Source: Candidatus Roizmanbacteria bacterium (lineage in GTDB: Bacteria; Patescibacteriota; Microgenomatia; UBA1406; GWC2-37-13). Taken from it: a DNA stretch of 64,000 bases. A program made the position numbers and the translations under genes. The number at the start of each line of letters is the position of its first letter. Position 1 is the first letter of the stretch. The notes under the pieces are model-generated. The model made no database searches. It saw only the letters and a program-made list of their open reading frames with translations, and was not told where the DNA came from. The stretch covers positions 154,924 through 218,923 of the forward strand of contig JACRJL010000003.1 in the NCBI GenBank assembly GCA_016215445.1, written 5' to 3'. This document shows, in pieces, positions 1 to 64,000 of the stretch.

Positions 1-351
1 ACAACTTTTATAAAAGAAAAAAGTATTGATTGGATAGAGACCGATGGATTTTTAGAATATTTTGATAAACAATCTTTAAACCAATTAATTGATATTTGGG
101 AGAAAACTCTAAGGCTAACGGGTTTTATTACTTTTAGAGATTGTTTTAATAATAACCCTATAGATAGATTTATTGATAAAGTAAGAATCCAAGTAGCAAA
201 AAAGTGGTTGAGTGTTATTACTTATTCCCATAGTAAAACAGAAATGGCAGATCTTTATAAATTAAAAGGATTTAGATTTATTACAAAACCGACGATCATT
301 CCTACATTCTTAAGATATACGGCAGTTAGAAATAACCCATATAAATTATAA
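1..351 (+). CDS. 3' fragment of a CDS entering from the left edge; function uncertain, possibly methyltransferase-like
   Basis: Frame 1 is open from base 1 to TAA at 349-351 (...DWIETDGFLEYFDKQSLNQLIDIWEKTLRLTGFITFRD...). It is absent from the ORF track because it has no in-window start. Confidence 0.45.
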   Translation, partial: TTFIKEKSIDWIETDGFLEYFDKQSLNQLIDIWEKTLRLTGFITFRDCFNNNPIDRFIDKVRIQVAKKWLSVITYSHSKTEMADLYKLKGFRFITKPTIIPTFLRYTAVRNNPYKL

Positions 352-738
352 ATGGTCTTCCTCGTCGGTGACGGCTTCGGTTTTGGTTTTGTGGACTGTG
401 CCATCTTTATGGTGGGGAGGGGAATAGACCGTATACAGTTTGAGTTTTTCAGTCGGCGACATATTAATGATATTATGTTGGGTTCCGGCCGGGACGACAA
501 TCGCGTCTCCTTCTTTTACTGACTTTTCCTCACCGTTCATAATTACTTTTCCTTCGCCTTTTTCTATTCTTAAAAATTGGTCTGTAATTTCATGGATTTC
601 CATTCCGATGTCTTCATTGGGCAAAAGACTCATTACAACCAACTGTTCGTGTTGTCCCGTATATACGACTTGGCGGAAATAATTGTTTTCTTCGGTTATT
701 TTTTCAATATTGTCTACATATCCTATCATCGTTATCAC
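346..738 (-). CDS. cupin domain protein
   Basis: 130 aa with a cupin-like pattern (GMEIHEITDQFLRIEKGEG...GDAIVVPAGTQHNI). Confidence 0.8.
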   Translation of the reverse strand: MITMIGYVDNIEKITEENNYFRQVVYTGQHEQLVVMSLLPNEDIGMEIHEITDQFLRIEKGEGKVIMNGEEKSVKEGDAIVVPAGTQHNIINMSPTEKLKLYTVYSPPHHKDGTVHKTKTEAVTDEEDHL

Positions 739-818
739 CTCCTACGTATCTTATACATTATTCCGGTTTGAAATTGAATTGCAATTAACTGCGATAATTT
801 TTATACTAGTTAATCTGT

Positions 819-1745
819 ATGATGAAATATTCCCAACTAACCGATACAGTAGTGATGATCTCGCCTGACCAATTTGGCTTTAATCCCCAGACTGCCGTAA
901 CCAATGTTTTCCAGCATCACTTAAGTCTCTCCGAAAAAGAAGTCAGAGACAAGGCAATGAAAGAGTTCAGAAACATGGTGGAAGTGTTAAAGATGGAGAA
1001 GGTGAGGGTCCTGGTCTTGGGGAGCCGGGTGGGGGTTGTCACTCCCGACGCGGTTTTTCCAAATAATTGGTTTTCCCATCATCAGGATGGGAGACTGGTT
1101 TTGTACCCGATGTTGGCAGAAAATCGGCGTCGGGAAAGACAATTTTTTAACCTAAAAAACCTCTTATCGGACGTCAAAATCAATCATATAAAAGAAGTTG
1201 ATTTTTCAAGCGACGAAAAAAAAGGTTTGATTTTGGAGGGAACAGGAAGTTTGGTATTGGACAGGGAAAATCAAATGGCTTTTGCTATGGAATCGCCGCG
1301 GACGACAAAGAGAGAGTTTGACCGTTGGTGTTTGAATATGGGATTTGAAGGAATTTTTTTCCATGCTCAAGACAGCGCCAATATTCCTGTTTATCACACC
1401 AATATAATTATGAGTATAGGGAGGGAGTTTGTCGTCATCTGCCTCGAGTCTATTAAATCGCAAACGGAAAAACTTCTCATAATTAAAAAACTGACTGCGG
1501 CGGGGAAAAAAATAATCCCCATATCCTTAAAACAGATGTATAAGTTTTGCGCCAATATCTTGCAATTGGTTTCAACAAATGGTTCATCTATCATAGTAAT
1601 GTCAAGGACAGTTTTCGAAGCTTTGACTTCGGGTCAAAAAACGTCACTTGAAAAATACGGAAAATTAGTCGTTGTTGATATCCCGACGATTGAAGCTGTA
1701 GGTGGCGGTAGCGCCAGGTGTATGTTGGCGGAAATTTTTAAATAG
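819..1745 (+). CDS. amidinotransferase-fold guanidino-group hydrolase (CtlX / arginine-deiminase-related family)
   Basis: The C-terminal GGGSARCMLAEIF carries the catalytic Cys motif of the guanidino-modifying enzyme superfamily. The N-terminus (MISPDQFGFNPQTAVTNVFQ) resembles CtlX-type proteins. Confidence 0.7.
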   Translation: MMKYSQLTDTVVMISPDQFGFNPQTAVTNVFQHHLSLSEKEVRDKAMKEFRNMVEVLKMEKVRVLVLGSRVGVVTPDAVFPNNWFSHHQDGRLVLYPMLAENRRRERQFFNLKNLLSDVKINHIKEVDFSSDEKKGLILEGTGSLVLDRENQMAFAMESPRTTKREFDRWCLNMGFEGIFFHAQDSANIPVYHTNIIMSIGREFVVICLESIKSQTEKLLIIKKLTAAGKKIIPISLKQMYKFCANILQLVSTNGSSIIVMSRTVFEALTSGQKTSLEKYGKLVVVDIPTIEAVGGGSARCMLAEIFK

Positions 1746-1767
1746 TTATAAATTAAATTTTATTACT

Positions 1768-2706
1768 ATGAAAGCAGTACAAATTTCCCAGTATGGAGGA
1801 TCGGAAATGCTCAAATTAAATAATGGTTTGGATAAACCGGTTTTGAAAGAAAACCAAGTCTTAGTCGAAGTCTATGCGGCGTCAATAAATCCTTTTGATT
1901 TTTTTGTTATTGGTGGTTTTTCAAAGGATTATATTAAACAAGATTTTCCTTTAACAATAGGCGGTGATTTTTCAGGCAAGATAAAAGAAGTTGGTAAAGA
2001 AGTTTCTGGTTTTAAAATTGGCGATGAGGTTTTCGGAACGGCGATAATTTTATCAGGTGGTTCAGGCGCGTTTGCAGAGTTTGCTACTGTCAATCCAGGG
2101 AGGATGAGTTTGCGTCCTAAAAATATAGATTTCATTCAATCGGCATCTTTGCCTTTGGTTGGTTCAAGCGCCGTCCAGGCGCTTGAGGAAGAAATCAAAC
2201 TCAAGTCCGGCGAAAAAATCCTGGTTCACGGCGGTGCCGGAGGAATAGGTAGTATAGCTATACAACTGGCCAAATTTATTGGCGCTCACGTGGCAACTAC
2301 TGTTTCGGAACAAGACAGGGAGTTTGTTAAAAATTTAGGGGCGGATGAAATAATCGAATATAAAACGGAAAAATTTGAAGAAAAGTTAAAAGACTATGAC
2401 GCGGTCTACGACACTATTGGTGGAAACGTCATGGAACGATCATTCAAGGTTTTGAAAAAAGGAGGGAGGTTGGCGTCGATGAAAGGCCAACCCAGTCCTG
2501 ATTTGGCTAGTCAGTATGGAGTCACAGCCATTGCCGTCAATACTAAAAATAGCACCATCCATATGGATCGTGTCAGGGAATTAGTTGAGAAAATGGTTAT
2601 AAAACCGCAGGTGGATAAAGTTTTCCCCTTGGAAGAAACCAGCACTGCCTTTATCTATAAAATGCAAAATCATCCAAAAGGGAAAGTGGTCATAAAAATA
2701 AAATGA
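1768..2706 (+). CDS. NADPH:quinone oxidoreductase-like MDR family dehydrogenase
   Basis: MKAVQISQYGG... start with an HGGAGGIGSIAIQLAK nucleotide-binding motif. I chose the internal ATG at 1768 because the 1702 start overlaps the upstream gene. Confidence 0.85.
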   Translation: MKAVQISQYGGSEMLKLNNGLDKPVLKENQVLVEVYAASINPFDFFVIGGFSKDYIKQDFPLTIGGDFSGKIKEVGKEVSGFKIGDEVFGTAIILSGGSGAFAEFATVNPGRMSLRPKNIDFIQSASLPLVGSSAVQALEEEIKLKSGEKILVHGGAGGIGSIAIQLAKFIGAHVATTVSEQDREFVKNLGADEIIEYKTEKFEEKLKDYDAVYDTIGGNVMERSFKVLKKGGRLASMKGQPSPDLASQYGVTAIAVNTKNSTIHMDRVRELVEKMVIKPQVDKVFPLEETSTAFIYKMQNHPKGKVVIKIK

Positions 2707-3014
2707 GTTTTTTAAAAGAAAAAGTTTATAAAATCTGCCGGAGTATTCCAAAAGGGAAAGTGGCTACCTATGGTCAGCTGGCCCGTTTATCGGGAAATCC
2801 AAAAGCGGCCCGGGCAGTCGGCTATTTCATGCGGACAAATCCTGACGCTCCAGATACTCCTTGCCATAGAGTGGTCGCTTCAGACGGTTCCTTGACTGGT
2901 TATTCGGGAGAAGGCGGGATCGAAAAGAAAAAAGAAATGCTTATAAAAGAAGGCGTTTATTTTAAAGGCGGCAAGGTTGATCTAAAAGTCTCCCAGTTTA
3001 TTCAACTACGATAG
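2703..3014 (+). CDS. MGMT-family protein (methylated-DNA-protein-cysteine methyltransferase active-site/DNA-binding domain only)
   Basis: Has the PCHRVV active-site motif. It is 103 aa and joined to the upstream gene by an ATGA overlap. Confidence 0.85.
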   Translation: MSFLKEKVYKICRSIPKGKVATYGQLARLSGNPKAARAVGYFMRTNPDAPDTPCHRVVASDGSLTGYSGEGGIEKKKEMLIKEGVYFKGGKVDLKVSQFIQLR

Positions 3015-3459
3015 TTCCTGTTTGTGAGGCATCTAAATGATTGTGATAGCCGTAGGTGCCAGGAGTGTCAAACTTTAGCGAGTGAGTTTTTCCATCTTGA
3101 AAAGGACCGAGATTTAAAGGTGGATAGTTGGTGTGGGTGGGATGGGGGTCTGAGCTGACCGTGGCATTCTTGCCGCTATTGTTAGTCCAAGTGACTGTTG
3201 TTCCTGCTTTTATTGTCAGAACTGCTGGAATATAACCATCGGCTGTGAGGGTGACACTAACTTCTTTTTCAACCATTGCTTCGGGAGTCGAGGGAGCTGT
3301 TTCCGAAACAGCTTGCGTCGGAGTGACAGCTGAAGGTAAATAGTCATTCGCGCCTTTTTTACCAAGGGCAAAATAATATACTAATCCGTAGACTAGGACG
3401 CCGATAATAAGGTAGATAGTAATCCATTGCCAAAGAGGTTTTTTATTATATTCGTCCAT
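2998..3459 (-). CDS. membrane-anchored cupredoxin-like domain protein
   Basis: N-terminal TM helix followed by a plastocyanin-like segment (TIKAGTTVTWTNN...GTYGYHNHLDASQTGTIVVE). The mature part has no Cys. Confidence 0.6.
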   Translation of the reverse strand: MDEYNKKPLWQWITIYLIIGVLVYGLVYYFALGKKGANDYLPSAVTPTQAVSETAPSTPEAMVEKEVSVTLTADGYIPAVLTIKAGTTVTWTNNSGKNATVSSDPHPTHTNYPPLNLGPFQDGKTHSLKFDTPGTYGYHNHLDASQTGTIVVE

Positions 3460-3507
3460 AATTGTAAGAAATTAATACCTTTAGAGTATAAGTTTTAAAT
3501 TTATTTG

Positions 3508-4743
3508 TCAAGAGGATTTTAGACCTCCGAAGGCGATCCGGTCGATGACGGTTTTTTTTGACTTTATCATCAAGGCCGGGGCGACAACGTACTCTCCCCA
3601 CCTATTGTTGATTTCATCAACTGCCTTGGAAACTTTTCTTTTTTTGTCGATTTCGTCTTCAAACAAACCCGGAGTCAAATCATTTACCGGCGCCAAACTG
3701 AAACAGGTAACCGCTATTTTTCTGACGATTTTTTCCTCCGGTTGCTGTGAGAAAATCATCATTACTTTTTTGAATAACTCCTGGGTTGTAAAGGAGGGTT
3801 CATTGAATTTTTTTCCTTTATGCCAAAAACTCCAGTCGTCATAAAGTAGGCAGAGATGGATTCCTAGGGCCGTTTGGTCGGCCTCGCGCAACCGCCGCCC
3901 CATTTTTTCTGTAAGCATCATAATAAGGGAAGAGAGTTTTTCCCGGTTGCTGGTTTTTTGTCCGAGAGAATATTCCTGACCGAAACTTTTTCTATCAGAT
4001 TGAAAGTCGTCGACTTCGAAGCCGCGCAGTCTTAAGTACCAGTAGTGACCGGCGATGCTTTTGAAAACGATTTTTCTTAAAAAATTATCTTCCGCTTCCA
4101 AAAACTCCAATGGAGTAAAAATTCCGGCGGCATTGAGGCGAGCTTGATAACGGAAGTTGATTCCATTAAGGTCAACTAACTTCAATGACGAAAAAATTGA
4201 TGGTAAGTTTTTGTAATCTATGACATCAAGGCCGTCTGGTTTGTGAAGTGAGGAGGCGAGTTTGGCAAGAAATCGGTTGGTGGCGATGCCGATGTTGCAG
4301 GAAATCCATTCTCCGATTTCTTCCCGAAACCTTTTTTTTATTTCCTGCCCGATTTCGACAAGAGTTTTTTTCCTATAGTCGTCCATTTCGGAGAAGTCCA
4401 TTACCAACTCGTCGATTGATTTTGGGACGACTTGCGGTGAATAACATTCACAGATTCTTTTGAACTTTGAGTGGACGTCGCGAACAAGGAGAGGATCATT
4501 TTCACGAACAATGACGTCGGGACAGATAACTTTTGCCTCTTTTACTCTCATGCCAGTTTTTATTCCCAATTTTTTTGCTTCAATTGAAGGAGCGAGGATG
4601 CAGCCTCCGAGAGTCGGGTAAGCGGCGATCACAATTGGTTTTCCCCTAAGATGGGGGTTGGCTTGCTGTTCAACCGTGGCAAAACAGGAATTCAAATCAA
4701 TATGCATGATCTTAGGATCATTCTGATTAAGTTGAATTGCCAT
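3508..4743 (-). CDS. Y-family (translesion) DNA polymerase, DinB/UmuC/ImpB family
   Basis: The N-terminus MHIDLNSCFATVEQQANPHLRGKPIVI matches the Y-family catalytic motif. It is 411 aa with a GGAGG SD 8 nt upstream. Confidence 0.9.
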   Translation of the reverse strand: MAIQLNQNDPKIMHIDLNSCFATVEQQANPHLRGKPIVIAAYPTLGGCILAPSIEAKKLGIKTGMRVKEAKVICPDVIVRENDPLLVRDVHSKFKRICECYSPQVVPKSIDELVMDFSEMDDYRKKTLVEIGQEIKKRFREEIGEWISCNIGIATNRFLAKLASSLHKPDGLDVIDYKNLPSIFSSLKLVDLNGINFRYQARLNAAGIFTPLEFLEAEDNFLRKIVFKSIAGHYWYLRLRGFEVDDFQSDRKSFGQEYSLGQKTSNREKLSSLIMMLTEKMGRRLREADQTALGIHLCLLYDDWSFWHKGKKFNEPSFTTQELFKKVMMIFSQQPEEKIVRKIAVTCFSLAPVNDLTPGLFEDEIDKKRKVSKAVDEINNRWGEYVVAPALMIKSKKTVIDRIAFGGLKSS

Positions 4744-4987
4744 CGCTGACCTCCTCTAAAACCCAGTTGAGATTTTCCGTATCAAATTTAAGACGGAAGT
4801 CTAGATTTCCGTCGCTGACATGAAAGATATGAAATAGATTCCGGCCCTCCCTTATTTTGTGGTGGTAGGCGACTTTTTTTATGAAATAGTCGCGCAAGCG
4901 CCAACGCATTTTATAAGGAGCAACTTTATTTTCTTCATGATTATATGAAGAGATTACGCTCACTTTTTCAAAAATCGTTTCCAACAT
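4727..4987 (-). CDS. small hypothetical protein translationally coupled to the Y-family polymerase
   Basis: 86-aa ORF overlapping the polymerase start by 17 nt. Its ATG lies 6 nt downstream of a TACAAT -10 box. Confidence 0.55.
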   Translation of the reverse strand: MLETIFEKVSVISSYNHEENKVAPYKMRWRLRDYFIKKVAYHHKIREGRNLFHIFHVSDGNLDFRLKFDTENLNWVLEEVSDGNST

Positions 4988-4993
4988 GAAACT

Positions 4994-5023
4994 ATTGTAG
5001 TGAACGATTGTTTACTTTGTCAA
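4994..5023 (-). promoter_or_regulatory. sigma70-like promoter (TTGACA-18-TACAAT) with an embedded GAAC-N4-GTTT SOS/Cheo-box-like operator
   Basis: Minus strand reads TTGACAaagtAAACaatcGTTCacTACAAT. The plus strand has GAACgattGTTT at 5002-5013. Confidence 0.55.
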
Positions 5024-5033
5024 GGGGAATATA

Positions 5034-5696
5034 TTATTGTCCTTGTTCCGGTTCCTGTTGCTGTTGTTGTTTCATCATTTCGTTTATATAGTTCTGGTAA
5101 TCCTGATTATTAGTATTTTCTTGAGGAGCCTGTGGTGATCCTTGCATAAACTGTTTTTGCAGGGCACTCATATCTTGAAAATTGACGTCGGTTGGGACGG
5201 CAAACATTGAATCGGCGACGACTTCCGGCTTGCAGGCATCCTTATATTTTTCAATCGTTTCCAATACTGATTCCTCCTGTTTGGTACCTGATTTATTTTT
5301 TCCCGATTCCTCGACCGTCGGGAAAGGTGTTACATCTTTTGGTTCTTCAAGAGTATAGGTGAATCCGGTTTTGCTTGTGTCGCTCCACATATGCATTTTT
5401 TTATCTTTCATGACGATATTATTTGGTTGATCAGTGTCTTTTCCCGCTTGCATCATTACCCGGACTGCACCGCCTTTAATATAAGTAGTTGTTTCTACTC
5501 CGTCCTCATCTTTATAAACGCATTTGAGACTAATCGATTTAGATAGAGCATCCTTAATTGAAGTGAAAACGCCTCCGCCTGCTTTATTACCCGATCCGAC
5601 TGGAGCCTTGGGCATCATGCCGCGCGAAGTTAGATAAAAATAACCGCCAACACCTAAAAGAGCTAGAACTACGATCACAATCAATACGTTTTTCAT
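5034..5696 (-). CDS. membrane-anchored hypothetical protein with Q-rich C-terminus
   Basis: N-terminal TM helix and a C-terminal QQQQQEPEQGQ tail. I recognise no family. Confidence 0.6.
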   Translation of the reverse strand: MKNVLIVIVVLALLGVGGYFYLTSRGMMPKAPVGSGNKAGGGVFTSIKDALSKSISLKCVYKDEDGVETTTYIKGGAVRVMMQAGKDTDQPNNIVMKDKKMHMWSDTSKTGFTYTLEEPKDVTPFPTVEESGKNKSGTKQEESVLETIEKYKDACKPEVVADSMFAVPTDVNFQDMSALQKQFMQGSPQAPQENTNNQDYQNYINEMMKQQQQQEPEQGQ

Positions 5697-5757
5697 AGAA
5701 CTATTATGAAAATAGTAATAGCTAAATACTAAAGGCTTTTTTGATAAAATTCAAGTA

Positions 5758-6420
5758 GTGAAAACAAAAATAAATAAATATATCTTCACCGAAGATATAA
5801 ACTATTTAAAAACGGACAAAATTTCTATTTGGGGAAAAGGGGATTTAAAGACATTGAATATTTTATCCAAGTCGGAAATTAAAGGTATTTGGTTAAATCT
5901 GGCTGCGGGAGACGGTCGGTACAATAATATATTACTTAATAAGGCAGACAAGGTGGTCGCGGCTGACATAGACGGAGGCGCCCTAAAAAAACTTTATAAA
6001 AATACTCCAAAAGATCTTCAGTCAAAGCTTGAGACGAAGATTCTAAATATGACAGAACGATTTTCTTTTGGAGATAATTATTTCGATGGCATTTTTTGCA
6101 CAGGTACTCTTTATTTGTTTCCAAAGGAAATTCTTAAGAAAATTTTTAAAGAAATAAGCCGAGTTTTGAAAAAAAACGGTTTTTTAATCTTTGATTTCGC
6201 TACAGACAGGAAAAAGGTTCGTCTTGACGGCAGAAAAATAACCGACAAAAGAATTGTTTACAAGATTGAAAGCGCCGGGGAAATGATAAAAGATCTTTTG
6301 CCGAATTATAGCCATGAAATAATCAGATCAAAAGTTCCTGAAGAATTAATCAAAATAGGAAAAAGGCAGTATCTTTTTTCCTGTAATTTTTTACTGGTTA
6401 AGGGAGTTAAACTGAAATAG
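5758..6420 (+). CDS. class I SAM-dependent methyltransferase
   Basis: Motif I LNLAAGDGRY. GTG start lies 7 nt after TGaTAAAAT. Confidence 0.75.
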   Translation: MKTKINKYIFTEDINYLKTDKISIWGKGDLKTLNILSKSEIKGIWLNLAAGDGRYNNILLNKADKVVAADIDGGALKKLYKNTPKDLQSKLETKILNMTERFSFGDNYFDGIFCTGTLYLFPKEILKKIFKEISRVLKKNGFLIFDFATDRKKVRLDGRKITDKRIVYKIESAGEMIKDLLPNYSHEIIRSKVPEELIKIGKRQYLFSCNFLLVKGVKLK

Positions 6421-7576
6421 TTTTTTTCCTGAAGATTATAAAAACCGCCAGGGCGATAAATGCCATAAGACTTCCGTAATAAAAAGTGAAGGACGGACTT
6501 ATTTTATACCAAATCAATCCGCCGATTGAGGACGCTAGAAAAGCGCCGACTGCCATAAGGGTTTGATGCAGTCCGAAATAACTTCCGGACTCTTTTTTAT
6601 CTATAAATTCAGAGACATAGGCTTTAGAAACACTGTCGGTAAAGGCGATGTAGATTCCGTAAATTGGAAATATAAACCAAACGAATATCGGATCTTTAAT
6701 CAGTCCCAAAGCAAGGTAAACCGCGGAAAAAACTAGCAACCCGGCGGCAAAGACTTTTTTTGCGCCGATCTTGTCAGCCAGTTTACCGGCCGGCGCGGCA
6801 AAAATGGCTTGGGAAATATTATAAAGAACATAGGTCAAAGTAACGAGGATGGAAGTCAACCCCAACCCTTTGGCGCGAAGAATTAAAAAAGCGTCGGAGC
6901 TGTTGCCTAAAGCAAAGATAAAGTTCACCAAGAGAAATAATTTTAAATGGGGGTTGATTGAACGAAAATCTATTTTCACAAAATGTCTCTTTTCATCGGT
7001 TTTTGCTAAGGGTTTTTCTTTGACGTTGAATACCAAAAGAATCAAGGCAAAAACAGAGGGAATAAAGGCGAGAAAAAAAACCAGACGCATATTTTCTTTC
7101 AGAAGATATAAAAATATTAAGCCGAGGATCGGTCCGAAAACAGCTCCCAGACTATCCAGTGCCCGGTGGAATCCGAAAATAAAACCCCTGTTTCCGGCAG
7201 TGGTGTTCTCAAGAAGGATGCTGTCCCGCGGTGCCGTTCTTAATCCTTTGCCAGTCCTGTCAATAAAGCGGGCAAAGAGAACCAGCGGCCATGATTGGGC
7301 AAGCCCGATTAAAATTTTTGAAACGGCCCCGAAAGAATAACCTAAGGTGACAAAAATTTTCCGTCTTTGAAAATAATCGGAAAGAGCTCCGAAAACATAT
7401 TTTCCTCCGGCAGCAGTAGCTTCAGCGATGCCTTCGATCAATCCTATAACCGGAATTGATGTTTTTAAAACTGTTGTTAGAAAGATCGGGACAATAGGAT
7501 AGATCATTTCCGCCGCCAGATCGTTGAAGAAGCTGACTATACCGAGGACAACTACATTTCGAGGGATTTTTTTCAT
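6407..7576 (-). CDS. MFS transporter
   Basis: 389 aa with about 12 predicted TM segments and an MFS-like loop (DRTGKGLRTAPRD). Confidence 0.85.
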   Translation of the reverse strand: MKKIPRNVVVLGIVSFFNDLAAEMIYPIVPIFLTTVLKTSIPVIGLIEGIAEATAAGGKYVFGALSDYFQRRKIFVTLGYSFGAVSKILIGLAQSWPLVLFARFIDRTGKGLRTAPRDSILLENTTAGNRGFIFGFHRALDSLGAVFGPILGLIFLYLLKENMRLVFFLAFIPSVFALILLVFNVKEKPLAKTDEKRHFVKIDFRSINPHLKLFLLVNFIFALGNSSDAFLILRAKGLGLTSILVTLTYVLYNISQAIFAAPAGKLADKIGAKKVFAAGLLVFSAVYLALGLIKDPIFVWFIFPIYGIYIAFTDSVSKAYVSEFIDKKESGSYFGLHQTLMAVGAFLASSIGGLIWYKISPSFTFYYGSLMAFIALAVFIIFRKKTISV

Positions 7577-7599
7577 TATGTTTTATTATAATATACATT

Positions 7600-8247
7600 A
7601 TGATTTTCCTTTCTTTAAAAACTTACAAAGAAGCGACAGGTGACAGCGTTATTAAACTTCTTTCTTCGGTAAAAAAAGTATCTTTGGAAACAGGAGTTCC
7701 TATCATTCCAGTTGCGCAGACAGTTGATCTTTATAGAATCAGAAAAGAGTTAAATCTTGAGATTTGGGCCCAGCACGTTGATCCTATTGATCCAGGCCGC
7801 CATATGGGTTTCATCTCTCCTTACAGCGTCAAGGAATTTGGAGCGAGCGGTGTCATTATTAACCATGCCGAACATCCGGTTCCGGAGGATGTCATCAAAA
7901 AAACAGTAGAGAAATCCAAAGAATACGGGCTCAAGACGCTTGTTTTATGTCAGTCGATCGAATTGGCAAAGCAGGTTGAGGAGTGGAATCCAGACTATAT
8001 TGGTTATGAAAAAGGCGAGTTGATTGCCGGCCCTGTCTCCATGGTTGAAATGGAGGAAAAAAACATTGAATATCTGGCAGGCGCTTTAAAGAAACCTCTG
8101 ATAGTCGGCGCTGGCATAGCCAACGGCGACCACGTCAAAAAAGCCGTTAAATTGGGCGGCAAAGGAGTAATCCTTGCCTCTGCCTTTGTTAAAGCGGAAA
8201 ATCCTGAAGCGAAACTTCGTGAATTAGCCGAAGGATTCAAAATATGA
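7600..8247 (+). CDS. tpiA: triosephosphate isomerase, archaeal type
   Basis: Short 215-aa TIM resembling archaeal TpiA by recall: SLKTYKEATG, AQHVDP, INHAEH, NPDYIGYEKGELIAG, GAGI...VKKAVKLGGKGVILASAFVKA. Confidence 0.85.
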   Translation: MIFLSLKTYKEATGDSVIKLLSSVKKVSLETGVPIIPVAQTVDLYRIRKELNLEIWAQHVDPIDPGRHMGFISPYSVKEFGASGVIINHAEHPVPEDVIKKTVEKSKEYGLKTLVLCQSIELAKQVEEWNPDYIGYEKGELIAGPVSMVEMEEKNIEYLAGALKKPLIVGAGIANGDHVKKAVKLGGKGVILASAFVKAENPEAKLRELAEGFKI

Positions 8248-8684
8248 GACCGGGCATAGACTTCATAGGTGTTTCAGTTTCTTTCTACTGTCATGACGGG
8301 CAAGGTAATTTTTTATTCCATAAAAGAAGCGACAAATGCAGGGATGAAATAGGGCGTTGGGATTTCGGTGGCGGAAGAGTAGAAATAGGAGAGACTCTGG
8401 AAAAGGCGGTTCTGCGCGAGGTCAAAGAAGAATATGGAGTTGTCGGAACTATTGAAAAACAGCTGCCAGCCCACTCTCTTTTGCGGAAAGAGAACAGAAC
8501 CAAAACTCATTGGTTGATAATAACCTTTATTGTCAAAGTTGACAGAAAAAAAGTCATTCTAGGAGTTCCCCGTAAGATGACAGAACTTGGTTGGTTTAAA
8601 TTAAATAGTCTTCCTAAGCCTTTGCACACAGGCGCCCAATACACATTGAGTCATTATCCAGACGAATTCAAAAAATACCTATAA
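8244..8684 (+). CDS. NUDIX hydrolase
   Basis: Nudix box GGGRVEIGETLEKAVLREVKEEYG. Confidence 0.9.
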   Translation: MRPGIDFIGVSVSFYCHDGQGNFLFHKRSDKCRDEIGRWDFGGGRVEIGETLEKAVLREVKEEYGVVGTIEKQLPAHSLLRKENRTKTHWLIITFIVKVDRKKVILGVPRKMTELGWFKLNSLPKPLHTGAQYTLSHYPDEFKKYL

Positions 8685-8706
8685 GTTATACTTAGATTAA
8701 AGAAAT

Positions 8707-9417
8707 ATGATTTTAAAAAATAAAACCGCCATTGTCACAGGAGCCAGCGATGGACTTGGAAGAGAAGTTGTTTCAAAACTAGGGGAGCAGGGAGTTAATC
8801 TAGCCTTAGTTGCCAGAAGAAAAGAGAAGCTTGAAGACGTAAAGAAACATATAAAAGGAGTAAAAGTTGAAGTTTACCCATGCGACATCAGAAATTTATC
8901 TGAAATAAAAACGACCGTCAATAAAATTTCTCGAGACTTTAAGGCAGTTGATATTTTGATCAATAACGCCGGAATCTGGCAAAAGAAGATGCCGATAGAA
9001 GAAATCGAAGAACAAGTTGTTGAGGATGTGATTGCGACGAACCTGATTGGATTGATTCATATGACAAGACTCATTGTTCCGATTCTGAAAAAACAAAAAA
9101 AAGCGGCCTTGATAAATATTTCTTCGAAGTCGGGGATCAATACCCCGCCGACCCAGTCGGTTTATGTAGCGGCCAAATGGGGTGTAAGGGGATTCACAGA
9201 GGTTGTCAAAGAAGAGTTGAGGGGGACAGGTATTAAGGTAGCCGGGGTTTACCAAGCCGGAGTGAAAACAGATTTATTTTTTAAAACCGGAGAAAAATTC
9301 GCCCCTGGAGTATTTGAAAATTTCATGGAACCGAAAGATTTGGCCGACATAATTGTTTTTATGCTTTCCCAACCCCCAAAAATTTGGTTGGAAGAAGTGA
9401 GGGTTAACTATAAATAA
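8707..9417 (+). CDS. SDR family oxidoreductase
   Basis: TGASDGLG and YVAAK motifs. Confidence 0.9.
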   Translation: MILKNKTAIVTGASDGLGREVVSKLGEQGVNLALVARRKEKLEDVKKHIKGVKVEVYPCDIRNLSEIKTTVNKISRDFKAVDILINNAGIWQKKMPIEEIEEQVVEDVIATNLIGLIHMTRLIVPILKKQKKAALINISSKSGINTPPTQSVYVAAKWGVRGFTEVVKEELRGTGIKVAGVYQAGVKTDLFFKTGEKFAPGVFENFMEPKDLADIIVFMLSQPPKIWLEEVRVNYK

Positions 9418-9419
9418 GA

Positions 9420-9899
9420 TTAAAGTTCAAGAATCGGTTCTTCGCCGTCAGGGACTTTGAATTTGTCTTGATCAAAAAGCTTGATTTTTTTAGGAGTCAG
9501 TTTATACATTCTGCCTTTGTATAAACCTTTTTTCATATTTTCAAAACTTATGTCTGGCCTTTGGATGTTTAAAAAGTCCTTCCAAAGTCTTAAGGCATAG
9601 TTGATTTTATTAATTCCAGAAACGCGCTCGACAGTGCCATAGATCTGTAAACCTTTTTTGGCGTCTGACGGTTTTTGCTGGGAATCGACGATCGCCGCGG
9701 CGACTTTTTTATTTTTTTCCATCTGTCGTCCGTGAATGGTCGTTGGAGTGCTGATGAAATAAATATTCAAGTCCTTATCGAACGAATAGTAGACGCTAGC
9801 AATCCAGGGATGTTCTCCATAAGTCGCCAAGACCATCAATTTTTTATCATCCAAAAATTCAAGGACGTCTTTTTTAGTCAGGACAAGATATTTTTTCAT
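9420..9899 (-). CDS. pyridoxamine 5'-phosphate oxidase family protein
   Basis: PNPOx-like split-barrel pattern (MVLATYGEHPWIASVYYSFD...). Confidence 0.65.
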   Translation of the reverse strand: MKKYLVLTKKDVLEFLDDKKLMVLATYGEHPWIASVYYSFDKDLNIYFISTPTTIHGRQMEKNKKVAAAIVDSQQKPSDAKKGLQIYGTVERVSGINKINYALRLWKDFLNIQRPDISFENMKKGLYKGRMYKLTPKKIKLFDQDKFKVPDGEEPILEL

Positions 9900-9926
9900 A
9901 TTTAAATTATACCGTATAATTATAAA

Positions 9927-10913
9927 ATGAATAAAATTTATCCCGGAAAACTCAAATCTGGTGACGAAGTAAGAGTGATTGCGCCTTCGAGGTCATTATC
10001 TATTATTGGAAGAGAAATTCAGGAAATCGCTAATGAAAGATTTTCCGAGTTGGGTTTGAACCTGACATTCGGTAAACACGTTAAAGAAACTGATGAATTT
10101 AATTCTTCTTCAATTCAATCAAGAATTGAAGATCTGCATGAAGCTTTCTCAGATAAAAATGTCAAAGCCGTTATTACAGTCATTGGTGGATTTAACTCCA
10201 ATCAGCTTCTAAGATATATTGATTGGAATTTAATCAAAGACAATCCGAAGATTTTTTTGGGTTACTCCGACATAACCGCGCTCAATAATTCCATATTTTC
10301 TAAAACAGGCTTGGTAACTTATTCAGGTCCCCACTATTCGACATTCGGGCAAAAATTAGATTTTGATTACGCTTTAGAATATTTTAAAAAATGTTTAATG
10401 TCCGATGATCCTTTTGAAATTTCCGCCAGTAAAGAATGGAGCGACGACTTATGGTTTATCGATCAAAATAATAGAAAGTTGGTAGGTAACCCAGGATTTC
10501 TTGTCGTCAATAAAGGAAATGCCGAGGGAACTATACTTGGTGCCAACCTTTGTACCTTTAATTTGCTTCAAGCAACAGAATATTTTCCCAATCTTGAAAA
10601 CTCTATACTATTTCTTGAAGACGACGCCGGATCTTTACCCCATTTCTTTGATAGGGATTTGCAATCGGTTATTCATTTGCCAGATTTTAAAAAGGTAAAA
10701 GGTTTGGTGATTGGCCGGTTTCAAAAGGAAAGCAAGATGACAAACGAGTTATTAATAAAAATTCTTAAGACAAAAAAAGAATTAGAGGATCTTCCAATTG
10801 TTGCCAATATTGACTTTGGTCACACAGACCCAAAAACTACTTTTCCGGTTGGAGGCGAAGTAAAAATTATTGCTGAAGAAAATAAAACAAAAATAGAAAT
10901 ACTAAAACATTAA
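9927..10913 (+). CDS. LD-carboxypeptidase (peptidase S66, LdcA/MccF-like)
   Basis: GYSDITAL nucleophile motif, C-terminal FGHT, 328 aa. Confidence 0.85.
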   Translation: MNKIYPGKLKSGDEVRVIAPSRSLSIIGREIQEIANERFSELGLNLTFGKHVKETDEFNSSSIQSRIEDLHEAFSDKNVKAVITVIGGFNSNQLLRYIDWNLIKDNPKIFLGYSDITALNNSIFSKTGLVTYSGPHYSTFGQKLDFDYALEYFKKCLMSDDPFEISASKEWSDDLWFIDQNNRKLVGNPGFLVVNKGNAEGTILGANLCTFNLLQATEYFPNLENSILFLEDDAGSLPHFFDRDLQSVIHLPDFKKVKGLVIGRFQKESKMTNELLIKILKTKKELEDLPIVANIDFGHTDPKTTFPVGGEVKIIAEENKTKIEILKH

Positions 10914-11533
10914 AGGAACAAGAAGGAAAAAAAAGCCGCCGAGGCGCCCAAAAGGGCACCGCCGACTACATCAGAAGTCCAGTGTTCTCCTAAGCTGACG
11001 CGGGAAACCAACATCACTCCGTTGAATATAATCAGCAAGCCGATCAAAAAAACTTTGGAAGGGTTTTTTAATTTTGATTTCATGATTAAATAAAAAAATA
11101 TCACCGAAATAAACACCGTCCTCAAGCTATGGCCCGAAGGATATGACGAACCTGTCTGGACATAAGAGGAAGGAAAGAGAAAGCCCAGGTTATAGCGGAA
11201 AAACATAAAAGGCGGTCCTGGATGGTGGACAAAAGCTTTGCCGATGATCTCGAAGACGTGGGCTCCTATAAAAGGAATAAAAACAAAAAAAGACAAAATC
11301 TTTTTTCTCAAAAGGGCGATAAAAAAAATCAAACCTCCCAGGATTTCAAAACTGCCGACAAGGCTGAAACTGGACAGGAAGGAATCGAATCTTACGGGTA
11401 GATTATCCTGAAGTCTTACGGTGATGTCGAAATCAATCACGTTAAAGACATCCTCTTTTACCAAGAACGTAAAAACTACAAACGCGGCCAAAAATAAAAA
11501 GCTAACGACAATCCAGACTAACTTCTTTTTCAT
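10910..11533 (-). CDS. PAP2 family phosphatase (membrane)
   Basis: PSGHS and SRVSLGEHWTSDV motifs with multiple TM segments. Confidence 0.85.
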   Translation of the reverse strand: MKKKLVWIVVSFLFLAAFVVFTFLVKEDVFNVIDFDITVRLQDNLPVRFDSFLSSFSLVGSFEILGGLIFFIALLRKKILSFFVFIPFIGAHVFEIIGKAFVHHPGPPFMFFRYNLGFLFPSSYVQTGSSYPSGHSLRTVFISVIFFYLIMKSKLKNPSKVFLIGLLIIFNGVMLVSRVSLGEHWTSDVVGGALLGASAAFFSFLFL

Positions 11534-11666
11534 TAATTAAATATATCACTTAAGATTATATTATTGATATAATTAAGATTATCGCGGCGTACCAACAAAG
11601 TGAATAGCCGCGATACAATTAAGGAAGATCGAAGGGATTAAACCAATAGGTTTCGTCCCAAGACTA

Positions 11667-11740
11667 CGGAGTGTAGTTCAGATGGCCAGAACGTACGCTT
11701 TGGGAGCGTAAGGTCGCGAGTTCAAGTCTCGCCACTCCGA
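11667..11740 (+). tRNA. tRNA-Pro (anticodon UGG), no encoded CCA
   Basis: Cloverleaf: acceptor CGGAGTG/CACTCCG, D arm GTTC..GAAC, anticodon arm TACGC-TTTGGGA-GCGTA, T arm GCGAG-TTCAAGT-CTCGC. Confidence 0.9.
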
Positions 11741-11744
11741 CATA

Positions 11745-12866
11745 ATGAAACTTTCAAAAAACATCGCCTTCCTTTTTTTTGTTTCGGTTTGGATATTAAG
11801 AATCATAAAAATCGGTTTTATCATAGATCATGGAATATTGAGCGACTTTAATTTGTTTTACCAGGCGGTCAATCATTTGTTTGGACCCGACCAGAATTTG
11901 AATTTGGTTATAAAATCGTCATATGGTCCACCTTTTATCTACCTGCCTTTTTTAATATTCATCAATATGCCTTTCAAGGTGGCGGAGATATCTATTACTT
12001 TAGTTAGCATTATTGGTTATTTATTTGCTTTCTATTATCTTTGGAAAAGTTACTATAAAGAAACGACGGCGTTATTTTGGTTGTTGTTAGGAGTAATGTC
12101 TTTTTCATTTCCAATTTCATACTCTCTTGGCATGGGTAATCCTATAGGGATAGTAACTTTAGGAGTTTATAGTTTATTTGTCTTAAAAGACAATTTTTGG
12201 AAAAGATTTTTATTCGTGATTTCTTCTCTCCTTAAGATTTTTCCAATTTCGGTTCTGTCCTATTTTGTTTTTAATAAGTTAAACAAGAAAGAACTTTTTT
12301 ACAGTCTTATGTCTTTATTGACAGGATTGTTGCTTAGTATAGTTTTACTTCCAAAAAATATCTGGTTTGAGTATCTAATCTGGTTAAATAAAATTAACCC
12401 GATTAATAAGGAGATTATTAACCCTTCTATATATAACCAGTCCTATTCTTCGACAGTTTCCCGATTTTTAAAAATCACCGATCTTCCGCCTTTCTATTAC
12501 CATTTTTTTATTTTTGTCCTAATCGCTGTAGTTGTTTACTATATATGGTTATCGAAAAAAAGGATCAAGGTTGAGCCTTTGGATGCCTCGGTATTTATTC
12601 TAAGTTTTTCACTCCTCATCCATCCTTATCCTTGGCAGTACTATTTTGCAGTCCTTTTACCTTATTTGGTTTTGAAAGTGGCGTCTAAAAACTATATCTT
12701 TTTAATACCTTTAATACTCATGAGCATCGATGGAAATAGATTTTTTTGGTCAGGATTGCTTAAATATTTTTTTGACAGTGCTCAATTTTTTTCCACCTTA
12801 ATACTTTTCTTTATGATTTTGTTTTCTTATCTTTATAAGATAAAGGTGAGGACATATAAATTATGA
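11745..12866 (+). CDS. polytopic membrane protein, possible GT-C/DUF2029-like glycosyltransferase
   Basis: 373 aa with more than 9 TM segments. The family assignment is tentative. Confidence 0.45.
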   Translation: MKLSKNIAFLFFVSVWILRIIKIGFIIDHGILSDFNLFYQAVNHLFGPDQNLNLVIKSSYGPPFIYLPFLIFINMPFKVAEISITLVSIIGYLFAFYYLWKSYYKETTALFWLLLGVMSFSFPISYSLGMGNPIGIVTLGVYSLFVLKDNFWKRFLFVISSLLKIFPISVLSYFVFNKLNKKELFYSLMSLLTGLLLSIVLLPKNIWFEYLIWLNKINPINKEIINPSIYNQSYSSTVSRFLKITDLPPFYYHFFIFVLIAVVVYYIWLSKKRIKVEPLDASVFILSFSLLIHPYPWQYYFAVLLPYLVLKVASKNYIFLIPLILMSIDGNRFFWSGLLKYFFDSAQFFSTLILFFMILFSYLYKIKVRTYKL

Positions 12867-13255
12867 AAAAGATATTCATAGTTGCCGCGGTTATATTAAC
12901 TACAGTAATCTTATTTATGTTTTTAAATAAGAAATCTTCTTTTATAGAATACAAACTCAATGGCAAAATCTATAAACTTTTGCCGGCTAAGAGCAGTTCG
13001 GAGTGGGAAAGGGGACTGATGAATTATCGGAGTAAAAAAGAATTGAAAGGCGCCGACGGAATGATTTTTATCTTTCCAAACAAAAACTTTCGAACTTTTT
13101 GGAACGAGAATACTTATTTAGATCTTGATATTTATTGGTTGAATGACGACAAGGTCGTCGGTAAAAGTTTTCTTCCTTCGATAGAAAAAAGTAGAGAAGC
13201 TGTTACAGTTGATTCGTTAAAAGCGGTTAATAAAGTAATAGAAATAATCCGTTGA
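12863..13255 (+). CDS. DUF192 domain protein
   Basis: Signal anchor plus FWNENTYLDLDIYWLNDDKVV, a DUF192-like pattern. Confidence 0.65.
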   Translation: MKKIFIVAAVILTTVILFMFLNKKSSFIEYKLNGKIYKLLPAKSSSEWERGLMNYRSKKELKGADGMIFIFPNKNFRTFWNENTYLDLDIYWLNDDKVVGKSFLPSIEKSREAVTVDSLKAVNKVIEIIR

Positions 13256-14437
13256 TTATTTTTTAAGGGCTTCGATTCCGGGAAGGGTTCCTTTCTCAAT
13301 GTATTCGAGCATGGCGCCGCCGCCAGTTGACACATGGGAAATTTTTTCCAAATATTCTTTTTTAGAGATTGCCGCCAGAGTGTCGCCGCCGCCGACTATT
13401 GAAGTCGCTTCGTCATTACGGGTGATCGAATAATAAATAAAATCGGTTCCTCTTCTGAAAACGGGGTTTTCAAAATAACCTACTGGTCCGTTCCAGATAA
13501 TGGTTCCTGCCTTGGCAATAATGCCGCCGATTTGAGCTTTTGTTTCCGGTCCGATATCGAAGATAGATTTTTTAGGAGGAATATTATTAATCTTTACCAC
13601 TTCGCTTGTCTTGTCGTCTTTTGTTGTCGCCACGACGGCGTCAACGGGTAAAACTATGAAAGCCCGGTTATTTTTTGCCAGAGAAAGGAGTTTTCTTGCT
13701 TGTTGGACGGCTTCGTATTCGCAAAAACTGGCGCCTATCTCATATCCTTGCGCACAGACAAAAGTATTGGCCAGTCCACCGCCGATAATAAGATAGTCGA
13801 CCATTTTAATCAATTTATTGACCAGGCCGATTTTTGTTGATACTTTGGCTCCGCCTATAATGGCAACGATCGGTTTTTTTGGGTTTTTTGTGACGCGGTC
13901 AAGCATTTCCAACTCTTTTTTCAACAAAAGTCCGCCATAACCTGGAATGAATTTTGGCGGGCCAATGACTGAAGTATCAGTTCTGTGACTGACGGCAAAA
14001 CCGTCGTTGACATAAGCATCAGCTAAAGCCGATAATTGTTTGGCAAACAAAGTGGAATAATCTTTTTCCTTCGGATAAAAACGGATGTTTTCCAGAACCA
14101 GAATCTCGTTTATTTTTTGTCCTTTAAATATTTTTTGGTCGCAGGTAAGAAAATCATCGACCAAAATTATTTTATAATCGGGTAAATATTCCTGCAATCT
14201 AATGACCACCGGTTTCAGAGAGTGTTTTGGGTCTCTGGTTTTTGGTCTGTTAAGTTTCGCAACACAGATTAATCTATTATTATTTTTTAATAAGTATTTT
14301 AAAGTAGGAAGATTTTGTTTAATTCGGATATCGTTGGCAATTGAGTAGTCGGGATTTAGAGAAACGTCGAAGTCAACTCTGACGAGTATTTGTTTATTTT
14401 TGATTTCCGCCTCGTCGATGTAGGTGACTTTAGACAT
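13256..14437 (-). CDS. pgk: phosphoglycerate kinase
   Basis: Full-length PGK pattern (ILVRVDFDV..., GGGDT..., STGGGA). Start set at MSKVTY (ATG 14437), overlapping the gap stop as ATGTCTAA. Confidence 0.93.
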   Translation of the reverse strand: MSKVTYIDEAEIKNKQILVRVDFDVSLNPDYSIANDIRIKQNLPTLKYLLKNNNRLICVAKLNRPKTRDPKHSLKPVVIRLQEYLPDYKIILVDDFLTCDQKIFKGQKINEILVLENIRFYPKEKDYSTLFAKQLSALADAYVNDGFAVSHRTDTSVIGPPKFIPGYGGLLLKKELEMLDRVTKNPKKPIVAIIGGAKVSTKIGLVNKLIKMVDYLIIGGGLANTFVCAQGYEIGASFCEYEAVQQARKLLSLAKNNRAFIVLPVDAVVATTKDDKTSEVVKINNIPPKKSIFDIGPETKAQIGGIIAKAGTIIWNGPVGYFENPVFRRGTDFIYYSITRNDEATSIVGGGDTLAAISKKEYLEKISHVSTGGGAMLEYIEKGTLPGIEALKK

Positions 14438-15443
14438 AATCGGATAATCTTTCCACCAAATCAACTAATCTTGTCGAATAGCCCCATTCATTATCATACC
14501 AGCCAAAGACTTTTATTAAAGTTCCGTTGACGACCTTGGTATAGTTGGCATCAAAAACGCAAGAGTAAGAAGAAGTAATAAAGTCGGAAGAAACAAGGAC
14601 TTTATCTTCATAACCCAAAATTCCTTTCATCGTCGACTGGGAAGCCTCTCTGAATTTTCTATTTACTTCCTCGGCAGAGGTAGATTTTTCAACAATGGCA
14701 GAAATATCGGTGATTGAACCAGTAGCAACAGGAACGCGGAGTGCCATCCCGTCAACCTTACCTTTTAAATCGGGAATAACTTTTGCGACGGCTTTGGCGG
14801 CGCCTGTTGTCGAAGGGACAATATTAGTAAAAGCCGAACGAGAACGAGCCTCATTTTTATTGGCGTCGTCGAGCATGCTTTGGCTAATAGTGACAGCATG
14901 AACTGTGGTTAAAAAACCAGAGACAACTTTAAAATTATCATTTATAACTTTGAACATAGGCGCGGCGCAGTTGGTCGTGCATGAGCACATAGAGATAACG
15001 TGATTATTTTTAAAATCAAAAACATCGTCGTTAATACCTAAAGCTAGGTGAGGGGTTTCTTCGTCTTTGGCGGGAGCCGACAAAATAACTTTTTTGACAC
15101 TTCCTCTCAAGTGTTTTTCAAGGTCAGGTTTTTTTGGGAAAGCGCCTGTGGCATCGACAACCACATCAACTCCATATTTTTCCCAAGGGATATTTTCAGG
15201 CTTATCGTTTAGAAGTGTTGGAATTTTTTTTCCATCGACATCTATTCCATCAATTACATCTTTGACTTCTTTTGAAAATCTTCGATAAACAGAGTCGTGT
15301 TGAAGTAAGTAGGCCATCATTGAAGTGGGAGTTTTTCTTGTATTGATTGCAACGATATTAAAGTTATTTCTTGACAAAGCAATCCTTGTAAAAGCCCTAC
15401 CAATCCGCCCAAAGCCGTTTAGACCGACCTTGATTTTTTTCAT
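14430..15443 (-). CDS. gap: glyceraldehyde-3-phosphate dehydrogenase
   Basis: NGFGRIGR and SCTTNC active-site motifs, with WYDNEWGYS at the C-terminus. Confidence 0.95.
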   Translation of the reverse strand: MKKIKVGLNGFGRIGRAFTRIALSRNNFNIVAINTRKTPTSMMAYLLQHDSVYRRFSKEVKDVIDGIDVDGKKIPTLLNDKPENIPWEKYGVDVVVDATGAFPKKPDLEKHLRGSVKKVILSAPAKDEETPHLALGINDDVFDFKNNHVISMCSCTTNCAAPMFKVINDNFKVVSGFLTTVHAVTISQSMLDDANKNEARSRSAFTNIVPSTTGAAKAVAKVIPDLKGKVDGMALRVPVATGSITDISAIVEKSTSAEEVNRKFREASQSTMKGILGYEDKVLVSSDFITSSYSCVFDANYTKVVNGTLIKVFGWYDNEWGYSTRLVDLVERLSDYV

Positions 15444-15450
15444 TATATTT

Positions 15451-16401
15451 TTATTTTACCTGATGCAAATGATGATGAGTAGTCAAATAACGGATAGTTT
15501 TGGATTGGGCGCGCATAACAATAGAATGGGTAATAAGTTTATTTTCTTTAAAGACTACTCCTTGAAGAAGTGGGCCATCAATGACGCCGGTTGCTGTAAA
15601 TGTTAGCTGGTTGCCGTGGGCTATATCATCGGCAGTGAAAATTTTTTTCAGATTTTTTATTCCCATGGCTTTGATTTTTCCAATATCGGATTCTTTCTTG
15701 GGTCGAAATCGACTTAACATTTCTCCTCCTAAAATTTTTAGGGCAACGGCTGCCAACACAGATTCGGTAGATCCACCTGACCCCATCAAAAGATCGATTC
15801 CGGACTCAGGGATGCAAGTGGCAATCGCGGCCGCGACGTCTCCATCAGTAATCAGCCTGACTCGTGCACCGACTGCGCGGGCTTCGGTCATAATCGGATA
15901 ATTTCTTTCTCTGTCAAGCATCATTATCGTAATTTCCCTAACGTCTTTTCCGATTGCTTTGGCGGCTTTTTTAATGTTTCCTGTAACAGAATCTTCCAGG
16001 TCAATGACTTTCCCGGCTTTCGGACCGGTAGCCAATTTATCCATATAAGTGTCAGGGGCGTGAAGAAGACTTTTAGGAGAGCCTGCGGCAATCACGGCCA
16101 TAGCATTAAATCTTCCGTGGGCGACGCTGTCTGTACATTCAAGAGGATCAATTGCCAGATCCATTTCCGGACCGCGTCCAGTGCCGACTTTTTCTCCTGT
16201 ATAGAGCATAGGCGCTTCGTCTTTTTCACCTTCTCCAATGACGACCGTGCCTTTGAAATCAACGTAGTTAAATCTTTTTCTCATTTCGTCAACAGCAGCA
16301 CCGTCGGCTTTGTTTTTTTCTCCTCTTCCGACCCAGCGAGCGGCAGCGATTGCGGCTGCTTCTGTCACTCTAACGAATTCAAGAGCAAGATTTCTATCCA
16401 T
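15451..16401 (-). CDS. glpX: class II fructose-1,6-bisphosphatase (GlpX type)
   Basis: The N-terminus MDRNLALEFVRVTEAAAIAAARWVGRGEKNKADGAAVDEMR is typical of GlpX. Confidence 0.92.
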   Translation of the reverse strand: MDRNLALEFVRVTEAAAIAAARWVGRGEKNKADGAAVDEMRKRFNYVDFKGTVVIGEGEKDEAPMLYTGEKVGTGRGPEMDLAIDPLECTDSVAHGRFNAMAVIAAGSPKSLLHAPDTYMDKLATGPKAGKVIDLEDSVTGNIKKAAKAIGKDVREITIMMLDRERNYPIMTEARAVGARVRLITDGDVAAAIATCIPESGIDLLMGSGGSTESVLAAVALKILGGEMLSRFRPKKESDIGKIKAMGIKNLKKIFTADDIAHGNQLTFTATGVIDGPLLQGVVFKENKLITHSIVMRAQSKTIRYLTTHHHLHQVK

Positions 16402-16501
16402 AATGATTGTCTATAATGTACAAATTTAGGAATCTTTTGTCAACTTGCTTTTGTTTTTTGTTAATTATAGAATGTTTTAATTATTTGTTATTCAATCTTA
16501 T

Positions 16502-17503
16502 ATGACAGATCAAACAATGGGAAAAAGCTTAGCTCAAGTAGCTAAAGAATTAGTTGCTCCGAAGAAAGGTATTTTGGCAGCTGATGAAAGTACAGGAACT
16601 ATGAAAAAAAGACTCGACGCTATTGGTGTCGAATCGACACCTGTAAACCGTTCTTTATGGAGGGAGATTATGGCAACTTCTGCTGGTTTTGATTCGGCTA
16701 TAAGTGGAGTGATATTGTTTGATGAAACACTTCGTAATCCTTTGCCTAACGGTCAGATGATTTCCGATCTACTCAAATCAAAAAATGTTCATCCAGGTAT
16801 CAAAGTAGACAAGGGAACGATCAAGTTTAACGCCGAAGAAGAAACCTTTACTTTAGGTTTAGACGGTTTAACAGAACGTTTGATTGAATATAAAGGACTC
16901 GGAGCTACTTTTGCTAAATGGAGAGCCGTTTATAAGGTAGGAAACAGTATCCCTTCAGAAGCGGCGGTCATGTCTAATTCCATTGGTTTGGCCGAATATG
17001 CTTTACTAGTTCAAAAGGCGGGATTAGTTCCTATTGTGGAACCAGAAGTTTTGGTATTGGAAGGTGATCATGATATAAGTCTAAGTAGAAAGGTGACGGA
17101 AAAAGTTTTAAAAGATGTTTTTTATTGGTTGGAGAAATTTGGGGTTAAACTCGATTCTATGTTGCTTAAACCAAATATGGTTCTACCAGGAAAAAAATGT
17201 CCGACTCAAGCGACAGCAGAAGAAATCGCCAAAGAGACGGTAACTGTATTAAGAGCGACTGTTCCGAGTCAAGTCCCGGGAATTGTCTTTTTATCAGGTG
17301 GTTTGACACCCGATCAATCAACAGAATATTTGAAAAAAATGAACACAATGTTTAAAGATCTACCTTGGCAGTTGAGTTATTCGTTTGGACGGGCACTACA
17401 GCAGGAAGGTTTGCAAGCCTGGGGTGGGAAAAAAGAAAATCTCAAGGCTGCCCAGGATGCATTTTTAGCAAGAGCAAAAAAAGTCTCTGAGGCTAGGGAA
17501 TAG
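16502..17503 (+). CDS. fba: class I fructose-bisphosphate aldolase
   Basis: [15 protein letters not shown] and LLKPNMV (Schiff-base Lys region), 333 aa. Confidence 0.9.
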
Positions 17504-17729
17504 GGTCATAGCCGCCTTTATTCCAAGGGTGGCAGCGGATGATTCTTTTTAATCCAAAAAAAGATCCTTTTATAACTCCAAATTTTTCTATTGCTTGATA
17601 AGTGTAAAAAGAGCAAGTAGGTGTAAATCTACAGGCGGAATCGGTTAGATACAACTGTTTTAAGATTGAACTTCGAAGTAAACGACTTTTCTGATAGAGC
17701 TTAATTAGTTTTAAAACGAGCTTTTTCAT
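17493..17729 (-). CDS. yidD: membrane protein insertion efficiency factor YidD
   Basis: [19 protein letters not shown]...[14 protein letters not shown]. Confidence 0.9.
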
Positions 17730-17744
17730 TGTTATAATTCTACT

Positions 17745-18158
17745 ATGAACATAGGTTTAATTTACATCGTCGTCTCGGAATTTTTTTGGGCAGGAGAATT
17801 ATTATTGGTGAGAAAGTTTTTTCCCAATGCCAATCCGATATTTATGACGGCAATGACATCTCTGGCGGCATCGGTTATTTATCTTCCGACAATTTTTATA
17901 TATAAGCAAAAATTCAGCATTTTTGAGTGGTTTATCATTGGGATTCTTGGGCTGTTTTCTTTTGGCATTGCTCAAATATTCTATATTAAAGGAATCCAGT
18001 TGGGGCCGAGTGCTTTTTCGATTGCCATAGCGACATTGACCTTGCCATTTCTTTCGGTTTTAATGAGTCTAATTTTTTTTAAAGAGCCGATTACTTTAAA
18101 AATCATAATCGGATCTATATTAATGATAGTAGGATTCCTTTTTATTTCTTCAACATAA
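17745..18158 (+). CDS. single-domain EamA/DMT-family membrane protein
   Basis: 137 aa with 4-5 TM segments and an EamA-like pattern. Confidence 0.6.
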
Positions 18159-18163
18159 AATAA

Positions 18164-18880
18164 ATGAAAATAACCGTTCTGACATTATTTCCCAAAATGA
18201 TATCTGGTTTTTTTGAGGAAAGCATTATCAAGCGGGCAGTTGAAAAAAAACTGGTTGAAATAGAATTAGTTAATCTGCGTGACTTTGCCATTGATGAATA
18301 CGGGACAGTTGACGACAGACCGTATGGCGGAGGCGCGGGGATGGTTTTGAGAGTGGACGTGATTCATAAGGCACTCTCAAAAATTACAAATGACAAATTA
18401 CAAATGACAAATAAAATTAAAAATTCAAAATTAAAAATAGTTTTGACTTCACCGCGCGGAAAAGTTTTTGATCAAGGTAAAGCCCAGGAATATTCAAAAC
18501 TTGAGCATTTAATTATTATTGCAGGACATTATGAAGGCGTGGATGAAAGAGTTAATGAGTTTATCGATGAAGAAGTGTCAATCGGTGACTATGTTTTAAC
18601 CGGAGGAGAAATTCCTGTAGCAGTAATCGTCGATTCGGTGGTTCGGCTTATTTCCGGAGTTTTGAAAAAAGAAGAGGCGGTTAGAAATGAAACGTTTGAT
18701 ATCGATGGAAAAAAATTATTAGAATATCCGCATTATACAAGGCCGGAAAATTTTGAAGGTTTAAAAGTTCCAGATGTACTATTGAGTGGAAATCACAAAG
18801 AGATCGAAGAGTGGCGTTTGAACAAGGCAGAGGAAATAACGAAAAAAAACCGCCCAGATCTTCTTGACAGAAAAAAATAA
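18164..18880 (+). CDS. trmD: tRNA (guanine37-N1)-methyltransferase
   Basis: VLTLFPKM, DDRPYGGGAGMV and GHYEGVDERV motifs. Contains a low-complexity insert. Confidence 0.93.
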   Translation: MKITVLTLFPKMISGFFEESIIKRAVEKKLVEIELVNLRDFAIDEYGTVDDRPYGGGAGMVLRVDVIHKALSKITNDKLQMTNKIKNSKLKIVLTSPRGKVFDQGKAQEYSKLEHLIIIAGHYEGVDERVNEFIDEEVSIGDYVLTGGEIPVAVIVDSVVRLISGVLKKEEAVRNETFDIDGKKLLEYPHYTRPENFEGLKVPDVLLSGNHKEIEEWRLNKAEEITKKNRPDLLDRKK

Positions 18881-18922
18881 GGAGTCTACAATCTAACTAT
18901 TACTAGTTTAATAATAGTTCTT

Positions 18923-19537
18923 ATGAAAGCAATGAAATTGGAAGCAAAAAAATTCTCGGAAAATTTATATTCGATGAAAGGTATATCCAAAAAAACCGTC
19001 GAAGAGCACTTAAAACTTTATCAAGGATATATAAATAAATATAATGAAATCCAGGAAAAGCTGGCTACCTTAACAGACGATGATTACGCAAAAGCCAACC
19101 AAGTATATTCGATGGTGCGTGAACTTAAAGTAGAACTTTCGTTTGCTTGGGGAGGAGTTGTAAACCATGAGATTTACTTTGGTCATCTAGGTGGAAAGGG
19201 TGGAGCTCCGAGCGAAAAATTATTAGCCCAGATCGAAAAAGATTTTGACAGCTTTGAAATGTATAAAAAAGACTTGAAAGCTACCGGTATAAGCGCGCGA
19301 GGATGGGTGTGGACAGGATGGAATTGGAGAGAGGAAAGATTGGTAAATTATCTCGGGGATTCTCAGAATACTTTTCCAATGTGGGAGGTTGAACCAATCT
19401 TAGCTCTTGATACATATGAACACGCATACTTTATTGATTATGGTGTAAATAGAGGAAATTATATCGACGCTTTTCTTGAAAATATAAACTGGGGGGAGGT
19501 TGAAGAATCTTATAAGAGTTATATGGAGTATAAATAA
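18923..19537 (+). CDS. Fe/Mn superoxide dismutase family protein (divergent)
   Basis: GGVVNHEIYFGHL and LDTYEHAYFIDYG motifs are present, but the N-terminal HH motif is reduced. Confidence 0.7.
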   Translation: MKAMKLEAKKFSENLYSMKGISKKTVEEHLKLYQGYINKYNEIQEKLATLTDDDYAKANQVYSMVRELKVELSFAWGGVVNHEIYFGHLGGKGGAPSEKLLAQIEKDFDSFEMYKKDLKATGISARGWVWTGWNWREERLVNYLGDSQNTFPMWEVEPILALDTYEHAYFIDYGVNRGNYIDAFLENINWGEVEESYKSYMEYK

Positions 19538-19576
19538 AGTAATAATAGAAAGCGTTCATATTATATAATCTTCATT

Positions 19577-20968
19577 ATGACAAGAACGAGGATTGCTCCT
19601 TCACCAACAGGTCAGGACGTTCATGTTGGTAGTATTGCTGCTGCTTTAATGAACTTTGCTTGGGCCAAAAAAAATAACGGCCAGTTCATTATAAGAATCG
19701 AAGACACTGATAGAACAAGATTGGTTAAAGGCGGCGAAGAAAAAATGCTTGATACTTTTGATAGAATTGGATTAAAGGCCGACGAATCTCCTAAAGTAGG
19801 TGGACCCTATGCTCCTTATCGTCAGTCTGAAAGACTGGAAATCTATAAAAAGCATGCGGAGGAACTTGTCGTGAAAGGAAAAGCTTATTATTGTATTTGT
19901 GCTCCAGACAGGCTGACAAAAATGAGGGAAGTGCAGCAGGCGAAAAAGCAGATTCCCAAATATGACCGTCAGTGTTTCCTGAATCAGGAAGAGATAGTAA
20001 AAAAAATTATGGATAACAAACTACCCTATGTTATAAGGCTTTTGATTCCAGAGGGTAAGATTGAGTTTGAGGACGTTGTCCGGGGAAAAATAACCATCGA
20101 TAATAGCAATCTTGATGACCAGGTACTTTTGAAATCAGACGGTTTTCCTACTTATCATTTGGGAGTAGTTGTCGATGACCACTTAATGAAAATAACTCAT
20201 ATTATTAGGGGGGAAGAATGGTTACCGTCGACTCCAAAACACATCATTTTATATCAGGCTTTTGAGTGGGATCTACCTGTTTTTGCCCATATATCTTTAC
20301 TACGAAATCCAGACAAATCAAAACTGTCAAAAAGAAAAAATCCGGTTTGGACTTCTTGGTATTTGGATCAAGGGATTTTTTCCGAAGCCCTCCTTAATTA
20401 TCTGGCCTTGATGGGTTGGAGTCATCCGGAAGGAAAAGAAATTTTTTCCCTTGACGAGTATATAAAAGTATTTGACATTAAAGACATCCAAAAAACTGCT
20501 CCGGTTTTTGACCCGGTCAAACTGGAATGGATGAACGGAGTGTACTTAAGAAAGTATCCAGTATCCAGTATAAAGTATTTAGTATTGGAATTTTATAAAA
20601 AACAAAAGATTAATTTGCCAGAAGAAATTGTTGAAAAAACAATTCCATTAATCAAAGAAAGAATTAAAAAACTTTCCGACTATCTTCCGCTTTGCGAATT
20701 TTTCTTTAAAAAACCTAATATTTATGAAGTTGATCTAAGTAATAAAAAAGAATTATTAAAACAAATAAAAGATGAATTAGAAAAAATATCCGACTGGAAA
20801 GCAAATAATATCGGTGAATCAATGCAAGGTTTAGTAAAGAATCTGGGGATTAAGGCCGGAGAATTTTTTATGATTATTCGTATCTCCATGAGCGGTAAAA
20901 AAATCTCGCCACCCTTAAATGAGTCTATGGAGATTCTTGGGAAAGAAGAATGTTTGAAGAGACTTTAG
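19577..20968 (+). CDS. gltX: glutamate--tRNA ligase
   Basis: RIAPSPTG..HVGS (HIGH-like) and KLSKRK (KMSKS) motifs. Confidence 0.93.
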   Translation: MTRTRIAPSPTGQDVHVGSIAAALMNFAWAKKNNGQFIIRIEDTDRTRLVKGGEEKMLDTFDRIGLKADESPKVGGPYAPYRQSERLEIYKKHAEELVVKGKAYYCICAPDRLTKMREVQQAKKQIPKYDRQCFLNQEEIVKKIMDNKLPYVIRLLIPEGKIEFEDVVRGKITIDNSNLDDQVLLKSDGFPTYHLGVVVDDHLMKITHIIRGEEWLPSTPKHIILYQAFEWDLPVFAHISLLRNPDKSKLSKRKNPVWTSWYLDQGIFSEALLNYLALMGWSHPEGKEIFSLDEYIKVFDIKDIQKTAPVFDPVKLEWMNGVYLRKYPVSSIKYLVLEFYKKQKINLPEEIVEKTIPLIKERIKKLSDYLPLCEFFFKKPNIYEVDLSNKKELLKQIKDELEKISDWKANNIGESMQGLVKNLGIKAGEFFMIIRISMSGKKISPPLNESMEILGKEECLKRL

Positions 20969-21831
20969 TAGTAAACTTCCTGCCAGTGCGGATCAGTCTC
21001 AACAGTCAAATCAAGATAGACTTTTTTATTTATAGCCAAAGCGATTTCTTTTCGAGCATAACTGCCTATTTCTTTAATTTTATGACCGTCTGAACCAATG
21101 ACCATTTTTTTGTAGCGATCATCAGTTGTCAAAATCCGCGCTTTAATATAAGTAAGGTTGTTTTTCCTTTCAATGATCTGGTCGACAATTACCATTGTCC
21201 TGTAAGGAATCTCCTCACCCATCATTAGAAAGATTTTTTCTCTAATAAGTTCGCTTATAAAAATTTTACTGTCAAAATTTAAGACAGGGTATATCAAGTC
21301 ATCGGGAATTTCCTCGCTCTTTTCTCTTTCCGGGAGTATTTCAAATATTTTGTCCAAAAGGGGTCTAGTATGGGAATTGTTGAGGCCTGATATTTGATAA
21401 ACTAGGGAAAATTCATCCTCGAGAAATTTATATTGGGGTAAATATGACTTTTCTTGTAAGTCGACCTTATTAATAACCAGTATTTTTGGTTTATTTATTT
21501 TTCTAACCATTCCTAAGACGCGCGACTCTTCATAGTCTCGTTTTCTCGTATGATCGATCATATAAATGATAAGATCGACTTCCTCATTGAGAGTCTGAAG
21601 AGTTTTTTTATTAATATTTTCCGAGAGATGATCCTCGGTTTTGCCCATAATTCCAGGCGTATCGACAAAAATTATCTTTCCGCGGTCGTCGCTGTAAACA
21701 GCCTTAATAGAGAACCGAGTCGTTTGCGGTTTGGGAGAAGTTATAGCGACTTTCTGACCAATAAGGTTATTGACAAACGTTGATTTACCTACGTTAGGTC
21801 GGCCCAAAAGTAGCACTTTACCTGTTTTCAT
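20965..21831 (-). CDS. era: GTPase Era
   Basis: GRPNVGKST, DTPG and NKVD motifs plus a C-terminal KH domain. Confidence 0.93.
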   Translation of the reverse strand: MKTGKVLLLGRPNVGKSTFVNNLIGQKVAITSPKPQTTRFSIKAVYSDDRGKIIFVDTPGIMGKTEDHLSENINKKTLQTLNEEVDLIIYMIDHTRKRDYEESRVLGMVRKINKPKILVINKVDLQEKSYLPQYKFLEDEFSLVYQISGLNNSHTRPLLDKIFEILPEREKSEEIPDDLIYPVLNFDSKIFISELIREKIFLMMGEEIPYRTMVIVDQIIERKNNLTYIKARILTTDDRYKKMVIGSDGHKIKEIGSYARKEIALAINKKVYLDLTVETDPHWQEVYY

Positions 21832-21854
21832 GGGATAATTTTAACACAAGACAT

Positions 21855-22349
21855 ATGGAAACTTCCGACAAAGAAATAATAATAAAGATAAAACAGGGCG
21901 AAATAGACTATTTCACCTATCTTGTCAAAAGATACTCCTCTTCGATTTACAGATTTATTGGTTTAAAAATAAAGAAAAAAGAAGATATTGAGGATTTGGT
22001 TCAAAACACTTTTATTTCTTTTTATAGAGCGATTGACAAGTTTAATGAAGAGAAACCTGTCAAGCCTTATCTCTATCAGATAGTTCAAAATGAATTGAAA
22101 ATGTTTTATCGAAGATATAAACCTATTATGCCTTTAAAAGAAGAGATAATTATTGAAGAAGTAGAAGCAGAACCATTAGATGATCGTGACTTGGTAGCGC
22201 TGACAGGTATGGAGAAAAGAATATTAATTTTAACGGGTGAAGGTTTTACAAATGAGGAAATCGCCAAAAAATTCAAAAAGCCGTTGAATACGGTAAAATC
22301 TATAATTAGAAGGGCGAGGATTAAATTAAAAATTAAGAATGAAAAATGA
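21855..22349 (+). CDS. sigma-70 family (ECF-like) RNA polymerase sigma factor
   Basis: Region 2 (DLVQNTFISFYRAI) and region 4 HTH (FTNEEIAKKFKKPLNTVKSIIRRAR). Confidence 0.85.
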   Translation: METSDKEIIIKIKQGEIDYFTYLVKRYSSSIYRFIGLKIKKKEDIEDLVQNTFISFYRAIDKFNEEKPVKPYLYQIVQNELKMFYRRYKPIMPLKEEIIIEEVEAEPLDDRDLVALTGMEKRILILTGEGFTNEEIAKKFKKPLNTVKSIIRRARIKLKIKNEK

Positions 22350-22741
22350 AGAGTAATAAAAAACTAGAGAAAAAAATAATTGATAAAGTATATCGTTTAG
22401 AGGCGAAAAAAACCGCCGGTTATGTTTTATTAAGATTATTTCTTGGGTTGTTTTTTATTCTTTTCGTATTTTTTTTATCTAGTGCTTTGATTGATATATT
22501 AAATGAGCAAAACTCATTCGACCTTCTTGATTTTTACAGGGATGATCTTGAAGTGATAAAAAGATATTTCATCTCAAACATTTCTGATTTCTACAGGGAA
22601 TTACCCCAGCCTTTAACTTTTATTTTATTAGCTAGTATACTGGTAGTATTAGTTTTAACTGGATTTTTAATTAAAAACTTTAATAAAATTAAAAACAGAT
22701 TAATTTCCCTTTATAAATTTTACATAAACAAAACAAAATGA
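22346..22741 (+). CDS. membrane protein, candidate anti-sigma factor
   Basis: ATGA-coupled to the sigma gene, with 2 TM segments. Function is inferred from position only. Confidence 0.4.
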   Translation: MKSNKKLEKKIIDKVYRLEAKKTAGYVLLRLFLGLFFILFVFFLSSALIDILNEQNSFDLLDFYRDDLEVIKRYFISNISDFYRELPQPLTFILLASILVVLVLTGFLIKNFNKIKNRLISLYKFYINKTK

Positions 22742-23145
22742 AAAAAATCGGATGGATGATTGTTTTAATTTTGATTGTTTTTGGTTTGTACTATTTGATA
22801 CAGGGTAAAAAAACTAGTATTTCGGAGACGACAGACAAAAATTCAAAAATAAGCCAGATTTCAGATGCAGAAAAAGAAGAAGTCTCGTCCAATCTTTCTT
22901 TAGAGATAGTCAGTCCGCGAGATAAGGTGATAGTCTCTTCGGCCGTGATAAAAATTGAAGGTAAAACTGCATCTAACGCTGAGGTTTTTGTTAATGAAAA
23001 AGAATTAAAAGCGGATATTTTGGGAAATTTTTCTTCTGACTATGAATTATTTGAAGGAGAGAACAATATTTTTGTTTCGGCAAATGATACCCAGGGTAAT
23101 TATGCGGAAAAATCCATTACTGTCTATTTGGAAACGACGCAATAA
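22738..23145 (+). CDS. membrane-anchored Ig-like domain protein
   Basis: N-terminal TM helix followed by a beta-rich domain (LEIVSPRDKVIVSSAVIKIEGKT...NNIFVSANDTQGN). Confidence 0.55.
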   Translation: MKKIGWMIVLILIVFGLYYLIQGKKTSISETTDKNSKISQISDAEKEEVSSNLSLEIVSPRDKVIVSSAVIKIEGKTASNAEVFVNEKELKADILGNFSSDYELFEGENNIFVSANDTQGNYAEKSITVYLETTQ

Positions 23146-23189
23146 TTAAGGCAACTTTTTTAGTGGTTAGTGCATATATATAAGTAGAA

Positions 23190-24005
23190 ATGTTAAACAT
23201 TAAATTTCAAAGATCAAATATGAAAAAAGCGTTTTTAGGTTTGATTATTATTTTTACGTTCTTATTAACGGCGACAGTATCTTTTGCTGAAACCAATTTT
23301 GGAAAAGAACTACGAAATGTAATTAAAGATACAGTCCAAGAAGGGGAAGATGAAGGCTTGAGTCCAAAGGCGATCAAGCAGGAAGTGAAAGAAAATATTA
23401 GAGAACAAGTACAGGAGCGAAAAGAAAATATTCTCGACCAGGTGAAAAACTTTATCAAGAAAAATCTTAGATTTGACGTGCGGATTATTTGTACGATCGA
23501 TTCTATCGATACAACCAATAAGACTTTGTCCGTAAACTGTGATGACAGTAAATCATATACGGTTAACGTTACAGAAAAGACAAGATTTGTGAGAAAGTTC
23601 GGTGGAAAAAGTGATTTTTCAGAGCTTACAGTCGGAGACACAATTAATGTTTTCGGTAAATTCACCGATGACACTAAAGTAACAGTTGACGCCAGACTGA
23701 TAAGAGATCTTTCCATCCAAAAAAGATGGGGAGTTTTCTTCGGAAATGTCACTGTCAAAAACAGCGACAATTTTGTTATAAGTACGATTCAGAGAGGTGA
23801 ATTGACAGTATACTTTGACTTGGAGACTAAACTCCTCAACCATAACAAAGAAGAAATAGGCTATGGCGATATAGAAGTTGGAAGCAGAGTCAGGACAAAA
23901 GGCGTTTGGAACAAAACATTAAATCAAATAAAAGAAGTTGACGAAGTAAGGGTTTTTCCATCAACACCAACGCCTACATTAACGCCTACACCGACGAGTA
24001 TCTAA
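23190..24005 (+). CDS. secreted protein with two beta-domain repeats (DUF5666-like) and a Pro/Thr-rich tail
   Basis: Signal peptide, repeated (V)GD.I.V.G...V.A..I segments, and C-terminal PSTPTPTLTPTPT. An alternative start is ATG 23220. Confidence 0.6.
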   Translation: MLNIKFQRSNMKKAFLGLIIIFTFLLTATVSFAETNFGKELRNVIKDTVQEGEDEGLSPKAIKQEVKENIREQVQERKENILDQVKNFIKKNLRFDVRIICTIDSIDTTNKTLSVNCDDSKSYTVNVTEKTRFVRKFGGKSDFSELTVGDTINVFGKFTDDTKVTVDARLIRDLSIQKRWGVFFGNVTVKNSDNFVISTIQRGELTVYFDLETKLLNHNKEEIGYGDIEVGSRVRTKGVWNKTLNQIKEVDEVRVFPSTPTPTLTPTPTSI

Positions 24006-24040
24006 CGATTTTTGCGAAAAAAGGAGTATAATATTTGAGT

Positions 24041-24075
24041 AAAAATAACACGCGTTATTGAAGCGTGTTATTTTT
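24041..24075 (+). terminator. intrinsic-terminator-like hairpin abutting the typA start
   Basis: AAAAATAACACGC-gttattgaa-GCGTGTTATTTTT followed by gtttat-ATG. Confidence 0.6.
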
Positions 24076-24081
24076 GTTTAT

Positions 24082-25926
24082 ATGGAAATTAGAAATATAG
24101 CCATTATCGCTCACGTCGACCACGGTAAAACTACCTTAGTCGATGCCATGTTGAAACAAACCCATACTTTTCGTGACAACCAAAAAGAAATGGGAGAGAC
24201 TCTAATCATGGATTCAAATGATCTGGAAAGGGAAAAGGGGATAACTATTCTTGCCAAAAACACAGCTGTTTTTTATAAAGATACAAAGATTAATATCATT
24301 GATACTCCCGGGCATGCTGATTTCGGTGGTGAAGTAGAGAGGACTATAAATATGGCCAGCGGAGCGATCCTTCTTGTCGACGCAGCCGAAGGTCCGCTTC
24401 CCCAAACTAAGTTTGTTTTAAAAAAAGCTTTACAGTCTCATCTCAAAATAATTCTCATCATAAATAAAATTGATAAAAAAGACGCCAGACCGGACGAGGT
24501 ATTAAGCGATGTTGAGAGTTTATTTTTAGAGTTGGCCGAACACGAAAGGCATCTTCATTTTACGACTCTATACGCTGTCGGACGGGACGGGAAAGTTTTT
24601 TTAGATCTTCCCGACCGTTACTCGTCTGATCTACCCGGTGACTTGTCGCCGCTTTTTGAAACTATATTGAATGAAGTTCCCAATGTCGCCAAAGATAAAG
24701 ATAAGCCATTCCAAATGTTGATTTCAACATTGGATTGGGATAACTATGTCGGCAGACTTTGTATTGGAAAGATAACCCAGGGGACTTTAAATAAGAATCA
24801 AAATATTTCTTTAGTTCAAGAAGGTAAAGTAATAGGTTCTTATAAAGCACAGAAACTATATACATATGAAGGCCTGCAAAAAAAAGAGGTAGATCAAGTT
24901 ACATCAGGCGACGTAGTTGCCATTGCCGGAATAGCAGAGCTGAATATTGGTCAGACTGTTACTGACCCTTCAAATCCTGTCAGCCTTCCTTCAATTAAAG
25001 TTGAAGAACCGACTATAAAAATAACCATTGGTTCAAACACTTCACCTTTTGCCGGGAGAGAAGGAAAGCTTGGAACATCCCGTCAGATAAAAGAAAGATT
25101 AATGAAGGAAAAACAGACAAACTTGGGTTTAAAGATCGAACAGGATTCGACAGGCGCGAACTTCACCGTCTCTGGTCGTGGGGAACTACACCTTTCCGTT
25201 CTTATTGAAACAATGAGAAGGGAAGGATTTGAACTCCAAGTTTCCAAACCCCAAGTTATTTACAAAAAAATTAATGGCGTAATGAGTGAACCATATGAAG
25301 AAGTCACGATCGACTGCGAAAAAAAATTTATGGGAGAGTTAACAGAGGAATTTGGAAAAAGAAAGGGCGAGATGCTCGACATGGTTACTTCAGGTAATAA
25401 TATAAGACTTAAATATAAAATATCGGATAATAATTTACTTGGAATAAGAAGTATTCTTATGACTAAAACCCGTGGCACAGCCATTATGAGTACATACCTT
25501 TTGGGCTATCTACCTAAAGGTTCAAAAATAGACTCTATCCGTAACGGAGCTTTAGTGGCTGTAAAACCAGGGGAGGCGATGACTTACGGCTTGGTAAATG
25601 CTCAGGATAGGGGCATACTTTTTGTTGGACCTAATACCCAAATATATGAAGGAATGGTCGTCGGAGTGGGGACAAGGGAATTTGACGTTGAAATAAATGT
25701 CTGCAAGGAAAAAAAACTAACCAACAATCGCTCGGCCGGAGAAGGAACATCAATTCCATTGACGCCGGCAACTGAAATGAGTCTCGAACAATGTCTTGAT
25801 TTTATTGCCGAAGACGAATATTTAGAAGTAACTCCACTCAACTTGAGAATCCGCAAAAAAATTCTTTCTATTACCCAAAGAAGAGTTCACAGCAGAAATG
25901 AAAAAAGCCAAGCTTCAATAAATTAA
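24082..25926 (+). CDS. typA: translational GTPase TypA/BipA
   Basis: [27 protein letters not shown] and NKID motifs. About 614 aa from ATG 24082. Confidence 0.93.
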
Positions 25927-26666
25927 ATCTCAATTCTAGAGAAGAGAAAGCTGCCGATGTATAATGTGACTAAAGTAAGTATTCCTAAAATTGTCAGGTC
26001 GGTTAAAAGTCCGAATTGGGCAATATTAGATAAAGAGCTTCGTAAAGCATCGACTCCATATGTCAAAGGGTCGAATCTGGCGACTATTGCTAAAAATCCT
26101 GTTCCCTGTAGGGGAAATAAAGAACCTGATAGGAAAAAAAGAGGTAAGACCAAAAAATTCATAATGAGTTGAAATCCTTGCATGTCATCCAAAACTGAAG
26201 CAATCGCCGTACCTAAAGCCGTAAATAAAAGGGAAGTTAAAAACATTACGATCAATACTAGAGGCAACATTAATAAATTATATGGTTTGAAACCAACGAG
26301 AAGGGTGAGGGCAAATATGATTATACCTTGAATTGTGGCTATAGTTGCGCCCCCTAAAGTACGACCTAGTATGATTTCAAAACGAGAAACAGGAGCGACC
26401 AAGGTTTCCTTTAAAAACCCAAACTGCCTATCCCAAATAAGTTCGATTCCGGAAAAAATCGCCGTAAAAAGAATTCCTTGAGCAATTACTCCCGGCGCTA
26501 AAAAGTCAATATAGTTTCCTCCACCGGCTTTTTTGAAGATCGGACCGAGTCCGAATCCTAATGCGACCAAAAAAAGAAGCGGTTGTCCTATCGAGCCGAT
26601 TATTCTTGACTTGGACCTTGAATATCTTTTCAACTGTCTAAGCCAAAGGATATAGATTGTATTCAT
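25923..26666 (-). CDS. ABC-2 type transporter permease
   Basis: 247 aa with 6 TM segments, coupled to the upstream ATPase. Confidence 0.85.
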   Translation of the reverse strand: MNTIYILWLRQLKRYSRSKSRIIGSIGQPLLFLVALGFGLGPIFKKAGGGNYIDFLAPGVIAQGILFTAIFSGIELIWDRQFGFLKETLVAPVSRFEIILGRTLGGATIATIQGIIIFALTLLVGFKPYNLLMLPLVLIVMFLTSLLFTALGTAIASVLDDMQGFQLIMNFLVLPLFFLSGSLFPLQGTGFLAIVARFDPLTYGVDALRSSLSNIAQFGLLTDLTILGILTLVTLYIGSFLFSRIEI

Positions 26667-26667
26667 A

Positions 26668-27474
26668 TTAATGTTTTCCTCCGCCTCTCCACATTCTTCT
26701 CATCATTCTCATGTGGTCCTGGTTCGTGAATTCTTCTTCTCTGATTTCGTGTCCTGTTAAGCTTAAAAATGCTTCTTCAAGAGTTTTTGTTTTTGTTTGT
26801 TTTTTTAATTCATTAACAGTTCCTTTGGCAACAATTTTTCCATGGTCGATGACGCAGATTCTTTCGGCGATTTTTTCCGCTTCTTCCATATAATGGGTGG
26901 TGAAAAAAACCGTAATGCCTTCTTTTTTATTTAGGTTTTTGACATATTCCCAAAGGTGGGATCGAGTTTGCGGGTCGAGTCCAAGGCTTGGCTCGTCCAG
27001 AAAAAAAACTTTCGGGTGGTGCAGGAGTCCGCGAGCAATCTCAAGTCTCCTCCTCATGCCTCCGGAAAAAGTTTTTACCAAACTATCTTTTCTGTCCCAA
27101 AGATCGACTATTCTTAACAATTCTTCTATTCTAGTCGTCATAAGGTTTTTGCTTAACCCGTATAAAACTCCGTGAAACTCCATATTCTCATAAGCTGTTA
27201 ATTCGTCATCCAATGATGGGTCTTGAAAAACGATTCCAAAAGATTTTCTTACCTGGTTTTGATTTATTACTGGGTTGTATCCGTTGACAAATATCTTGCC
27301 TGTTGTTGGATGGAGGAGAGTTGTAAGCATTTTTATAGTAGTTGTTTTACCGGCGCCGTTTGGTCCCAAAAAAGCGAAAATTTCTCCTTTTTTCACCTCA
27401 AAAGAAATATTATTGACGGCGACAAAATCACCGAATTTTTTGCTCAAGGATTTAACTTCAATAGCGTTAGTCAT
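26668..27474 (-). CDS. ABC transporter ATP-binding protein (DrrA-like)
   Basis: Walker A GPNGAGKTT, signature FSGGMRRRLEIA, Walker B FFLDEP. Confidence 0.92.
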   Translation of the reverse strand: MTNAIEVKSLSKKFGDFVAVNNISFEVKKGEIFAFLGPNGAGKTTTIKMLTTLLHPTTGKIFVNGYNPVINQNQVRKSFGIVFQDPSLDDELTAYENMEFHGVLYGLSKNLMTTRIEELLRIVDLWDRKDSLVKTFSGGMRRRLEIARGLLHHPKVFFLDEPSLGLDPQTRSHLWEYVKNLNKKEGITVFFTTHYMEEAEKIAERICVIDHGKIVAKGTVNELKKQTKTKTLEEAFLSLTGHEIREEEFTNQDHMRMMRRMWRGGGKH

Positions 27475-27503
27475 AGTTTGAAAAAAACATTATACTCCTT
27501 TTT

Positions 27504-28271
27504 TTATTCTTTTCCGTGTAAGAAAGTAATCAAGAAATACATCAATATTATTCCGGCGATAAAAGGTATTACTTGCGCCCATTTTTTTTGTTTTTTGTAG
27601 TCAATATGAAGGTGGGGAATAAGGTCGGCGCCGGCAATGTAGATAAAAATTCCCGAGGAAAAAGAGAGGGAGAGCGGTAGGCTTCCTTTTAGTGATTCCA
27701 AAAAGTAAAAACTTAAGATGCCTCCGGCGATTGCCGGAATTGCCGAAAGAAGATTAAAAACCAAAGCTTTTGTTTTGTCTAATCCAGAGTGAATAAGAAC
27801 GCCAAAGTCGGCAATCTCCTGGGGGATCTCGTGGAAGGCGATCGCGAGCGTAGTTACGATACCCAGACTCGGGCTAGCAATGAAAGACGAAGCAATAACA
27901 ATTCCATCAATAAAGTTATGAATACCGTCACCAACCAAGACTAGAAATAAAGTCGGCTTTATGTTGTGGTTACCGCTGTGGTGATGGTACCAAAGGAGGA
28001 ATCTTTCCAGGAAAAAAGAAAAGAGCATACCGATGAAAGCAGGAAGAAAAACATTAAAATCCTTTCCGGCTTCATCTGAATGTTCCAATGCTTCAGGAAA
28101 CAAATCGACAAAGACCGTTGTCAAAATCACGCCGGCGGCAAAGGCGACGAGATAGGGAATAACTGATTTAGTAAAGAATTTTTTTCTTAGCAAAAAAATT
28201 CCCCCGATAAGGGATATTAAACTGACAACGACGTTAGCAGTGATAATTTGCAATAAGATATTCATTGGCAA
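27504..28271 (-). CDS. ZIP family metal (zinc) transporter
   Basis: HEIPQEIADFGVL motif, His-rich loop (HHHSGNH), 8 TM segments. Confidence 0.85.
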   Translation of the reverse strand: MPMNILLQIITANVVVSLISLIGGIFLLRKKFFTKSVIPYLVAFAAGVILTTVFVDLFPEALEHSDEAGKDFNVFLPAFIGMLFSFFLERFLLWYHHHSGNHNIKPTLFLVLVGDGIHNFIDGIVIASSFIASPSLGIVTTLAIAFHEIPQEIADFGVLIHSGLDKTKALVFNLLSAIPAIAGGILSFYFLESLKGSLPLSLSFSSGIFIYIAGADLIPHLHIDYKKQKKWAQVIPFIAGIILMYFLITFLHGKE

Positions 28272-28642
28272 TTAGGACAAAGGCCGAAAAATTCTAATTT
28301 ATGTTCTTTAATTAAAAAACTAGATTTATTTTTTACTTTATCCAACAGATTATCTTCTTTCATTTCAATGTTTTCTACGTCTCCACAGTTTTCACAAACC
28401 AAATGGTGGTGGTGTTTATTGTTTTTCATCAGTTCGTATCTTTTTTTTCCATCGCCGAATTCTGTTTCTTCAATAATATTTATTTTTTTCATCAGTTCAA
28501 GTGTTCGGTAGATTGAAGTAAGATCAATTTTGTTTTTGAGGTAGAAATTGATTTCAGCGGCCGAGACTGGTTTGGAAAAATGATTTAGAGCTTTAAAAAT
28601 CAGTTTTCTAGGTTTGGTATATCTTATTCCGATTTTTGTCAT
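28262..28642 (-). CDS. Fur family transcriptional regulator (Zur-like)
   Basis: HHHHLVCENCG...CPNCQ metal sites and an N-terminal wHTH. Overlaps the ZIP gene by 10 nt. Confidence 0.85.
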   Translation of the reverse strand: MTKIGIRYTKPRKLIFKALNHFSKPVSAAEINFYLKNKIDLTSIYRTLELMKKINIIEETEFGDGKKRYELMKNNKHHHHLVCENCGDVENIEMKEDNLLDKVKNKSSFLIKEHKLEFFGLCPNCQ

Positions 28643-28650
28643 TCTATATT

Positions 28651-28669
28651 ATTGCAAATGATTTGCAAT
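28651..28669. promoter_or_regulatory. 9-1-9 perfect inverted repeat, candidate Zur/Fur box
   Basis: ATTGCAAAT-G-ATTTGCAAT lies in the spacer of the minus-strand promoter TTGACA-N17-AATAAT, directly upstream of the Fur-family gene. Confidence 0.65.
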
Positions 28670-28683
28670 ATGTCAAGACTTTC

Positions 28684-28717
28684 TTTTTCAGCCGTTTTTC
28701 AGTTGATAGTCTATAAT
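28684..28717 (+). promoter_or_regulatory. direct repeats TTTTTCAG-N3-TTTTTCAG plus a TATAAT -10 box upstream of the response-regulator gene
   Basis: Repeats at 28684-28691 and 28695-28702 (11-nt phase). TATAAT at 28712-28717, ATG at 28725. Confidence 0.5.
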
Positions 28718-28724
28718 TGGCTTC

Positions 28725-29390
28725 ATGAGAATACTCGTTGTCGAAGATGAACACAGAATTGCTAATTTAATAAAAAAAGGATTAGAACAAGAAAGCTATG
28801 CTGTTGACGTTGCTTATAATGGAGATGACGGATACGATCTGGCGTCAACCGAAGAATACGATACTATAATTCTTGACCTGATGCTTCCGGGGCTCGATGG
28901 AATAAAGATTACAGAAAATCTTCGTAAAGAAAAAATCCATACTCCGATTTTGATTTTAACTGCCAAAGGCCAGATTCAAGATAAAGTCAAAGGATTAGAT
29001 AGCGGGGCCGACGATTATTTAACAAAGCCATTTTCTTTTGAAGAGTTATTAGCGAGAGTCAGGGCTCTGATGCGAAGACCAAAAACCGCAGTCACTGAAA
29101 ACTTGGTCGCCTCGGATCTAACTCTTAATTCCAAAACTTTTGAAGTCAAAAGAGGAGGAAAATCAATAGAACTATCGAGTAAAGAATTTTCTCTTCTCGA
29201 ATACTTAATGAGAAATAAGTCAAGAATACTGACCAAAGACCAAATCATTTCCCATGTTTGGGATTATGACGCCGACATTTTGCCAAACACGATCGAAGTT
29301 TATATAAAGAATTTGAGGAATAAAGTCGATGTAGGTTTTAAAAAGAAATTAATTAATACGGTTAGAGGATTTGGATATAAGATAGAATAA
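28725..29390 (+). CDS. OmpR-family response regulator
   Basis: Receiver domain (ILVVEDE...DLMLPGLDG) plus a winged-helix C-terminus (TVRGFGYKI). Confidence 0.92.
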   Translation: MRILVVEDEHRIANLIKKGLEQESYAVDVAYNGDDGYDLASTEEYDTIILDLMLPGLDGIKITENLRKEKIHTPILILTAKGQIQDKVKGLDSGADDYLTKPFSFEELLARVRALMRRPKTAVTENLVASDLTLNSKTFEVKRGGKSIELSSKEFSLLEYLMRNKSRILTKDQIISHVWDYDADILPNTIEVYIKNLRNKVDVGFKKKLINTVRGFGYKIE

Positions 29391-29391
29391 T

Positions 29392-30387
29392 ATGTTTAAA
29401 CAAGCTCGAATAAAATTGACTCTTTGGTATTTATTGATAATAATGTTTGTCAGCATTTTTTTTAGCCTGGTGATTCACCGAGGGTTGATTGCGGAGGTCA
29501 ATAGAGTTACTCGGATGGAGCAACTTCGGTTTGAGAGAGGTTCATTTGACTATCGGGTCTTTCACCCAGCCTTTTTGGATCCGGAAATAATTGAAGAAAT
29601 CAAAAGAAGGATCACCTTTGGTTTAATAACCATCAATGGAATAATTTTTGTCAGTGCTGGCGCTTTGGGATATTTTTTGGCTGGAAAAACCTTAAGACCG
29701 ATTCAAGAAATGGTCAATGAACAGAACCGTTTTATTTCAGACGCATCACATGAGCTGCGCACTCCCCTGACGTCTTTGAAAACCTCGATCGAAGTCGGAC
29801 TGAGAGACAAAGATATCGACTTAGAAAGCGCGAAAAAATTAATCAACGAGAATCTTTTGGAAATCAATAAACTGCAATCTTTGTCAGAAAATTTGCTTCA
29901 ACTTACCCAATATAAAAGCGGAGACAACCATTTAAAATTTGAAAAAGTTCCTGTGAAAAAAATAATCAATGAAGTTTTCAAGAAAATCGAGATAATTGCC
30001 AAAGAAAAAAAAATAGAAATTAGAAATAAAGCCGGAAACTATTTTGTCAGAGGAAACAAATATAGCTTGACGGATCTTTTTATTATTCTTTTGGATAACG
30101 CTGTCAAATATAGTCGAGCCAAATCCGAAGTTATTATTTCTACTAAAAAAAATAATAAAACTGTTTCTATTTTTTTCAAAGACAAAGGGATGGGGATTGC
30201 GGAAAAAGATCTGCCTCATGTTTTTGATAGATTTTATCGAGCGGATAAGGCTCGGGGGAGAGACGGGTATGGACTGGGGTTGGCGATTGCCAAGAAGATT
30301 GTTGAAAGTCATGGTGGGGAAATAAAAATAGAGAGTAAGTTAGAAGAAGGAACGACAGTAAAAGTTTCTTTGCCGATTTTCAGTTAG
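29392..30387 (+). CDS. sensor histidine kinase
   Basis: H-box SDASHELRTPLT, N/G boxes (DNAVKYS, GLGLAIAK), 2 TM segments. Confidence 0.9.
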   Translation: MFKQARIKLTLWYLLIIMFVSIFFSLVIHRGLIAEVNRVTRMEQLRFERGSFDYRVFHPAFLDPEIIEEIKRRITFGLITINGIIFVSAGALGYFLAGKTLRPIQEMVNEQNRFISDASHELRTPLTSLKTSIEVGLRDKDIDLESAKKLINENLLEINKLQSLSENLLQLTQYKSGDNHLKFEKVPVKKIINEVFKKIEIIAKEKKIEIRNKAGNYFVRGNKYSLTDLFIILLDNAVKYSRAKSEVIISTKKNNKTVSIFFKDKGMGIAEKDLPHVFDRFYRADKARGRDGYGLGLAIAKKIVESHGGEIKIESKLEEGTTVKVSLPIFS

Positions 30388-30410
30388 ATTTAAGATTTAG
30401 TTCTTAAAAT

Positions 30411-30589
30411 AAGACTCGGAAACGTAATTTTTATCACACGAGAGTCTTTCCCTCGCCTAAAGGCGGGGCCCCTCTCGAAAGTGAAAAAATCACATTGCCT
30501 CGTCTTTTAAAAGCGAAGATACCAAATTTATTTGCGCTTTTGGGGTGTAGGGGCTCCCACTGCGTCAAAAAATTTCGGTATCGAGCTTT
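30411..30589 (+). repeat. structured GC-rich intergenic repeat, copy A (long form)
   Basis: Shares AAGACTC..ATTTTTATCAC..GAAAGTGAAAAAAT..CCTCGTCTT..CAAATTT..CG(G/T)T(A/G)TCGAGCTTT with 59109-59227. Confidence 0.75.
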
Positions 30590-30595
30590 ATAAAT

Positions 30596-31879
30596 ATGAA
30601 TAAAATAAAAAATTGGTTTATAAAACTTTCTTTAATTAAAAAAATAATTATCATAGTTATTGTTCTATCTCTTGGTTTTTTTGGCTATTCAAAAATTTCT
30701 TCTTCATCAAAAAATAAAGTTTCTTACGAAACTACTAAAGCCGAAAAAGGAAACTTGGTTGTTGCTGTCACCGGGTCGGGGACGGTGTCTTCGAATAACA
30801 ACAGCAACGTGACGACTCAAGCCACCGGCGTTGTTAAGACTTTATATGTCAAAGACGGTGACGTCGTCAATACGGGTGATAAAATTCTTGAGATCGATCT
30901 TGATCTTGAGGGTCAACAAAAAAATGCCCAGGCCTGGGCTTCTTATCAAGGGGCACAAAATTCACTCCAATCTGCCAAAGACTTTTTATATACCGCTCAG
31001 GCAGAACTTTATACTAAGTGGCAGACTTATTTCGATCTATCCGAAAGTGATAAATATATGGGGAGTGACGACAAGCCGAAGACAGAAGAAAGAAATAATA
31101 ATAAGGAATTTTTGATTACCCAAGACAACTGGTTGGCGGCCGAGGCTAATTTTAAACTAAAAGAAAAAGCCGTTGATCAGGCGCGAACATCTTTGACCGC
31201 TGCTTGGTATTCTTATCAACAATCATCACCAATTATCTACGCGCCGATTTCCGGAACGGTTTCCGGTCTGTCTTTGCAGGTTGGATCGGTAATCAATTCC
31301 CAGTCGAGTTCAAATACAACAGCAACGACCAATAAGATTGCCGGTGTGAGAACAGACGCCATGCCGATGATTGCAATTAATTTGACCGAGATTGACGTAC
31401 CAAAAATCAAAGTCGGGGACAAAGCGACAATTACTTTTGACGCTTTTTCCGACAAAACATACACCGGAAAAGTTATTAGTTTAGATTTGATTGGAACGAT
31501 TGCATCAGGTGTGACTTCTTATCCGACGGTAATTTTGCTCGACACGAAATCCGATCAAATTCTACCCAATATGGCGACATCGGCTAACATCATTACCGAC
31601 ACAAAAGACGACGTTTTACTGATTCCAACTTCTGCCGTAACGACGGAAAACGGAACCTCAATAGTTCAAGTCATGAAAAACGGCAAACCGCAGACAGTCG
31701 AAGTTGAAGTAGGACTGTCATCCGACGAGCAAATAGAAATTACTTCAGGATTAAAAGAGGGTGATATTGTTGTTACTTCAACCACTCAATCGGAGGCAAC
31801 GTCCGGTTCTTCTACAAACAGGTCGACTTCGCCGTTCGGAACATTCGGTGGCGGAGGTAATTTAAGAATCGCCCGCTAA
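30596..31879 (+). CDS. efflux transporter periplasmic adaptor (HlyD/MacA family)
   Basis: N-terminal TM helix, biotinyl-lipoyl-like segments (V..GD.V..GD.L) and a coiled-coil hairpin. Sits upstream of MacB-like genes. Confidence 0.85.
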   Translation: MNKIKNWFIKLSLIKKIIIIVIVLSLGFFGYSKISSSSKNKVSYETTKAEKGNLVVAVTGSGTVSSNNNSNVTTQATGVVKTLYVKDGDVVNTGDKILEIDLDLEGQQKNAQAWASYQGAQNSLQSAKDFLYTAQAELYTKWQTYFDLSESDKYMGSDDKPKTEERNNNKEFLITQDNWLAAEANFKLKEKAVDQARTSLTAAWYSYQQSSPIIYAPISGTVSGLSLQVGSVINSQSSSNTTATTNKIAGVRTDAMPMIAINLTEIDVPKIKVGDKATITFDAFSDKTYTGKVISLDLIGTIASGVTSYPTVILLDTKSDQILPNMATSANIITDTKDDVLLIPTSAVTTENGTSIVQVMKNGKPQTVEVEVGLSSDEQIEITSGLKEGDIVVTSTTQSEATSGSSTNRSTSPFGTFGGGGNLRIAR

Positions 31880-31881
31880 CC

Positions 31882-32574
31882 ATGATAAAAGTCAAAGACA
31901 TTTCAAAAATTTATCAAACCGGAACAGTTGAAACAGCTGCCCTTGCCAATATTTCGTTTGAGATAAAAAAAGGCGATTATGTGGCGATTATGGGTCCTTC
32001 GGGATCTGGTAAATCAACTTTAATGCACATTATCGGGATATTAGATAGTCCGACAAAAGGAGAATATTTTTTGGACGGGCAAAAAGTCAGCCAGCTTTCC
32101 GAAGACGAAGCGGCTGAGGTTCGCAACCACAAGATCGGTTTTATATTCCAGGCCTTCAATCTTTTGCCGAGGACAACCGCTCTCCAAAATGTCATACTCC
32201 CGATGAGATATGCCAATATTTCCGTTGAAGAAAGAGTAGAGAAAGCAAAAAAATATCTGACGATGGTCGGGTTGGGAGACAGAATGAATCATACTTCAAA
32301 CCAGCTGTCCGGGGGACAACAGCAACGGGTGGCAATCGCGCGGGGTCTGGCAATGAATCCGGCAATTCTTCTCGCTGACGAGCCGACCGGCAATATCGCC
32401 TCGGCTCAAGCAGAGGAAATTATGAAAATTTTTGAGAAGTTAAATCAGGACGGCCATACCATTGTCATGATTACTCACGAGGCTGACATCGCCGATCACG
32501 CCAAAAGAGTTATTCACCTAAAAGATGGAAAGATTATTAAAGACGAGAGAAATGGTAAGAAAATAAAAAAATAA
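31882..32574 (+). CDS. ABC transporter ATP-binding protein (MacB/LolD type)
   Basis: [24 protein letters not shown] and LLADEPTGN motifs. Confidence 0.93.
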
Positions 32575-32576
32575 AT

Positions 32577-33806
32577 ATGGAAGATTTAATCGAAACCATT
32601 AAAGAAAGTTTTGGAACATTGACGCTGAACAAAATGCGCACGGGTCTGGCGATTCTTGGCATTGTCATCGGCATCGGCAGTGTTATTGCCCTAATTTCTT
32701 TAGGTCAAGCGAGTCAAAAATCAATTCAAAACAGTATCCAGTCTTTAGGAAGTAATCTTTTGACAGTGATGCCAGGAGGACAGAGAAGTGGAGCCATCCA
32801 GGGTCCATCAGGTGGCGGAACAACCCTGACTTTGGCTGATGCCAAGGCAATCGAGTCGACTTCAAAAATTACCACCATCAATTCCGTTTCTCCTGAACTG
32901 TCTCAACGCAGTCAGGTGACCGCTGGCAGAAACAACACTAATACTTCGATTCTTGGTGTCTATCCGCAATATTCAACGATAAGGAAGGTTGATATAGCAA
33001 ACGGAGTTTTTATCAGTCAAAGTGACGTCGACAACGTGAGAAAGGTTGCCGTCTTGGGGCCGCAGGTCGTCGAAGACCTTTTTGGGGAGGGGTCGACCAA
33101 TGTCGTTGGCCAGACTATTCGAGTCGGTGGACAGCAACTCAAGGTAATAGGAGTGACAGTTTCAAAAGGAGGTAGCGGTTTCCAAAACCAGGACGATCGG
33201 ATCTATGTTCCCTTGTCAACAGCGCAGAAGCAGTTGTTTGGTGTTAACTATCTGTCGTCAATAGCTGTTGAGGCAAAAAACGCCAATGTGATGATCGATG
33301 CCCAAAACGAAATCGGCTATTTTCTCTTGGAAAAACATAAATTAAGTGATCCGGCCAATGCCGATTTCTCAATTTTTTCTCAAAATGATATTTTAAATAC
33401 AGCGTCGCAAGTGACAGGAACATTCACCGCTCTTCTTGGAGGGATTGCGGCGATTTCACTTTTAGTTGGAGGAATAGGAATCATGAATATAATGTTGGTG
33501 ACGGTGACAGAAAGAACAAGAGAGATAGGCTTAAGAAAAGCCTTGGGAGCCAAGAAAAAAACTATCATTACCCAGTTTTTGACAGAAGCAATCATTCTCA
33601 CTTTCACAGGAGGGATATTAGGGATGGTTATAGGGGTAATTATTTCTTATATTTTAGCGATCGTTATGAGTTTACCGTTTACGATTTCTTTTTCGGCTAT
33701 AGGGTTGGCAATCGGAGTATCAGGAGCAATAGGCATTATTTTCGGTTGGTATCCTGCGCAAAAAGCAGCGGGGTTGCAACCTATAGAGGCGTTGAGATAT
33801 GAATAA
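32577..33806 (+). CDS. ABC transporter permease (MacB/FtsX type)
   Basis: MacB periplasmic domain plus a C-terminal FtsX domain (ERTREIGLRKALGAKK). Confidence 0.9.
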   Translation: MEDLIETIKESFGTLTLNKMRTGLAILGIVIGIGSVIALISLGQASQKSIQNSIQSLGSNLLTVMPGGQRSGAIQGPSGGGTTLTLADAKAIESTSKITTINSVSPELSQRSQVTAGRNNTNTSILGVYPQYSTIRKVDIANGVFISQSDVDNVRKVAVLGPQVVEDLFGEGSTNVVGQTIRVGGQQLKVIGVTVSKGGSGFQNQDDRIYVPLSTAQKQLFGVNYLSSIAVEAKNANVMIDAQNEIGYFLLEKHKLSDPANADFSIFSQNDILNTASQVTGTFTALLGGIAAISLLVGGIGIMNIMLVTVTERTREIGLRKALGAKKKTIITQFLTEAIILTFTGGILGMVIGVIISYILAIVMSLPFTISFSAIGLAIGVSGAIGIIFGWYPAQKAAGLQPIEALRYE

Positions 33807-33868
33807 TATTAAGCTTTGATAATTTATTATCTTCGCTTTAAAAATCTAGAAAGGTGGTGAAAATTAAT

Positions 33869-34297
33869 ATGAAGAATAATTTAATACTTATAATAATTTT
33901 AATTTTGTTAGCCGCCGGAGGTGGTTTTTATGGTGGCATAAAATACCAACAGAGCAGAAGAGTGATTTTTAGTGGTCAGTTTGGCAATGGTCAGTTCATG
34001 ATGAGGAATGGACAGGGAATTCAAAACGGAAGCAAAATTAATAGAGGAGGGTTTAAGCCAGTAGCAGGTGAAATAATTTCATCCGATGAAAATTCAGTTA
34101 CAGTTAAGTTACAAGACGGCTCGAGTAAAATCGTGATTTTGTCGGATAAAACGGAAATCAACAAAGCGGAAAAAGTTGAGAAAAGCGAATTGAAAAGCGG
34201 AACAAAAGTGGCTGTCTTTGGAACCGAAAATTCCGACGGCTCGGTCAGCGCTTTGAATATTCAAGTCAATCCGACTTTGAAAAATCAATCTCTATAA
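33869..34297 (+). CDS. small membrane-anchored/secreted beta-domain protein (DUF5666-like)
   Basis: AAGGTGGTGA SD about 8 nt upstream of ATG 33869, signal anchor, GEIISSDENSVTVKLQDGSSKIVILSDKTEI. Confidence 0.6.
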   Translation: MKNNLILIIILILLAAGGGFYGGIKYQQSRRVIFSGQFGNGQFMMRNGQGIQNGSKINRGGFKPVAGEIISSDENSVTVKLQDGSSKIVILSDKTEINKAEKVEKSELKSGTKVAVFGTENSDGSVSALNIQVNPTLKNQSL

Positions 34298-34304
34298 TTA
34301 AACT

Positions 34305-35345
34305 ATGAGAAAAATTATATTAGTTTTATTGTTGTCGGTTTTTGTGGTTATTGGTTTCAAATTTTTTAAAAAGGGAACTGATAGGATAATTAATCCATTA
34401 ACAGACCAAGTAAATTTTAACGAAGATCAAGGAGGCTCAGATGCTGAAATGGACGCTTTGTCTATAGAGAATTTGCGAAAAGGAAATTATCCCGGAAGTG
34501 ACATAGTTATCGAGGAAACTCTTTCACCCGGGTCAAATTATAAGCGATATATAGTTTCTTATAAATCAGAAGGTCTGAAAATTTATGCACTGTTAACTGT
34601 TCCAAACGAAGACCGGCCAAAAACAGGATGGCCGGTGGTTATCTTTAATCACGGATATATCCCGCCTTCAGAATACAGGACGACGGAAAGATATCTTGCC
34701 TATACCGATGCCTTTTCCAGAAACGGATATATTGTTTTTAAGTCTGACTATAGAGGACACGGATCATCCGAAGGTGAGTCTAGAGGCGGTTATGGTTCAA
34801 ACGATTATACGATTGATATTCTAAATGCGGTTGCTTCAATAAAAAAATTTAAGGATGTCGATATAAATCGGATCGGTATGTGGGGGCATTCGATGGGGGG
34901 GTTTATTACTTTAAGAAGTATGGTTGTTTTAAAAGACATTAAGGCCGGAGTCATCTGGGCGGGCGTCGTTGCTTCGTATCCCGACCTTTTGAATAATTGG
35001 CGGAGGGGAACTTTTACTCCGCCGTCGTCTATTCCGAGTCGAGCCTTGGGGTGGAGGAATCAGTTGATAAGTAAATACGGAACGCCTGAAGAAAATCCTG
35101 AATTTTGGAATTCAATATCGGCAAATTCATTCCTTAAAAACATTTCCGGACCTATTCAGTTACACCACGCCGTAACCGACGACCACGTACCGGTTTTGTT
35201 TTCGGAAAAGTTGGAACAACAAATGAAAGAGGCTAAAAAAGAAGTTGAGTTTTTTAAATACGAAAACGACGACCACAATATAGCTAATAATTTTAATATC
35301 GCGATGCAGAGGTCAGTGGAGTTTTTTGATGAATATTTAAAATGA
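34305..35345 (+). CDS. alpha/beta hydrolase (S9 prolyl-oligopeptidase/dienelactone-hydrolase-like)
   Basis: GHSMGG nucleophile elbow with C-terminal D...H, plus a signal anchor. Confidence 0.8.
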   Translation: MRKIILVLLLSVFVVIGFKFFKKGTDRIINPLTDQVNFNEDQGGSDAEMDALSIENLRKGNYPGSDIVIEETLSPGSNYKRYIVSYKSEGLKIYALLTVPNEDRPKTGWPVVIFNHGYIPPSEYRTTERYLAYTDAFSRNGYIVFKSDYRGHGSSEGESRGGYGSNDYTIDILNAVASIKKFKDVDINRIGMWGHSMGGFITLRSMVVLKDIKAGVIWAGVVASYPDLLNNWRRGTFTPPSSIPSRALGWRNQLISKYGTPEENPEFWNSISANSFLKNISGPIQLHHAVTDDHVPVLFSEKLEQQMKEAKKEVEFFKYENDDHNIANNFNIAMQRSVEFFDEYLK

Positions 35346-35368
35346 TATAGCTTGACAGCGTATTTTTC

Positions 35369-36196
35369 TCAAAACAGGTGTCTCGCTTTCCTGCGTTTTA
35401 AAAATATTAAATATATTATTCCCACATAAACCAACATTATTCCAAGTCGCGCGAGGCTGAATTCCTGGTCAATTCCAAAAAAACTTCTGATAAAGTGACC
35501 AACGACTCCGTGTTTATCGGGTAGAAAATTGAGGGGAGTCGCCAGTATTTTTGACAGTTCTATATTAAATCCGTGTTCAAAAAGCTCGGTAAAGCCGTTT
35601 TGGACGAGGGCGGCTCCCAAAAGAATAATCATATATTCGGTAACCTTGAAGACTTTTCCTATAGGGAATTTTATATACGCAAAAAAAGTCAGAATTCCTA
35701 GCGCCGTTGCTGAGGCAAATCCGATAATAAGTCCTAACATGTTTTGCATGAAAGCGGAAAATAGAGAAGTGCTGGCCGTAAACAAAGCGATTTCAAATCC
35801 TTCGCGGAAGACCAAAAAGACAATCGTAAAAAATAAAGACAGATCAAAGGTATTTTCCTGAAGTTTATTGTGGGCTTCAATAATAGATTCTCCTTGGCCG
35901 CGTCTGATAACGCCGTGGAGAGAGAAGACTACGTAGGCCAAGAAAAAACCCGAAAAAATCATCAGATAACTTTCTAAAAGTTCGGCATTTTTTTCGGTTA
36001 AAACTCCTCGAGCGCTATCGCCGTAAATGAAAGTTATCGTCGCCAAAAGAAAAGAGAGGATGACTCCCGTGATAGCAGCAATGGCGATCTCGACCTCTTT
36101 TTTAATTTTTAGTTTCTTCGAAATTCCCAAAAAAACTCCGACGATTAAAAATGCCTCCAAGAACTCCCTGAAAGCGATCACGGCTGTAGTAATCAT
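35369..36196 (-). CDS. FTR1 family iron permease
   Basis: Two REXXE motifs (REFLE, REGFE) and 7 TM segments. Confidence 0.85.
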   Translation of the reverse strand: MITTAVIAFREFLEAFLIVGVFLGISKKLKIKKEVEIAIAAITGVILSFLLATITFIYGDSARGVLTEKNAELLESYLMIFSGFFLAYVVFSLHGVIRRGQGESIIEAHNKLQENTFDLSLFFTIVFLVFREGFEIALFTASTSLFSAFMQNMLGLIIGFASATALGILTFFAYIKFPIGKVFKVTEYMIILLGAALVQNGFTELFEHGFNIELSKILATPLNFLPDKHGVVGHFIRSFFGIDQEFSLARLGIMLVYVGIIYLIFLKRRKARHLF

Positions 36197-36264
36197 TATG
36201 TTTAATCTATACTAAAATTGTAATAGTTAAAATTATAGAGAAGGTTTAGAATAATTACAAATGT

Positions 36265-36873
36265 TTATTTTTCCCCGATAGTCACGGATTTTACCGTTAC
36301 AGGTTCGAGAGGAGTAGAAGTTTCTCCTTGGGGATTGGATTTAACCGGTGCGCTGGCAATTTTGTCTACGACCTCGATTCCAGTCAATACTTTTCCGAAA
36401 ATAACATAGTTTTTCGGTAGGGGATTATCTTTATGCATAATAAAAAACTGACTACCATTGGTGTTGGGTCCGGCGTTGGCCATGGCGATTGTGCCTCGGG
36501 CATATTCTCCCGTAAATGGCTCATCGTCGAATTTATATCCCGGTCCTCCTGAACCGTTTCCGACGGGATCTCCACCTTGAATCATAAAGCCGTTTATAAC
36601 CCGGTGAAAAATCGTGTTGTTATAAAAATTTTTTTTAGCCAGAGATACGAAGTTGCTGACCGTAACGGGAGTTTTATCACCATAAAGCTGTAAGATAATC
36701 TTTCCTTTAGAGGTATCTAAGGTAGCTGTATACTGTTTTTTACTGTTTATTAAAGGAAAAGGATATTTGTTTTTCATGGTATTTTTTATATCATTCGGGC
36801 GATTAGTAATAATAACATAAAAAACTACACTCGTAAAAACGATTAGTCCATAAAGAAGTATTTTTTTCAGCAT
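36265..36873 (-). CDS. cyclophilin-type peptidyl-prolyl isomerase, membrane anchored
   Basis: FHRVINGFMIQGGDP and SQFFI motifs. Confidence 0.92.
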   Translation of the reverse strand: MLKKILLYGLIVFTSVVFYVIITNRPNDIKNTMKNKYPFPLINSKKQYTATLDTSKGKIILQLYGDKTPVTVSNFVSLAKKNFYNNTIFHRVINGFMIQGGDPVGNGSGGPGYKFDDEPFTGEYARGTIAMANAGPNTNGSQFFIMHKDNPLPKNYVIFGKVLTGIEVVDKIASAPVKSNPQGETSTPLEPVTVKSVTIGEK

Positions 36874-36894
36874 TTAAAAATTATATCAGAAACC

Positions 36895-37281
36895 TTACTC
36901 TTTGATAGAACTCATCACTTCTTTTACTTTTTCAATTATTTCTTCTAGTTTAACATTGGACTTGATCAAATAGTAGGTCGGTTGCGTTTGAATGACGTTT
37001 TGGATTATTTTGTCATTGGCGTCTAGGTTAGTCAAGACTATAACTCGGACTGTCTTTCCATAGTTTCCGCTTTCCCGTAATTTTTTAAGCATTGTCATTC
37101 CGTCCATTTTCGGCATGAGAAGATCCAGTAGTATAAGTTGAGGCATTTCCCTAAGAGCAACTGTTAACCCGACTTCTCCGTTTTCAGCTTCGAGGACAGT
37201 CAAGCCTTCATTCAAAAATCTGTCTTGAAGAACTTTTCTCAAAGCAGCGTCATCTTCAACGACAAGTATTTTTTTAGTCAT
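36895..37281 (-). CDS. single-domain response regulator (receiver only)
   Basis: MTKKILVVEDD...LLDLLMPKMDG. Start set at ATG 37281, 16 nt after the kinase stop. Confidence 0.85.
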   Translation of the reverse strand: MTKKILVVEDDAALRKVLQDRFLNEGLTVLEAENGEVGLTVALREMPQLILLDLLMPKMDGMTMLKKLRESGNYGKTVRVIVLTNLDANDKIIQNVIQTQPTYYLIKSNVKLEEIIEKVKEVMSSIKE

Positions 37282-37297
37282 ATAATTATTTATTAAT

Positions 37298-39133
37298 TTA
37301 TAATTTTCCTTTTGGGACAATGACTGTAAATGTTGTTTTTTCGTCGGAGGATTCAAAAGCAATCTTACCTTTTAGGCGATCCACGATTGATTTAACAAGA
37401 TAAAGTCCAAGGCCGTTTCCGAGTGAATCCATAGTTTTGGCTTTTTCTCCCCTAAAAAATTTCGTGAATAACTTTCTTTGATCATCTTTTTCAATGGCGA
37501 TACCATGGTTAATAACTTTGATTGTGATTGTTTCTTTTTCTTCAATATTTAAAAAGATATCGGTTTTCGGATTACTGTATTTAATGGCGTTGGTGAGTAA
37601 ATTGAGCAAGATCATTTTGATCAAACTAACGTCGGTTTTAATAAATATCGCCTCTTTGCTATATTTATCAACGACAGTTAAGCTCTTACTTTTTATCTGG
37701 TTATTGAGCTCTTTGATTATTCCTTTGCTGATTTTGACCAAATTAATTTTTTCCGGTTTGATCGTAAAAGTTCCAAGTTCGATTCGAGAAACATTTAATA
37801 AAGCGTCGACTAACTGAATCATTCCTTTATTAGCCTGATAAATCTCTTTTAGATAGTCGTCTTTTTTCTTGTCGTGAATTCTGTTTTTAGTCAAGAGTAA
37901 TTCGGCGTGCCAGCTAATTGTGGTCAAAGGAGCTCGAAGCTGATGGGCGGCAAGAGAAACAAACTCTGTTTTAGCCTGATCAACTTCTTTTTCATGAGTG
38001 ATATCTCGAAATACCTCGATGGAACCGATCATGGTATTATTCAAAAAGATCGGTGTCACAGTCGCTGAAATAGGAAATTTTGTTTTGTTTTTACGAACAT
38101 AGTAGTGGTTTGAAGTTGATATTTGTTTACCTAATCTTAGAGTTTTTGTCAACGCCCGTTTTTCCGTAGTGATGGGTTTTCCCGATTCGTCGAGAATAAT
38201 AATTTTGTCGACAAGTTTTTTTCCGACGAGCTCTTCAAATTTATATCCCAAAAGAAGTTCTGCGGTAGGATTCATCATTGTGATGCTACCGTTTTTATCA
38301 GTAGCAATGAGTCCTTCACCGATGCTTTTTAAGATTGCTTCGTCTTTCACTTTTTCAACTTCAATTATTTCTTCATATTGTTTTCTTTCCGTTATATCTG
38401 TAGCGACTCCAAGAATTTGTTTAGGTCGGTTTTGAACTATTAAAGGTACTTTTATAGTTTGAAACCATTTTGTCTTTCCAGTTTTTGGATTTGTCACGGG
38501 TTCTTCGGGTATGAACTTTGGTTTTTTAGATGACATTACTTCGCGATCGTCGGAAAGAAAATGTTTCACCTCCTCTTCGTTCTTGTTAAAATCAGTGTCT
38601 GTTTTTCCTAATAAGCTATCGATGGTTGCTCCGTAGACGTCGGCTACGGCTTTGTTAATGAAAGTGAATCTACCATCCCAATCTTTGGCAAAGATTAGAT
38701 GAGGGTCTGTATCGACGACTCGGCGTAAAAATGTCCTTTGTTCAATTAATGCATCGGAAAGGTTTTCAAGAAGAGTGACATCTTCCTCGCTGGCGACAAA
38801 ACCAATCAATTTTTTTTGCTTATTTAAGATGGGTGAAATACGACCGATAGCAATATAAATTTCTCCGTCTTTCCGCCTATTTTTGAATTCAGCGATAAAA
38901 GGCTTCTTTTCAATTTTTATTGTATGCCAGAGATTTTTGTAAAATATTTTATCCATCAGCCCACCCCAAAGCTTAGGAGTTTTACCGATCATTTCCTCCT
39001 TGGAATAGCCCGTTGTTTTTTCGGCGCCATGGTTGGCATAGACTATTTTTCCTTCTGTGTCTGTGATGACTATATGATTGGAGGCATTTTCAAGAGCGAG
39101 TTTGAACGTCTCCGCTTCATTGAGATTGTCCAT
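37298..39133 (-). CDS. multi-PAS sensor histidine kinase (cytoplasmic)
   Basis: About three PAS/PAC repeats, H-box LAAHQLRAPLT and an HATPase_c domain. Start set at MDNLNEAE. Confidence 0.88.
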   Translation of the reverse strand: MDNLNEAETFKLALENASNHIVITDTEGKIVYANHGAEKTTGYSKEEMIGKTPKLWGGLMDKIFYKNLWHTIKIEKKPFIAEFKNRRKDGEIYIAIGRISPILNKQKKLIGFVASEEDVTLLENLSDALIEQRTFLRRVVDTDPHLIFAKDWDGRFTFINKAVADVYGATIDSLLGKTDTDFNKNEEEVKHFLSDDREVMSSKKPKFIPEEPVTNPKTGKTKWFQTIKVPLIVQNRPKQILGVATDITERKQYEEIIEVEKVKDEAILKSIGEGLIATDKNGSITMMNPTAELLLGYKFEELVGKKLVDKIIILDESGKPITTEKRALTKTLRLGKQISTSNHYYVRKNKTKFPISATVTPIFLNNTMIGSIEVFRDITHEKEVDQAKTEFVSLAAHQLRAPLTTISWHAELLLTKNRIHDKKKDDYLKEIYQANKGMIQLVDALLNVSRIELGTFTIKPEKINLVKISKGIIKELNNQIKSKSLTVVDKYSKEAIFIKTDVSLIKMILLNLLTNAIKYSNPKTDIFLNIEEKETITIKVINHGIAIEKDDQRKLFTKFFRGEKAKTMDSLGNGLGLYLVKSIVDRLKGKIAFESSDEKTTFTVIVPKGKL

Positions 39134-39180
39134 AATATTAGTATATATTAAACTAATATCAAATAAGTAATAGAATATCA

Positions 39181-40656
39181 ATGTTTATTTTTGTTATCAC
39201 TATTTTTGGAGCGATACTTCGTTCAAGCAATATCTCTTTTCATAGACTTTATCCTGATTATTATCAAAACTTGATCGTTGCCCATAATATAAGTGAGTTT
39301 CATAGTGTTATAGGTTATTTAGGGAAAGAGGGGATGCTCTACCCGGATTTTTTTATGTGGACAAGGCCCATATACCCTTTAATAATCAATTTTTTTAATT
39401 TTTTCATTTCGAATATTGACAAAGCTGCTTTTATGACATCATTTACACTTGGTATTGTTTCGATTCCTTTAGTATATTTTTTTCTAAAAAAATTATTTAA
39501 CAATATCGGAATTGCTTTTTCTGGCGCGTTGCTTATTGCGATTTCTTTTAGCCACGTTGTCTGGGGAGGTTTTATGCTAACGGAAACTACGGGAGTTTTT
39601 TTTAGTTTATTACTTTTCATTAGCGTATTGAAAGGGCTTGAGAATAAGCCGCTCTTGGCAAACTCAAACGATTTGATTACAGGGTTACTGTTGGCTTTAG
39701 CCGTATTTACCCGTTATGAATATATTACTTTTATTGTTCCAATGATCTATCTCTACTTAACAAAAAATGAAAAACTTTATGTTCGAGTTATTAATATTGC
39801 TGTCTCATTTTTGTTTGTCGCTGCGTTAATAATTTATGAGTTATTTCCTTTAAAGTGGATTACGAAAATATTTCTTTCCCAAACAGATACATTTGCGAAA
39901 ATCGACATATTTTCAAAACCTCTCAATTTTCAGGGTGTTTGGACTTTTTTTAGACTGGATTTTTTCCTAGGAATAGCTTTTGTTTTTGGTATCATCTATC
40001 TGTTTAGGGTAAGGGTTTACCGTAAATATCTGTTTTTTGCTCTGCTTGGGATTTTCTCACTACTTCCATTTTATTATCGGATCAACCCGATGATGTATCG
40101 TTACGAGACCCACCTTTTGCCTTTTATTCTGATTCCGTCCAGCGTCGGGCTATATCAGTTACTTAAAGTTAGAGAAAAGTTAGGCTTGTTTATAAAAATG
40201 ATCTTATTTTTATTATTTATTTTTCAATGTTTTATTACTTGGAATGGAATGAAGAGTTGGAATCAAGGGGAATGGATGAGGTCAGGATATGATGAATCCG
40301 CCGCTAGAATAGTTTCATCTAAAATAGATCAGTCTAAGGATCTTCTTCTTGTTTCCTTTCCTGAACCTTACTATTTTTATAGCAGAGCTTCTGTTTACAG
40401 TGTCATTGACAAACCTCCATTCATTTATATACAGAAGGAGTTAGAAGACCGGAGGATTGTTATTGTTGTCGATATGGGGATGCACGATCTATTTCCGCGC
40501 TTCACTGCTCAAGTCAGAAGTCGTCTAAAAAAATATAAAAAAACAGAATTTAAGATCGATAAAACATATCATTTTGGAGATTATTCAATAAAAGAAAAAT
40601 ATCCAGTTGAAATGTATATTTTGACTGTGGGTCAGCTAAAAAGCTCATTGAAATAA
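39181..40656 (+). CDS. GT-C fold membrane glycosyltransferase (ArnT/PMT-like, GT39/83-like)
   Basis: 491 aa with more than 10 TM segments followed by a soluble C-terminal domain. Confidence 0.6.
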   Translation: MFIFVITIFGAILRSSNISFHRLYPDYYQNLIVAHNISEFHSVIGYLGKEGMLYPDFFMWTRPIYPLIINFFNFFISNIDKAAFMTSFTLGIVSIPLVYFFLKKLFNNIGIAFSGALLIAISFSHVVWGGFMLTETTGVFFSLLLFISVLKGLENKPLLANSNDLITGLLLALAVFTRYEYITFIVPMIYLYLTKNEKLYVRVINIAVSFLFVAALIIYELFPLKWITKIFLSQTDTFAKIDIFSKPLNFQGVWTFFRLDFFLGIAFVFGIIYLFRVRVYRKYLFFALLGIFSLLPFYYRINPMMYRYETHLLPFILIPSSVGLYQLLKVREKLGLFIKMILFLLFIFQCFITWNGMKSWNQGEWMRSGYDESAARIVSSKIDQSKDLLLVSFPEPYYFYSRASVYSVIDKPPFIYIQKELEDRRIVIVVDMGMHDLFPRFTAQVRSRLKKYKKTEFKIDKTYHFGDYSIKEKYPVEMYILTVGQLKSSLK

Positions 40657-40774
40657 CTATTGACGTTTCTTACATAAGTTTGGTATGCTTGTTTTACCGT
40701 TATCTTCAAGCATAAGTGAAAACTTAGTCGCCTCGTTTTCTTATGCTTAAATTACCAATTTTTTTGTAGATCCA

Positions 40775-41734
40775 ATGAAACTTATCGTACAAATTCCCTG
40801 TTTGAATGAAGAAAAAACATTACCTTTGGTTATCAAATCGATCCCGAAAAAAATTCCAGGAATCTCAAAAATTGAGATTCTTATTGTCGATGACGGATCA
40901 ACCGATAACACAGTAGAAATTGCCAAGAGACTCGGTGTAAATCATATTTTGCGCCATCTTGTCAATCGCGGCTTGGCAAAGTCATTTTCGGACGGATTGA
41001 ATGAGTCTCTCCGTCTTGGCGCCGATATCATAGTCAACACGGACGCAGATAACCAATATCCTCAAAAAGATATACCCCGATTGATTAATCCTATTATGCG
41101 GGGTGAAGCGGATATAGTCATTGCCAACAGACAAACTAACAAGATAAGACATTTTTCCGCTCTCAAAAAAATACTCCAGTGGGTGGGTAGTTCTACAGTA
41201 AGGTTTTTGTCGCATTCCAATATTCCAGATGCTGTTTCCGGATTTAGGGCTTATTCCAGATGGGCGGCAATGAGGATAAACGTCGTCTCTGACTTTTCTT
41301 ATGTTATAGAGACAATTATTCAGTCCCAGTCGAAAAGAATGGCGATTAAGAGTATAGACATAGTCACCAATCCGCCGACGCGGCCCTCACGGCTTTTTAA
41401 AAATATGCTTGAACATATTCGTCATTCTACGGCAACAATGATTCGTATCTATACGATGTACAGGCCTCTTTATGTTTTCGTCAATATAGGTGGTTTTATT
41501 TTTTTTGTAGGTTTATTGCTGGCGTTGAGATTTTTTTATTATTATCTGGCAGGTAATGGATCGGGTCATGTCCAGTCCGTCATCCTTTCAGCAATTCTCA
41601 TAATGGTTGGTTTTCAGATTGCTATGACTGGTATGGTAGCAGATTTAAATGCAATAAATAGAAAATTAATTGAAGACTGTCTTAAAAGAATCAAAGAGAT
41701 GGAATTAAGACAGCTAGGTGAACAAAAAATATGA
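40775..41734 (+). CDS. GT2 polyprenyl-phosphate glycosyltransferase (DPM1/GtrB-like) with 2 C-terminal TM segments
   Basis: IPCLNEE...DDGSTD...TDADNQ motifs and C-terminal TM helices. Confidence 0.88.
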   Translation: MKLIVQIPCLNEEKTLPLVIKSIPKKIPGISKIEILIVDDGSTDNTVEIAKRLGVNHILRHLVNRGLAKSFSDGLNESLRLGADIIVNTDADNQYPQKDIPRLINPIMRGEADIVIANRQTNKIRHFSALKKILQWVGSSTVRFLSHSNIPDAVSGFRAYSRWAAMRINVVSDFSYVIETIIQSQSKRMAIKSIDIVTNPPTRPSRLFKNMLEHIRHSTATMIRIYTMYRPLYVFVNIGGFIFFVGLLLALRFFYYYLAGNGSGHVQSVILSAILIMVGFQIAMTGMVADLNAINRKLIEDCLKRIKEMELRQLGEQKI

Positions 41735-42789
41735 AACGCTTCAAACTATTATATATAACGCGAAAATTTCCGCCGATGGTGGGAGGAATGGAAAAAGTCA
41801 GTTTTGCCTTATCCCGGGAATTTTCAAAGAAAGTCGATACGACTCTAATTTCCTGGGGAAGATCACAAAAATTTCTTCCTTATTTTTATTTTGTCGCTCT
41901 TTTGAAATCTTTGTACTTAGTCCCGGCCAAAAAAATTAGATACGTTCATATAGGCGATCCTATCCTTTCCCCGCTTGGACTTCTGCTGAAGATATTATTC
42001 AGAGTAAAAATTAGCATTACTGTTCACGGGCTTGATATTATTTTTGACTTTCCAGGATACCAGATTTTGATCCCAAGAATTGTTGGTTTATTCGACAAGA
42101 TATTCTGTATAAGTCAGGCAACAAAGGAAGAATGTATTAAGAGGGGAATTGATGACAAAAAGTGTTATGTCATACCCTGCGGTGTCTATCCTGAACAGTT
42201 TGAAATTAACTCTAGTAGACATGATCTCGAAAAAATAACTGGGGTAAAGCTCTCTGGCAAGAAAGTCATTATAACTGTCGGTCGACTGGTCAGAAGGAAA
42301 GGGGTTTATTGGTTTATCAAAAATGTTTTTTCCAGATTGGATAAAAATGTCATTTACTTGGTTATTGGGGAAGGACCCGAGCGGACAAGAATAGAAGAGT
42401 TTATCAAATCAGAAAAATTGAATCGAAGGATCTTTCTCTTGGGAAAAATCTCCGACAACAGACTGAAAATTATTTATAACACGGCTGATTTATTTATCAT
42501 GCCCAATATTAAAGTTAGAGACAGTTTTGAGGGTTTCGGAATTGTTGCCATCGAAGCCTCAAGTGTCGGACTTCCTGTTGTTGCTTCCAACATTGAAGGA
42601 ATAAGAGACGCCGTCATCGACGGTAAAACAGGTTTTCTGGTTGAACCACTATCTTCATTGAAGTGGAAATCTAAAATAGAAGAAATTCTTGGTAAAAATA
42701 ACAGTGACAAAAAAATAATTTCCGAGATTGTTAAAGATAAATTTTCTTGGAGAAAACTCGCCGGAAGATATCTGAAAATAATTATATGA
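41731..42789 (+). CDS. GT4 family (GT-B) glycosyltransferase
   Basis: EGFGIVAIEASSVGLPVVAS (E-X7-E region). Confidence 0.88.
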   Translation: MKRFKLLYITRKFPPMVGGMEKVSFALSREFSKKVDTTLISWGRSQKFLPYFYFVALLKSLYLVPAKKIRYVHIGDPILSPLGLLLKILFRVKISITVHGLDIIFDFPGYQILIPRIVGLFDKIFCISQATKEECIKRGIDDKKCYVIPCGVYPEQFEINSSRHDLEKITGVKLSGKKVIITVGRLVRRKGVYWFIKNVFSRLDKNVIYLVIGEGPERTRIEEFIKSEKLNRRIFLLGKISDNRLKIIYNTADLFIMPNIKVRDSFEGFGIVAIEASSVGLPVVASNIEGIRDAVIDGKTGFLVEPLSSLKWKSKIEEILGKNNSDKKIISEIVKDKFSWRKLAGRYLKIII

Positions 42790-44393
42790 ACAGTTTAAAA
42801 AACACAGTTTTATTAATACTAATATTTATTTTTTCCGCCGCTTATCTTTTTGTTTCTTTAAAAATTCCAGTTGATGGAGACGGCGCCCTCCACGCCGGAA
42901 CTATTGAAGTTATTAAAGAAAAAGGAAGACTGATAAGTTTTCATCCCTTAACTTTGACGGAAGGATCCAGTAAACTGCCGATTTTTTATCCGAAACTTTT
43001 CTATACGACAATGACGGCCATATCACTTTTAATTGGGACAACAACATATAACGCGGTCGTCCCAATTTTTGGAGTCTTAATTGGGCTTTTTGTTTTTTTA
43101 ATCGCCAGGTTTTTATTTAAAAATTTTTATAGTTCAATACTTTCGTCTTTGATCGCTTTTTCAAGTTATGGATTGATTACCAATTCGGTCGATATGTTTA
43201 GAATGGAGACAATGGTGATTTTATTAGTTTTGGCGTCAATATATTGCTTACTCCGTTATACGGAAACGAAGTCGAAGATCTGGTTTTCTCTTTCAATAAT
43301 ATTTTTCGCTGCTTGTTTGGGGACAAAACAACAAGCCTATATTTATGCACCGATATTCCCATTACTTATTTTTAACAGGTTAGAGTCTTCTTTTATAAAA
43401 AAACTAATAATGACGGTGCTGTTTTTTTTATTTTGTTTTATTCTGGTAGCGCCCATTGTCTTGGAGGAGTTTTTATCGACTGGGACATTTTTTTATCCGG
43501 GTGTGCCGTTGATCGGCCGTATCGAAAAGATCATAGCTGATTTGTTTAATGTTAATCTTTATTCGGTTGGCGCCGGGTGGGTAAAATATGGCGTCGGTTC
43601 GGAAAGGATTGCCAATCTTAAGGAGCAGTTTAGCCAGCCTTATAATCATTTACTGTTTCTTAATCCTTTTTACACCGAAACAAAAGATTCATTATTAGCA
43701 TCATCTTTTTATATTCCTTTATTTTTATTTGGTTGTTTGTTGCTTCTTAAAAAATATTATTCTTTGGTGATATTTATTATTTTTCAACAAGTTCTTCTTT
43801 TTATTCAACCGTTGGAAAGATATTTTTTGTTAAATCAGATATTTGCTGCCCTAATTATAGGAGGATGCCTAGTTTTTTTTGAAAAAAAAACTCACAGGAA
43901 CTATTTAATAAAAATATTATTTATTATGGTAATCGTGGTTTTTTCTGTAATTTCATCTGTTTCTGTTTTATCTGAATCGTTGAAGATTCCGGATTATTCA
44001 CAGGATAAGTATGTGCCAGGACGGATCAAGGCAGAGGAGGACGCAGGACAGTGGTTGGCAAATAATACAGAGCTTGATTCTGTCATCGTTACGCCTCGCA
44101 CCCATGTATTTTCATATTATTCAAGACGACAAGCCCTTTGGATAAATCAACTGGGAGGAGAAGAAATTTATGAGGCTTTTTTAGATAACGACGTTGATAG
44201 TATCCATAAAATCAGTCGTCAATATAGTCATAGTTATTTGGTTATACCGCAATACTGGATTATAGACGGTCAGGCGGAAGGAAAATGGATTTCTTATTTG
44301 GAAAAACAAACCGTCAGTAGTATCGGTGAAAGAAAAGAATATTTTCAAAAAGTTTATTCCAATAAGTTGGTTGACGTTTATAAAACGCTTTAA
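42786..44393 (+). CDS. GT-C fold membrane glycosyltransferase-like protein
   Basis: Polytopic N-terminal region plus a soluble C-terminus. Start set at MNSLKNT (42786), overlapping the GT4 stop. Confidence 0.55.
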   Translation: MNSLKNTVLLILIFIFSAAYLFVSLKIPVDGDGALHAGTIEVIKEKGRLISFHPLTLTEGSSKLPIFYPKLFYTTMTAISLLIGTTTYNAVVPIFGVLIGLFVFLIARFLFKNFYSSILSSLIAFSSYGLITNSVDMFRMETMVILLVLASIYCLLRYTETKSKIWFSLSIIFFAACLGTKQQAYIYAPIFPLLIFNRLESSFIKKLIMTVLFFLFCFILVAPIVLEEFLSTGTFFYPGVPLIGRIEKIIADLFNVNLYSVGAGWVKYGVGSERIANLKEQFSQPYNHLLFLNPFYTETKDSLLASSFYIPLFLFGCLLLLKKYYSLVIFIIFQQVLLFIQPLERYFLLNQIFAALIIGGCLVFFEKKTHRNYLIKILFIMVIVVFSVISSVSVLSESLKIPDYSQDKYVPGRIKAEEDAGQWLANNTELDSVIVTPRTHVFSYYSRRQALWINQLGGEEIYEAFLDNDVDSIHKISRQYSHSYLVIPQYWIIDGQAEGKWISYLEKQTVSSIGERKEYFQKVYSNKLVDVYKTL

Positions 44394-44394
44394 G

Positions 44395-45867
44395 ATGAAA
44401 AATTTAAACATTACAAAAAGAGTGGCTCGATTTATTTCAATTTTTATTATGGCTGTTCTTTTTTCCTATCTTTATTTTCAGAATCTGGCTCCTTTAGGGG
44501 TTCGAGCAAAATATTCATTAAAAGACCAAACGACTTTATTGACTTTCAGACCAAAAAAAAGAGTGATTACAGAGAAACTAAACGGCCAAATAGTCCATCG
44601 CCAAATCGAAGACTTCCTCTATTTTGAAACACCGTCACTTTACGACTATGATTCAGCCATTGTAAAAATTCAGTTTTACAATCCTTATCCTAATCAGGAT
44701 ATAATACTTGGTTTTCAAGATAAAGAAAGCTGGCACTATAAAAGCAAATACATTGATTCGCCATATCTTAATGATCTTCCTATGGTTAGGACAGGAAACG
44801 AACCTTATTTGTTTCAAAAGCAAATTGAGTTCAATAATATCAATACTTTTTTTTCTAATTTCCCTAAAGATAAGGTGATCGGGATTTTTGATTTTGACAA
44901 CTTATCTATATATAATCGCAATACTACGATTGAAGGTTACAAGCCAGCATTAATCGATACTGTAATTGATACACCATTGAGGGGACGTCATGTTTTCTAT
45001 GCTTACTTAGATAAGGAACCGTTTAAAATGACCGTTACAAAACAAGACTTGAATTGGTATGAGGATCCTGATGTTTTAGATATTAAAATTTATAAGGAGA
45101 ATGATAAGGTCTATGAAGCAGTTGTAGATGATGACGGAGTATCAAGTGCCAGCCATAAAGTCATGCCTTCCCAAGAGGTTACAATCGAAAATCCCGGCCC
45201 GGATTTGCCCGAATCTGGAGTTTATAAGATTGTTTTTGAGGCCACTGAAGACATTATTATTAAGTCAATCAGGACCAATTTACACAAACTTGTTTTTGAA
45301 GGGAAAATTTTCCCTGTTGCCAATACGGATGTTTATCCAAAAATAATCGATAAATCTTCGGCAACAAACATTATTACAAATTCTAAAATCATTTCCGCTT
45401 TGACTCATCATAAGGATTCGACGCAGTCAGCGCGGTTTGCCGGAGAAGAATTCAATATAGATAAGATAGGAATAGAAACAACTATGGAAGTGGCGACAGA
45501 ATCTAGTCTTTTATTAATAGATCTGTCAAAAAGCGACTTGATTCTGAAAGGTTTTTTGGGATATTTTTCTTTTTCTCCTGAGCAGTTCTTTAAACCGACG
45601 GAAAACAGGATATTACCAATTAACAGTCAAAAAGACGCCTATATGTCGGACTTTATTATTACTAACTATCATCCATCTTTAAAGGCAGGGGATTGGAGGA
45701 TGAACGAATATGTTTTCGACCTTGATTCCAAGTATGTCAAAGACAATAATTTAAGTTGGATTATCAAAGCACCAGGATTGAAGGATGATAAAAGATCATT
45801 TTTGATAAATGATATAGAAGTAACTTTAATTAAAAAACCATTCTTAGAAAAACTATGGAAAAAATAA
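44395..45867 (+). CDS. membrane-anchored hypothetical protein (about 490 aa)
   Basis: One N-terminal TM helix and a large beta-rich ectodomain. I recognise no family. Confidence 0.6.
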   Translation: MKNLNITKRVARFISIFIMAVLFSYLYFQNLAPLGVRAKYSLKDQTTLLTFRPKKRVITEKLNGQIVHRQIEDFLYFETPSLYDYDSAIVKIQFYNPYPNQDIILGFQDKESWHYKSKYIDSPYLNDLPMVRTGNEPYLFQKQIEFNNINTFFSNFPKDKVIGIFDFDNLSIYNRNTTIEGYKPALIDTVIDTPLRGRHVFYAYLDKEPFKMTVTKQDLNWYEDPDVLDIKIYKENDKVYEAVVDDDGVSSASHKVMPSQEVTIENPGPDLPESGVYKIVFEATEDIIIKSIRTNLHKLVFEGKIFPVANTDVYPKIIDKSSATNIITNSKIISALTHHKDSTQSARFAGEEFNIDKIGIETTMEVATESSLLLIDLSKSDLILKGFLGYFSFSPEQFFKPTENRILPINSQKDAYMSDFIITNYHPSLKAGDWRMNEYVFDLDSKYVKDNNLSWIIKAPGLKDDKRSFLINDIEVTLIKKPFLEKLWKK

Positions 45868-46130
45868 TATTACTTATATATATACTATTTCTCCCCGGAT
45901 TTTCCTTATCCCACTCTTTTTTTAAGGGAAAGGAGATAGACCTTGCTGAGAGGATAGGACTTTCCATAGTCTTATCATTGTCTCTTATTTCTTTTATGAC
46001 ATTTTATCTTTATCTTGTTGGAGTCAAAGTAAAGAAGGACACTATCATTATTGAGGCGGGCCTAATCATTATTATTGGACTGCTATTTTATTTTGTCAGA
46101 CTATTTATAAATAGAAAAAATAGTAAATAA
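45855..46130 (+). CDS. small membrane protein
   Basis: 91 aa with 3 TM segments, overlap-coupled on both sides. Confidence 0.55.
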   Translation: MEKIILLIYILFLPGFSLSHSFFKGKEIDLAERIGLSIVLSLSLISFMTFYLYLVGVKVKKDTIIIEAGLIIIIGLLFYFVRLFINRKNSK

Positions 46131-46675
46131 TGAAAATATTTATCAATATTATTGCCGAAGAATTCTTTCACAGCTTTTTTTTCAGTTTTCTTTTTCTTTT
46201 ACTGATAGAAACAAGCAAGAAGGGATTTGTCAGTCATTTTTTTAATCTGAACTATCTTCTTGCGGTCATATTGATAAGTGGATTTATGATGATAATTACA
46301 GAACCGCAAAAAAAAGTTACTTATATTAAACAAGCAACGGAATCTGACTGGCTGAATGTTTTAATAATAAGCCTTATCGGCGGTTTTTTAGTTTTTGAAA
46401 AAACAAAACAGCTAGGAAAAATCTCCTTGATAGTTTCTATATTTACAGTATTTTTCATATTTTTTCTTTCGGCGCTGATTTTTATCGAAAGTTCGATGCA
46501 AGGAGAGACCTTTTCAATAGCTTTATTGAAAAGAAGATTGCCGATTTCACCTTATTTATTAAACTTTCTCGTCCAACTCGACATTATTGACAGATTGACG
46601 TTTTACAAGATTCTTCATTCAGTTTATAAGCAAGAATACTCCAAAAAACACCGCCCAATTACCAAAGGTAATTAG
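46130..46675 (+). CDS. membrane protein
   Basis: 181 aa with 4 TM segments. Confidence 0.55.
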   Translation: MKIFINIIAEEFFHSFFFSFLFLLLIETSKKGFVSHFFNLNYLLAVILISGFMMIITEPQKKVTYIKQATESDWLNVLIISLIGGFLVFEKTKQLGKISLIVSIFTVFFIFFLSALIFIESSMQGETFSIALLKRRLPISPYLLNFLVQLDIIDRLTFYKILHSVYKQEYSKKHRPITKGN

Positions 46676-46694
46676 GCGATGTGGTGTTTTTTTT
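46643..46694. terminator. bidirectional intrinsic terminator
   Basis: An A-run, then CACCGCC..AATTACC-aaa-GGTAATT..GGCGATGTGGTG, then T8, lying between convergent genes. Confidence 0.6.
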
Positions 46695-46705
46695 ACTACT
46701 CGTCG

Positions 46706-46984
46706 TTAGTCTTCATTTTCTTCCTCATCATCCTCGTGTTCAGGTAATTCCGAGTGTCCCGGAGGTCCGGTGTGGGTATGGTGGTCGTCGCCAAAACCCC
46801 AACCCGGTTTGACTGAATTTCCCGGAGGTCCGGTGTGGGTATGATTATCATCACCGTTACCCCAACCTGGTCTCGTCCCGCCTGAATGCGAGTTACCGGC
46901 AACAACACTTCGCCCAACAAGGGCTAAAGCGGCTGCAAGAAGACCGACGACAATCAAAACCCTTAATTTTTTCATCGTTTTCAC
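46706..46984 (-). CDS. secreted His-rich tandem-repeat peptide with acidic tail
   Basis: Signal peptide, two copies of PGWG(N/F)GDD(N/H)HTHTGPPG(N/H)S, and EHEDDEEENED. Strong AAGGGGGTGA SD. Confidence 0.75.
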   Translation of the reverse strand: MKTMKKLRVLIVVGLLAAALALVGRSVVAGNSHSGGTRPGWGNGDDNHTHTGPPGNSVKPGWGFGDDHHTHTGPPGHSELPEHEDDEEENED

Positions 46985-47115
46985 CCCCTTTCTTAGAAGA
47001 ATTTAAAATGTCAAGCTTATAGCTTAAGGGTGTTTTATTAGATAAAAGAAAGAAAAGAGTAATAAATACGTAAGACAGGTTTTTTTGACGGGTTTACGTT
47101 TATAATGGTTTTAGG

Positions 47116-47811
47116 ATGAAGATTAAAAACACATTTATCTGGATAATTTTTTTAATTTTCGGAGTTATATCTTTTGTTTTTTATTTAAATACTAATAAGC
47201 CGAAAGTCAAAACTGGGATGATAAAATATGTTGCGATTGGTGATTCTTATACGATTGGTTTAGGGGTTGACGAGAAAGACAGCTGGCCGAATATTTTGAC
47301 AAACCATCTTAAAGAGGAAGGAATAGATATTGATTTGGTTGCCAATCCTGCTGTTTCCGGCTATTTGGTCCGTCATGCAATCGAGTCTGAACTGCCAATC
47401 GTAGAAAAGATAAAGCCGGATTTAGTAACAGTACTAATTGGAGCTAACGACAGCTTTGGTCGAAAAGAAGCGACAGTCTACCATAAAGAACTAATAGATC
47501 TTCTCGATAGATTGCAACCATTGTTGACCAATCCAAAAAATATTGTTTTGTTGACGATTCCCGACTATACAGTATCAGTGGCTTACAGGGAGTATGAAAA
47601 AGCGGAGTTTTCAGAATTAATTGGAGAATATAACCAAGTAATTAAAGAAGAGACAGATAAAAGAGGTCTCAAAGTGGCTGATATCTTTCCAGTTAGTCAA
47701 ACCATGAATAAAAAAGAAGACTATGTTTTCGATGGTCTTCACCCTTCAGCCCAAAGTTATGACCGGTGGGAATCCGCAATATTTCCGGTTGTCCGAAGTC
47801 TTTTTCCTTGA
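47116..47811 (+). CDS. SGNH/GDSL hydrolase
   Basis: AIGDSYT, GANDS and DGLHPS blocks, with an N-terminal anchor. Confidence 0.88.
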   Translation: MKIKNTFIWIIFLIFGVISFVFYLNTNKPKVKTGMIKYVAIGDSYTIGLGVDEKDSWPNILTNHLKEEGIDIDLVANPAVSGYLVRHAIESELPIVEKIKPDLVTVLIGANDSFGRKEATVYHKELIDLLDRLQPLLTNPKNIVLLTIPDYTVSVAYREYEKAEFSELIGEYNQVIKEETDKRGLKVADIFPVSQTMNKKEDYVFDGLHPSAQSYDRWESAIFPVVRSLFP

Positions 47812-48047
47812 ACTAAAGCTTCCTTTTTAGACTTTGGCCATTTCTTGATTTCTATTTCCCGCTTCATTGCTTCTTGTAAAGTGGTGAGTTCTTCGAAATA
47901 TACTAATTCAACGGGAGTTTTCCCGCGAAGATATTTGGCAGATTTTTTTTTGTCAAAATTGTGCTCATTAACTCTTCTTTTCAAATTATTTGTTTGGCCG
48001 CAGTAGAGAGAACTATCGGCGCAACGGAGAATATAAAAATAATACAT
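47757..48047 (-). CDS. GIY-YIG nuclease family protein (YhbQ/UPF0213-like)
   Basis: YYFYILRCADSSLYCGQTNNLKRRVNEHN. Start set at ATG 48047. Confidence 0.85.
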   Translation of the reverse strand: MYYFYILRCADSSLYCGQTNNLKRRVNEHNFDKKKSAKYLRGKTPVELVYFEELTTLQEAMKREIEIKKWPKSKKEALVQGKRLRTTGNIADSHRS

Positions 48048-48084
48048 GTTGAGCGGGTCGGTCAGGACCCGATTGATCCTTAAT

Positions 48085-48861
48085 TTACCTTTTACCCAAT
48101 AGAGTATCAAGATGTGATACTTGAACTGGAATCGCCTCAATAAAAGTTTTAGGCCATTTTAAGATACTGTCTCTCATTTCCTTATAAAACTCATTACTGT
48201 TTGGCCATCCTAGAACTACTGTTGAAGCAGTCGAAAATAGATTATTACCTATGTTTCGATTTGGGTCAAAAATTCTTGTTAATGCTGTTTCTGTAAGTTG
48301 TTCTGGTTTTAATTTACCTTTATCGTTTTCTATTAGGTATTTATCTACATCTTTTATCATTTCCATTGCAAAATCTACTCTTCCTTGAGATAAGTAAGCG
48401 GTTATTATATAGTCAAAATCAGATTGAGACATTTTTCCTTGAAAAGATCTAATTTCCGAAGAAATCTCCATAGGCTCTTTATCCAAAAGAGAAGAGAGAG
48501 TATTGCCTAATTGTTCTTCACTTAATCCATCCTTATATTGTTTATTACCGCTTCGGTCAAATCCTAAAAATTGTTTTGCACCTACAACAATATCATACAT
48601 TCTCACATAAGATTCCGGCTTCATTTGTAGATCCGTGTTCCTTGGTCTTTGTTTTGCGACTCTTGTCATAAAAAAATTATCAAAGCCTCTTAAGGAGTTT
48701 AAATCACTTAAACTCATACTGAGTTCGTGGTTTGCATCCGATCCCATATCGCCAAATATAGTTTTTTGAAGGTCTGCGACTTTTGGAGGAGAGCCGGCTT
48801 TAGTATTTATATAACGAAATTTATAATTTGGAGTTCCACCAGGGGTTTCTACTGGATGCAT
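48085..48861 (-). CDS. hypothetical soluble protein (orphan)
   Basis: 258-aa ORF with no TM segment and no recognisable motif. By eye it is more AT-rich than its neighbours. Confidence 0.6.
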   Translation of the reverse strand: MHPVETPGGTPNYKFRYINTKAGSPPKVADLQKTIFGDMGSDANHELSMSLSDLNSLRGFDNFFMTRVAKQRPRNTDLQMKPESYVRMYDIVVGAKQFLGFDRSGNKQYKDGLSEEQLGNTLSSLLDKEPMEISSEIRSFQGKMSQSDFDYIITAYLSQGRVDFAMEMIKDVDKYLIENDKGKLKPEQLTETALTRIFDPNRNIGNNLFSTASTVVLGWPNSNEFYKEMRDSILKWPKTFIEAIPVQVSHLDTLLGKR

Positions 48862-48899
48862 GAAAATATTATATGTTCAATTTTTTTATAAGTCAATTG

Positions 48900-48972
48900 T
48901 TGGGGAGCTAGGATTCGAACCTAGAGTCGCGCCGCTCCAAAGGCGGGCGTGTTACCGTTACACCACTCCCCA
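48900..48972 (-). tRNA. tRNA-Gln (anticodon UUG), no encoded CCA
   Basis: The reverse complement folds as TGGGGAG..GTGT-AACGGTA-ACAC..CCCGC-CTTTGGA-GCGGC..CTAGG-TTCGAAT-CCTAG-CTCCCCA. Confidence 0.88.
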
Positions 48973-49031
48973 AAGCGACTCTATTTTACCAAAAAAGCAA
49001 CTATAAATGAAGCTCTCGGGAAGAAGTTTTG

Positions 49032-49340
49032 TCAATCACTTGGGTTATGTATGCTTTCGGCTATTTTGATTTTATTTTTTATCACTCCTTGTACGCTGAC
49101 AAAATCGCCTACTTTAATATTACCTTCTTGAATGAATTTAAGACTTTCATCAGTATTGACGACGATTAACTCTTCCAGGATAATAAAACTATTTTCATTA
49201 ACTAATGAGACAGGACCGGAAATTTGAAAGACGTTACTCGTTTCCGCCTTAGCATTGATATTTTGTCTTGTCTCTTGACCTATAACCAGAGGAACGAAAA
49301 GAATTAATGCTGATATTATTACTAAAATCATTCGTTTCAT
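49032..49340 (-). CDS. small secreted beta-domain protein (DUF5666-like)
   Basis: Signal peptide and GNIKVGDFVSVQGVIKNKIKI. Confidence 0.6.
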   Translation of the reverse strand: MKRMILVIISALILFVPLVIGQETRQNINAKAETSNVFQISGPVSLVNENSFIILEELIVVNTDESLKFIQEGNIKVGDFVSVQGVIKNKIKIAESIHNPSD

Positions 49341-49385
49341 ATAAAGGAAGAATAAAAAAATAAGATGATAGGATTATGAGAAAAT

Positions 49386-49403
49386 TGTAAGAATTAGGTA
49401 AGA
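49386..49403 (+). promoter_or_regulatory. direct repeat TGTAAGA-N4-GGTAAGA
   Basis: 11-nt phased repeat lying between the response-regulator stop and the 49340 gene start. Confidence 0.45.
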
Positions 49404-49405
49404 GT

Positions 49406-50077
49406 CTATTTTTTGATCGAATAGCCGAAGCCTCGGACCGACTGGATAAGTTTTTTCTTTCCTTTAAAATCAATCTTTTTACGTAAATATCCTATATAAA
49501 CATCTACAACTCGCGATTCGATGTCGGGAGAGTAGAGCCAAATTTTATTCAGGATTGTATCGCGGGAGAGTACTTGTCCGGCATTGGCCATCATGTAATA
49601 AAGAAGCTCGAACTCTTTCGGAGTCAAAGGAATAAGTCTACCGGCTCTTTTTACCTCTTTTGTTTTATTATTTAATTCAAGGTCAGCTACCTTCAATCTT
49701 TCCATTTCCTCACCTCTGGCGTTAAAACGAGCTTTAACTCTTGCCAATAGAACGTCCATGATAAAAGGTTTGGCTACATAGTCGTCTGCTCCCAATTTAA
49801 ATCCGCCAACAACTTCGGCCGGTTGGGATTTAGCCGTGAGAATAATAACTGGAGTATTTGGGTAGTCGGTTTTTATCTGTTTACAGACTGTTTCTCCTGA
49901 TATTTTTGGAAGACCCAAATCCAAAATTACCATATCCGGCATCTTTTTGTCGAACATTTTCAATGCCTCAACTCCATCTTCTGCTTCAACCACAACATAA
50001 CTGTTATCGATCAACGATTCCTTGACGAACTTTCTGATTTCTTTATCGTCTTCGGCGATAAGAATAGTTTTAAGCAT
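49406..50077 (-). CDS. OmpR-family response regulator
   Basis: Receiver domain plus a winged helix (SVRGFGYSI). Confidence 0.92.
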   Translation of the reverse strand: MLKTILIAEDDKEIRKFVKESLIDNSYVVVEAEDGVEALKMFDKKMPDMVILDLGLPKISGETVCKQIKTDYPNTPVIILTAKSQPAEVVGGFKLGADDYVAKPFIMDVLLARVKARFNARGEEMERLKVADLELNNKTKEVKRAGRLIPLTPKEFELLYYMMANAGQVLSRDTILNKIWLYSPDIESRVVDVYIGYLRKKIDFKGKKKLIQSVRGFGYSIKK

Positions 50078-50146
50078 CTTTATTCTTCTATAATTATAGT
50101 ATTAGTTATATACTATGTATAGTAAAACAAATTTTATTAAAAAAAG

Positions 50147-50164
50147 TGTAAGAAGTCTGTAAGA
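50147..50164 (+). promoter_or_regulatory. direct repeat TGTAAGA-N4-TGTAAGA
   Basis: 11-nt phased perfect repeat ending 8 nt before the kinase ATG. Confidence 0.45.
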
Positions 50165-50171
50165 GGAGCAT

Positions 50172-51332
50172 ATGGATAAAGTATACGAGTACTCGAAACA
50201 ATACATTCCCAGTCGATTTTTTAAGAGAATTGGTTTGAACTTCAGTTTTTTCCAGTTCAGTCTGCTTTTTCGGGTCTACCTTTTTCCGATTTTAACAAGC
50301 GCACTTGTCATATATATGGCATATTTATTACCTCCTTATCAAAACAGAGTCCCTTATTATCTAACTTATTTTGTTTTAATCGTCGTCTACTCTTGGTTGG
50401 CTGGAGCTAAAGCTGGATTGGTCGGATTATTAGTAATTTTTATTGGGAATTCACTGGTTTGGAATCAAAGAGATTTCGTCGAGTCAGCTTTTTTTGTTTT
50501 TGGTGCTATTTTGATTAGTCATATCATTGATCATACAAGGCGGACAAAGGAAATTAGAAAATTGATGAGACAGGAAAAAATCTATGCCCAGTTTTATACA
50601 GAACTTTATGACAAATACAACAAATCACTCGAAGACATCAAATCCAGAGACGAATTTCTTTCCATCGCTTCCCATGAATTAAAAACTCCTTTAACGTCAA
50701 TGCTCCTCAAACTCAGCCAAATGCTCAACAAAATAAAGAATGTTTCTTTCTCCCGTTTTTCAGTTACAGAACTGATGAGGGTTTTGGAAAACGCCCAAGG
50801 CCAGATCAACTGGTTGACGGCAATGATAAACGATCTTTTGAATGTTTCTTTGATGACAACTGGAAAAATGAATTTAGAAAAGGAAAAGACCGATCTGACA
50901 AAAATCGCGAAATTCGTCATAGAGAATTTTTCAGAAGTCATCAAACGAGAAGGCTATCAAGTGAAAATTGAAATCAAAGCTCCTGTTGTCGGATATTGGG
51001 ACAAAAGAAAAATAGAACAGGCTGTGACAAACCTATTGTCTAACGCTATCAAGTACGGTAATAAAAAACCAATCGACATACAAGTATTCAATCATAACTC
51101 CACGGCAAAGTTTATTATCCGGGATCGGGGAATAGGCATCTCCCGGGAAGACCGTAAAATTATTTTTAAACCTTTTCAAAGGCCAAAGTCAGTTGAAAAT
51201 TATAAAAAAGGTTTAGGAGTGGGACTGTATTTGACGCATCAAATTATTAGGGCTCACGGTGGAGATATTAAAGTTTCCAGTCAACCCATGTCGGGAACGA
51301 CGTTTGTCTTGGAGTTGCCCCTGAAGACCTGA
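50172..51332 (+). CDS. sensor histidine kinase
   Basis: H-box SIASHELKTPLT, HATPase_c (SNAIKYG, GLGVGLYL), 4 N-terminal TM segments. Confidence 0.9.
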   Translation: MDKVYEYSKQYIPSRFFKRIGLNFSFFQFSLLFRVYLFPILTSALVIYMAYLLPPYQNRVPYYLTYFVLIVVYSWLAGAKAGLVGLLVIFIGNSLVWNQRDFVESAFFVFGAILISHIIDHTRRTKEIRKLMRQEKIYAQFYTELYDKYNKSLEDIKSRDEFLSIASHELKTPLTSMLLKLSQMLNKIKNVSFSRFSVTELMRVLENAQGQINWLTAMINDLLNVSLMTTGKMNLEKEKTDLTKIAKFVIENFSEVIKREGYQVKIEIKAPVVGYWDKRKIEQAVTNLLSNAIKYGNKKPIDIQVFNHNSTAKFIIRDRGIGISREDRKIIFKPFQRPKSVENYKKGLGVGLYLTHQIIRAHGGDIKVSSQPMSGTTFVLELPLKT

Positions 51333-51350
51333 TAGAGTAGAATTCTCCTT

Positions 51351-52484
51351 ATGAACGACGTTATCGAATGTCCCCATTGTCATAAAACTTTTCCTGTTGA
51401 GGAAGCCTTAAGACACAAAATAAAAGAAGAGTTTGAGCGGGAACAAAAGCCAATTATGTGGAAAAAAGCCCTAGCGGCTGCCGAAACAAGAAAAAACGAG
51501 GAATCGGTACGGGAGATAAAACTTCTCAAAGAGGAAAAAGAGGAAAAGGACAAAAAGATTGAAGAGTTTATCAAGAATGAAATGGAAATAAGAAAAAAAA
51601 CAGTCAAACTAGAAGAGGAAAAAAAAGAAATAGAACTAAAAGCGCAAAGAAAACTTGACGAAGAAAGAAAAAAGATCAGCGATGATTCTTATAAAAAAGC
51701 CCAAGAGGAAAATAGATTGAAAGATTTAGAATACCAAAAAAAAGAAAGCGATTATTTAAAACAGATAGAAGATTTAAAACGAAAAATGCAGCAGGGTTCA
51801 CAACAGCTCCAGGGTGAAGTTTTAGAATTAGAGCTGGAAAATCTTCTAAGACGCGAATTTCCTTATGACGAGATTAAAGAAGTTCCCAAAGGAGTCAAAG
51901 GAGCTGATATTCAGCAAATCGTGAAAAATAATTTTGGGAAAACTGTCGGCGTAATTATTTGGGAGTCGAAAAGAACCAAGGCTTGGAGCGAAGGCTGGAT
52001 CGCTAAATTAAGAGAAGATCAGCGAACTCTCAAAGCCGACGTCGCCGTTCTAATAACCCAAGTATTACCAGAAGGGGTAAAAAACTTTGCGGCAAAAAAT
52101 GAGGTTTGGGTTTGTGATTACGATTCATTTTTGAGTTTGTCTATTGTTTTGAGAGATAGTTTGATAAAGATAGCCAGCGTTAGACAGTCGGTTGTCGGTA
52201 AACAGGACAAGAAAGAAATCCTTTGGAGTTATTTGACAGGAATCGAATTTAAACAGAGACTGGACGCCATTAACGAGGCGATTATCCAAAGAGAAAAAAT
52301 CTTAGAAAAGGAGCAGAAGTGGTTTATCAATAAGTGGGCAGCGGAAAAGAAGTCACTTGAACTTTTGAAAAATAATCTGATTGGAACTACCGGAGATTTA
52401 CAGGGTATTATGGGTAAGTCGGCCCCGGAGCTAAAGGAAATGAAAGAATTTGAAGAGTTAGAACCACCCGAAAGAAATGGATGA
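51351..52484 (+). CDS. DUF2130-like protein: Zn-ribbon, long coiled coil, and a PD-(D/E)xK-like C-terminal domain
   Basis: CPHCHKTF, a K/E-rich coiled coil, and GADIQQ...IIWESKRTK (D...ExK). Confidence 0.65.
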   Translation: MNDVIECPHCHKTFPVEEALRHKIKEEFEREQKPIMWKKALAAAETRKNEESVREIKLLKEEKEEKDKKIEEFIKNEMEIRKKTVKLEEEKKEIELKAQRKLDEERKKISDDSYKKAQEENRLKDLEYQKKESDYLKQIEDLKRKMQQGSQQLQGEVLELELENLLRREFPYDEIKEVPKGVKGADIQQIVKNNFGKTVGVIIWESKRTKAWSEGWIAKLREDQRTLKADVAVLITQVLPEGVKNFAAKNEVWVCDYDSFLSLSIVLRDSLIKIASVRQSVVGKQDKKEILWSYLTGIEFKQRLDAINEAIIQREKILEKEQKWFINKWAAEKKSLELLKNNLIGTTGDLQGIMGKSAPELKEMKEFEELEPPERNG

Positions 52485-52914
52485 TTTTTTTTCAGTCGTC
52501 TCCAAAGGAGTGATTTTCGTTCCTATTATCGTTGTAATTTCCGCTTTGTTGATAAAATTCAACCAAAATGTTCCTCCGCCTCGGAAAAATGTTTCCGTCT
52601 CTCCGACCGCGGCCGCGACTCCGGTTCAAGCTAAATCAAAAAAAATAAACATCGATCTTAAAGGTCCTTTGGTTTGTCGATATAAAAGCGATAATCAAGA
52701 ATATAATCTGTTCGTGAAAAATAAGAAAGTAGATCTTGAAGTTAAATCTAACAGTAAGACTATAAAATATGATCTTTCTTCTTATCTTCCATTTATGGAG
52801 GGGATGTTGAATAAAGATATCACTACTCTCGAGTCGATGGCAAATCAGTACTTGGGTAGAAAAATAGATTTAGAAGCGATTTTAAAAACCTGTAAAAAAG
52901 AAGATTTTAAATAA
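52477..52914 (+). CDS. membrane-anchored hypothetical protein
   Basis: Its ATG (52477-52479) overlaps the upstream gene's last codon and TGA stop (atggatga). One TM segment. Confidence 0.55.
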   Translation: MDDFFSVVSKGVIFVPIIVVISALLIKFNQNVPPPRKNVSVSPTAAATPVQAKSKKINIDLKGPLVCRYKSDNQEYNLFVKNKKVDLEVKSNSKTIKYDLSSYLPFMEGMLNKDITTLESMANQYLGRKIDLEAILKTCKKEDFK

Positions 52915-52919
52915 AAAAA

Positions 52920-53041
52920 GGCCCTGGCTACGACCTACTTTCCCTACCCCTTTTCGGGGTCAGTATCATCGGCGCTGACTCGTTTCACTTCCTTGTTCGG
53001 GATGGAAAAGGGTGGTACCAAGTCGCTTCAATAACCAGGGC
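52920..53041 (-). rRNA. rrf: 5S ribosomal RNA (stand-alone)
   Basis: The reverse complement reads GCCCTGGTTATTGAAGCGACTTGGTACCACCC..CCATCCCGAACAAGGAAGTGAAAC..GCGCCGATGATACT..GGGAAAGTAGGTCGTAGCCAGGGC. Helix I and conserved loop sequences are present. Confidence 0.9.
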
Positions 53042-53067
53042 AATTATGTAGTATATAATAATATTAG

Positions 53068-53625
53068 ATGGAAAACAATCCAAAATCGGTAAACAAAGTA
53101 TTTTTTTCCTACCTAATTCACCCCCAAATAAAGTTTGAAACGTATGAACCGGGGGAAAAAGTCATTTTACTTCTGCGCGCCCATCCCGTCACTCAATTAC
53201 ACTGGATTATTAACTCGATCATTCTTTTTATTGTTCTTTTTTTTATTAATTTTATTCTTCCTTCTTTCTTACTTTTAAACCAGATTTTTGTTCTAAACGT
53301 CTTCATTTTAGTTTTTATTTTGAGTTTTATTTGGTACAGTTTTCTTAATTGGTATTTTAACGTTGGAATCATTACCAATAAAAGAGTGATTGACGTTGAT
53401 TTTCACGGCATTTTATATAAAGAGGTGACAGTAGCCCGTCTTAATAAAATTGAAGACATAACAGTAAAAAGTGGTGGGTACTTTGCTTCCCTTTTTGATT
53501 ACGGTACGGTTTTCACCCAGACAGCCGGGACTGAGGCAAATGTAGAATTTATTAATATTCCTTTTCCATCTCTCGTCGTACAAAACATTAATCAATTGTT
53601 GGGAAAAAAGCATGGATCTCAATAA
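53068..53625 (+). CDS. bacterial PH-domain (bPH_2/YdbT-like) membrane protein
   Basis: 2 TM segments followed by ITNKRVIDVDF...ARLNKIEDITVKSGGYFASLFDYGTVFTQT. Confidence 0.6.
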   Translation: MENNPKSVNKVFFSYLIHPQIKFETYEPGEKVILLLRAHPVTQLHWIINSIILFIVLFFINFILPSFLLLNQIFVLNVFILVFILSFIWYSFLNWYFNVGIITNKRVIDVDFHGILYKEVTVARLNKIEDITVKSGGYFASLFDYGTVFTQTAGTEANVEFINIPFPSLVVQNINQLLGKKHGSQ

Positions 53626-53851
53626 TCTTTTTAATTCATTTAATTCAGGGGAGGTTATTAACGTATTTTTCAAAATTTCCTCTATTATTTTGGCTGTTAT
53701 CTATCTACTTTATGCTGTGGTTATTTCCAAACAAGTCGGGACGATGACGAAAACTATCGAAGACAAGTTTAATGTGGTAGTTTCTTTAATTAGTTCTATT
53801 CAAATTACAGTTGGTTTGATTTTATTAATATTTTCTCTTTTTTTGGTTTAA
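53612..53851 (+). CDS. small 2-TM membrane protein
   Basis: 79 aa, overlap-coupled. Confidence 0.5.
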   Translation: MDLNNLFNSFNSGEVINVFFKISSIILAVIYLLYAVVISKQVGTMTKTIEDKFNVVVSLISSIQITVGLILLIFSLFLV

Positions 53852-53853
53852 CT

Positions 53854-55596
53854 ATGTTTAAGCCAGATGTTGCTTTTTATCTAGGAGAACAAAAAAAAGG
53901 CGGTTATTCGGGGATTGTCTCCCAGGATAATTTGTTTTTCGTTATAGAAATTGGGTCGGGAATAAGTGAGGAAGTAGGTCATAGGGTTTTGGATTTTGTC
54001 AAGGAAAAAATAAAAGGAACTAGGATAAATAATCTGTCTGATTTTGAGAATTTTATTATTAATATAATCAAGGAGAAAAACCTGCCGGCTGGTTTTTCTC
54101 TTGCTTCGGCTTATTTAAAAGACAGTATTTTATATTTAAAAACTTCCGGGTCGGGTGAAGTTTATATAAGGAGGAAAGGAAAGTTGGGACTTCTTATTGA
54201 AGGTGATGCCACTGCATCAGGCCCAGTTGAGGACATGGATTTTTTTATCTTTGTCACGGAAAATTTTCTCAATCTGGTTTTGGGAAGGCAAGGTTTGGAG
54301 AAGACCTTTGACCATAGAAGCCCGACGGAAATTATCGACGAAATTACACCAGGTTTGAAAGCAAAACAAGATATTGGTGCCGTGGCGCTTTTTGTCAATC
54401 TAAAAAAGATTCATGACGAGTCCTTTACCGGTTTTCCCGGAGGAGAAGTTGAGGAAGTAATGGCTTTTTCTTGGAAAGACAGACTCATTTCAACTAAGCA
54501 GTATCTTCAAGCGATCGGACGACAAAAAACATTGACTTTCATCACTGTTTTTGTTTTGTTTCTGATACTTCTTTGGAGCGTGGTTTTGGGTTATCAGAGG
54601 AGAACGAGTGCCGGCGCGCAAAACAAAATAAAACTGGCCCGCGAACTTGTGACGCAAAAACTGTCGACTGCCGAGGATGTTGCCTATTTAAATATGAGTC
54701 GGGCTTTAATATTGATATCGGAAAGCAAAGAGGAAGTGGCTAAGTTGAAAAAAGAGATTGGCGATAAAAGAAAGGAAGCGGTCGAGTTGGAGCAGCTGGT
54801 TAAAGAAACTGAAAATAAGATACTGAAAAAAGAAATGAGACAGTACAGTGAGTTCTTTGACCTCGGAGTTGACGACAAAAACGCTTCGGGAAACAGGATT
54901 TATTTGGACGGCGAAACGGCCTTTATTCTTGACAATAAAAGAAGTATGATCTATAAGCTTTCCCTTGAGAAAAAATCCCTTCAGAAAGATCGAAAGTCAG
55001 AGGTCAAGTCGGCCAGCCTTGTAGCAGGTTTTGAAACAGAAACGTTTTTTTATGCTAAGGGTAGCGGCGTTTTTCGGATTGATAAAGAGGGAAAACTAAA
55101 AAAGGTTATAGACAATGATAAAGATTGGGTTGAAATTAGCGGTATTTATCTTTATAACGGCAACATCTATTTGTTGGACAGAGGTCGTGATGAAGTTTGG
55201 AAGTATCTGCGTGGGGAGGATGGTTATGGAAGCAAAAATTCTTATTTTGAAAGCGGTCAGGCAATAGATCTGTCGTCTATCAATTCTTTAGGGATAGACG
55301 GCTCTGTCTATCTGGTTGGTGATTCGATAGTGATAAAATATACTTCGGGTCTTCGCGATGGGTTTAAAATCGACCTTCCTGATGAGGATACTAGTTTCAG
55401 CAAGGTTTTTACGGCTAAAGACTTGGAGAAGATTTACCTTTGGGACAAGAGTAAGGCGGTCGTTTATGTTTTGAGCAAAACAGGCGAGTATATCGAACAG
55501 GTGAATTCGGAGATTTTATCAAAAGGAAGCGACATGATTGTCTACAAGGAAAAAATATATATATTAGTAGGGAACAAAATCTTCAAGATAGAATAA
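53854..55596 (+). CDS. hypothetical: degenerate PP2C-like N-domain, TM, coiled coil, C-terminal beta-repeat domain
   Basis: The order of N-terminal blocks resembles PP2C, but the metal-binding Asp residues are replaced (EIGSG, TSGSGEVY, VTENF). TM at about aa 237-258. The C-terminus carries repeated IYLLD/VYLVGD/IYLWD/IYILVG strands. Confidence 0.55.
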   Translation: MFKPDVAFYLGEQKKGGYSGIVSQDNLFFVIEIGSGISEEVGHRVLDFVKEKIKGTRINNLSDFENFIINIIKEKNLPAGFSLASAYLKDSILYLKTSGSGEVYIRRKGKLGLLIEGDATASGPVEDMDFFIFVTENFLNLVLGRQGLEKTFDHRSPTEIIDEITPGLKAKQDIGAVALFVNLKKIHDESFTGFPGGEVEEVMAFSWKDRLISTKQYLQAIGRQKTLTFITVFVLFLILLWSVVLGYQRRTSAGAQNKIKLARELVTQKLSTAEDVAYLNMSRALILISESKEEVAKLKKEIGDKRKEAVELEQLVKETENKILKKEMRQYSEFFDLGVDDKNASGNRIYLDGETAFILDNKRSMIYKLSLEKKSLQKDRKSEVKSASLVAGFETETFFYAKGSGVFRIDKEGKLKKVIDNDKDWVEISGIYLYNGNIYLLDRGRDEVWKYLRGEDGYGSKNSYFESGQAIDLSSINSLGIDGSVYLVGDSIVIKYTSGLRDGFKIDLPDEDTSFSKVFTAKDLEKIYLWDKSKAVVYVLSKTGEYIEQVNSEILSKGSDMIVYKEKIYILVGNKIFKIE

Positions 55597-55687
55597 TACT
55601 TGACAAACTCTTACATTTTCAGTTAATCTTAAGAATAAGTGCGTTCGTTAATAATTGATCAATTATTATAGGAGAGGGGGTGAGAAT

Positions 55688-56464
55688 ATGAGCGATAAAA
55701 TTTGTTTTAACAAGACTTTGACTTATTTGGTTCTTTTAGTCGCCGCAGTTGTCGGCGCTTTTTATGTAATGAACTACGCGAATTCCCAAAATCTAGGAAG
55801 TACTCCGAAAGCTGCTCCTGGTAAATGTAATTGGGCAAGCGTATCAAATTATCCGGCTGGCTGTGGTTTGACAAGTGGTACAAGTAGAGGTTATTCAACA
55901 GCTATGAACTCTAAGTTTGTAGAAGATTCTTCAAGAAAAGAACCTTCAACAGGTACTTTAAAGTTTAGATGTTGTGTAGCTATACCAGAGAGTCAAAGTG
56001 GATTGCAACCAAGTGATTCTCAAAAAAAAGCTCAAATCGAAGCATGTGCAGCTCGAAAGGGTGAAATAGTAGTTAAAAAAGCAGACCCTCAGAATAATGC
56101 AAATAATAGATGTACTTATTATGATGGTGGTTATCAACTAAGACAAGGTTACGTTTTTTGTACAGTGAAAATGTCTGATGATTTTCAACAATGCGCCGCT
56201 GCTGTCGGTACCAAGATAAACAGTGATACAAGAACAACATTGGCAGCCATATGTGCTGCAAAAGTTGATAAAATGGTGCCGGGTACACAATATACTTCTC
56301 CTGATAATCAGAATAGAACATGCTTGATCTATACAGGGGGTTATAGATATGGAAACGTGAATGTTACACCAGCACCAGCAGGTACGGATCAAATTGGATG
56401 TTTAAGAGTTAATGCTCACGATCTTTACAAAAGCGGAAAATACGAAACAGACTATTGTAAATAA
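55688..56464 (+). CDS. membrane-anchored Cys-rich protein (orphan)
   Basis: GGAGAGGGGGTGA SD before ATG 55688, N-terminal TM, more than 12 Cys, and an internal repeat (NNRCTYYDGGYQLRQGY / QNRTCLIYTGGYRYGN). Confidence 0.75.
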   Translation: MSDKICFNKTLTYLVLLVAAVVGAFYVMNYANSQNLGSTPKAAPGKCNWASVSNYPAGCGLTSGTSRGYSTAMNSKFVEDSSRKEPSTGTLKFRCCVAIPESQSGLQPSDSQKKAQIEACAARKGEIVVKKADPQNNANNRCTYYDGGYQLRQGYVFCTVKMSDDFQQCAAAVGTKINSDTRTTLAAICAAKVDKMVPGTQYTSPDNQNRTCLIYTGGYRYGNVNVTPAPAGTDQIGCLRVNAHDLYKSGKYETDYCK

Positions 56465-56508
56465 TATATTGAGAAGTTTTTGAATAAGAATTTCCGGGAC
56501 GCCGGATG

Positions 56509-56541
56509 AAAATACCCCGCAGACGTGCGGGGTATTTTTTT
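56509..56541 (+). terminator. strong Rho-independent terminator
   Basis: AAAATACCCCGCA-GACG-TGCGGGGTATTTTTTT. Confidence 0.85.
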
Positions 56542-56592
56542 GGCCAAAGTAACCCCGGAGGTTGTATATCGGCTTGGTATAATAATACAAAC

Positions 56593-57357
56593 ATGAACAA
56601 AAAACTTGTTTTTATAAAGTTAGGTGGTAGTTTGATTTCCGATAAAACTAAAGTCAATCAGGCTAACCTTAAGGTCATTGATAATCTTTCAAAAGAGATA
56701 AAGGCGGTTCTTGACCAAGATAATAATCTGTCCCTGTTCCTTTTCACCGGCGCCGGTGGGTTTGGGCATCCAGTTGCTGAGAAATACAAAAATAACTTGA
56801 AAGAAGGATTAACTGAAATAAAGAATGCCTGTAAAAAATTGAATCAAATAGTTGTTGATACTTTGATTAATCAAAGTGGATTAAAAACAGTTTCTATTGA
56901 ACCGGATAAAATTGTGGAATATAGAAACGGAAAGTTAACTTCGTTACTCAATAACTCCATTTTTCAACTGTTGGGAAAAAATATTATTCCTGTTTTCCAC
57001 GCCGACTTGGTTCATGACAAAAAACTGGGAGTTTCCGTTTTATCTATGGACAAGTTTTTGGCGGATTCGGCGGTTTTTTTTAAAGACAGAGGCTTTAAAA
57101 TCGAAAAAGTAATATTTGCCGGTACAACCTCCGGGGTTGTTGATCGGCATGGCAGGACAATTCCCAGGTTGACCAAAAAAGATTTTGTCAAAATGGAAAA
57201 TGTTTTCTATAAGGGTATAGGGATTGACGTTTCCGGTGGAATGAAGTACAAAGTAGAACAATGTTTAAAATTGGCGGATAGGGGAATTGAGAGTCAAATA
57301 GTAGACGGAAGAACAAAAAATATCTTCAATAAAACAGGCACGGTTATCTCAAAGTAG
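56593..57357 (+). CDS. isopentenyl phosphate kinase (amino-acid-kinase fold)
   Basis: IKLGGSLISDK, GAGGFGHPVAEKY and IDVSGGMKYKVE closely resemble archaeal IPK motifs by recall. Start set at ATG 56593, downstream of the terminator. Confidence 0.85.
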   Translation: MNKKLVFIKLGGSLISDKTKVNQANLKVIDNLSKEIKAVLDQDNNLSLFLFTGAGGFGHPVAEKYKNNLKEGLTEIKNACKKLNQIVVDTLINQSGLKTVSIEPDKIVEYRNGKLTSLLNNSIFQLLGKNIIPVFHADLVHDKKLGVSVLSMDKFLADSAVFFKDRGFKIEKVIFAGTTSGVVDRHGRTIPRLTKKDFVKMENVFYKGIGIDVSGGMKYKVEQCLKLADRGIESQIVDGRTKNIFNKTGTVISK

Positions 57358-57715
57358 GAAGGTTGAGTTGCCAGCCGTCTGCGGTCGGAGTGATGATTTT
57401 CAACAGGTTCCCGGCCAGGACTTGGAAGACGACGATGACAATAAAGACCAAAATCATACCGATCAGGGCATTGGTGATTTTGTTCTGGGCTTTTTGAATT
57501 CTTTCTTTGTCGCCTCCGGAGACTATCCAATCAAAAGCTCCCCAAAGCATATAAATGAGGAGAAACATTCCGGCGGCGATTATAAATAGGTTGATACCAA
57601 AACTGACCAACTTCCCAAACCCTGTGACCGGGTCGTCGCCCCCGAAGTCCATACCCTGGGGCGGTTCGACGGTACCAAAAAGTCCAGGAATATCATTGGC
57701 GCTCAAGTATTTCAT
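57344..57715 (-). CDS. TrbC/VirB2-like 'T4SS pilin' family membrane protein
   Basis: Two TM helices flank WIVSGGDKERIQKAQNKITNALIGMILV, a pattern common in Patescibacteria pilin-like proteins. Confidence 0.65.
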   Translation of the reverse strand: MKYLSANDIPGLFGTVEPPQGMDFGGDDPVTGFGKLVSFGINLFIIAAGMFLLIYMLWGAFDWIVSGGDKERIQKAQNKITNALIGMILVFIVIVVFQVLAGNLLKIITPTADGWQLNLPTLR

Positions 57716-58002
57716 AAGAATTGATTGATACCTAATAGTTTACCAATTAATTGGACAACTACAAAACTGGCAACGACTATAAAAAGGCCGATGACGGCAA
57801 AGGTAATCATGCTTTGAGCTTTTTTTATACCGTCCGGTTCGCTCCCGTGGGTGAGAAGATAAAAAGCTCCGTAGAGGGACATGGTAAGAAATATCAGAGC
57901 TGCTCCGGTCATGACAAGGGGAAGTACGACCTTCAAAAGTGTGCCGATGCTGGATATTTTTGCAGGAGCAAATTTGCTTCCAATATCAAGGGCGTAAACC
58001 AT
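57712..58002 (-). CDS. TrbC/VirB2-like 'T4SS pilin' family membrane protein (paralog)
   Basis: Same architecture (LLTHGSEPDGIKKAQSMITFAVIGLFIV), ATGA-coupled to its paralog. Confidence 0.65.
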   Translation of the reverse strand: MVYALDIGSKFAPAKISSIGTLLKVVLPLVMTGAALIFLTMSLYGAFYLLTHGSEPDGIKKAQSMITFAVIGLFIVVASFVVVQLIGKLLGINQFL

Positions 58003-58069
58003 AATAAAAAGTGTAACCTAAGTGCGTTAATTATGCAATAAATAATGTTTTTAAGATATAATTATCCTA

Positions 58070-59110
58070 ATGTTCAATCCTACTTTTAATATTACCAACA
58101 AGACTCTGACTAATATTTCCAAGATCGAAGCCGCCGAGGAAGTGATTAAGCATTCGCCGCTTCTTCCCTTGTGGGAAAAACAGTTCAAAGAAGACGCCAT
58201 AATAAGATCGGCCTATCACGGTACTCATATTGAAGGCAACGCCCTTCATAAAGATGACGCCAAAGATATTCTTGAAGGTAGGCAAGTAATCGGCAGACCG
58301 AGAGACATTCAGGAGATTATAAACTATAGAAAGGTAATTGATTTTATTGACGAAGAAGCTAAGCGCCGAATTGATAAAATTACTGAGCTTCTTATAAAGA
58401 AACTACACAGAACCATTACAGAGAAAATTTTATCGACAGATCAAGGAGAGTACAGAAATAAGCAGGTAATAATTAGAAACTCTTCAACAGGGGAGGTGAC
58501 CTTTCGGCCGCCGCCTCCATTGGAAGTCTCTTTCTTGATGAGAGAGTTTGTCTATTGGCTCAACCGCGATGACAAAGACAAAATTCACCCGGTTTTAAAA
58601 GCCGGCATCTGTCATCACGAGCTTGTCCGTATTCATCCTTTTATAGATGGTAATGGTCGGGTAGCCAGGGTTTTGGCAACATTGATTTTGCTTTTGGGAG
58701 GTTATGACATTAGACGATTTTTTTCCCTTGAGGAGTATTATGACAAAGACGCCGTCGCTTACTATCACAATCTGCAGAAAGCCTCTTCAGGAGATCTGAC
58801 GACCTGGCTCGAGTATTTTACCTATGGGGCGGCAATCGAGTTTGAAAAAATAAAGGAAAAGATTTTGAAGCTTTCCAAAGACGTCAAATTGAAAGAAAAA
58901 TTCGGAGGTCAGCAGATCTATCTGACGGAAAGACAGATGAAGCTTGTCGAGTATCTTCAGGAAGTCGGTTATATTCAGAATCAGATCTTTGCCAATGTTT
59001 TCCCCCAAGTTTCCGAGGACACGGTTCTTCGCGATCTGCAGGATTTGATAAAAAAAGGACTCATTAAAAAAGTTGGGAGCACGAAAGCGGCACGTTATGT
59101 TATCGTATAA
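58070..59110 (+). CDS. Fic family protein with C-terminal winged-helix domain
   Basis: HPFIDGNGRVARV Fic motif, N-terminal THIEGN, C-terminal wHTH-like segment (TERQMKLVEYLQEVGYIQNQ...). Confidence 0.9.
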   Translation: MFNPTFNITNKTLTNISKIEAAEEVIKHSPLLPLWEKQFKEDAIIRSAYHGTHIEGNALHKDDAKDILEGRQVIGRPRDIQEIINYRKVIDFIDEEAKRRIDKITELLIKKLHRTITEKILSTDQGEYRNKQVIIRNSSTGEVTFRPPPPLEVSFLMREFVYWLNRDDKDKIHPVLKAGICHHELVRIHPFIDGNGRVARVLATLILLLGGYDIRRFFSLEEYYDKDAVAYYHNLQKASSGDLTTWLEYFTYGAAIEFEKIKEKILKLSKDVKLKEKFGGQQIYLTERQMKLVEYLQEVGYIQNQIFANVFPQVSEDTVLRDLQDLIKKGLIKKVGSTKAARYVIV

Positions 59111-59227
59111 GACTCAGCGGTATCAATTTTTATCACAGCGGGGCCCCTGCCCCGAAAGTGAAAAAATTGCTCCCGCCTCGTCTTCAAAGGAAAAAACGAA
59201 GACAACAAATTTCCGTTGTCGAGCTTT
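59109..59227 (+). repeat. structured GC-rich intergenic repeat, copy B (short form)
   Basis: Homologous to 30411-30589. Begins within the Fic stop codon and ends 7 nt before the ligase ATG. Confidence 0.75.
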
Positions 59228-59234
59228 TTGACAT

Positions 59235-60962
59235 ATGAAATTTTCAGAATTAGCAATATACTTCGACAAAATCAGTAGCGTTTCTTCCCGTCTGGAAATT
59301 ACCCGGATTCTGGCAGAGCTTTTTAATAAATTGACCCCGGATGAAATCGAAAAAGTAGTTTACCTTCTTCAGGGTCGAGTCAGGCCAGCGTACGAAGGGA
59401 TTGATTTCGGAATGGCGGAAAGAACAATGATTAAGGCTGCTCTATCGGCACTGAATATAGAGAAAAGTTTTTTTGAAAAAGAATTCAAAAAGATAGGGGA
59501 TTTGGGTGAGACAGTTGAACATTTCAAGAAACAGTACACTTCTTTTGAAGAAAGAGATTGGGAGGCAGTTGAAGTTTATAATTTTTTTTATAGATTGGCG
59601 ACGGCGTCAGGTTCAGGATCACAAGACGTCAAGGTGAGTTTGCTTGCCCAGTTGATTCGTCAGCTTGACGCTTTGTCTTCACGTTTTTTGGTTCGGTTAC
59701 CAACAGGAGACATCAGGATGGGTTTTTCCGATATGACAGTTCTTGATGCTTATTCATGGATGCTCAAAGGAGACAAAAGTTTACGGCCAATGATTGAAAA
59801 AGCTTATCATGTCAGGCCTGAATTGGGCTATATCGGTCGAGTAATTAAAGAAAAAGGCGTTGAGTCATTGGATAAAATCGGCCCCACAGTTTTTACTCCG
59901 ATTATTATGATGAGGGCGGAGAGGCTATCATCAGCGGATGAGATATTAAAACAAATCGGTACATGTTTGGTTGAACCAAAATTTGACGGCTTTAGGCTAC
60001 AAATTCATAAAAAAGGTAACGAAGTCAGGTTATTCTCCCGAAGCTTGGAGGACGTTACTTATATGTATCCTGATATTGTCGAAGGGGCAAAAAAACAAAT
60101 TCAATCAAGAGAGATCATAATTGAGGGTGAAGCAATAGGGTATAACGTTAAAACAGGCGAATTTCTTCCCTTTCAGGAGACAGTACAGCGAAAAAGAAAA
60201 TATGAAATAGAAAAGATGGCTAAAGAAATCCCTTTACGGTTATTCTCCTTTGAATTATTGTTTAAAAATGGAGTTAATTTCTTGGCTAAACCTTTTGTTG
60301 AAAGAAGAAAGGCGCTGGAAGAATCAATCACAACCACAAGAGATCTTTCCAAAGACACAATTGTTATTGCTGACCAGGAAGAAGTCAGTCAAACAGAAAA
60401 ACTCGAGAAACTGTTTGACGAAGCAGTAGAAAAAGGCTTGGAAGGAGTTTTGGCAAAAAAAATCACCGGCATTTACAAACCAGGCGCTAGAGAGTGGAAT
60501 TGGATTAAATACAAAAGAAGCTATTCGGCAAAAATTCAGGACACTATTGACTGTTTGGTGATGGGATATGATTTCGGGAAAGGTAAAAGAACGGTTTTTG
60601 GAATCGGTGCTTTTTTAGTCGGAGTCCTGGATGAAAAGGGGGATAAGTTTGTCACGATTGCGAAAATAGGGACAGGGTTGACTGATGAAGAGTGGAAACA
60701 ACTTCAAGTCAAAAGTCAAAAGTCAAAAGTCAAAAACAAACCCAATAATTATTCAGTTAATAAAATGATGAAATGTGATGTTTGGGTGGTGCCTTCGATT
60801 GTCGTTGAGATTAGGGCCGATGAGATAACAAAATCTCCGGTTCATACGGCCGGACTGGCTTTGAGATTCCCCAGATTAGAGCGGTTTAGAGATGACAAAA
60901 AACCAGAAGACGCGACCAATCTAAAAGAACTGACTAAAATGAGTGGGTTTTCAGCATATTAA
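59235..60962 (+). CDS. ATP-dependent DNA ligase (archaeal/eukaryal Lig1-like, with N-terminal DNA-binding domain)
   Basis: Adenylation motif EPKFDGFRLQIH and later motifs (EGEAI, LEGVLAKK, WIKYK). 575 aa. Confidence 0.9.
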   Translation: MKFSELAIYFDKISSVSSRLEITRILAELFNKLTPDEIEKVVYLLQGRVRPAYEGIDFGMAERTMIKAALSALNIEKSFFEKEFKKIGDLGETVEHFKKQYTSFEERDWEAVEVYNFFYRLATASGSGSQDVKVSLLAQLIRQLDALSSRFLVRLPTGDIRMGFSDMTVLDAYSWMLKGDKSLRPMIEKAYHVRPELGYIGRVIKEKGVESLDKIGPTVFTPIIMMRAERLSSADEILKQIGTCLVEPKFDGFRLQIHKKGNEVRLFSRSLEDVTYMYPDIVEGAKKQIQSREIIIEGEAIGYNVKTGEFLPFQETVQRKRKYEIEKMAKEIPLRLFSFELLFKNGVNFLAKPFVERRKALEESITTTRDLSKDTIVIADQEEVSQTEKLEKLFDEAVEKGLEGVLAKKITGIYKPGAREWNWIKYKRSYSAKIQDTIDCLVMGYDFGKGKRTVFGIGAFLVGVLDEKGDKFVTIAKIGTGLTDEEWKQLQVKSQKSKVKNKPNNYSVNKMMKCDVWVVPSIVVEIRADEITKSPVHTAGLALRFPRLERFRDDKKPEDATNLKELTKMSGFSAY

Positions 60963-61614
60963 AAAATCTGACCGTATATTCTCCAAAAAAAGAGGTTGGG
61001 TTAAACATGGCTCTTCTTCCCGATGCTTTAACTAGGATATTTTTGTCATGGAATATTTTTCCGTATTTAACAATGTGTAAAGATATGTCGACGTCTTCGT
61101 GGACCAATTCAGGATCAGTGCACAGTTCGTTCCTGATTTTTTTCCAGGCGGACTTTCTTACTGCCATCCCGGGGCCGACTAAGGTGTAGTATCCGAGAAT
61201 CAGTTTCGGAATATACATGTAAGGATAGTATAGAGAAGTTAGTCTTTTCACGATCGGCATGTCATAAAATGTGATAGGCATTGATACGCCAACGACTGAT
61301 TTATTCTTGGCAAAATCTGCTTCGATATTTTTAATGAAATTTGAGGGGACGATAGTGTCGCCGTCGCAACGGGCGATAATATCACCGGAAGCCAGGTCAA
61401 AACCGGCGTTTCTCGCTGGAATTATTCCCTGCTGTTTTTCTAAAATCAAAGTGACTTTTTTATATTTCTTGACGATTTCGGCGGTTCTGTCTGTGCTGTT
61501 ATTATTCACAATAATAATTTCATCCGGTTTTTTTTCCTGATTCATCAGACTGTCGAGGCATTTTTCAATATGTTTTTCTTCGTTGAAAACGGGAACAACA
61601 ACAGATACTTTCAT
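60934..61614 (-). CDS. GT2 family glycosyltransferase
   Basis: VVVPVFNEE...NNNSTD...DGD motifs. Confidence 0.88.
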   Translation of the reverse strand: MKVSVVVPVFNEEKHIEKCLDSLMNQEKKPDEIIIVNNNSTDRTAEIVKKYKKVTLILEKQQGIIPARNAGFDLASGDIIARCDGDTIVPSNFIKNIEADFAKNKSVVGVSMPITFYDMPIVKRLTSLYYPYMYIPKLILGYYTLVGPGMAVRKSAWKKIRNELCTDPELVHEDVDISLHIVKYGKIFHDKNILVKASGRRAMFNPTSFFGEYTVRFFNMLKTHSF

Positions 61615-61640
61615 TCTTATATTATAATATATATATCTTT

Positions 61641-62462
61641 ATGAAGCCTTTTTTTTCGATTGTTATTCCTACTTTAAACGAAGAAAAATATCTTCCCAAA
61701 TTGTTATCCGACCTCTATAAACAAAAAGAGAAGGGTTTTGAGGTTATCGTGACAGACAGTTTCTCTAAAGACCAAACCAGGAAAAGCATAGACTTATATA
61801 AGAATAACTTAGTCATGGATTTTATCCTTACTCGACAAAAAAATGTCTCGGCACAGAGAAACTACGGCGCCAAAAAAGCGCAAGGCGACTATTTGATTTT
61901 TTTGGACGCTGACGCGCGAATTAACTCTTCTTTTTTAGAAAAAGTAAAGAAATATATAAATAAAAAAAAAGGCCTTTTATTTTTACCGTATCTTATGCCA
62001 GACATGGAATATAAAGAATACAAACCGCTATTCGATTTAGGAAATATATTAGTAGAGCTTTCTCAGAGCCTGCCTAAAAGATTTTCCTTGGGAGGTTCTA
62101 TAATAATCGAAAGAAATTTTTTCAATCTTATCGGCGGTTTTAATGACGAATTATATCTGTCTGAGGACCATGAACTAATCCAAAGAGCCGGATATTGGGG
62201 AGTGAATTTAAAATTTATTAAAGAAGCCAGAGTATATTTTTCCTTAAGAAGGATGAAAAAAGAGGGACAGATAAAGTTTTTTTATAAATATTTTATTGCT
62301 ACAGCGCGGCGTCTCTTTAGCGGAGAAATTAAGGACAGGATCTTTGAATACCAAATGGGAGGTCAGTTATATGAAGGAGTTAAATTCAAAAAGAAAGAAG
62401 AGTTTTTTGAACACTATTTTCATCAGATAAAAGATCTTTTTAACAACCTTCTTAAAGATTAG
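61641..62462 (+). CDS. GT2 family glycosyltransferase
   Basis: SIVIPTLNEE...DSFSKD...LDADA...EDHEL motifs. Confidence 0.85.
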   Translation: MKPFFSIVIPTLNEEKYLPKLLSDLYKQKEKGFEVIVTDSFSKDQTRKSIDLYKNNLVMDFILTRQKNVSAQRNYGAKKAQGDYLIFLDADARINSSFLEKVKKYINKKKGLLFLPYLMPDMEYKEYKPLFDLGNILVELSQSLPKRFSLGGSIIIERNFFNLIGGFNDELYLSEDHELIQRAGYWGVNLKFIKEARVYFSLRRMKKEGQIKFFYKYFIATARRLFSGEIKDRIFEYQMGGQLYEGVKFKKKEEFFEHYFHQIKDLFNNLLKD

Positions 62463-63244
62463 ATCTTAAAAGTAGAAATTATCGGATAATGGTCGGATAA
62501 ACGGGTTTCGATCCTTTCAGTTTTTTTCAACTTTACGCCTCTATAAAATAGATAATCATTCTTCATTTTGTGGGAAAAAAGTCTATCAAGTAACTTCATA
62601 ACTGAAAGTTGAAGGGGTGTCCAATCTTCTTTTTGTCCAGTTGGAGTGAATTCCATAGTCTGTCTAATGTTTTTTGTCGCTTCTACGAGGTTATACTTTT
62701 TCATTAAATTTTCCAGTTTTTTTCTTCTATAAGGTAGATAGTTAAAGTCGCCGCCTATTATAAGGGGTATTTTTTTATCAATGTCTAATGATTTAAGGGC
62801 TTTATTTATATGGTTGACTCTTAACGCATTTGAGGCTACGACTATCAAGTGACTGTTACAAACAGTCAGTTTTTTGCCAGTGGTTTTATGAATAAAGTCT
62901 GTTCTTAAAACCGTTTTTGGCTTATTGACACCGGCTAGCGTTTGAAACAAAGTAAAAAAAAGCTCTGTCAGATTGCTGCTTATAGTTAAAGAATCAGATT
63001 TGATAAACCTGAACTTTTGCGGATTGTAGTAAGTAGCGACGCCATAAATACGGGCAAGCCTTATAAAAGAATTTGAATAGTCGGCAAGAGAGTAACCTTT
63101 GGTTTCCAGGTGCTTTAAATTGTTGTTATCCGTATTGATTTCCTGGAGGCAAAGGATATCGGGTTGATATTGATCAATGAGAGGTCCTAAATGTAAAAAA
63201 GCCTTGTTAAAGAGGGTATTGTAGATCAAAACTGAAAAATTCAT
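62459..63244 (-). CDS. endonuclease/exonuclease/phosphatase (EEP) family protein
   Basis: PDILCLQE, GGDFN and SDHYPI motifs. Start set at MNFSVLIYN. Confidence 0.85.
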   Translation of the reverse strand: MNFSVLIYNTLFNKAFLHLGPLIDQYQPDILCLQEINTDNNNLKHLETKGYSLADYSNSFIRLARIYGVATYYNPQKFRFIKSDSLTISSNLTELFFTLFQTLAGVNKPKTVLRTDFIHKTTGKKLTVCNSHLIVVASNALRVNHINKALKSLDIDKKIPLIIGGDFNYLPYRRKKLENLMKKYNLVEATKNIRQTMEFTPTGQKEDWTPLQLSVMKLLDRLFSHKMKNDYLFYRGVKLKKTERIETRLSDHYPIISTFKI

Positions 63245-63428
63245 AGATTTATTATACAGGAGATAGCTGCTTTCACCAAAAGAAAGATTATCCACACGCT
63301 TTGGATAACTTTTTATAGAGCATTTGAAAGGGCTAAATTAGATTTATTAATCTATAGGCTATCCCATAGAAGGAAGAAAATTATCTATAGGCCTTGACAA
63401 ACAAATTTTACTCGGTTATATTTAAGTT

Positions 63429-63581
63429 ATGAAAAAAATCGTCCTTTCGCAAAAGCCCAAGTCGAATTTTTTGAAGAATAAGAACCTGAATAGGAATGAA
63501 TTTATCGGTTTCGTCGCAGATCAGTTTAAAAAGCTGTCAAAGAAGAATTTGAGAGTGCCGATTCAACTATATCATCTCTAA
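63429..63581 (+). CDS. small basic hypothetical protein (50 aa), below the ORF-track cutoff
   Basis: Translates to MKKIVLSQKPKSNFLKNKNLNRNEFIGFVADQFKKLSKKNLRVPIQLYHL. Preceded by TTGACA-N17-TATATT ending 5 nt before the ATG and followed by a long hairpin. Confidence 0.45.
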   Translation: MKKIVLSQKPKSNFLKNKNLNRNEFIGFVADQFKKLSKKNLRVPIQLYHL

Positions 63582-63680
63582 AAAAAATAGAGCATCACTA
63601 CCGCTCGTATTAGGGGAACGACGAGTAGTAATGCTCTTTGATTAAATTAGCAAAAATAATTTGGCTTGTCAATAAGGTCG

Positions 63681-64000
63681 CTAATTTATTTGATATATAG
63701 CTCCAATACTATTACTTGACTGGAAGATCAGTCTCCCTATTTTTTTAAACTTGGCTTCATAAAGCCCTTTATATTTTTCTTTCTCCAATCCAGAAACAAT
63801 GACGTATTTAATTTTATATTTCTTAATTAAAGATTCTGCTTTTTTTATTTCTTTAGATTCGTAAATGGAGGCGACTTCGGGGATTCTTTTTCCGACAACA
63901 TTTGACGATCCACGCCAGAGCCATTCATGAACCCACCAGCCGGCGACAGTCGGTAGTCCTGTCATCGCTGATATCCTTTCATAGTCAGTATAGGAGTCGC
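63681..64000 (-). CDS. C-terminal part of a DUF2298-like (YYY-type) membrane protein, truncated by the window edge
   Basis: The frame is open to base 64000 (...DSYTDYERISAMTGLPTVAGWWVHEWLWRG...). The GW..HE.LWRG pattern resembles DUF2298 by recall. Confidence 0.55.
   Translation of the reverse strand, partial: DSYTDYERISAMTGLPTVAGWWVHEWLWRGSSNVVGKRIPEVASIYESKEIKKAESLIKKYKIKYVIVSGLEKEKYKGLYEAKFKKIGRLIFQSSNSIGAIYQIN

Follow-up and report, generated by a model that had tools for sequence, protein, structure and literature searches.

Structured intergenic blocks of a Roizmanbacteria genome as probable members of a hairpin-forming mobile DNA repeat family

Background

What is the structured block that separates a histidine kinase gene from a MacA-like gene in a Candidatus Roizmanbacteria genome? 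The block, copy A, is 179 nt long and lies at 30411-30589 of the window, by which we mean the whole 64-kb stretch of DNA that was analysed. A shorter relative, copy B, was found at ~59109-59229, between a Fic/DeoR gene and the gene of an ATP-dependent DNA ligase. A first-pass annotation had described both and had offered three options for them: a novel ncRNA, a cis-regulatory RNA or a MITE-like element. Here, we find the MITE-like option to be essentially right, and the two RNA options to be without support. Copies A and B are very probably intergenic members of a non-autonomous, hairpin-forming mobile DNA repeat family of Roizmanbacteria and other Microgenomates that resembles the Rickettsia palindromic elements (RPEs). 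On this reading, the repeat adds a new family, from a further phylum, to a known type of element.

Results

Two related insertions in the window

The genes and spacers around the two copies are listed below, with Pfam matches in brackets.

28725-29390, response regulator gene preceding the histidine kinase gene, flank of A
29392-30387, plus strand, histidine kinase gene, upstream flank of A (HisKA, HATPase_c)
30388-30410, left part of the original kinase/MacA spacer, 23 nt, which together with 30590-30595 makes a 29-nt spacer
30596-33806, plus strand, MacA-like fusion protein, ABC ATPase and MacB/FtsX permease, downstream flank of A (HlyD_D23, ABC_tran, MacB_PCD, FtsX)
58070-59110, plus strand, Fic / DeoR-HTH protein, upstream flank of B (assigned by Pfam)
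59235-60962, plus strand, ATP-dependent DNA ligase, downstream flank of B (assigned by Pfam)

Excising 30411-30589 leaves a spacer of 29 nt, which is the size of the element-free spacer in relatives; 30411-30589 is therefore the insertion itself, and the boundaries first drawn for it were exact. Copies A and B aligned with 73% column identity and two large indels, which correspond to the two insertions previously described in A relative to B, and the relative, first placed at 59109-59227, was found to extend to ~59229. An exact 14-mer (GAAAGTGAAAAAAT) and an exact 13-mer (AATTTTTATCACA) were confined to A and B in a search of the whole window, and BLAST of A against the window returned B as the sole significant match (E 5e-7). 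The elements have 45% G+C compared with 37% for the window, in line with the G+C-rich blocks in A/T-rich DNA that had drawn attention to them. In minimum-energy folds, A and B beat their shuffles on both strands (z -4.6 to -7.0), and every helix that the first-pass annotation had proposed appears in these folds, each in its proposed place.

The window ligase is 100% identical to the Candidatus Roizmanbacteria protein P0002, encoded on a 604-kb contig. As a separate observation, the 931-aa ligase homologue P0089 has intein and LAGLIDADG Pfam matches, so this ligase gene family hosts an intein in some relatives.

Anatomy and pairing of the units

Copies A and B are built from units, a unit being an imperfect palindrome of ~85-110 nt that forms one long hairpin. 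The units and their helices are as follows.

30411-30506, plus strand, unit A1, full-length and 'forward' (T.C/C.T mismatch strand on the window plus strand), from sequence, fold and covariance model (91 bits, E 2e-21)
AAGAC 30411-15 / GTCTT 30502-06, closing stem P1 of A1
TC 30416-17 / TC 30500-01, mismatch of A1
30418-27 / 30490-99, stem P2 of A1, ~10 bp
TTTTTATCAC 30428-37 / GTGAAAAAA 30481-89, A/T stem P3 of A1, with one bulged A
CGAGAG 30439-44 / CTCTCG 30472-77, stem P4 of A1
30451-68, tip hairpin of A1
30510-30589, minus strand, unit A2, a diverged inverted unit (G.A strand on the window plus strand), model match at 30504-30595 on the minus strand (43.5 bits, E 3e-8)
59109-59184, plus strand, unit B1, short-tip subtype, forward, from sequence, fold and model (73.6 bits, E 1e-16)
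AAGAC 59109-13 / GTCTT 59180-84, closing stem P1 of B1, its first two bases overlapping the Fic TAA stop (59108-10)
59191-59229, minus strand, unit B2, a putative collapsed remnant of an inverted unit, from alignment with the ends of A2 and fold

From base to tip, a unit consists of a 5-bp closing stem, an invariant 2x2 mismatch, a stem of 8-11 bp, a conserved, A/T-rich stem in which one A is bulged out, then a short G+C stem and finally a variable tip. The arms of each unit are inverted repeats. B1 follows the same plan as A1 with a short GGGGC/GCCCC tip, while A2 reads AAAGC-GA(A)-GATACC ... GGTATC-GA-GCTTT and folds better on its plus strand than on its minus strand (-30.2 vs -25.6 kcal/mol).

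In copy A, units A1 and A2 are joined tail-to-tail, and the same type of pair recurs at the non-orthologous loci L042, L049, L004, L028 and L009; such a pair has AAGACTCGG at one end and the complement of AAGCTCGATACC at the other. The ends of A had been reported as partly complementary and taken for terminal inverted repeats or a closing stem. The complementarity is present, but it arises because the 3' half of A (30510-30589) is a second copy of the element, inverted. A 'switch' had also been suggested, in which AAGAC would pair with GTCTT as an alternative fold; in the fold, this pair is the closing stem of A1. Copy B is one unit plus a collapsed remnant. The remnant, B2, retains the outer stem, the GA(A)/GA mismatch and a second stem (GACAAC/GTTGTC) around an 8-nt loop; it falls below the model threshold, and its assignment comes from alignment and shared architecture.

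Two other identities were rejected by inspection: a DnaA box in TTATCACAC, which has four mismatches to TTATNCACA, and a kink-turn in A2, whose non-bulged strand is a misfit.

A covarying hairpin family in Microgenomates

A scan for the exact core (TTTTTATCAC-N10-40-GAAAGTGAAAAAA, one genome per species) returned 55 loci, about 45 of them real, in ~22 Microgenomates genomes with up to 10+ copies per genome; almost all of the loci came from Roizmanbacteria and other Microgenomates assemblies. A covariance model, proposed at the outset as the way to find further copies and built here from relatives, identified 65 strong copies (E < 2e-5) in 398 kb drawn from ~22 Roizmanbacteria/Microgenomates genomes and three in the window. 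Leaving aside the copies that had served for choosing loci, it added roughly one more per 30 kb. Many of the 65 copies occupy orthologous positions in related species, which puts the number of independent insertions well below 65, and much of the spread is therefore old. At orthologous sites, the elements are 78-97% identical and their flanks 70-83%, a comparison that the search for an exact core biases; because the scan demanded that core, the core also looks more conserved than it is.

The hairpin covaries. Across the whole structure, 92% of cells were paired, vs 81% in shuffles, and changes on both sides were observed in 16 of 23 pairs. The covariation score was 0.33, compared with 0.14 for shuffled and 0.06-0.10 for slid alignments, with the alignment being fitted to the model in a way that favours the structure. 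Covariation of the outer stem was also found in a model-independent MAFFT alignment, where AGAC/GTCT, AAAT/ATTT, AAGC/GCTT, AGGC/GCCT and TGAT/ATCA variants occur. The covariation anticipated by the first-pass annotation is thus there, but for a palindromic DNA repeat it gives no discrimination between RNA and DNA.

Searches of other collections returned little. Rfam (15), searched at gathering thresholds over the whole window, had no family that matched A or B, where the best sub-threshold matches had E > 1 (searched at E <= 10). A viral contig scan and phage BLAST returned no counterpart of the element, and a literature search found no description of such elements in CPR bacteria. When four concatenated element translations were searched against 5.8 billion proteins, one match passed: P0001, a glycosyltransferase whose C-terminus is the element peptide. 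This peptide search says little about breadth, given that a 30-residue match cannot reach significance in a database of 5.8 billion proteins.

Two loci in relatives have copies of note in their own right. At L005, two copies 1.8 kb apart (5835-5925 and 7681-7771) are identical over 86 nt, each just upstream of a different gene; from their first residues, the downstream genes resemble chorismate mutase and dehydroquinase. These copies are either a recent duplication or a hint of local reuse. At one LeuRS site, two species carry units with different tips (L002 5413-5502 with short GGGG, L021 7303-7407 with CGAGAG), which points either to an exchange of tips between copies by conversion or to more than one insertion at this site.

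Insertion polymorphism at both window sites

Both sites in the window are polymorphic for the insertion. The kinase/MacA spacer is 28-37 nt long and element-free in at least four relatives (L056-58, L059-60, L062 and L063), and in L061 it holds a different, distant unit (24.6 bits). Protein identity is 79% for L056-58, 77% for L059-60 and 69% for L061. Sixty-one loci that encode MacA relatives had no model match. Relatives at the Fic/ligase spacer, with the identity of their ligase to that of the window, are as follows.

L117, 91%, different solo unit
L118, 84%, 6 nt, empty
L119, 82%, genes overlap, empty
L120, 81%, unrelated A/T-rich sequence
L004, 79%, full pair in opposite orientation

Two of these spacers are empty, and the other three (L117, L004 and L120) show three different arrangements. 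In all three Fic/ligase spacers that hold units, the units abut or overlap the upstream stop. The differing fillings therefore represent several independent insertions, each directly after the TAA stop.

Two further differences among these relatives were observed. The 140-nt spacer of L120 (1861-2000) is very A/T-rich, with ATAGAAA/ATAGTTA-like repeats and no match to the element model, and may be a different repeat. Upstream of copy B, 55595-57343 holds two genes, one for an unknown protein of 269 aa and the other for a member of the amino-acid kinase family, that are absent from the otherwise syntenic L004; the kinase family gene is present in L117, L119 and L120.

Flanking target-site duplications had been raised as a possibility by the first-pass annotation. 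TA on both sides is possible in three of five pairs; A/T-rich flanks and palindromic ends blur the boundary. No TA duplication was seen at the Fic/ligase insertions, and no consistent target-site duplication across the five pairs and these insertions. We found no transposase or partner gene near A or B in the window, or recurrently near other copies in the 8-kb loci, and clustering of neighbouring ORFs for a recurrent partner gene returned syntenic housekeeping genes only.

Copies inside genes

The first-pass annotation had asked whether copies always sit at gene junctions; about half of the copies in relatives lie inside genes. Specifically, 32 of the 65 copies fall within stop-free frames of at least 200 aa, 28 of these sharing one orientation, and by translation of the frame they add ~30 residues to the host protein. 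The family thus occupies essential genes in frame. The hosts are listed below; Pfam domains flank the element in the first six.

LeuRS, two different insertion sites
Ile/Val-type synthetase (Ile/ValRS)
LepA, element between the GTPase domain and domain II
P-type ATPase
Tgt, three sites; in three genomes the gene carries two full copies
methionyl-tRNA formyltransferase (Fmt)
QueA, judged by flanking translation

Compared with the solved structure 6ygl_A, residues 119-171 of the L037 Tgt fall between its residues 116 and 117, while residues 246-288 take the place of eight of its residues.

Identical nucleotides are read in three frames across hosts (FLSHES..., FYHTRV... and FITRES...), and therefore it is the nucleic acid that is conserved, not the peptide. 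The forward, gene-sense strand has 1.5-1.75 open frames of 3, compared with 0.7 in shuffles, and intergenic copies show this as well. The anchor-to-anchor length modulo 3 in genic copies is uneven (18, 9 and 5), so frame conservation rests on open frames and not on unit length. From the frame and the stop-codon statistics, we infer that the genic copies are translated.

Some genic copies have decayed. The L014 LeuRS (~4860-4885) and site 2 of the L025 Tgt retain just the outer arms, in frame; the remnants are seen as AAAGATTCGGCA and as the peptide KARQ..RNLLSS. Old copies decay through loss of the hairpin interior. The L014 LeuRS was also considered as a virgin empty site, and this was rejected, as the 5' arm is kept and marks a deletion footprint.

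Strand asymmetry

The two strands of a unit are not equivalent. The mismatch, five pairs from the hairpin base, is TC/TC in 54 of the 65 copies and a tandem G.A on the complementary strand. In 61 of 65 copies, the more stable fold (by 6-7.5 kcal/mol) is that of the complement of the gene-sense strand, and with DNA parameters this is so in 60 of 65; the asymmetry is equal in genic and intergenic copies. There are 109 G.U pairs on the better-folding strand vs 32 on the other. The consistency of this asymmetry comes partly from shared ancestry of the constant core, and A.C outnumbers G.T in the variable stems by just 27 to 14. For A1 and B1, the better-folding strand is the window minus strand, antisense to the flanking genes.

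Discussion

Comparison with known repeats

REP, REPIN and BIME repeats are hairpin repeats without target-site duplication, often found as inverted pairs right after stop codons. REPs are 20-40 nt long, extragenic by definition and marked by a conserved GTAG at one end, and a tyrosine transposase probably acts on them in the form of single-stranded hairpins. The Roizmanbacteria repeat is like them in its hairpin, its lack of a consistent target-site duplication, its inverted pairs and its position directly after stop codons. It differs in size (85-110 nt per unit), in a consensus that lacks both GTAG and CTAC and in having half of its copies inside genes, and no RAYT gene was seen in the window or in the relatives' loci.

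Elements derived from IS200/IS605 have no target-site duplication, strand-specific activity and hairpins with unpaired bases as recognition features. The repeat described here resembles them in its lack of a consistent duplication, its strand asymmetry and its hairpin with unpaired bases. In those elements, however, each end has a short subterminal hairpin of its own and the target is a fixed word of 4-5 nt, while the unit described here folds into a single hairpin, and no such word emerged from the scanned loci or the Fic/ligase insertions.

The MITE-like option stood on many dispersed copies, their absence from orthologous spacers and their inverted-repeat arms. A classical MITE is recognised by well-defined terminal inverted repeats, a target-site duplication of fixed form and an insertion sequence to which it is related; in the present case no duplication was consistent, and the window and the 8-kb loci yielded no parent element. 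Among bacterial MITEs with intragenic copies, ERIC, Correia/NEMIS and BOX are alike in size, inverted-repeat arms, many copies and insertion polymorphism between relatives, and occasional in-frame fusions are known for them (PMC10969869).

Of the known systems, the RPE (Ogata et al. 2000) comes closest; it is a ~100-150 bp palindromic repeat with dozens of copies in a small, reduced genome (PMC10969869). RPEs lie between genes and often in frame in unrelated housekeeping genes, where they encode a short conserved peptide, and have no known transposase (PMC10969869). The repeat described here is like RPEs in its size, its palindromic form, its many copies per small genome, its frequent in-frame position within housekeeping genes and the want of any known transposase. 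The likeness is one of form and behaviour, RPEs having no entry in Rfam, and the host is different, namely Patescibacteria/Microgenomates. The Roizmanbacteria repeat is moreover read in three frames, so there is no single conserved peptide, and it has an invariant tandem mismatch, a clear strand asymmetry and common tail-to-tail pairs.

Alternative explanations

One alternative is that A and B are RNAs, either as a structured leader for macA and the ligase gene or as an independent small RNA. The strong, significant folds and clear covariation speak for this, as do the asymmetry with its G.U pairs and tandem G.A, which are typical of RNA, the placement of A and B just upstream of a start codon on the gene strand, and the two identical L005 copies that precede two different genes. 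Against it, the flanking genes are unrelated and show no association with a gene class, copies occur in both orientations relative to their neighbours, and half of them sit in frame inside ORFs, among them unrelated housekeeping genes. Close orthologues of both window loci do without the element, the better-folding strand of A1 and B1 is antisense, promoter and terminator signals are at chance level, and there is no Rfam family. We therefore consider an RNA or leader very unlikely. A milder possibility is that intergenic copies have been co-opted in the manner of REP/BIME or SPRITE, as transcript-end hairpins that stabilise the upstream mRNA, weakly terminate transcription or insulate. Most intergenic units do abut or overlap the upstream stop, within ~10 nt, the hairpin is flanked 5' by A-rich and 3' by T-rich sequence, and between co-directional genes one orientation is favoured by 11 to 3. 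Yet a canonical U-tract is missing, the base of the stem is rich in A/U and holds a mismatch, and a terminator scan returned nothing in A and just the B2 remnant hairpin in B, at chance level. Abutment of the stop codon is expected anyway with original spacers of 0-37 nt, and the orientation counts are small and non-independent. Co-option is unlikely on this evidence; it is also compatible with a mobile repeat and offers no alternative for the element's origin.

The genic copies raise the question of whether they are intervening sequences removed from the mRNA, with the closing stem joining the exon ends and the intergenic copies being the element at rest. Both junctions lie at the base of one stem, a suitable hairpin geometry, and CPR bacteria are known for introns in their rRNA genes (PMC7143001). 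However, all 32 genic copies are in the host frame without stops, which would be needless if they were spliced, decayed remnants are still in frame, and no ribozyme or intron match was found in Rfam, making splicing highly improbable. An integron attC or another site-specific recombination site would account for an imperfect palindrome that is about as long as attC, follows gene ends directly and folds strand-asymmetrically, but we give it practically no credence: the core sites RYYYAAC / GTTRRRY are absent, the terminal stem is variable (AGAC/GTCT, AAAT/ATTT, AAGC/GCTT), there is no cassette array or integrase near A or B, and copies lie inside essential genes.

Mechanism and implications

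On the preferred reading, that of a mobile DNA repeat, units enter the very short spacers of compact genomes either alone or as tail-to-tail pairs; they also enter genes in frame, to be translated as ~30-residue insertions, and later decay via internal deletion. Copy A is then a pair inserted into the 29-nt kinase/MacA spacer, and copy B a unit with a collapsed partner in a Fic/ligase spacer of originally 0-6 nt. Because the whole-unit hairpin joins both junctions, has an invariant mismatch near its base, is strand-asymmetric and leaves no consistent duplication, it is possible, though we hold this tentatively and as less than probable, that the G.A strand, folded on itself as single-stranded nucleic acid, is the moving form of the element and that an enzyme encoded elsewhere cuts and joins it.

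A more specific version, to which we assign a small chance, is that the unit is the substrate of a single-strand-specific mobilisation system of CPR bacteria. The tandem G.A, the covarying stems and the asymmetry would then mark the folded strand, as DNA or antisense RNA, and an enzyme without a recognised gene would cut and rejoin at the hairpin base. If true, and if such a system prefers the translatable orientation, it would actively supply essential CPR proteins with new stretches of peptide.

For the flanking genes, we infer no dedicated function of the element beyond a strong hairpin in read-through transcripts. A neutral effect on the window genes is likeliest, and a secondary role in transcript stability or insulation may exist.

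Translatable selfish palindromic DNA in essential genes has until now been seen as a Rickettsia peculiarity; with the CPR, the very small, tightly packed genomes of a second, unrelated lineage are found to tolerate such elements. The family offers a concrete source for unexplained extra loops in CPR aminoacyl-tRNA synthetases, Tgt and LepA. For annotators, spacers of this type are not to be taken as regulatory RNAs, nor the protein inserts as assembly errors, and the family's covariance model can be used for marking such repeats in Microgenomates assemblies.

Other features of the window

Two further features were observed in the window. Inside a 440-nt gap (46676-47115), two G+C-rich tandem copies of 63 nt, 81% identical, lie at 46752-46871, apparently within a short minus-strand ORF that starts near 46960. 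A lone 5S rRNA gene is present at 52922-53039 on the minus strand, with no 16S or 23S in the 64-kb window.

What the first reader, a model, noticed from the sequence alone, without database searches (positions are those of the whole stretch)
59109..59227. Second copy of the structured repeat, with compensatory base-pair substitutions
This 119-nt short form starts inside the Fic stop codon and ends 7 nt before the ATP-dependent ligase ATG. The outer helix (ATTTTTATCAC 59126-36 with GTGAAAAAAT 59158-67) is identical to copy A. The inner helix is CGGGGC-CCCT-GCCCCG (59139-54), against CGAGAG...CTCTCG in copy A. That gives three positions changed on both strands with pairing preserved (A-T to G-C twice, G-C to C-G once). 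This pattern indicates selection on RNA or DNA secondary structure rather than on sequence. A further perfect hairpin, GTCTTC-N12-GAAGAC (59180-59203), corresponds to a weaker one in copy A. The downstream genes (efflux adaptor and DNA ligase) are functionally unrelated. That argues against a ligand-specific riboswitch and for a mobile or structural element, a transcription insulator/terminator, or an sRNA family.
Basis: seen in the sequence. Interest (0 to 1): 0.7.

Follow-up and report, generated by a model that had tools for sequence, protein, structure and literature searches.

The report
Palindromic mobile repeat of Roizmanbacteria
The hairpin between the Fic and DNA-ligase genes is one copy of a short palindromic repeat scattered through Roizmanbacteria (candidate phyla radiation) genomes, both between genes and in frame inside housekeeping genes, much like the "selfish" palindromic elements of Rickettsia; it is not a gene-specific RNA switch.

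Summary
Every helix is at the stated coordinates, and copy B (59109-59227) is homologous to copy A (about 30411-30590). Neither is a gene-specific leader. A covariance model and a genome scan show a dispersed family of 76-98 nt hairpin units in Roizmanbacteria/Microgenomates MAGs. Each unit has P1 AAGAC/GTCTT, a conserved UC/UC loop, a variable covarying stem, TTTTT(A)TCAC/GTGAAAAAA, and one of two apical types. Covariation is strong (13 of 19 pairs changed on both sides; 0 of 500 shuffles). Of 51 units, 25 lie in frame inside long ORFs (LeuRS, Tgt, QueA, LepA, TatD, Fmt and others). The other 26 are intergenic in every orientation. The "long form" of copy A is a doublet of two inverted units. 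The 3' part of copy B is an inverted unit that has lost its apex. Orthologous Fic-ligase and kinase-adaptor junctions in related genomes are empty (0-33 nt), carry remnants, or carry other variants, so both window copies are insertions. The complementary strand folds better, whatever the direction of host transcription, which points to a strand-specific property of the element itself. Closest analogue: Rickettsia palindromic elements. I found no published description for candidate phyla radiation bacteria. The mobilising mechanism is unknown.

The parts
59109..59184 (+). Unit B1, a complete type II unit. P1 is AAGAC 59109-13 with GTCTT 59180-84. The UC/UC internal loop is at 59114-15 and 59178-79. 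P2 is AGCGGTATCAA 59116-26 with TTGCTCCCGCC 59167-77. P3 is TTTTT(A)TCAC 59127-36 with GTGAAAAAA 59158-66. The apical hairpin CGGGGC-CCCT-GCCCCG is at 59139-54.
   Evidence: Sequence; covariance model R1 75.7 bits, E 3.6e-15; fold z -4.8; family alignment A3
59193..59227 (-). Unit B2, the remnant of a second unit in inverted orientation with its apex deleted. Its reverse complement is AAAGC-TC-GACAAC-GGAAATTT-GTTGTC-TTC-GTTTT. It ends 7 nt before the ligase ATG. Its GACAAC/GTTGTC stem (59201-59220) also scores as a weak bidirectional terminator-like hairpin.
   Evidence: Alignment A5 with full units from L040, L029, L055 and L025; terminator-like scan
30411..30506 (+). Unit A1, a complete type I unit. 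P1 is AAGAC 30411-15 with GTCTT 30502-06, and the apical domain CGAGAG..CCCTCGCC-TAAA-GGCGGGG..CTCTCG is extended. It is the left half of the copy A doublet.
   Evidence: R1 81.6 bits
30510..30590 (-). Unit A2, a diverged unit in inverted orientation (GATACC-type P2, P3 changed to GACGC/GCGC).
   Evidence: R1 hit 30505-30595 on the minus strand, 48 bits, E 1.3e-8; alignments A3 and A5
58070..59110 (+). Upstream gene, a Fic/DOC family protein with a DeoR-like HTH. Its stop codon TAA overlaps the first two bases of unit B1. Its C-terminus is unchanged relative to orthologues.
   Evidence: Pfam; orthologous junctions
59235..60962 (+). Downstream gene, an ATP-dependent DNA ligase. In orthologues it starts 0-33 nt after the Fic stop when the site is empty.
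   Evidence: Pfam

Best explanation
Copy B is a member of a family of short, non-autonomous palindromic repeats. They resemble MITEs and, more closely, Rickettsia palindromic elements (RPEs). The family has spread within genomes of Candidatus Roizmanbacteria and related Microgenomates.

The basic unit is a 76-98 nt imperfect hairpin. Units occur singly or as inverted doublets. They have inserted between genes, often right at a stop codon, and in frame inside protein-coding genes, where they are carried as 25-35 extra codons.

In the window, one full unit plus an apically deleted inverted unit fill the whole Fic-ligase spacer. A doublet fills most of the kinase-adaptor spacer.

Shown here:
- family membership;
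- dispersal to unrelated contexts;
- presence or absence at orthologous sites;
- in-frame residence in genes;
- covariation of all helices;
- a strand asymmetry intrinsic to the element.

Inferred:
- The element propagates as DNA.
- The hairpin of one particular strand is what the unknown mobilising or maintaining machinery needs. It has tandem G.A pairs, G.T/G.U wobbles and CGAAG loops.
- Pairing may alternatively be kept up by arm-to-arm correction.
- Effects on Fic or ligase expression are incidental, at most a 3' hairpin or weak terminator for Fic.
For: 1. Family. The pattern scan found about 40 true copies in Roizmanbacteria/Microgenomates/Patescibacteria MAGs, several per genome. Model R1 found 51 units in held loci and 3 in the window.
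2. Structure. 93.9% of cells are paired, 13 of 19 pairs changed on both sides, and 0 of 500 shuffles match. The covariation score is 0.35 against about 0.07 when partners are slid. P2 arms fit their own partner (-7.75 against -3.25 kcal/mol, permutation p < 1e-4).
3. No gene or orientation specificity. 25 units lie inside long ORFs (21 sense, 4 antisense) and 26 are intergenic in all orientation classes.
4. In-frame residence. Host ORFs continue with homology on both sides. Pfam domains span the inserts in LepA, TatD, SpoU, Fmt, LeuRS, a P-type ATPase and others. QueA and Tgt (two inserts) show them as insertions relative to solved homologues.
5. Frames. The same nucleotides are read in three frames (FLSHES, IFITRES, NFYHTRVS), with the downstream frame restored.
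6. Insertion. The Fic-ligase junction is empty in L073, L077, L074 and L089, carries remnants in L066 and L078, and carries a doublet in L072/L006. The kinase-adaptor junction is 28-64 nt in relatives against 208 nt in the window.
7. The doublet occurs in at least five unrelated flank contexts.
8. No Rfam match on either strand.
Against: - No transposase or other mobilising gene was identified.
- No target-site duplication could be recognised.
- No longer autonomous element with the same arms was seen in held loci.
- Several insertions are shared at the same site by different species (LeuRS, QueA, Tgt, the L012/L042 doublet). Much of the distribution could therefore be old and vertical rather than recent transposition.
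- Maintained pairing long after insertion, as in the orthologous L012/L042 copies with complementary changes, is not what a decaying selfish element is expected to show. It leaves room for a function or for arm-to-arm conversion.
- Translation through the in-gene copies is inferred from reading-frame maintenance, not observed.
Confidence: 0.82

Rival explanations
1. A cis-regulatory RNA in the 5' leader of the downstream gene (riboswitch, attenuator or protein-binding leader). AAGAC/GTCTT and GTCTTC/GAAGAC would act as alternative pairings.
For: Both window copies lie upstream of and co-oriented with the next gene and end a few nt before its ATG. The structure is conserved and covarying. GTCTT can pair either upstream or downstream.
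Against: Half of the units are inside ORFs. Intergenic units occur antisense, between convergent genes and between divergent genes. Downstream genes are unrelated. Orthologous junctions lack the element altogether. The downstream 'alternative' arm belongs to a second, inverted unit. There is no Rfam match.
Confidence: 0.03
2. An RNA-level element. Either it is a family of small structured RNAs transcribed from the units (possibly from the complement strand), or it is an intervening sequence cut out of host transcripts, so that in-gene copies are never translated.
For: Helices covary, variable-length apical hairpins are tolerated, and the strand asymmetry includes tandem G.A and G.U pairs typical of RNA.
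Against: All 25 in-gene copies keep the host frame open. When the arm length shifts the internal frame, it is restored before the 3' end, which would be unnecessary if the units were removed. The better-folding strand is antisense to the host mRNA in 21 of 25 in-gene copies. No promoter-like site is associated with the units. The ascertainment is partly circular, because out-of-frame copies would have been classed as intergenic. However, in the two window cases the flanking ORFs belong to different gene families; the flanks of the other same/same intergenic copies were not checked by homology.
Confidence: 0.06
3. A domesticated structural element that works as a transcription terminator or insulator, or as an mRNA 3'-end stabiliser, as proposed for REP/BIME sequences. 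This would be a secondary role and does not exclude a selfish origin.
For: Many intergenic copies begin 0-13 nt after a stop codon. The remnant hairpin at 59201-59220 is followed by T-rich tails on both strands and is called terminator-like.
Against: The full units are not followed by a U tract and are not called as terminators. In-gene copies cannot be terminators. Close relatives do without the element at the same junctions.
Confidence: 0.1
4. A remnant of duplicated coding sequence, or a recombination site of the integron attC type.
For: The units encode recurrent peptides inside proteins. attC sites are also structure-conserved, strand-selective hairpins.
Against: The same nucleotide sequence is read in three different frames and in antisense, so the nucleotide sequence is conserved and not a peptide. 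Flanks are unrelated. There are no RYYYAAC/GTTRRRY cores in alignment A3. There is no array: only two sites 29 kb apart in the window.
Confidence: 0.01

Closest known systems
Rickettsia palindromic elements (RPE-1 to RPE-10; Ogata et al. 2000 Science 290:347, as summarised in PMC10969869)
   Same: Both are short palindromic repeats with conserved hairpin potential. Both have many copies per small genome, occur in intergenic regions and very often in frame inside unrelated housekeeping genes, and add a recurrent peptide. Neither has a transposase, and shared insertions decay differently in related species.
   Different: The host phylum is unrelated, and sequence similarity to RPE consensus sequences was not compared here. 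Units are shorter (76-98 nt against about 100-150 bp). There are two interchangeable apical types and inverted doublets. One protein can carry two units (Tgt). One loop of QueA holds a whole series of variants across species. A clear strand asymmetry of folding is seen.
REP / BIME / REPIN elements mobilised by RAYT (HUH Y1) transposases
   Same: Both are imperfect palindromes with strand-specific features. Both occur as singlets and as inverted doublets that recur as a unit at different loci. Both often lie just after stop codons.
   Different: REPs are 20-40 nt and strictly extragenic. Here units are 76-98 nt and half are intragenic. No RAYT gene could be looked for genome-wide.
Other bacterial MITE-like repeats (ERIC/IRU, Neisseria Correia elements, pneumococcal BOX/RUP/SPRITE)
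   Same: Small size, terminal inverted repeats, size variants produced by internal insertions or deletions, and hairpin formation in transcripts. ERIC is occasionally intragenic (PMC10969869).
   Different: Those families are mostly intergenic. Correia elements have TA duplications and IHF sites. No target duplication was recognisable here.
Integron attC sites
   Same: Structure rather than sequence is conserved in the central part. Folding is strand-selective, and there are extrahelical or mismatched conserved positions.
   Different: No R''/R' core sequences, no cassette array, no integrase, and the element occurs in frame within genes.

Membership tests
RPE-like in-frame palindromic repeats (a functional kind, not homology to RPE) | Multicopy palindromic repeat of about 100 nt with conserved hairpin potential | tested here: met
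   51 units in held loci and 3 in the window, with covarying helices
RPE-like in-frame palindromic repeats (a functional kind, not homology to RPE) | Frequent in-frame insertion in unrelated protein-coding genes with the ORF maintained | tested here: met
   25 of 51 units lie inside long ORFs. Pfam domains and PDB homologues span the inserts. Copy B itself is intergenic.
Rickettsia palindromic elements proper | Sequence homology to RPE-1 to RPE-10 consensus sequences | not testable with these tools
   No RPE consensus sequences or Rickettsia chromosomes are held. Membership by descent is not claimed.
MITE (non-autonomous DNA transposon) | Terminal inverted repeats, small size, no coding capacity of its own | tested here: met
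   P1/P2 arms are inverted repeats. Units are 76-98 nt and doublets about 185 nt.
MITE (non-autonomous DNA transposon) | Copies at unrelated loci and presence/absence at orthologous sites | tested here: met
   Flanks are unrelated. Orthologous junctions are empty for both window copies.
MITE (non-autonomous DNA transposon) | Target-site duplication | tested here: inconclusive
   No consistent direct repeat flanks the units. A/T-rich palindromic ends (TAAAG...CTTTA) make a TA/TTAA-type duplication undecidable.
MITE (non-autonomous DNA transposon) | A cognate autonomous element with the same ends that encodes a transposase | tested here: inconclusive
   No separated left and right arms enclosing a gene were found in the held loci. 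Whole genomes could not be scanned.
REP/REPIN-RAYT | Short (20-40 nt) strictly extragenic palindromes | tested here: not met
   Unit size is 76-98 nt and half are intragenic.
REP/REPIN-RAYT | A RAYT gene in the genome, flanked by repeats | not tested
   Only 8-20 kb loci were available, and the window ORFs were not all scanned.
Riboswitch / cis-regulatory leader | Sense orientation in the 5' UTR of a coherent set of genes | tested here: not met
   Units occur in all orientations, inside ORFs and next to unrelated genes. No Rfam family matches.
Integron attC | R''/R' core sites (RYYYAAC ... GTTRRRY) and arrays next to intI | tested here: not met
   The cores are absent from alignment A3. There are two isolated sites 29 kb apart in the window.
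Intrinsic terminator | G+C-rich stem immediately followed by a U tract | tested here: not met
   Full units are not called. Only the remnant stem 59201-59220 gives a weak call, on both strands.

The most novel reading that the evidence does not exclude
The units are not passive junk. The sequence would be tuned so that insertion in the sense orientation is translatable in all frames. Such an element would act as a generator of surface-loop diversity in essential proteins of these reduced genomes, as the series of variants at one QueA loop suggests. A variant of this reading is that the hairpins are processed at the RNA level.
Probability: 0.12. Interest if true: 0.85.

Novelty: new member of a known kind. 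Interest (0 to 1): 0.55.

Why it matters
[quoted passage not shown] An independent, structurally well-defined case in candidate phyla radiation bacteria would show that the phenomenon recurs in reduced genomes.

It would also explain part of the unexplained insertions and length variation in proteins of these bacteria. Close QueA homologues, for example, range from 335 to 407 aa.

It has practical consequences. Such repeats inflate or break MAG assemblies (several contigs here end inside units). They mislead searches for structured RNAs. They add recurrent peptides to annotated proteins.

Finally, the strand-specific hairpin with maintained pairing gives a concrete handle for finding how such elements move.

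Tried and rejected
- The exact-protein look-up of the ligase found nothing, and the same look-up for QueA P0046 also found nothing.
- A protein search with the insert peptide failed twice: the query was too short, and a concatenated peptide shared too few words with any candidate (which cost one search).
- RNAalifold on the plain MAFFT alignment recovered only part of the structure, because the variable stem is misaligned. I replaced it with a hand-specified structure and a covariance-model realignment.
- Length modulo 3 from P1 to P1 is uninformative, because the true insertion boundaries are not known.
- The search for orphan arms that might bound an autonomous element found only a few partial units.
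- A regular expression for the second GC-rich repeat was too strict.
- The viral-contig scan gave one chance match, and the phage collection gave none.
- The AlphaFold model of QueA P0002 was of low quality overall (mean pLDDT 59). The unstructured, low-confidence stretch 250-305 that contains the insert is therefore not usable as evidence.
- I considered and rejected hammerhead, twister and other ribozymes, SRP, 6S and Y RNA, and the DnaA box (TTTATCACA matches only 7 of 9 positions). The grounds were direct reading of the sequence and the negative Rfam searches.
Full report
**1. The observation**

The region reads exactly as described.
- The Fic/DOC gene (58070-59110; Pfam) ends with TAA at 59108-59110.
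- AAGAC starts at 59109.
- ATTTTTATCAC (59126-36) pairs with GTGAAAAAAT (59158-67) around CGGGGC-CCCT-GCCCCG (59139-54).
- GTCTTC-N12-GAAGAC lies at 59180-59203.
- The ATP-dependent ligase starts at 59235.

Copy A was located through the shared 11-mer at 30427 and aligns block by block with copy B.

The similarity is not chance.
- The gapped pattern is not expected in shuffled sequence.
- Both segments fold far better than shuffles, with z of -4.8 and -5.65.
- BLAST and nhmmer find only these two places in the window.
- Rfam has nothing on either strand, even at E up to 10.

**2. A family, not a pair**

One scan of species-representative genomes used the two conserved cores (TTTTTATCAC N8-38 GAAAGTGAAAAA). 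It returned 65 loci.
- About 40 carry all the other features of the element.
- Nearly all of those come from Candidatus Roizmanbacteria, Microgenomates or unclassified Patescibacteria MAGs, with up to six exact-pattern copies per genome.
- The remaining hits are bare pattern matches in unrelated bacteria.

The window is itself a Roizmanbacteria genome.
- It is syntenic with PFOE01000036 (L006) at about 73% nucleotide identity.
- Its adaptor protein is 100% identical to an NCBI Roizmanbacteria protein on a 604 kb contig.

**3. Anatomy**

The unit is one long imperfect hairpin. From base to apex it consists of:
- P1 (AAGAC/GTCTT and covarying variants such as AAAGC/GCTTT, AAAAT/ATTTT, GAGGC/GCCTC and TGGAG/CTCCT);
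- a nearly invariant 2x2 loop UC/UC;
- P2, about 10 bp of variable sequence;
- P3, TTTTT-(A)-TCAC/GTGA-AAAAA with a bulged A. It covaries in diverged members (GTCGC/GCGA, GACGC/GCGC, GACGG/CCGC);
- an apical domain of two kinds. Type I is A-CGAG-AGUCUC-[variable hairpin]-CCC-CUCG-AAA. Type II is AG-CGGGG-[loop]-CCCCG-AAA.

Copy A carries type I and copy B carries type II.

I built a covariance model from 41 copies with a hand-specified structure. It found 53 matches in the held genome loci, two of them reverse-strand echoes of the same copy.

On that alignment:
- 93.9% of cells are paired;
- 13 of 19 pairs show changes on both sides, in 124 cells;
- no shuffle of 500 reaches any of these values;
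- sliding the partners drops the covariation score from 0.35 to about 0.07.

The alignment was fitted to the model, so these numbers lean towards the structure. An independent test does not depend on column alignment. The P2 5' arm binds its own 3' arm much better than the 3' arms of other units (-7.75 against -3.25 kcal/mol, permutation p < 1e-4).

**4. What the 'long form' and the 3' hairpin are**

The model hits window 30505-30595 on the minus strand at 48 bits. The extension of copy A is therefore a second, diverged unit in inverted orientation, and copy A is a doublet.

The same doublet (type I unit, short spacer, inverted GATACC-type unit) recurs in L006, L012, L042, L046, L047 and L055. 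Apart from the orthologous pair L012/L042, the flanks show no meaningful similarity; the only other match is a 42-aa, 40%-identity stretch between window_right and L055_left.

The 3' part of copy B aligns as reverse complement with the basal arms of full units and lacks about 45 nt of apex: AAAGC-TC-GACAAC-GGAAATTT-GTTGTC-TTC-GTTTT. The remnant stem (59201-59220) is the only piece that resembles an intrinsic terminator, and only weakly, on both strands.

**5. Where the units sit**

Of 51 units, 26 are intergenic:

| Class | Units |
|---|---|
| Co-oriented with both neighbours | 9 |
| Antisense to both neighbours | 6 |
| Upstream neighbour sense, downstream antisense (convergent) | 3 |
| Upstream neighbour antisense, downstream sense (divergent) | 2 |
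| At contig ends | 6 |

The neighbouring ORF often ends within 0-13 nt of the unit.

The other 25 lie inside long ORFs, 21 in sense and 4 in antisense, with the frame open and homology on both sides.

Hosts include:
- leucyl-tRNA synthetase, at two different sites;
- tRNA-guanine transglycosylase;
- QueA;
- LepA;
- a P-type ATPase;
- a thioredoxin-reductase-like flavoprotein;
- peptidase M16;
- methionyl-tRNA formyltransferase;
- a SpoU methylase;
- TatD.

Pfam domain matches run across the inserts. Against solved structures, QueA of L051 carries the unit in the loop after RTLE(S/T). Tgt of L029 carries two units, at residues 104-151 and 334-361.

The same nucleotides are read as FLSHES..., IFITRES... 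or NFYHTRVS..., depending on the length of the P2 arm. The frame is restored before ...PLESEK. The conserved entity is therefore the nucleotide sequence and structure, not a peptide. The host frame is under selection, which argues that the units are translated rather than removed (inference).

**6. One site through many genomes**

Among 121 close QueA homologues (62-81% identity, 335-407 aa), the stretch from VAVGTT to FKMVD, which contains the loop between RTLES and KTDLFIFPPY, ranges from 34 to 79 residues. It holds:
- type II units;
- type I units;
- frame-shifted versions;
- a short-apex version (KFFDGKxQTAKNL, matching the GACGG...CCGC units);
- internally deleted versions (NFLSSEKNL);
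- near-empty states.

QueA P0046 carries a type II unit. It lies on a contig of the same length (604,246 bp) as the one that holds the window's adaptor protein, so it is probably from the window's own genome.

**7. The window copies are insertions**

A metagenome scan with the ligase gave 80 loci. The states of the Fic-ligase junction are as follows:

| Locus | State of the junction |
|---|---|
| L073, L077 | TAA + 4 nt + ATG |
| L074 | overlapping stop and start (ATGA) |
| L089 | 8 nt |
| L081-L085 | about 10-25 nt |
| L066, the closest relative (84% ligase identity) | remnant AAACTCGGTATCGAGCTTT |
| L078 | remnant TAATTCGGCAACGCAATTT |
| L072 / L006 | a doublet whose full type I unit is in the opposite orientation to the window's |
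| L067-71, L075, L076, L079 | unrelated spacers, one of them another palindromic repeat |

For copy A, the response regulator-kinase-adaptor-ABC-FtsX operon is conserved in relatives with 77-78% identical adaptors. The kinase-adaptor spacer is 28, 33 or 64 nt in those relatives, against 208 nt in the window.

Model R1 found a unit in only one of the 80 ligase loci, which total 883 kb. About 26 of those loci come from close relatives. The distribution is therefore patchy. R1 is biased to the core used for seeding, so this count is a lower bound.

The orthologous doublets L012 and L042 have conserved flanks. Their P2 stems differ, and the changes are complementary, for example GATACC/GGTATC against GACACC/GGTGTC. 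Pairing is therefore kept up, or copies are replaced, after insertion.

**8. Strand asymmetry**

- As RNA it is more stable in 46 of 51 units, by 6.2 kcal/mol on average (Wilcoxon p = 4e-9).
- With DNA parameters it is more stable in 45 of 50.
- Minimum-energy folds contain 79 G.U pairs on the complement against 20 on the written strand.

Read directly from the sequence, on the complement strand:
- UC/UC becomes a tandem G.A in the favourable C-GA-G context;
- the conserved A.C and C.A mismatches become wobbles;
- many type I apices read CGAAG or GCGAAGC.

The asymmetry follows the polarity of the element, not host transcription. Antisense and opposite-strand copies show it too. The counts are not phylogenetically independent.

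Single units are co-oriented within loci (7 of 8 multi-unit loci). Their written strand lies on the G-rich strand of the locus in 29 of 33 loci (p = 3e-4). This is confounded with gene orientation.

I read this as a strand-specific hairpin intrinsic to the element. That is more easily reconciled with a DNA-level (single-strand) process or an element-borne constraint than with a sense-mRNA function. This step is inference.

**9. Comparison with known systems**

The closest analogue is the Rickettsia palindromic element family, the textbook case of palindromic repeats inserted in frame in many genes (review PMC10969869).
- REP/REPIN elements share the singlet and doublet organisation but are shorter and extragenic.
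- ERIC, Correia and BOX elements are mostly intergenic.
- attC sites share structure-based, strand-selective conservation but not the core sites or the genomic organisation.

Full-text searches combining candidate phyla radiation, Patescibacteria, Microgenomates or Roizmanbacteria with MITE, palindromic element or in-frame insertion returned no description of such an element.

**10. Verdict**

The finding is real, and its cautious reading as a mobile or structural element is right. It is not a riboswitch or an sRNA locus. It is one insertion of a palindromic repeat family, resembling the Rickettsia elements, that is apparently undescribed for these bacteria. It is therefore a new member of a known kind.

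The family-level result carries the interest: half the copies lie in frame in essential genes, pairing is maintained, and the structure is strand-specific. How the element moves, and whether the in-gene copies are translated, remain to be shown.

Noticed in passing
L079 just upstream of the ligase start (about 5960-6100); L015 about 7290-7320; L051 about 6400-6440; L004 about 4000-4050: A second, G+C-rich palindromic repeat of the type GTCATYCCCGCGRAGGCGGGRATCCAG occurs in several of the same genomes. In L079 it sits at the very Fic-ligase junction that holds copy B in the window. Peptides such as VIPSKAKRR in some QueA homologues look like its in-frame translation.
   Followed up: partly
QueA homologues P0001-P0120: Close QueA homologues (62-81% identity) differ by insertions at 14 alignment blocks. 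Recurrent unrelated peptides include LRQGYGGQA, VSGRGLGVRSYKL, DQRSLQGKNIKER, INRKGPPSL and YKGAPPSSRLRR. This suggests several further families of in-frame repeats in these genomes.
   Followed up: partly
L067/L068, L069-L071/L080, L075/L088 upstream of the ligase: The Fic-ligase spacer in these relatives is filled by other low-complexity, word-repeating sequences (for example atagaaaatagaaacatagttaatagaaaatag and tagtccataaagtcgaaagtctataaagtccgtaaag). The junction seems to be a hot spot for different insertions.
   Followed up: no
window 46752-46871: Two tandem copies of a 57-nt direct repeat, 81% identical and 63 nt apart (GAGTGTCCCGGAGGTCCGGTGTGGGTATGG...), overlap a 92-aa ORF on the minus strand.
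   Followed up: no
window 52922-53039 (-): A 5S rRNA gene has no 23S or 16S rRNA gene called anywhere in the 64 kb window. The only other RNA genes found are two tRNAs, at 11667-11740 and 48900-48972.
   Followed up: no
L009, L010, L015, L026, L027, L045: MAGs labelled 'uncultured Gammaproteobacteria' (binchicken co-assemblies) carry this element. One of them, L045, has the same Tgt/Fmt arrangement of units as the unclassified MAG WY2.bin75 (L040). The taxonomic labels of these records look wrong.
   Followed up: no
L047, L060, L030 (contig ends): Several MAG contigs end inside or right next to a unit. This is consistent with the repeat breaking short-read assemblies.
   Followed up: no
window 20845-20922 (+) and 35573-35652 (-): There is a weak sub-threshold match to the covariance model (15.8 bits, E 0.59) and to the nhmmer profile (E 0.053). 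These may be decayed units or chance.
   Followed up: no
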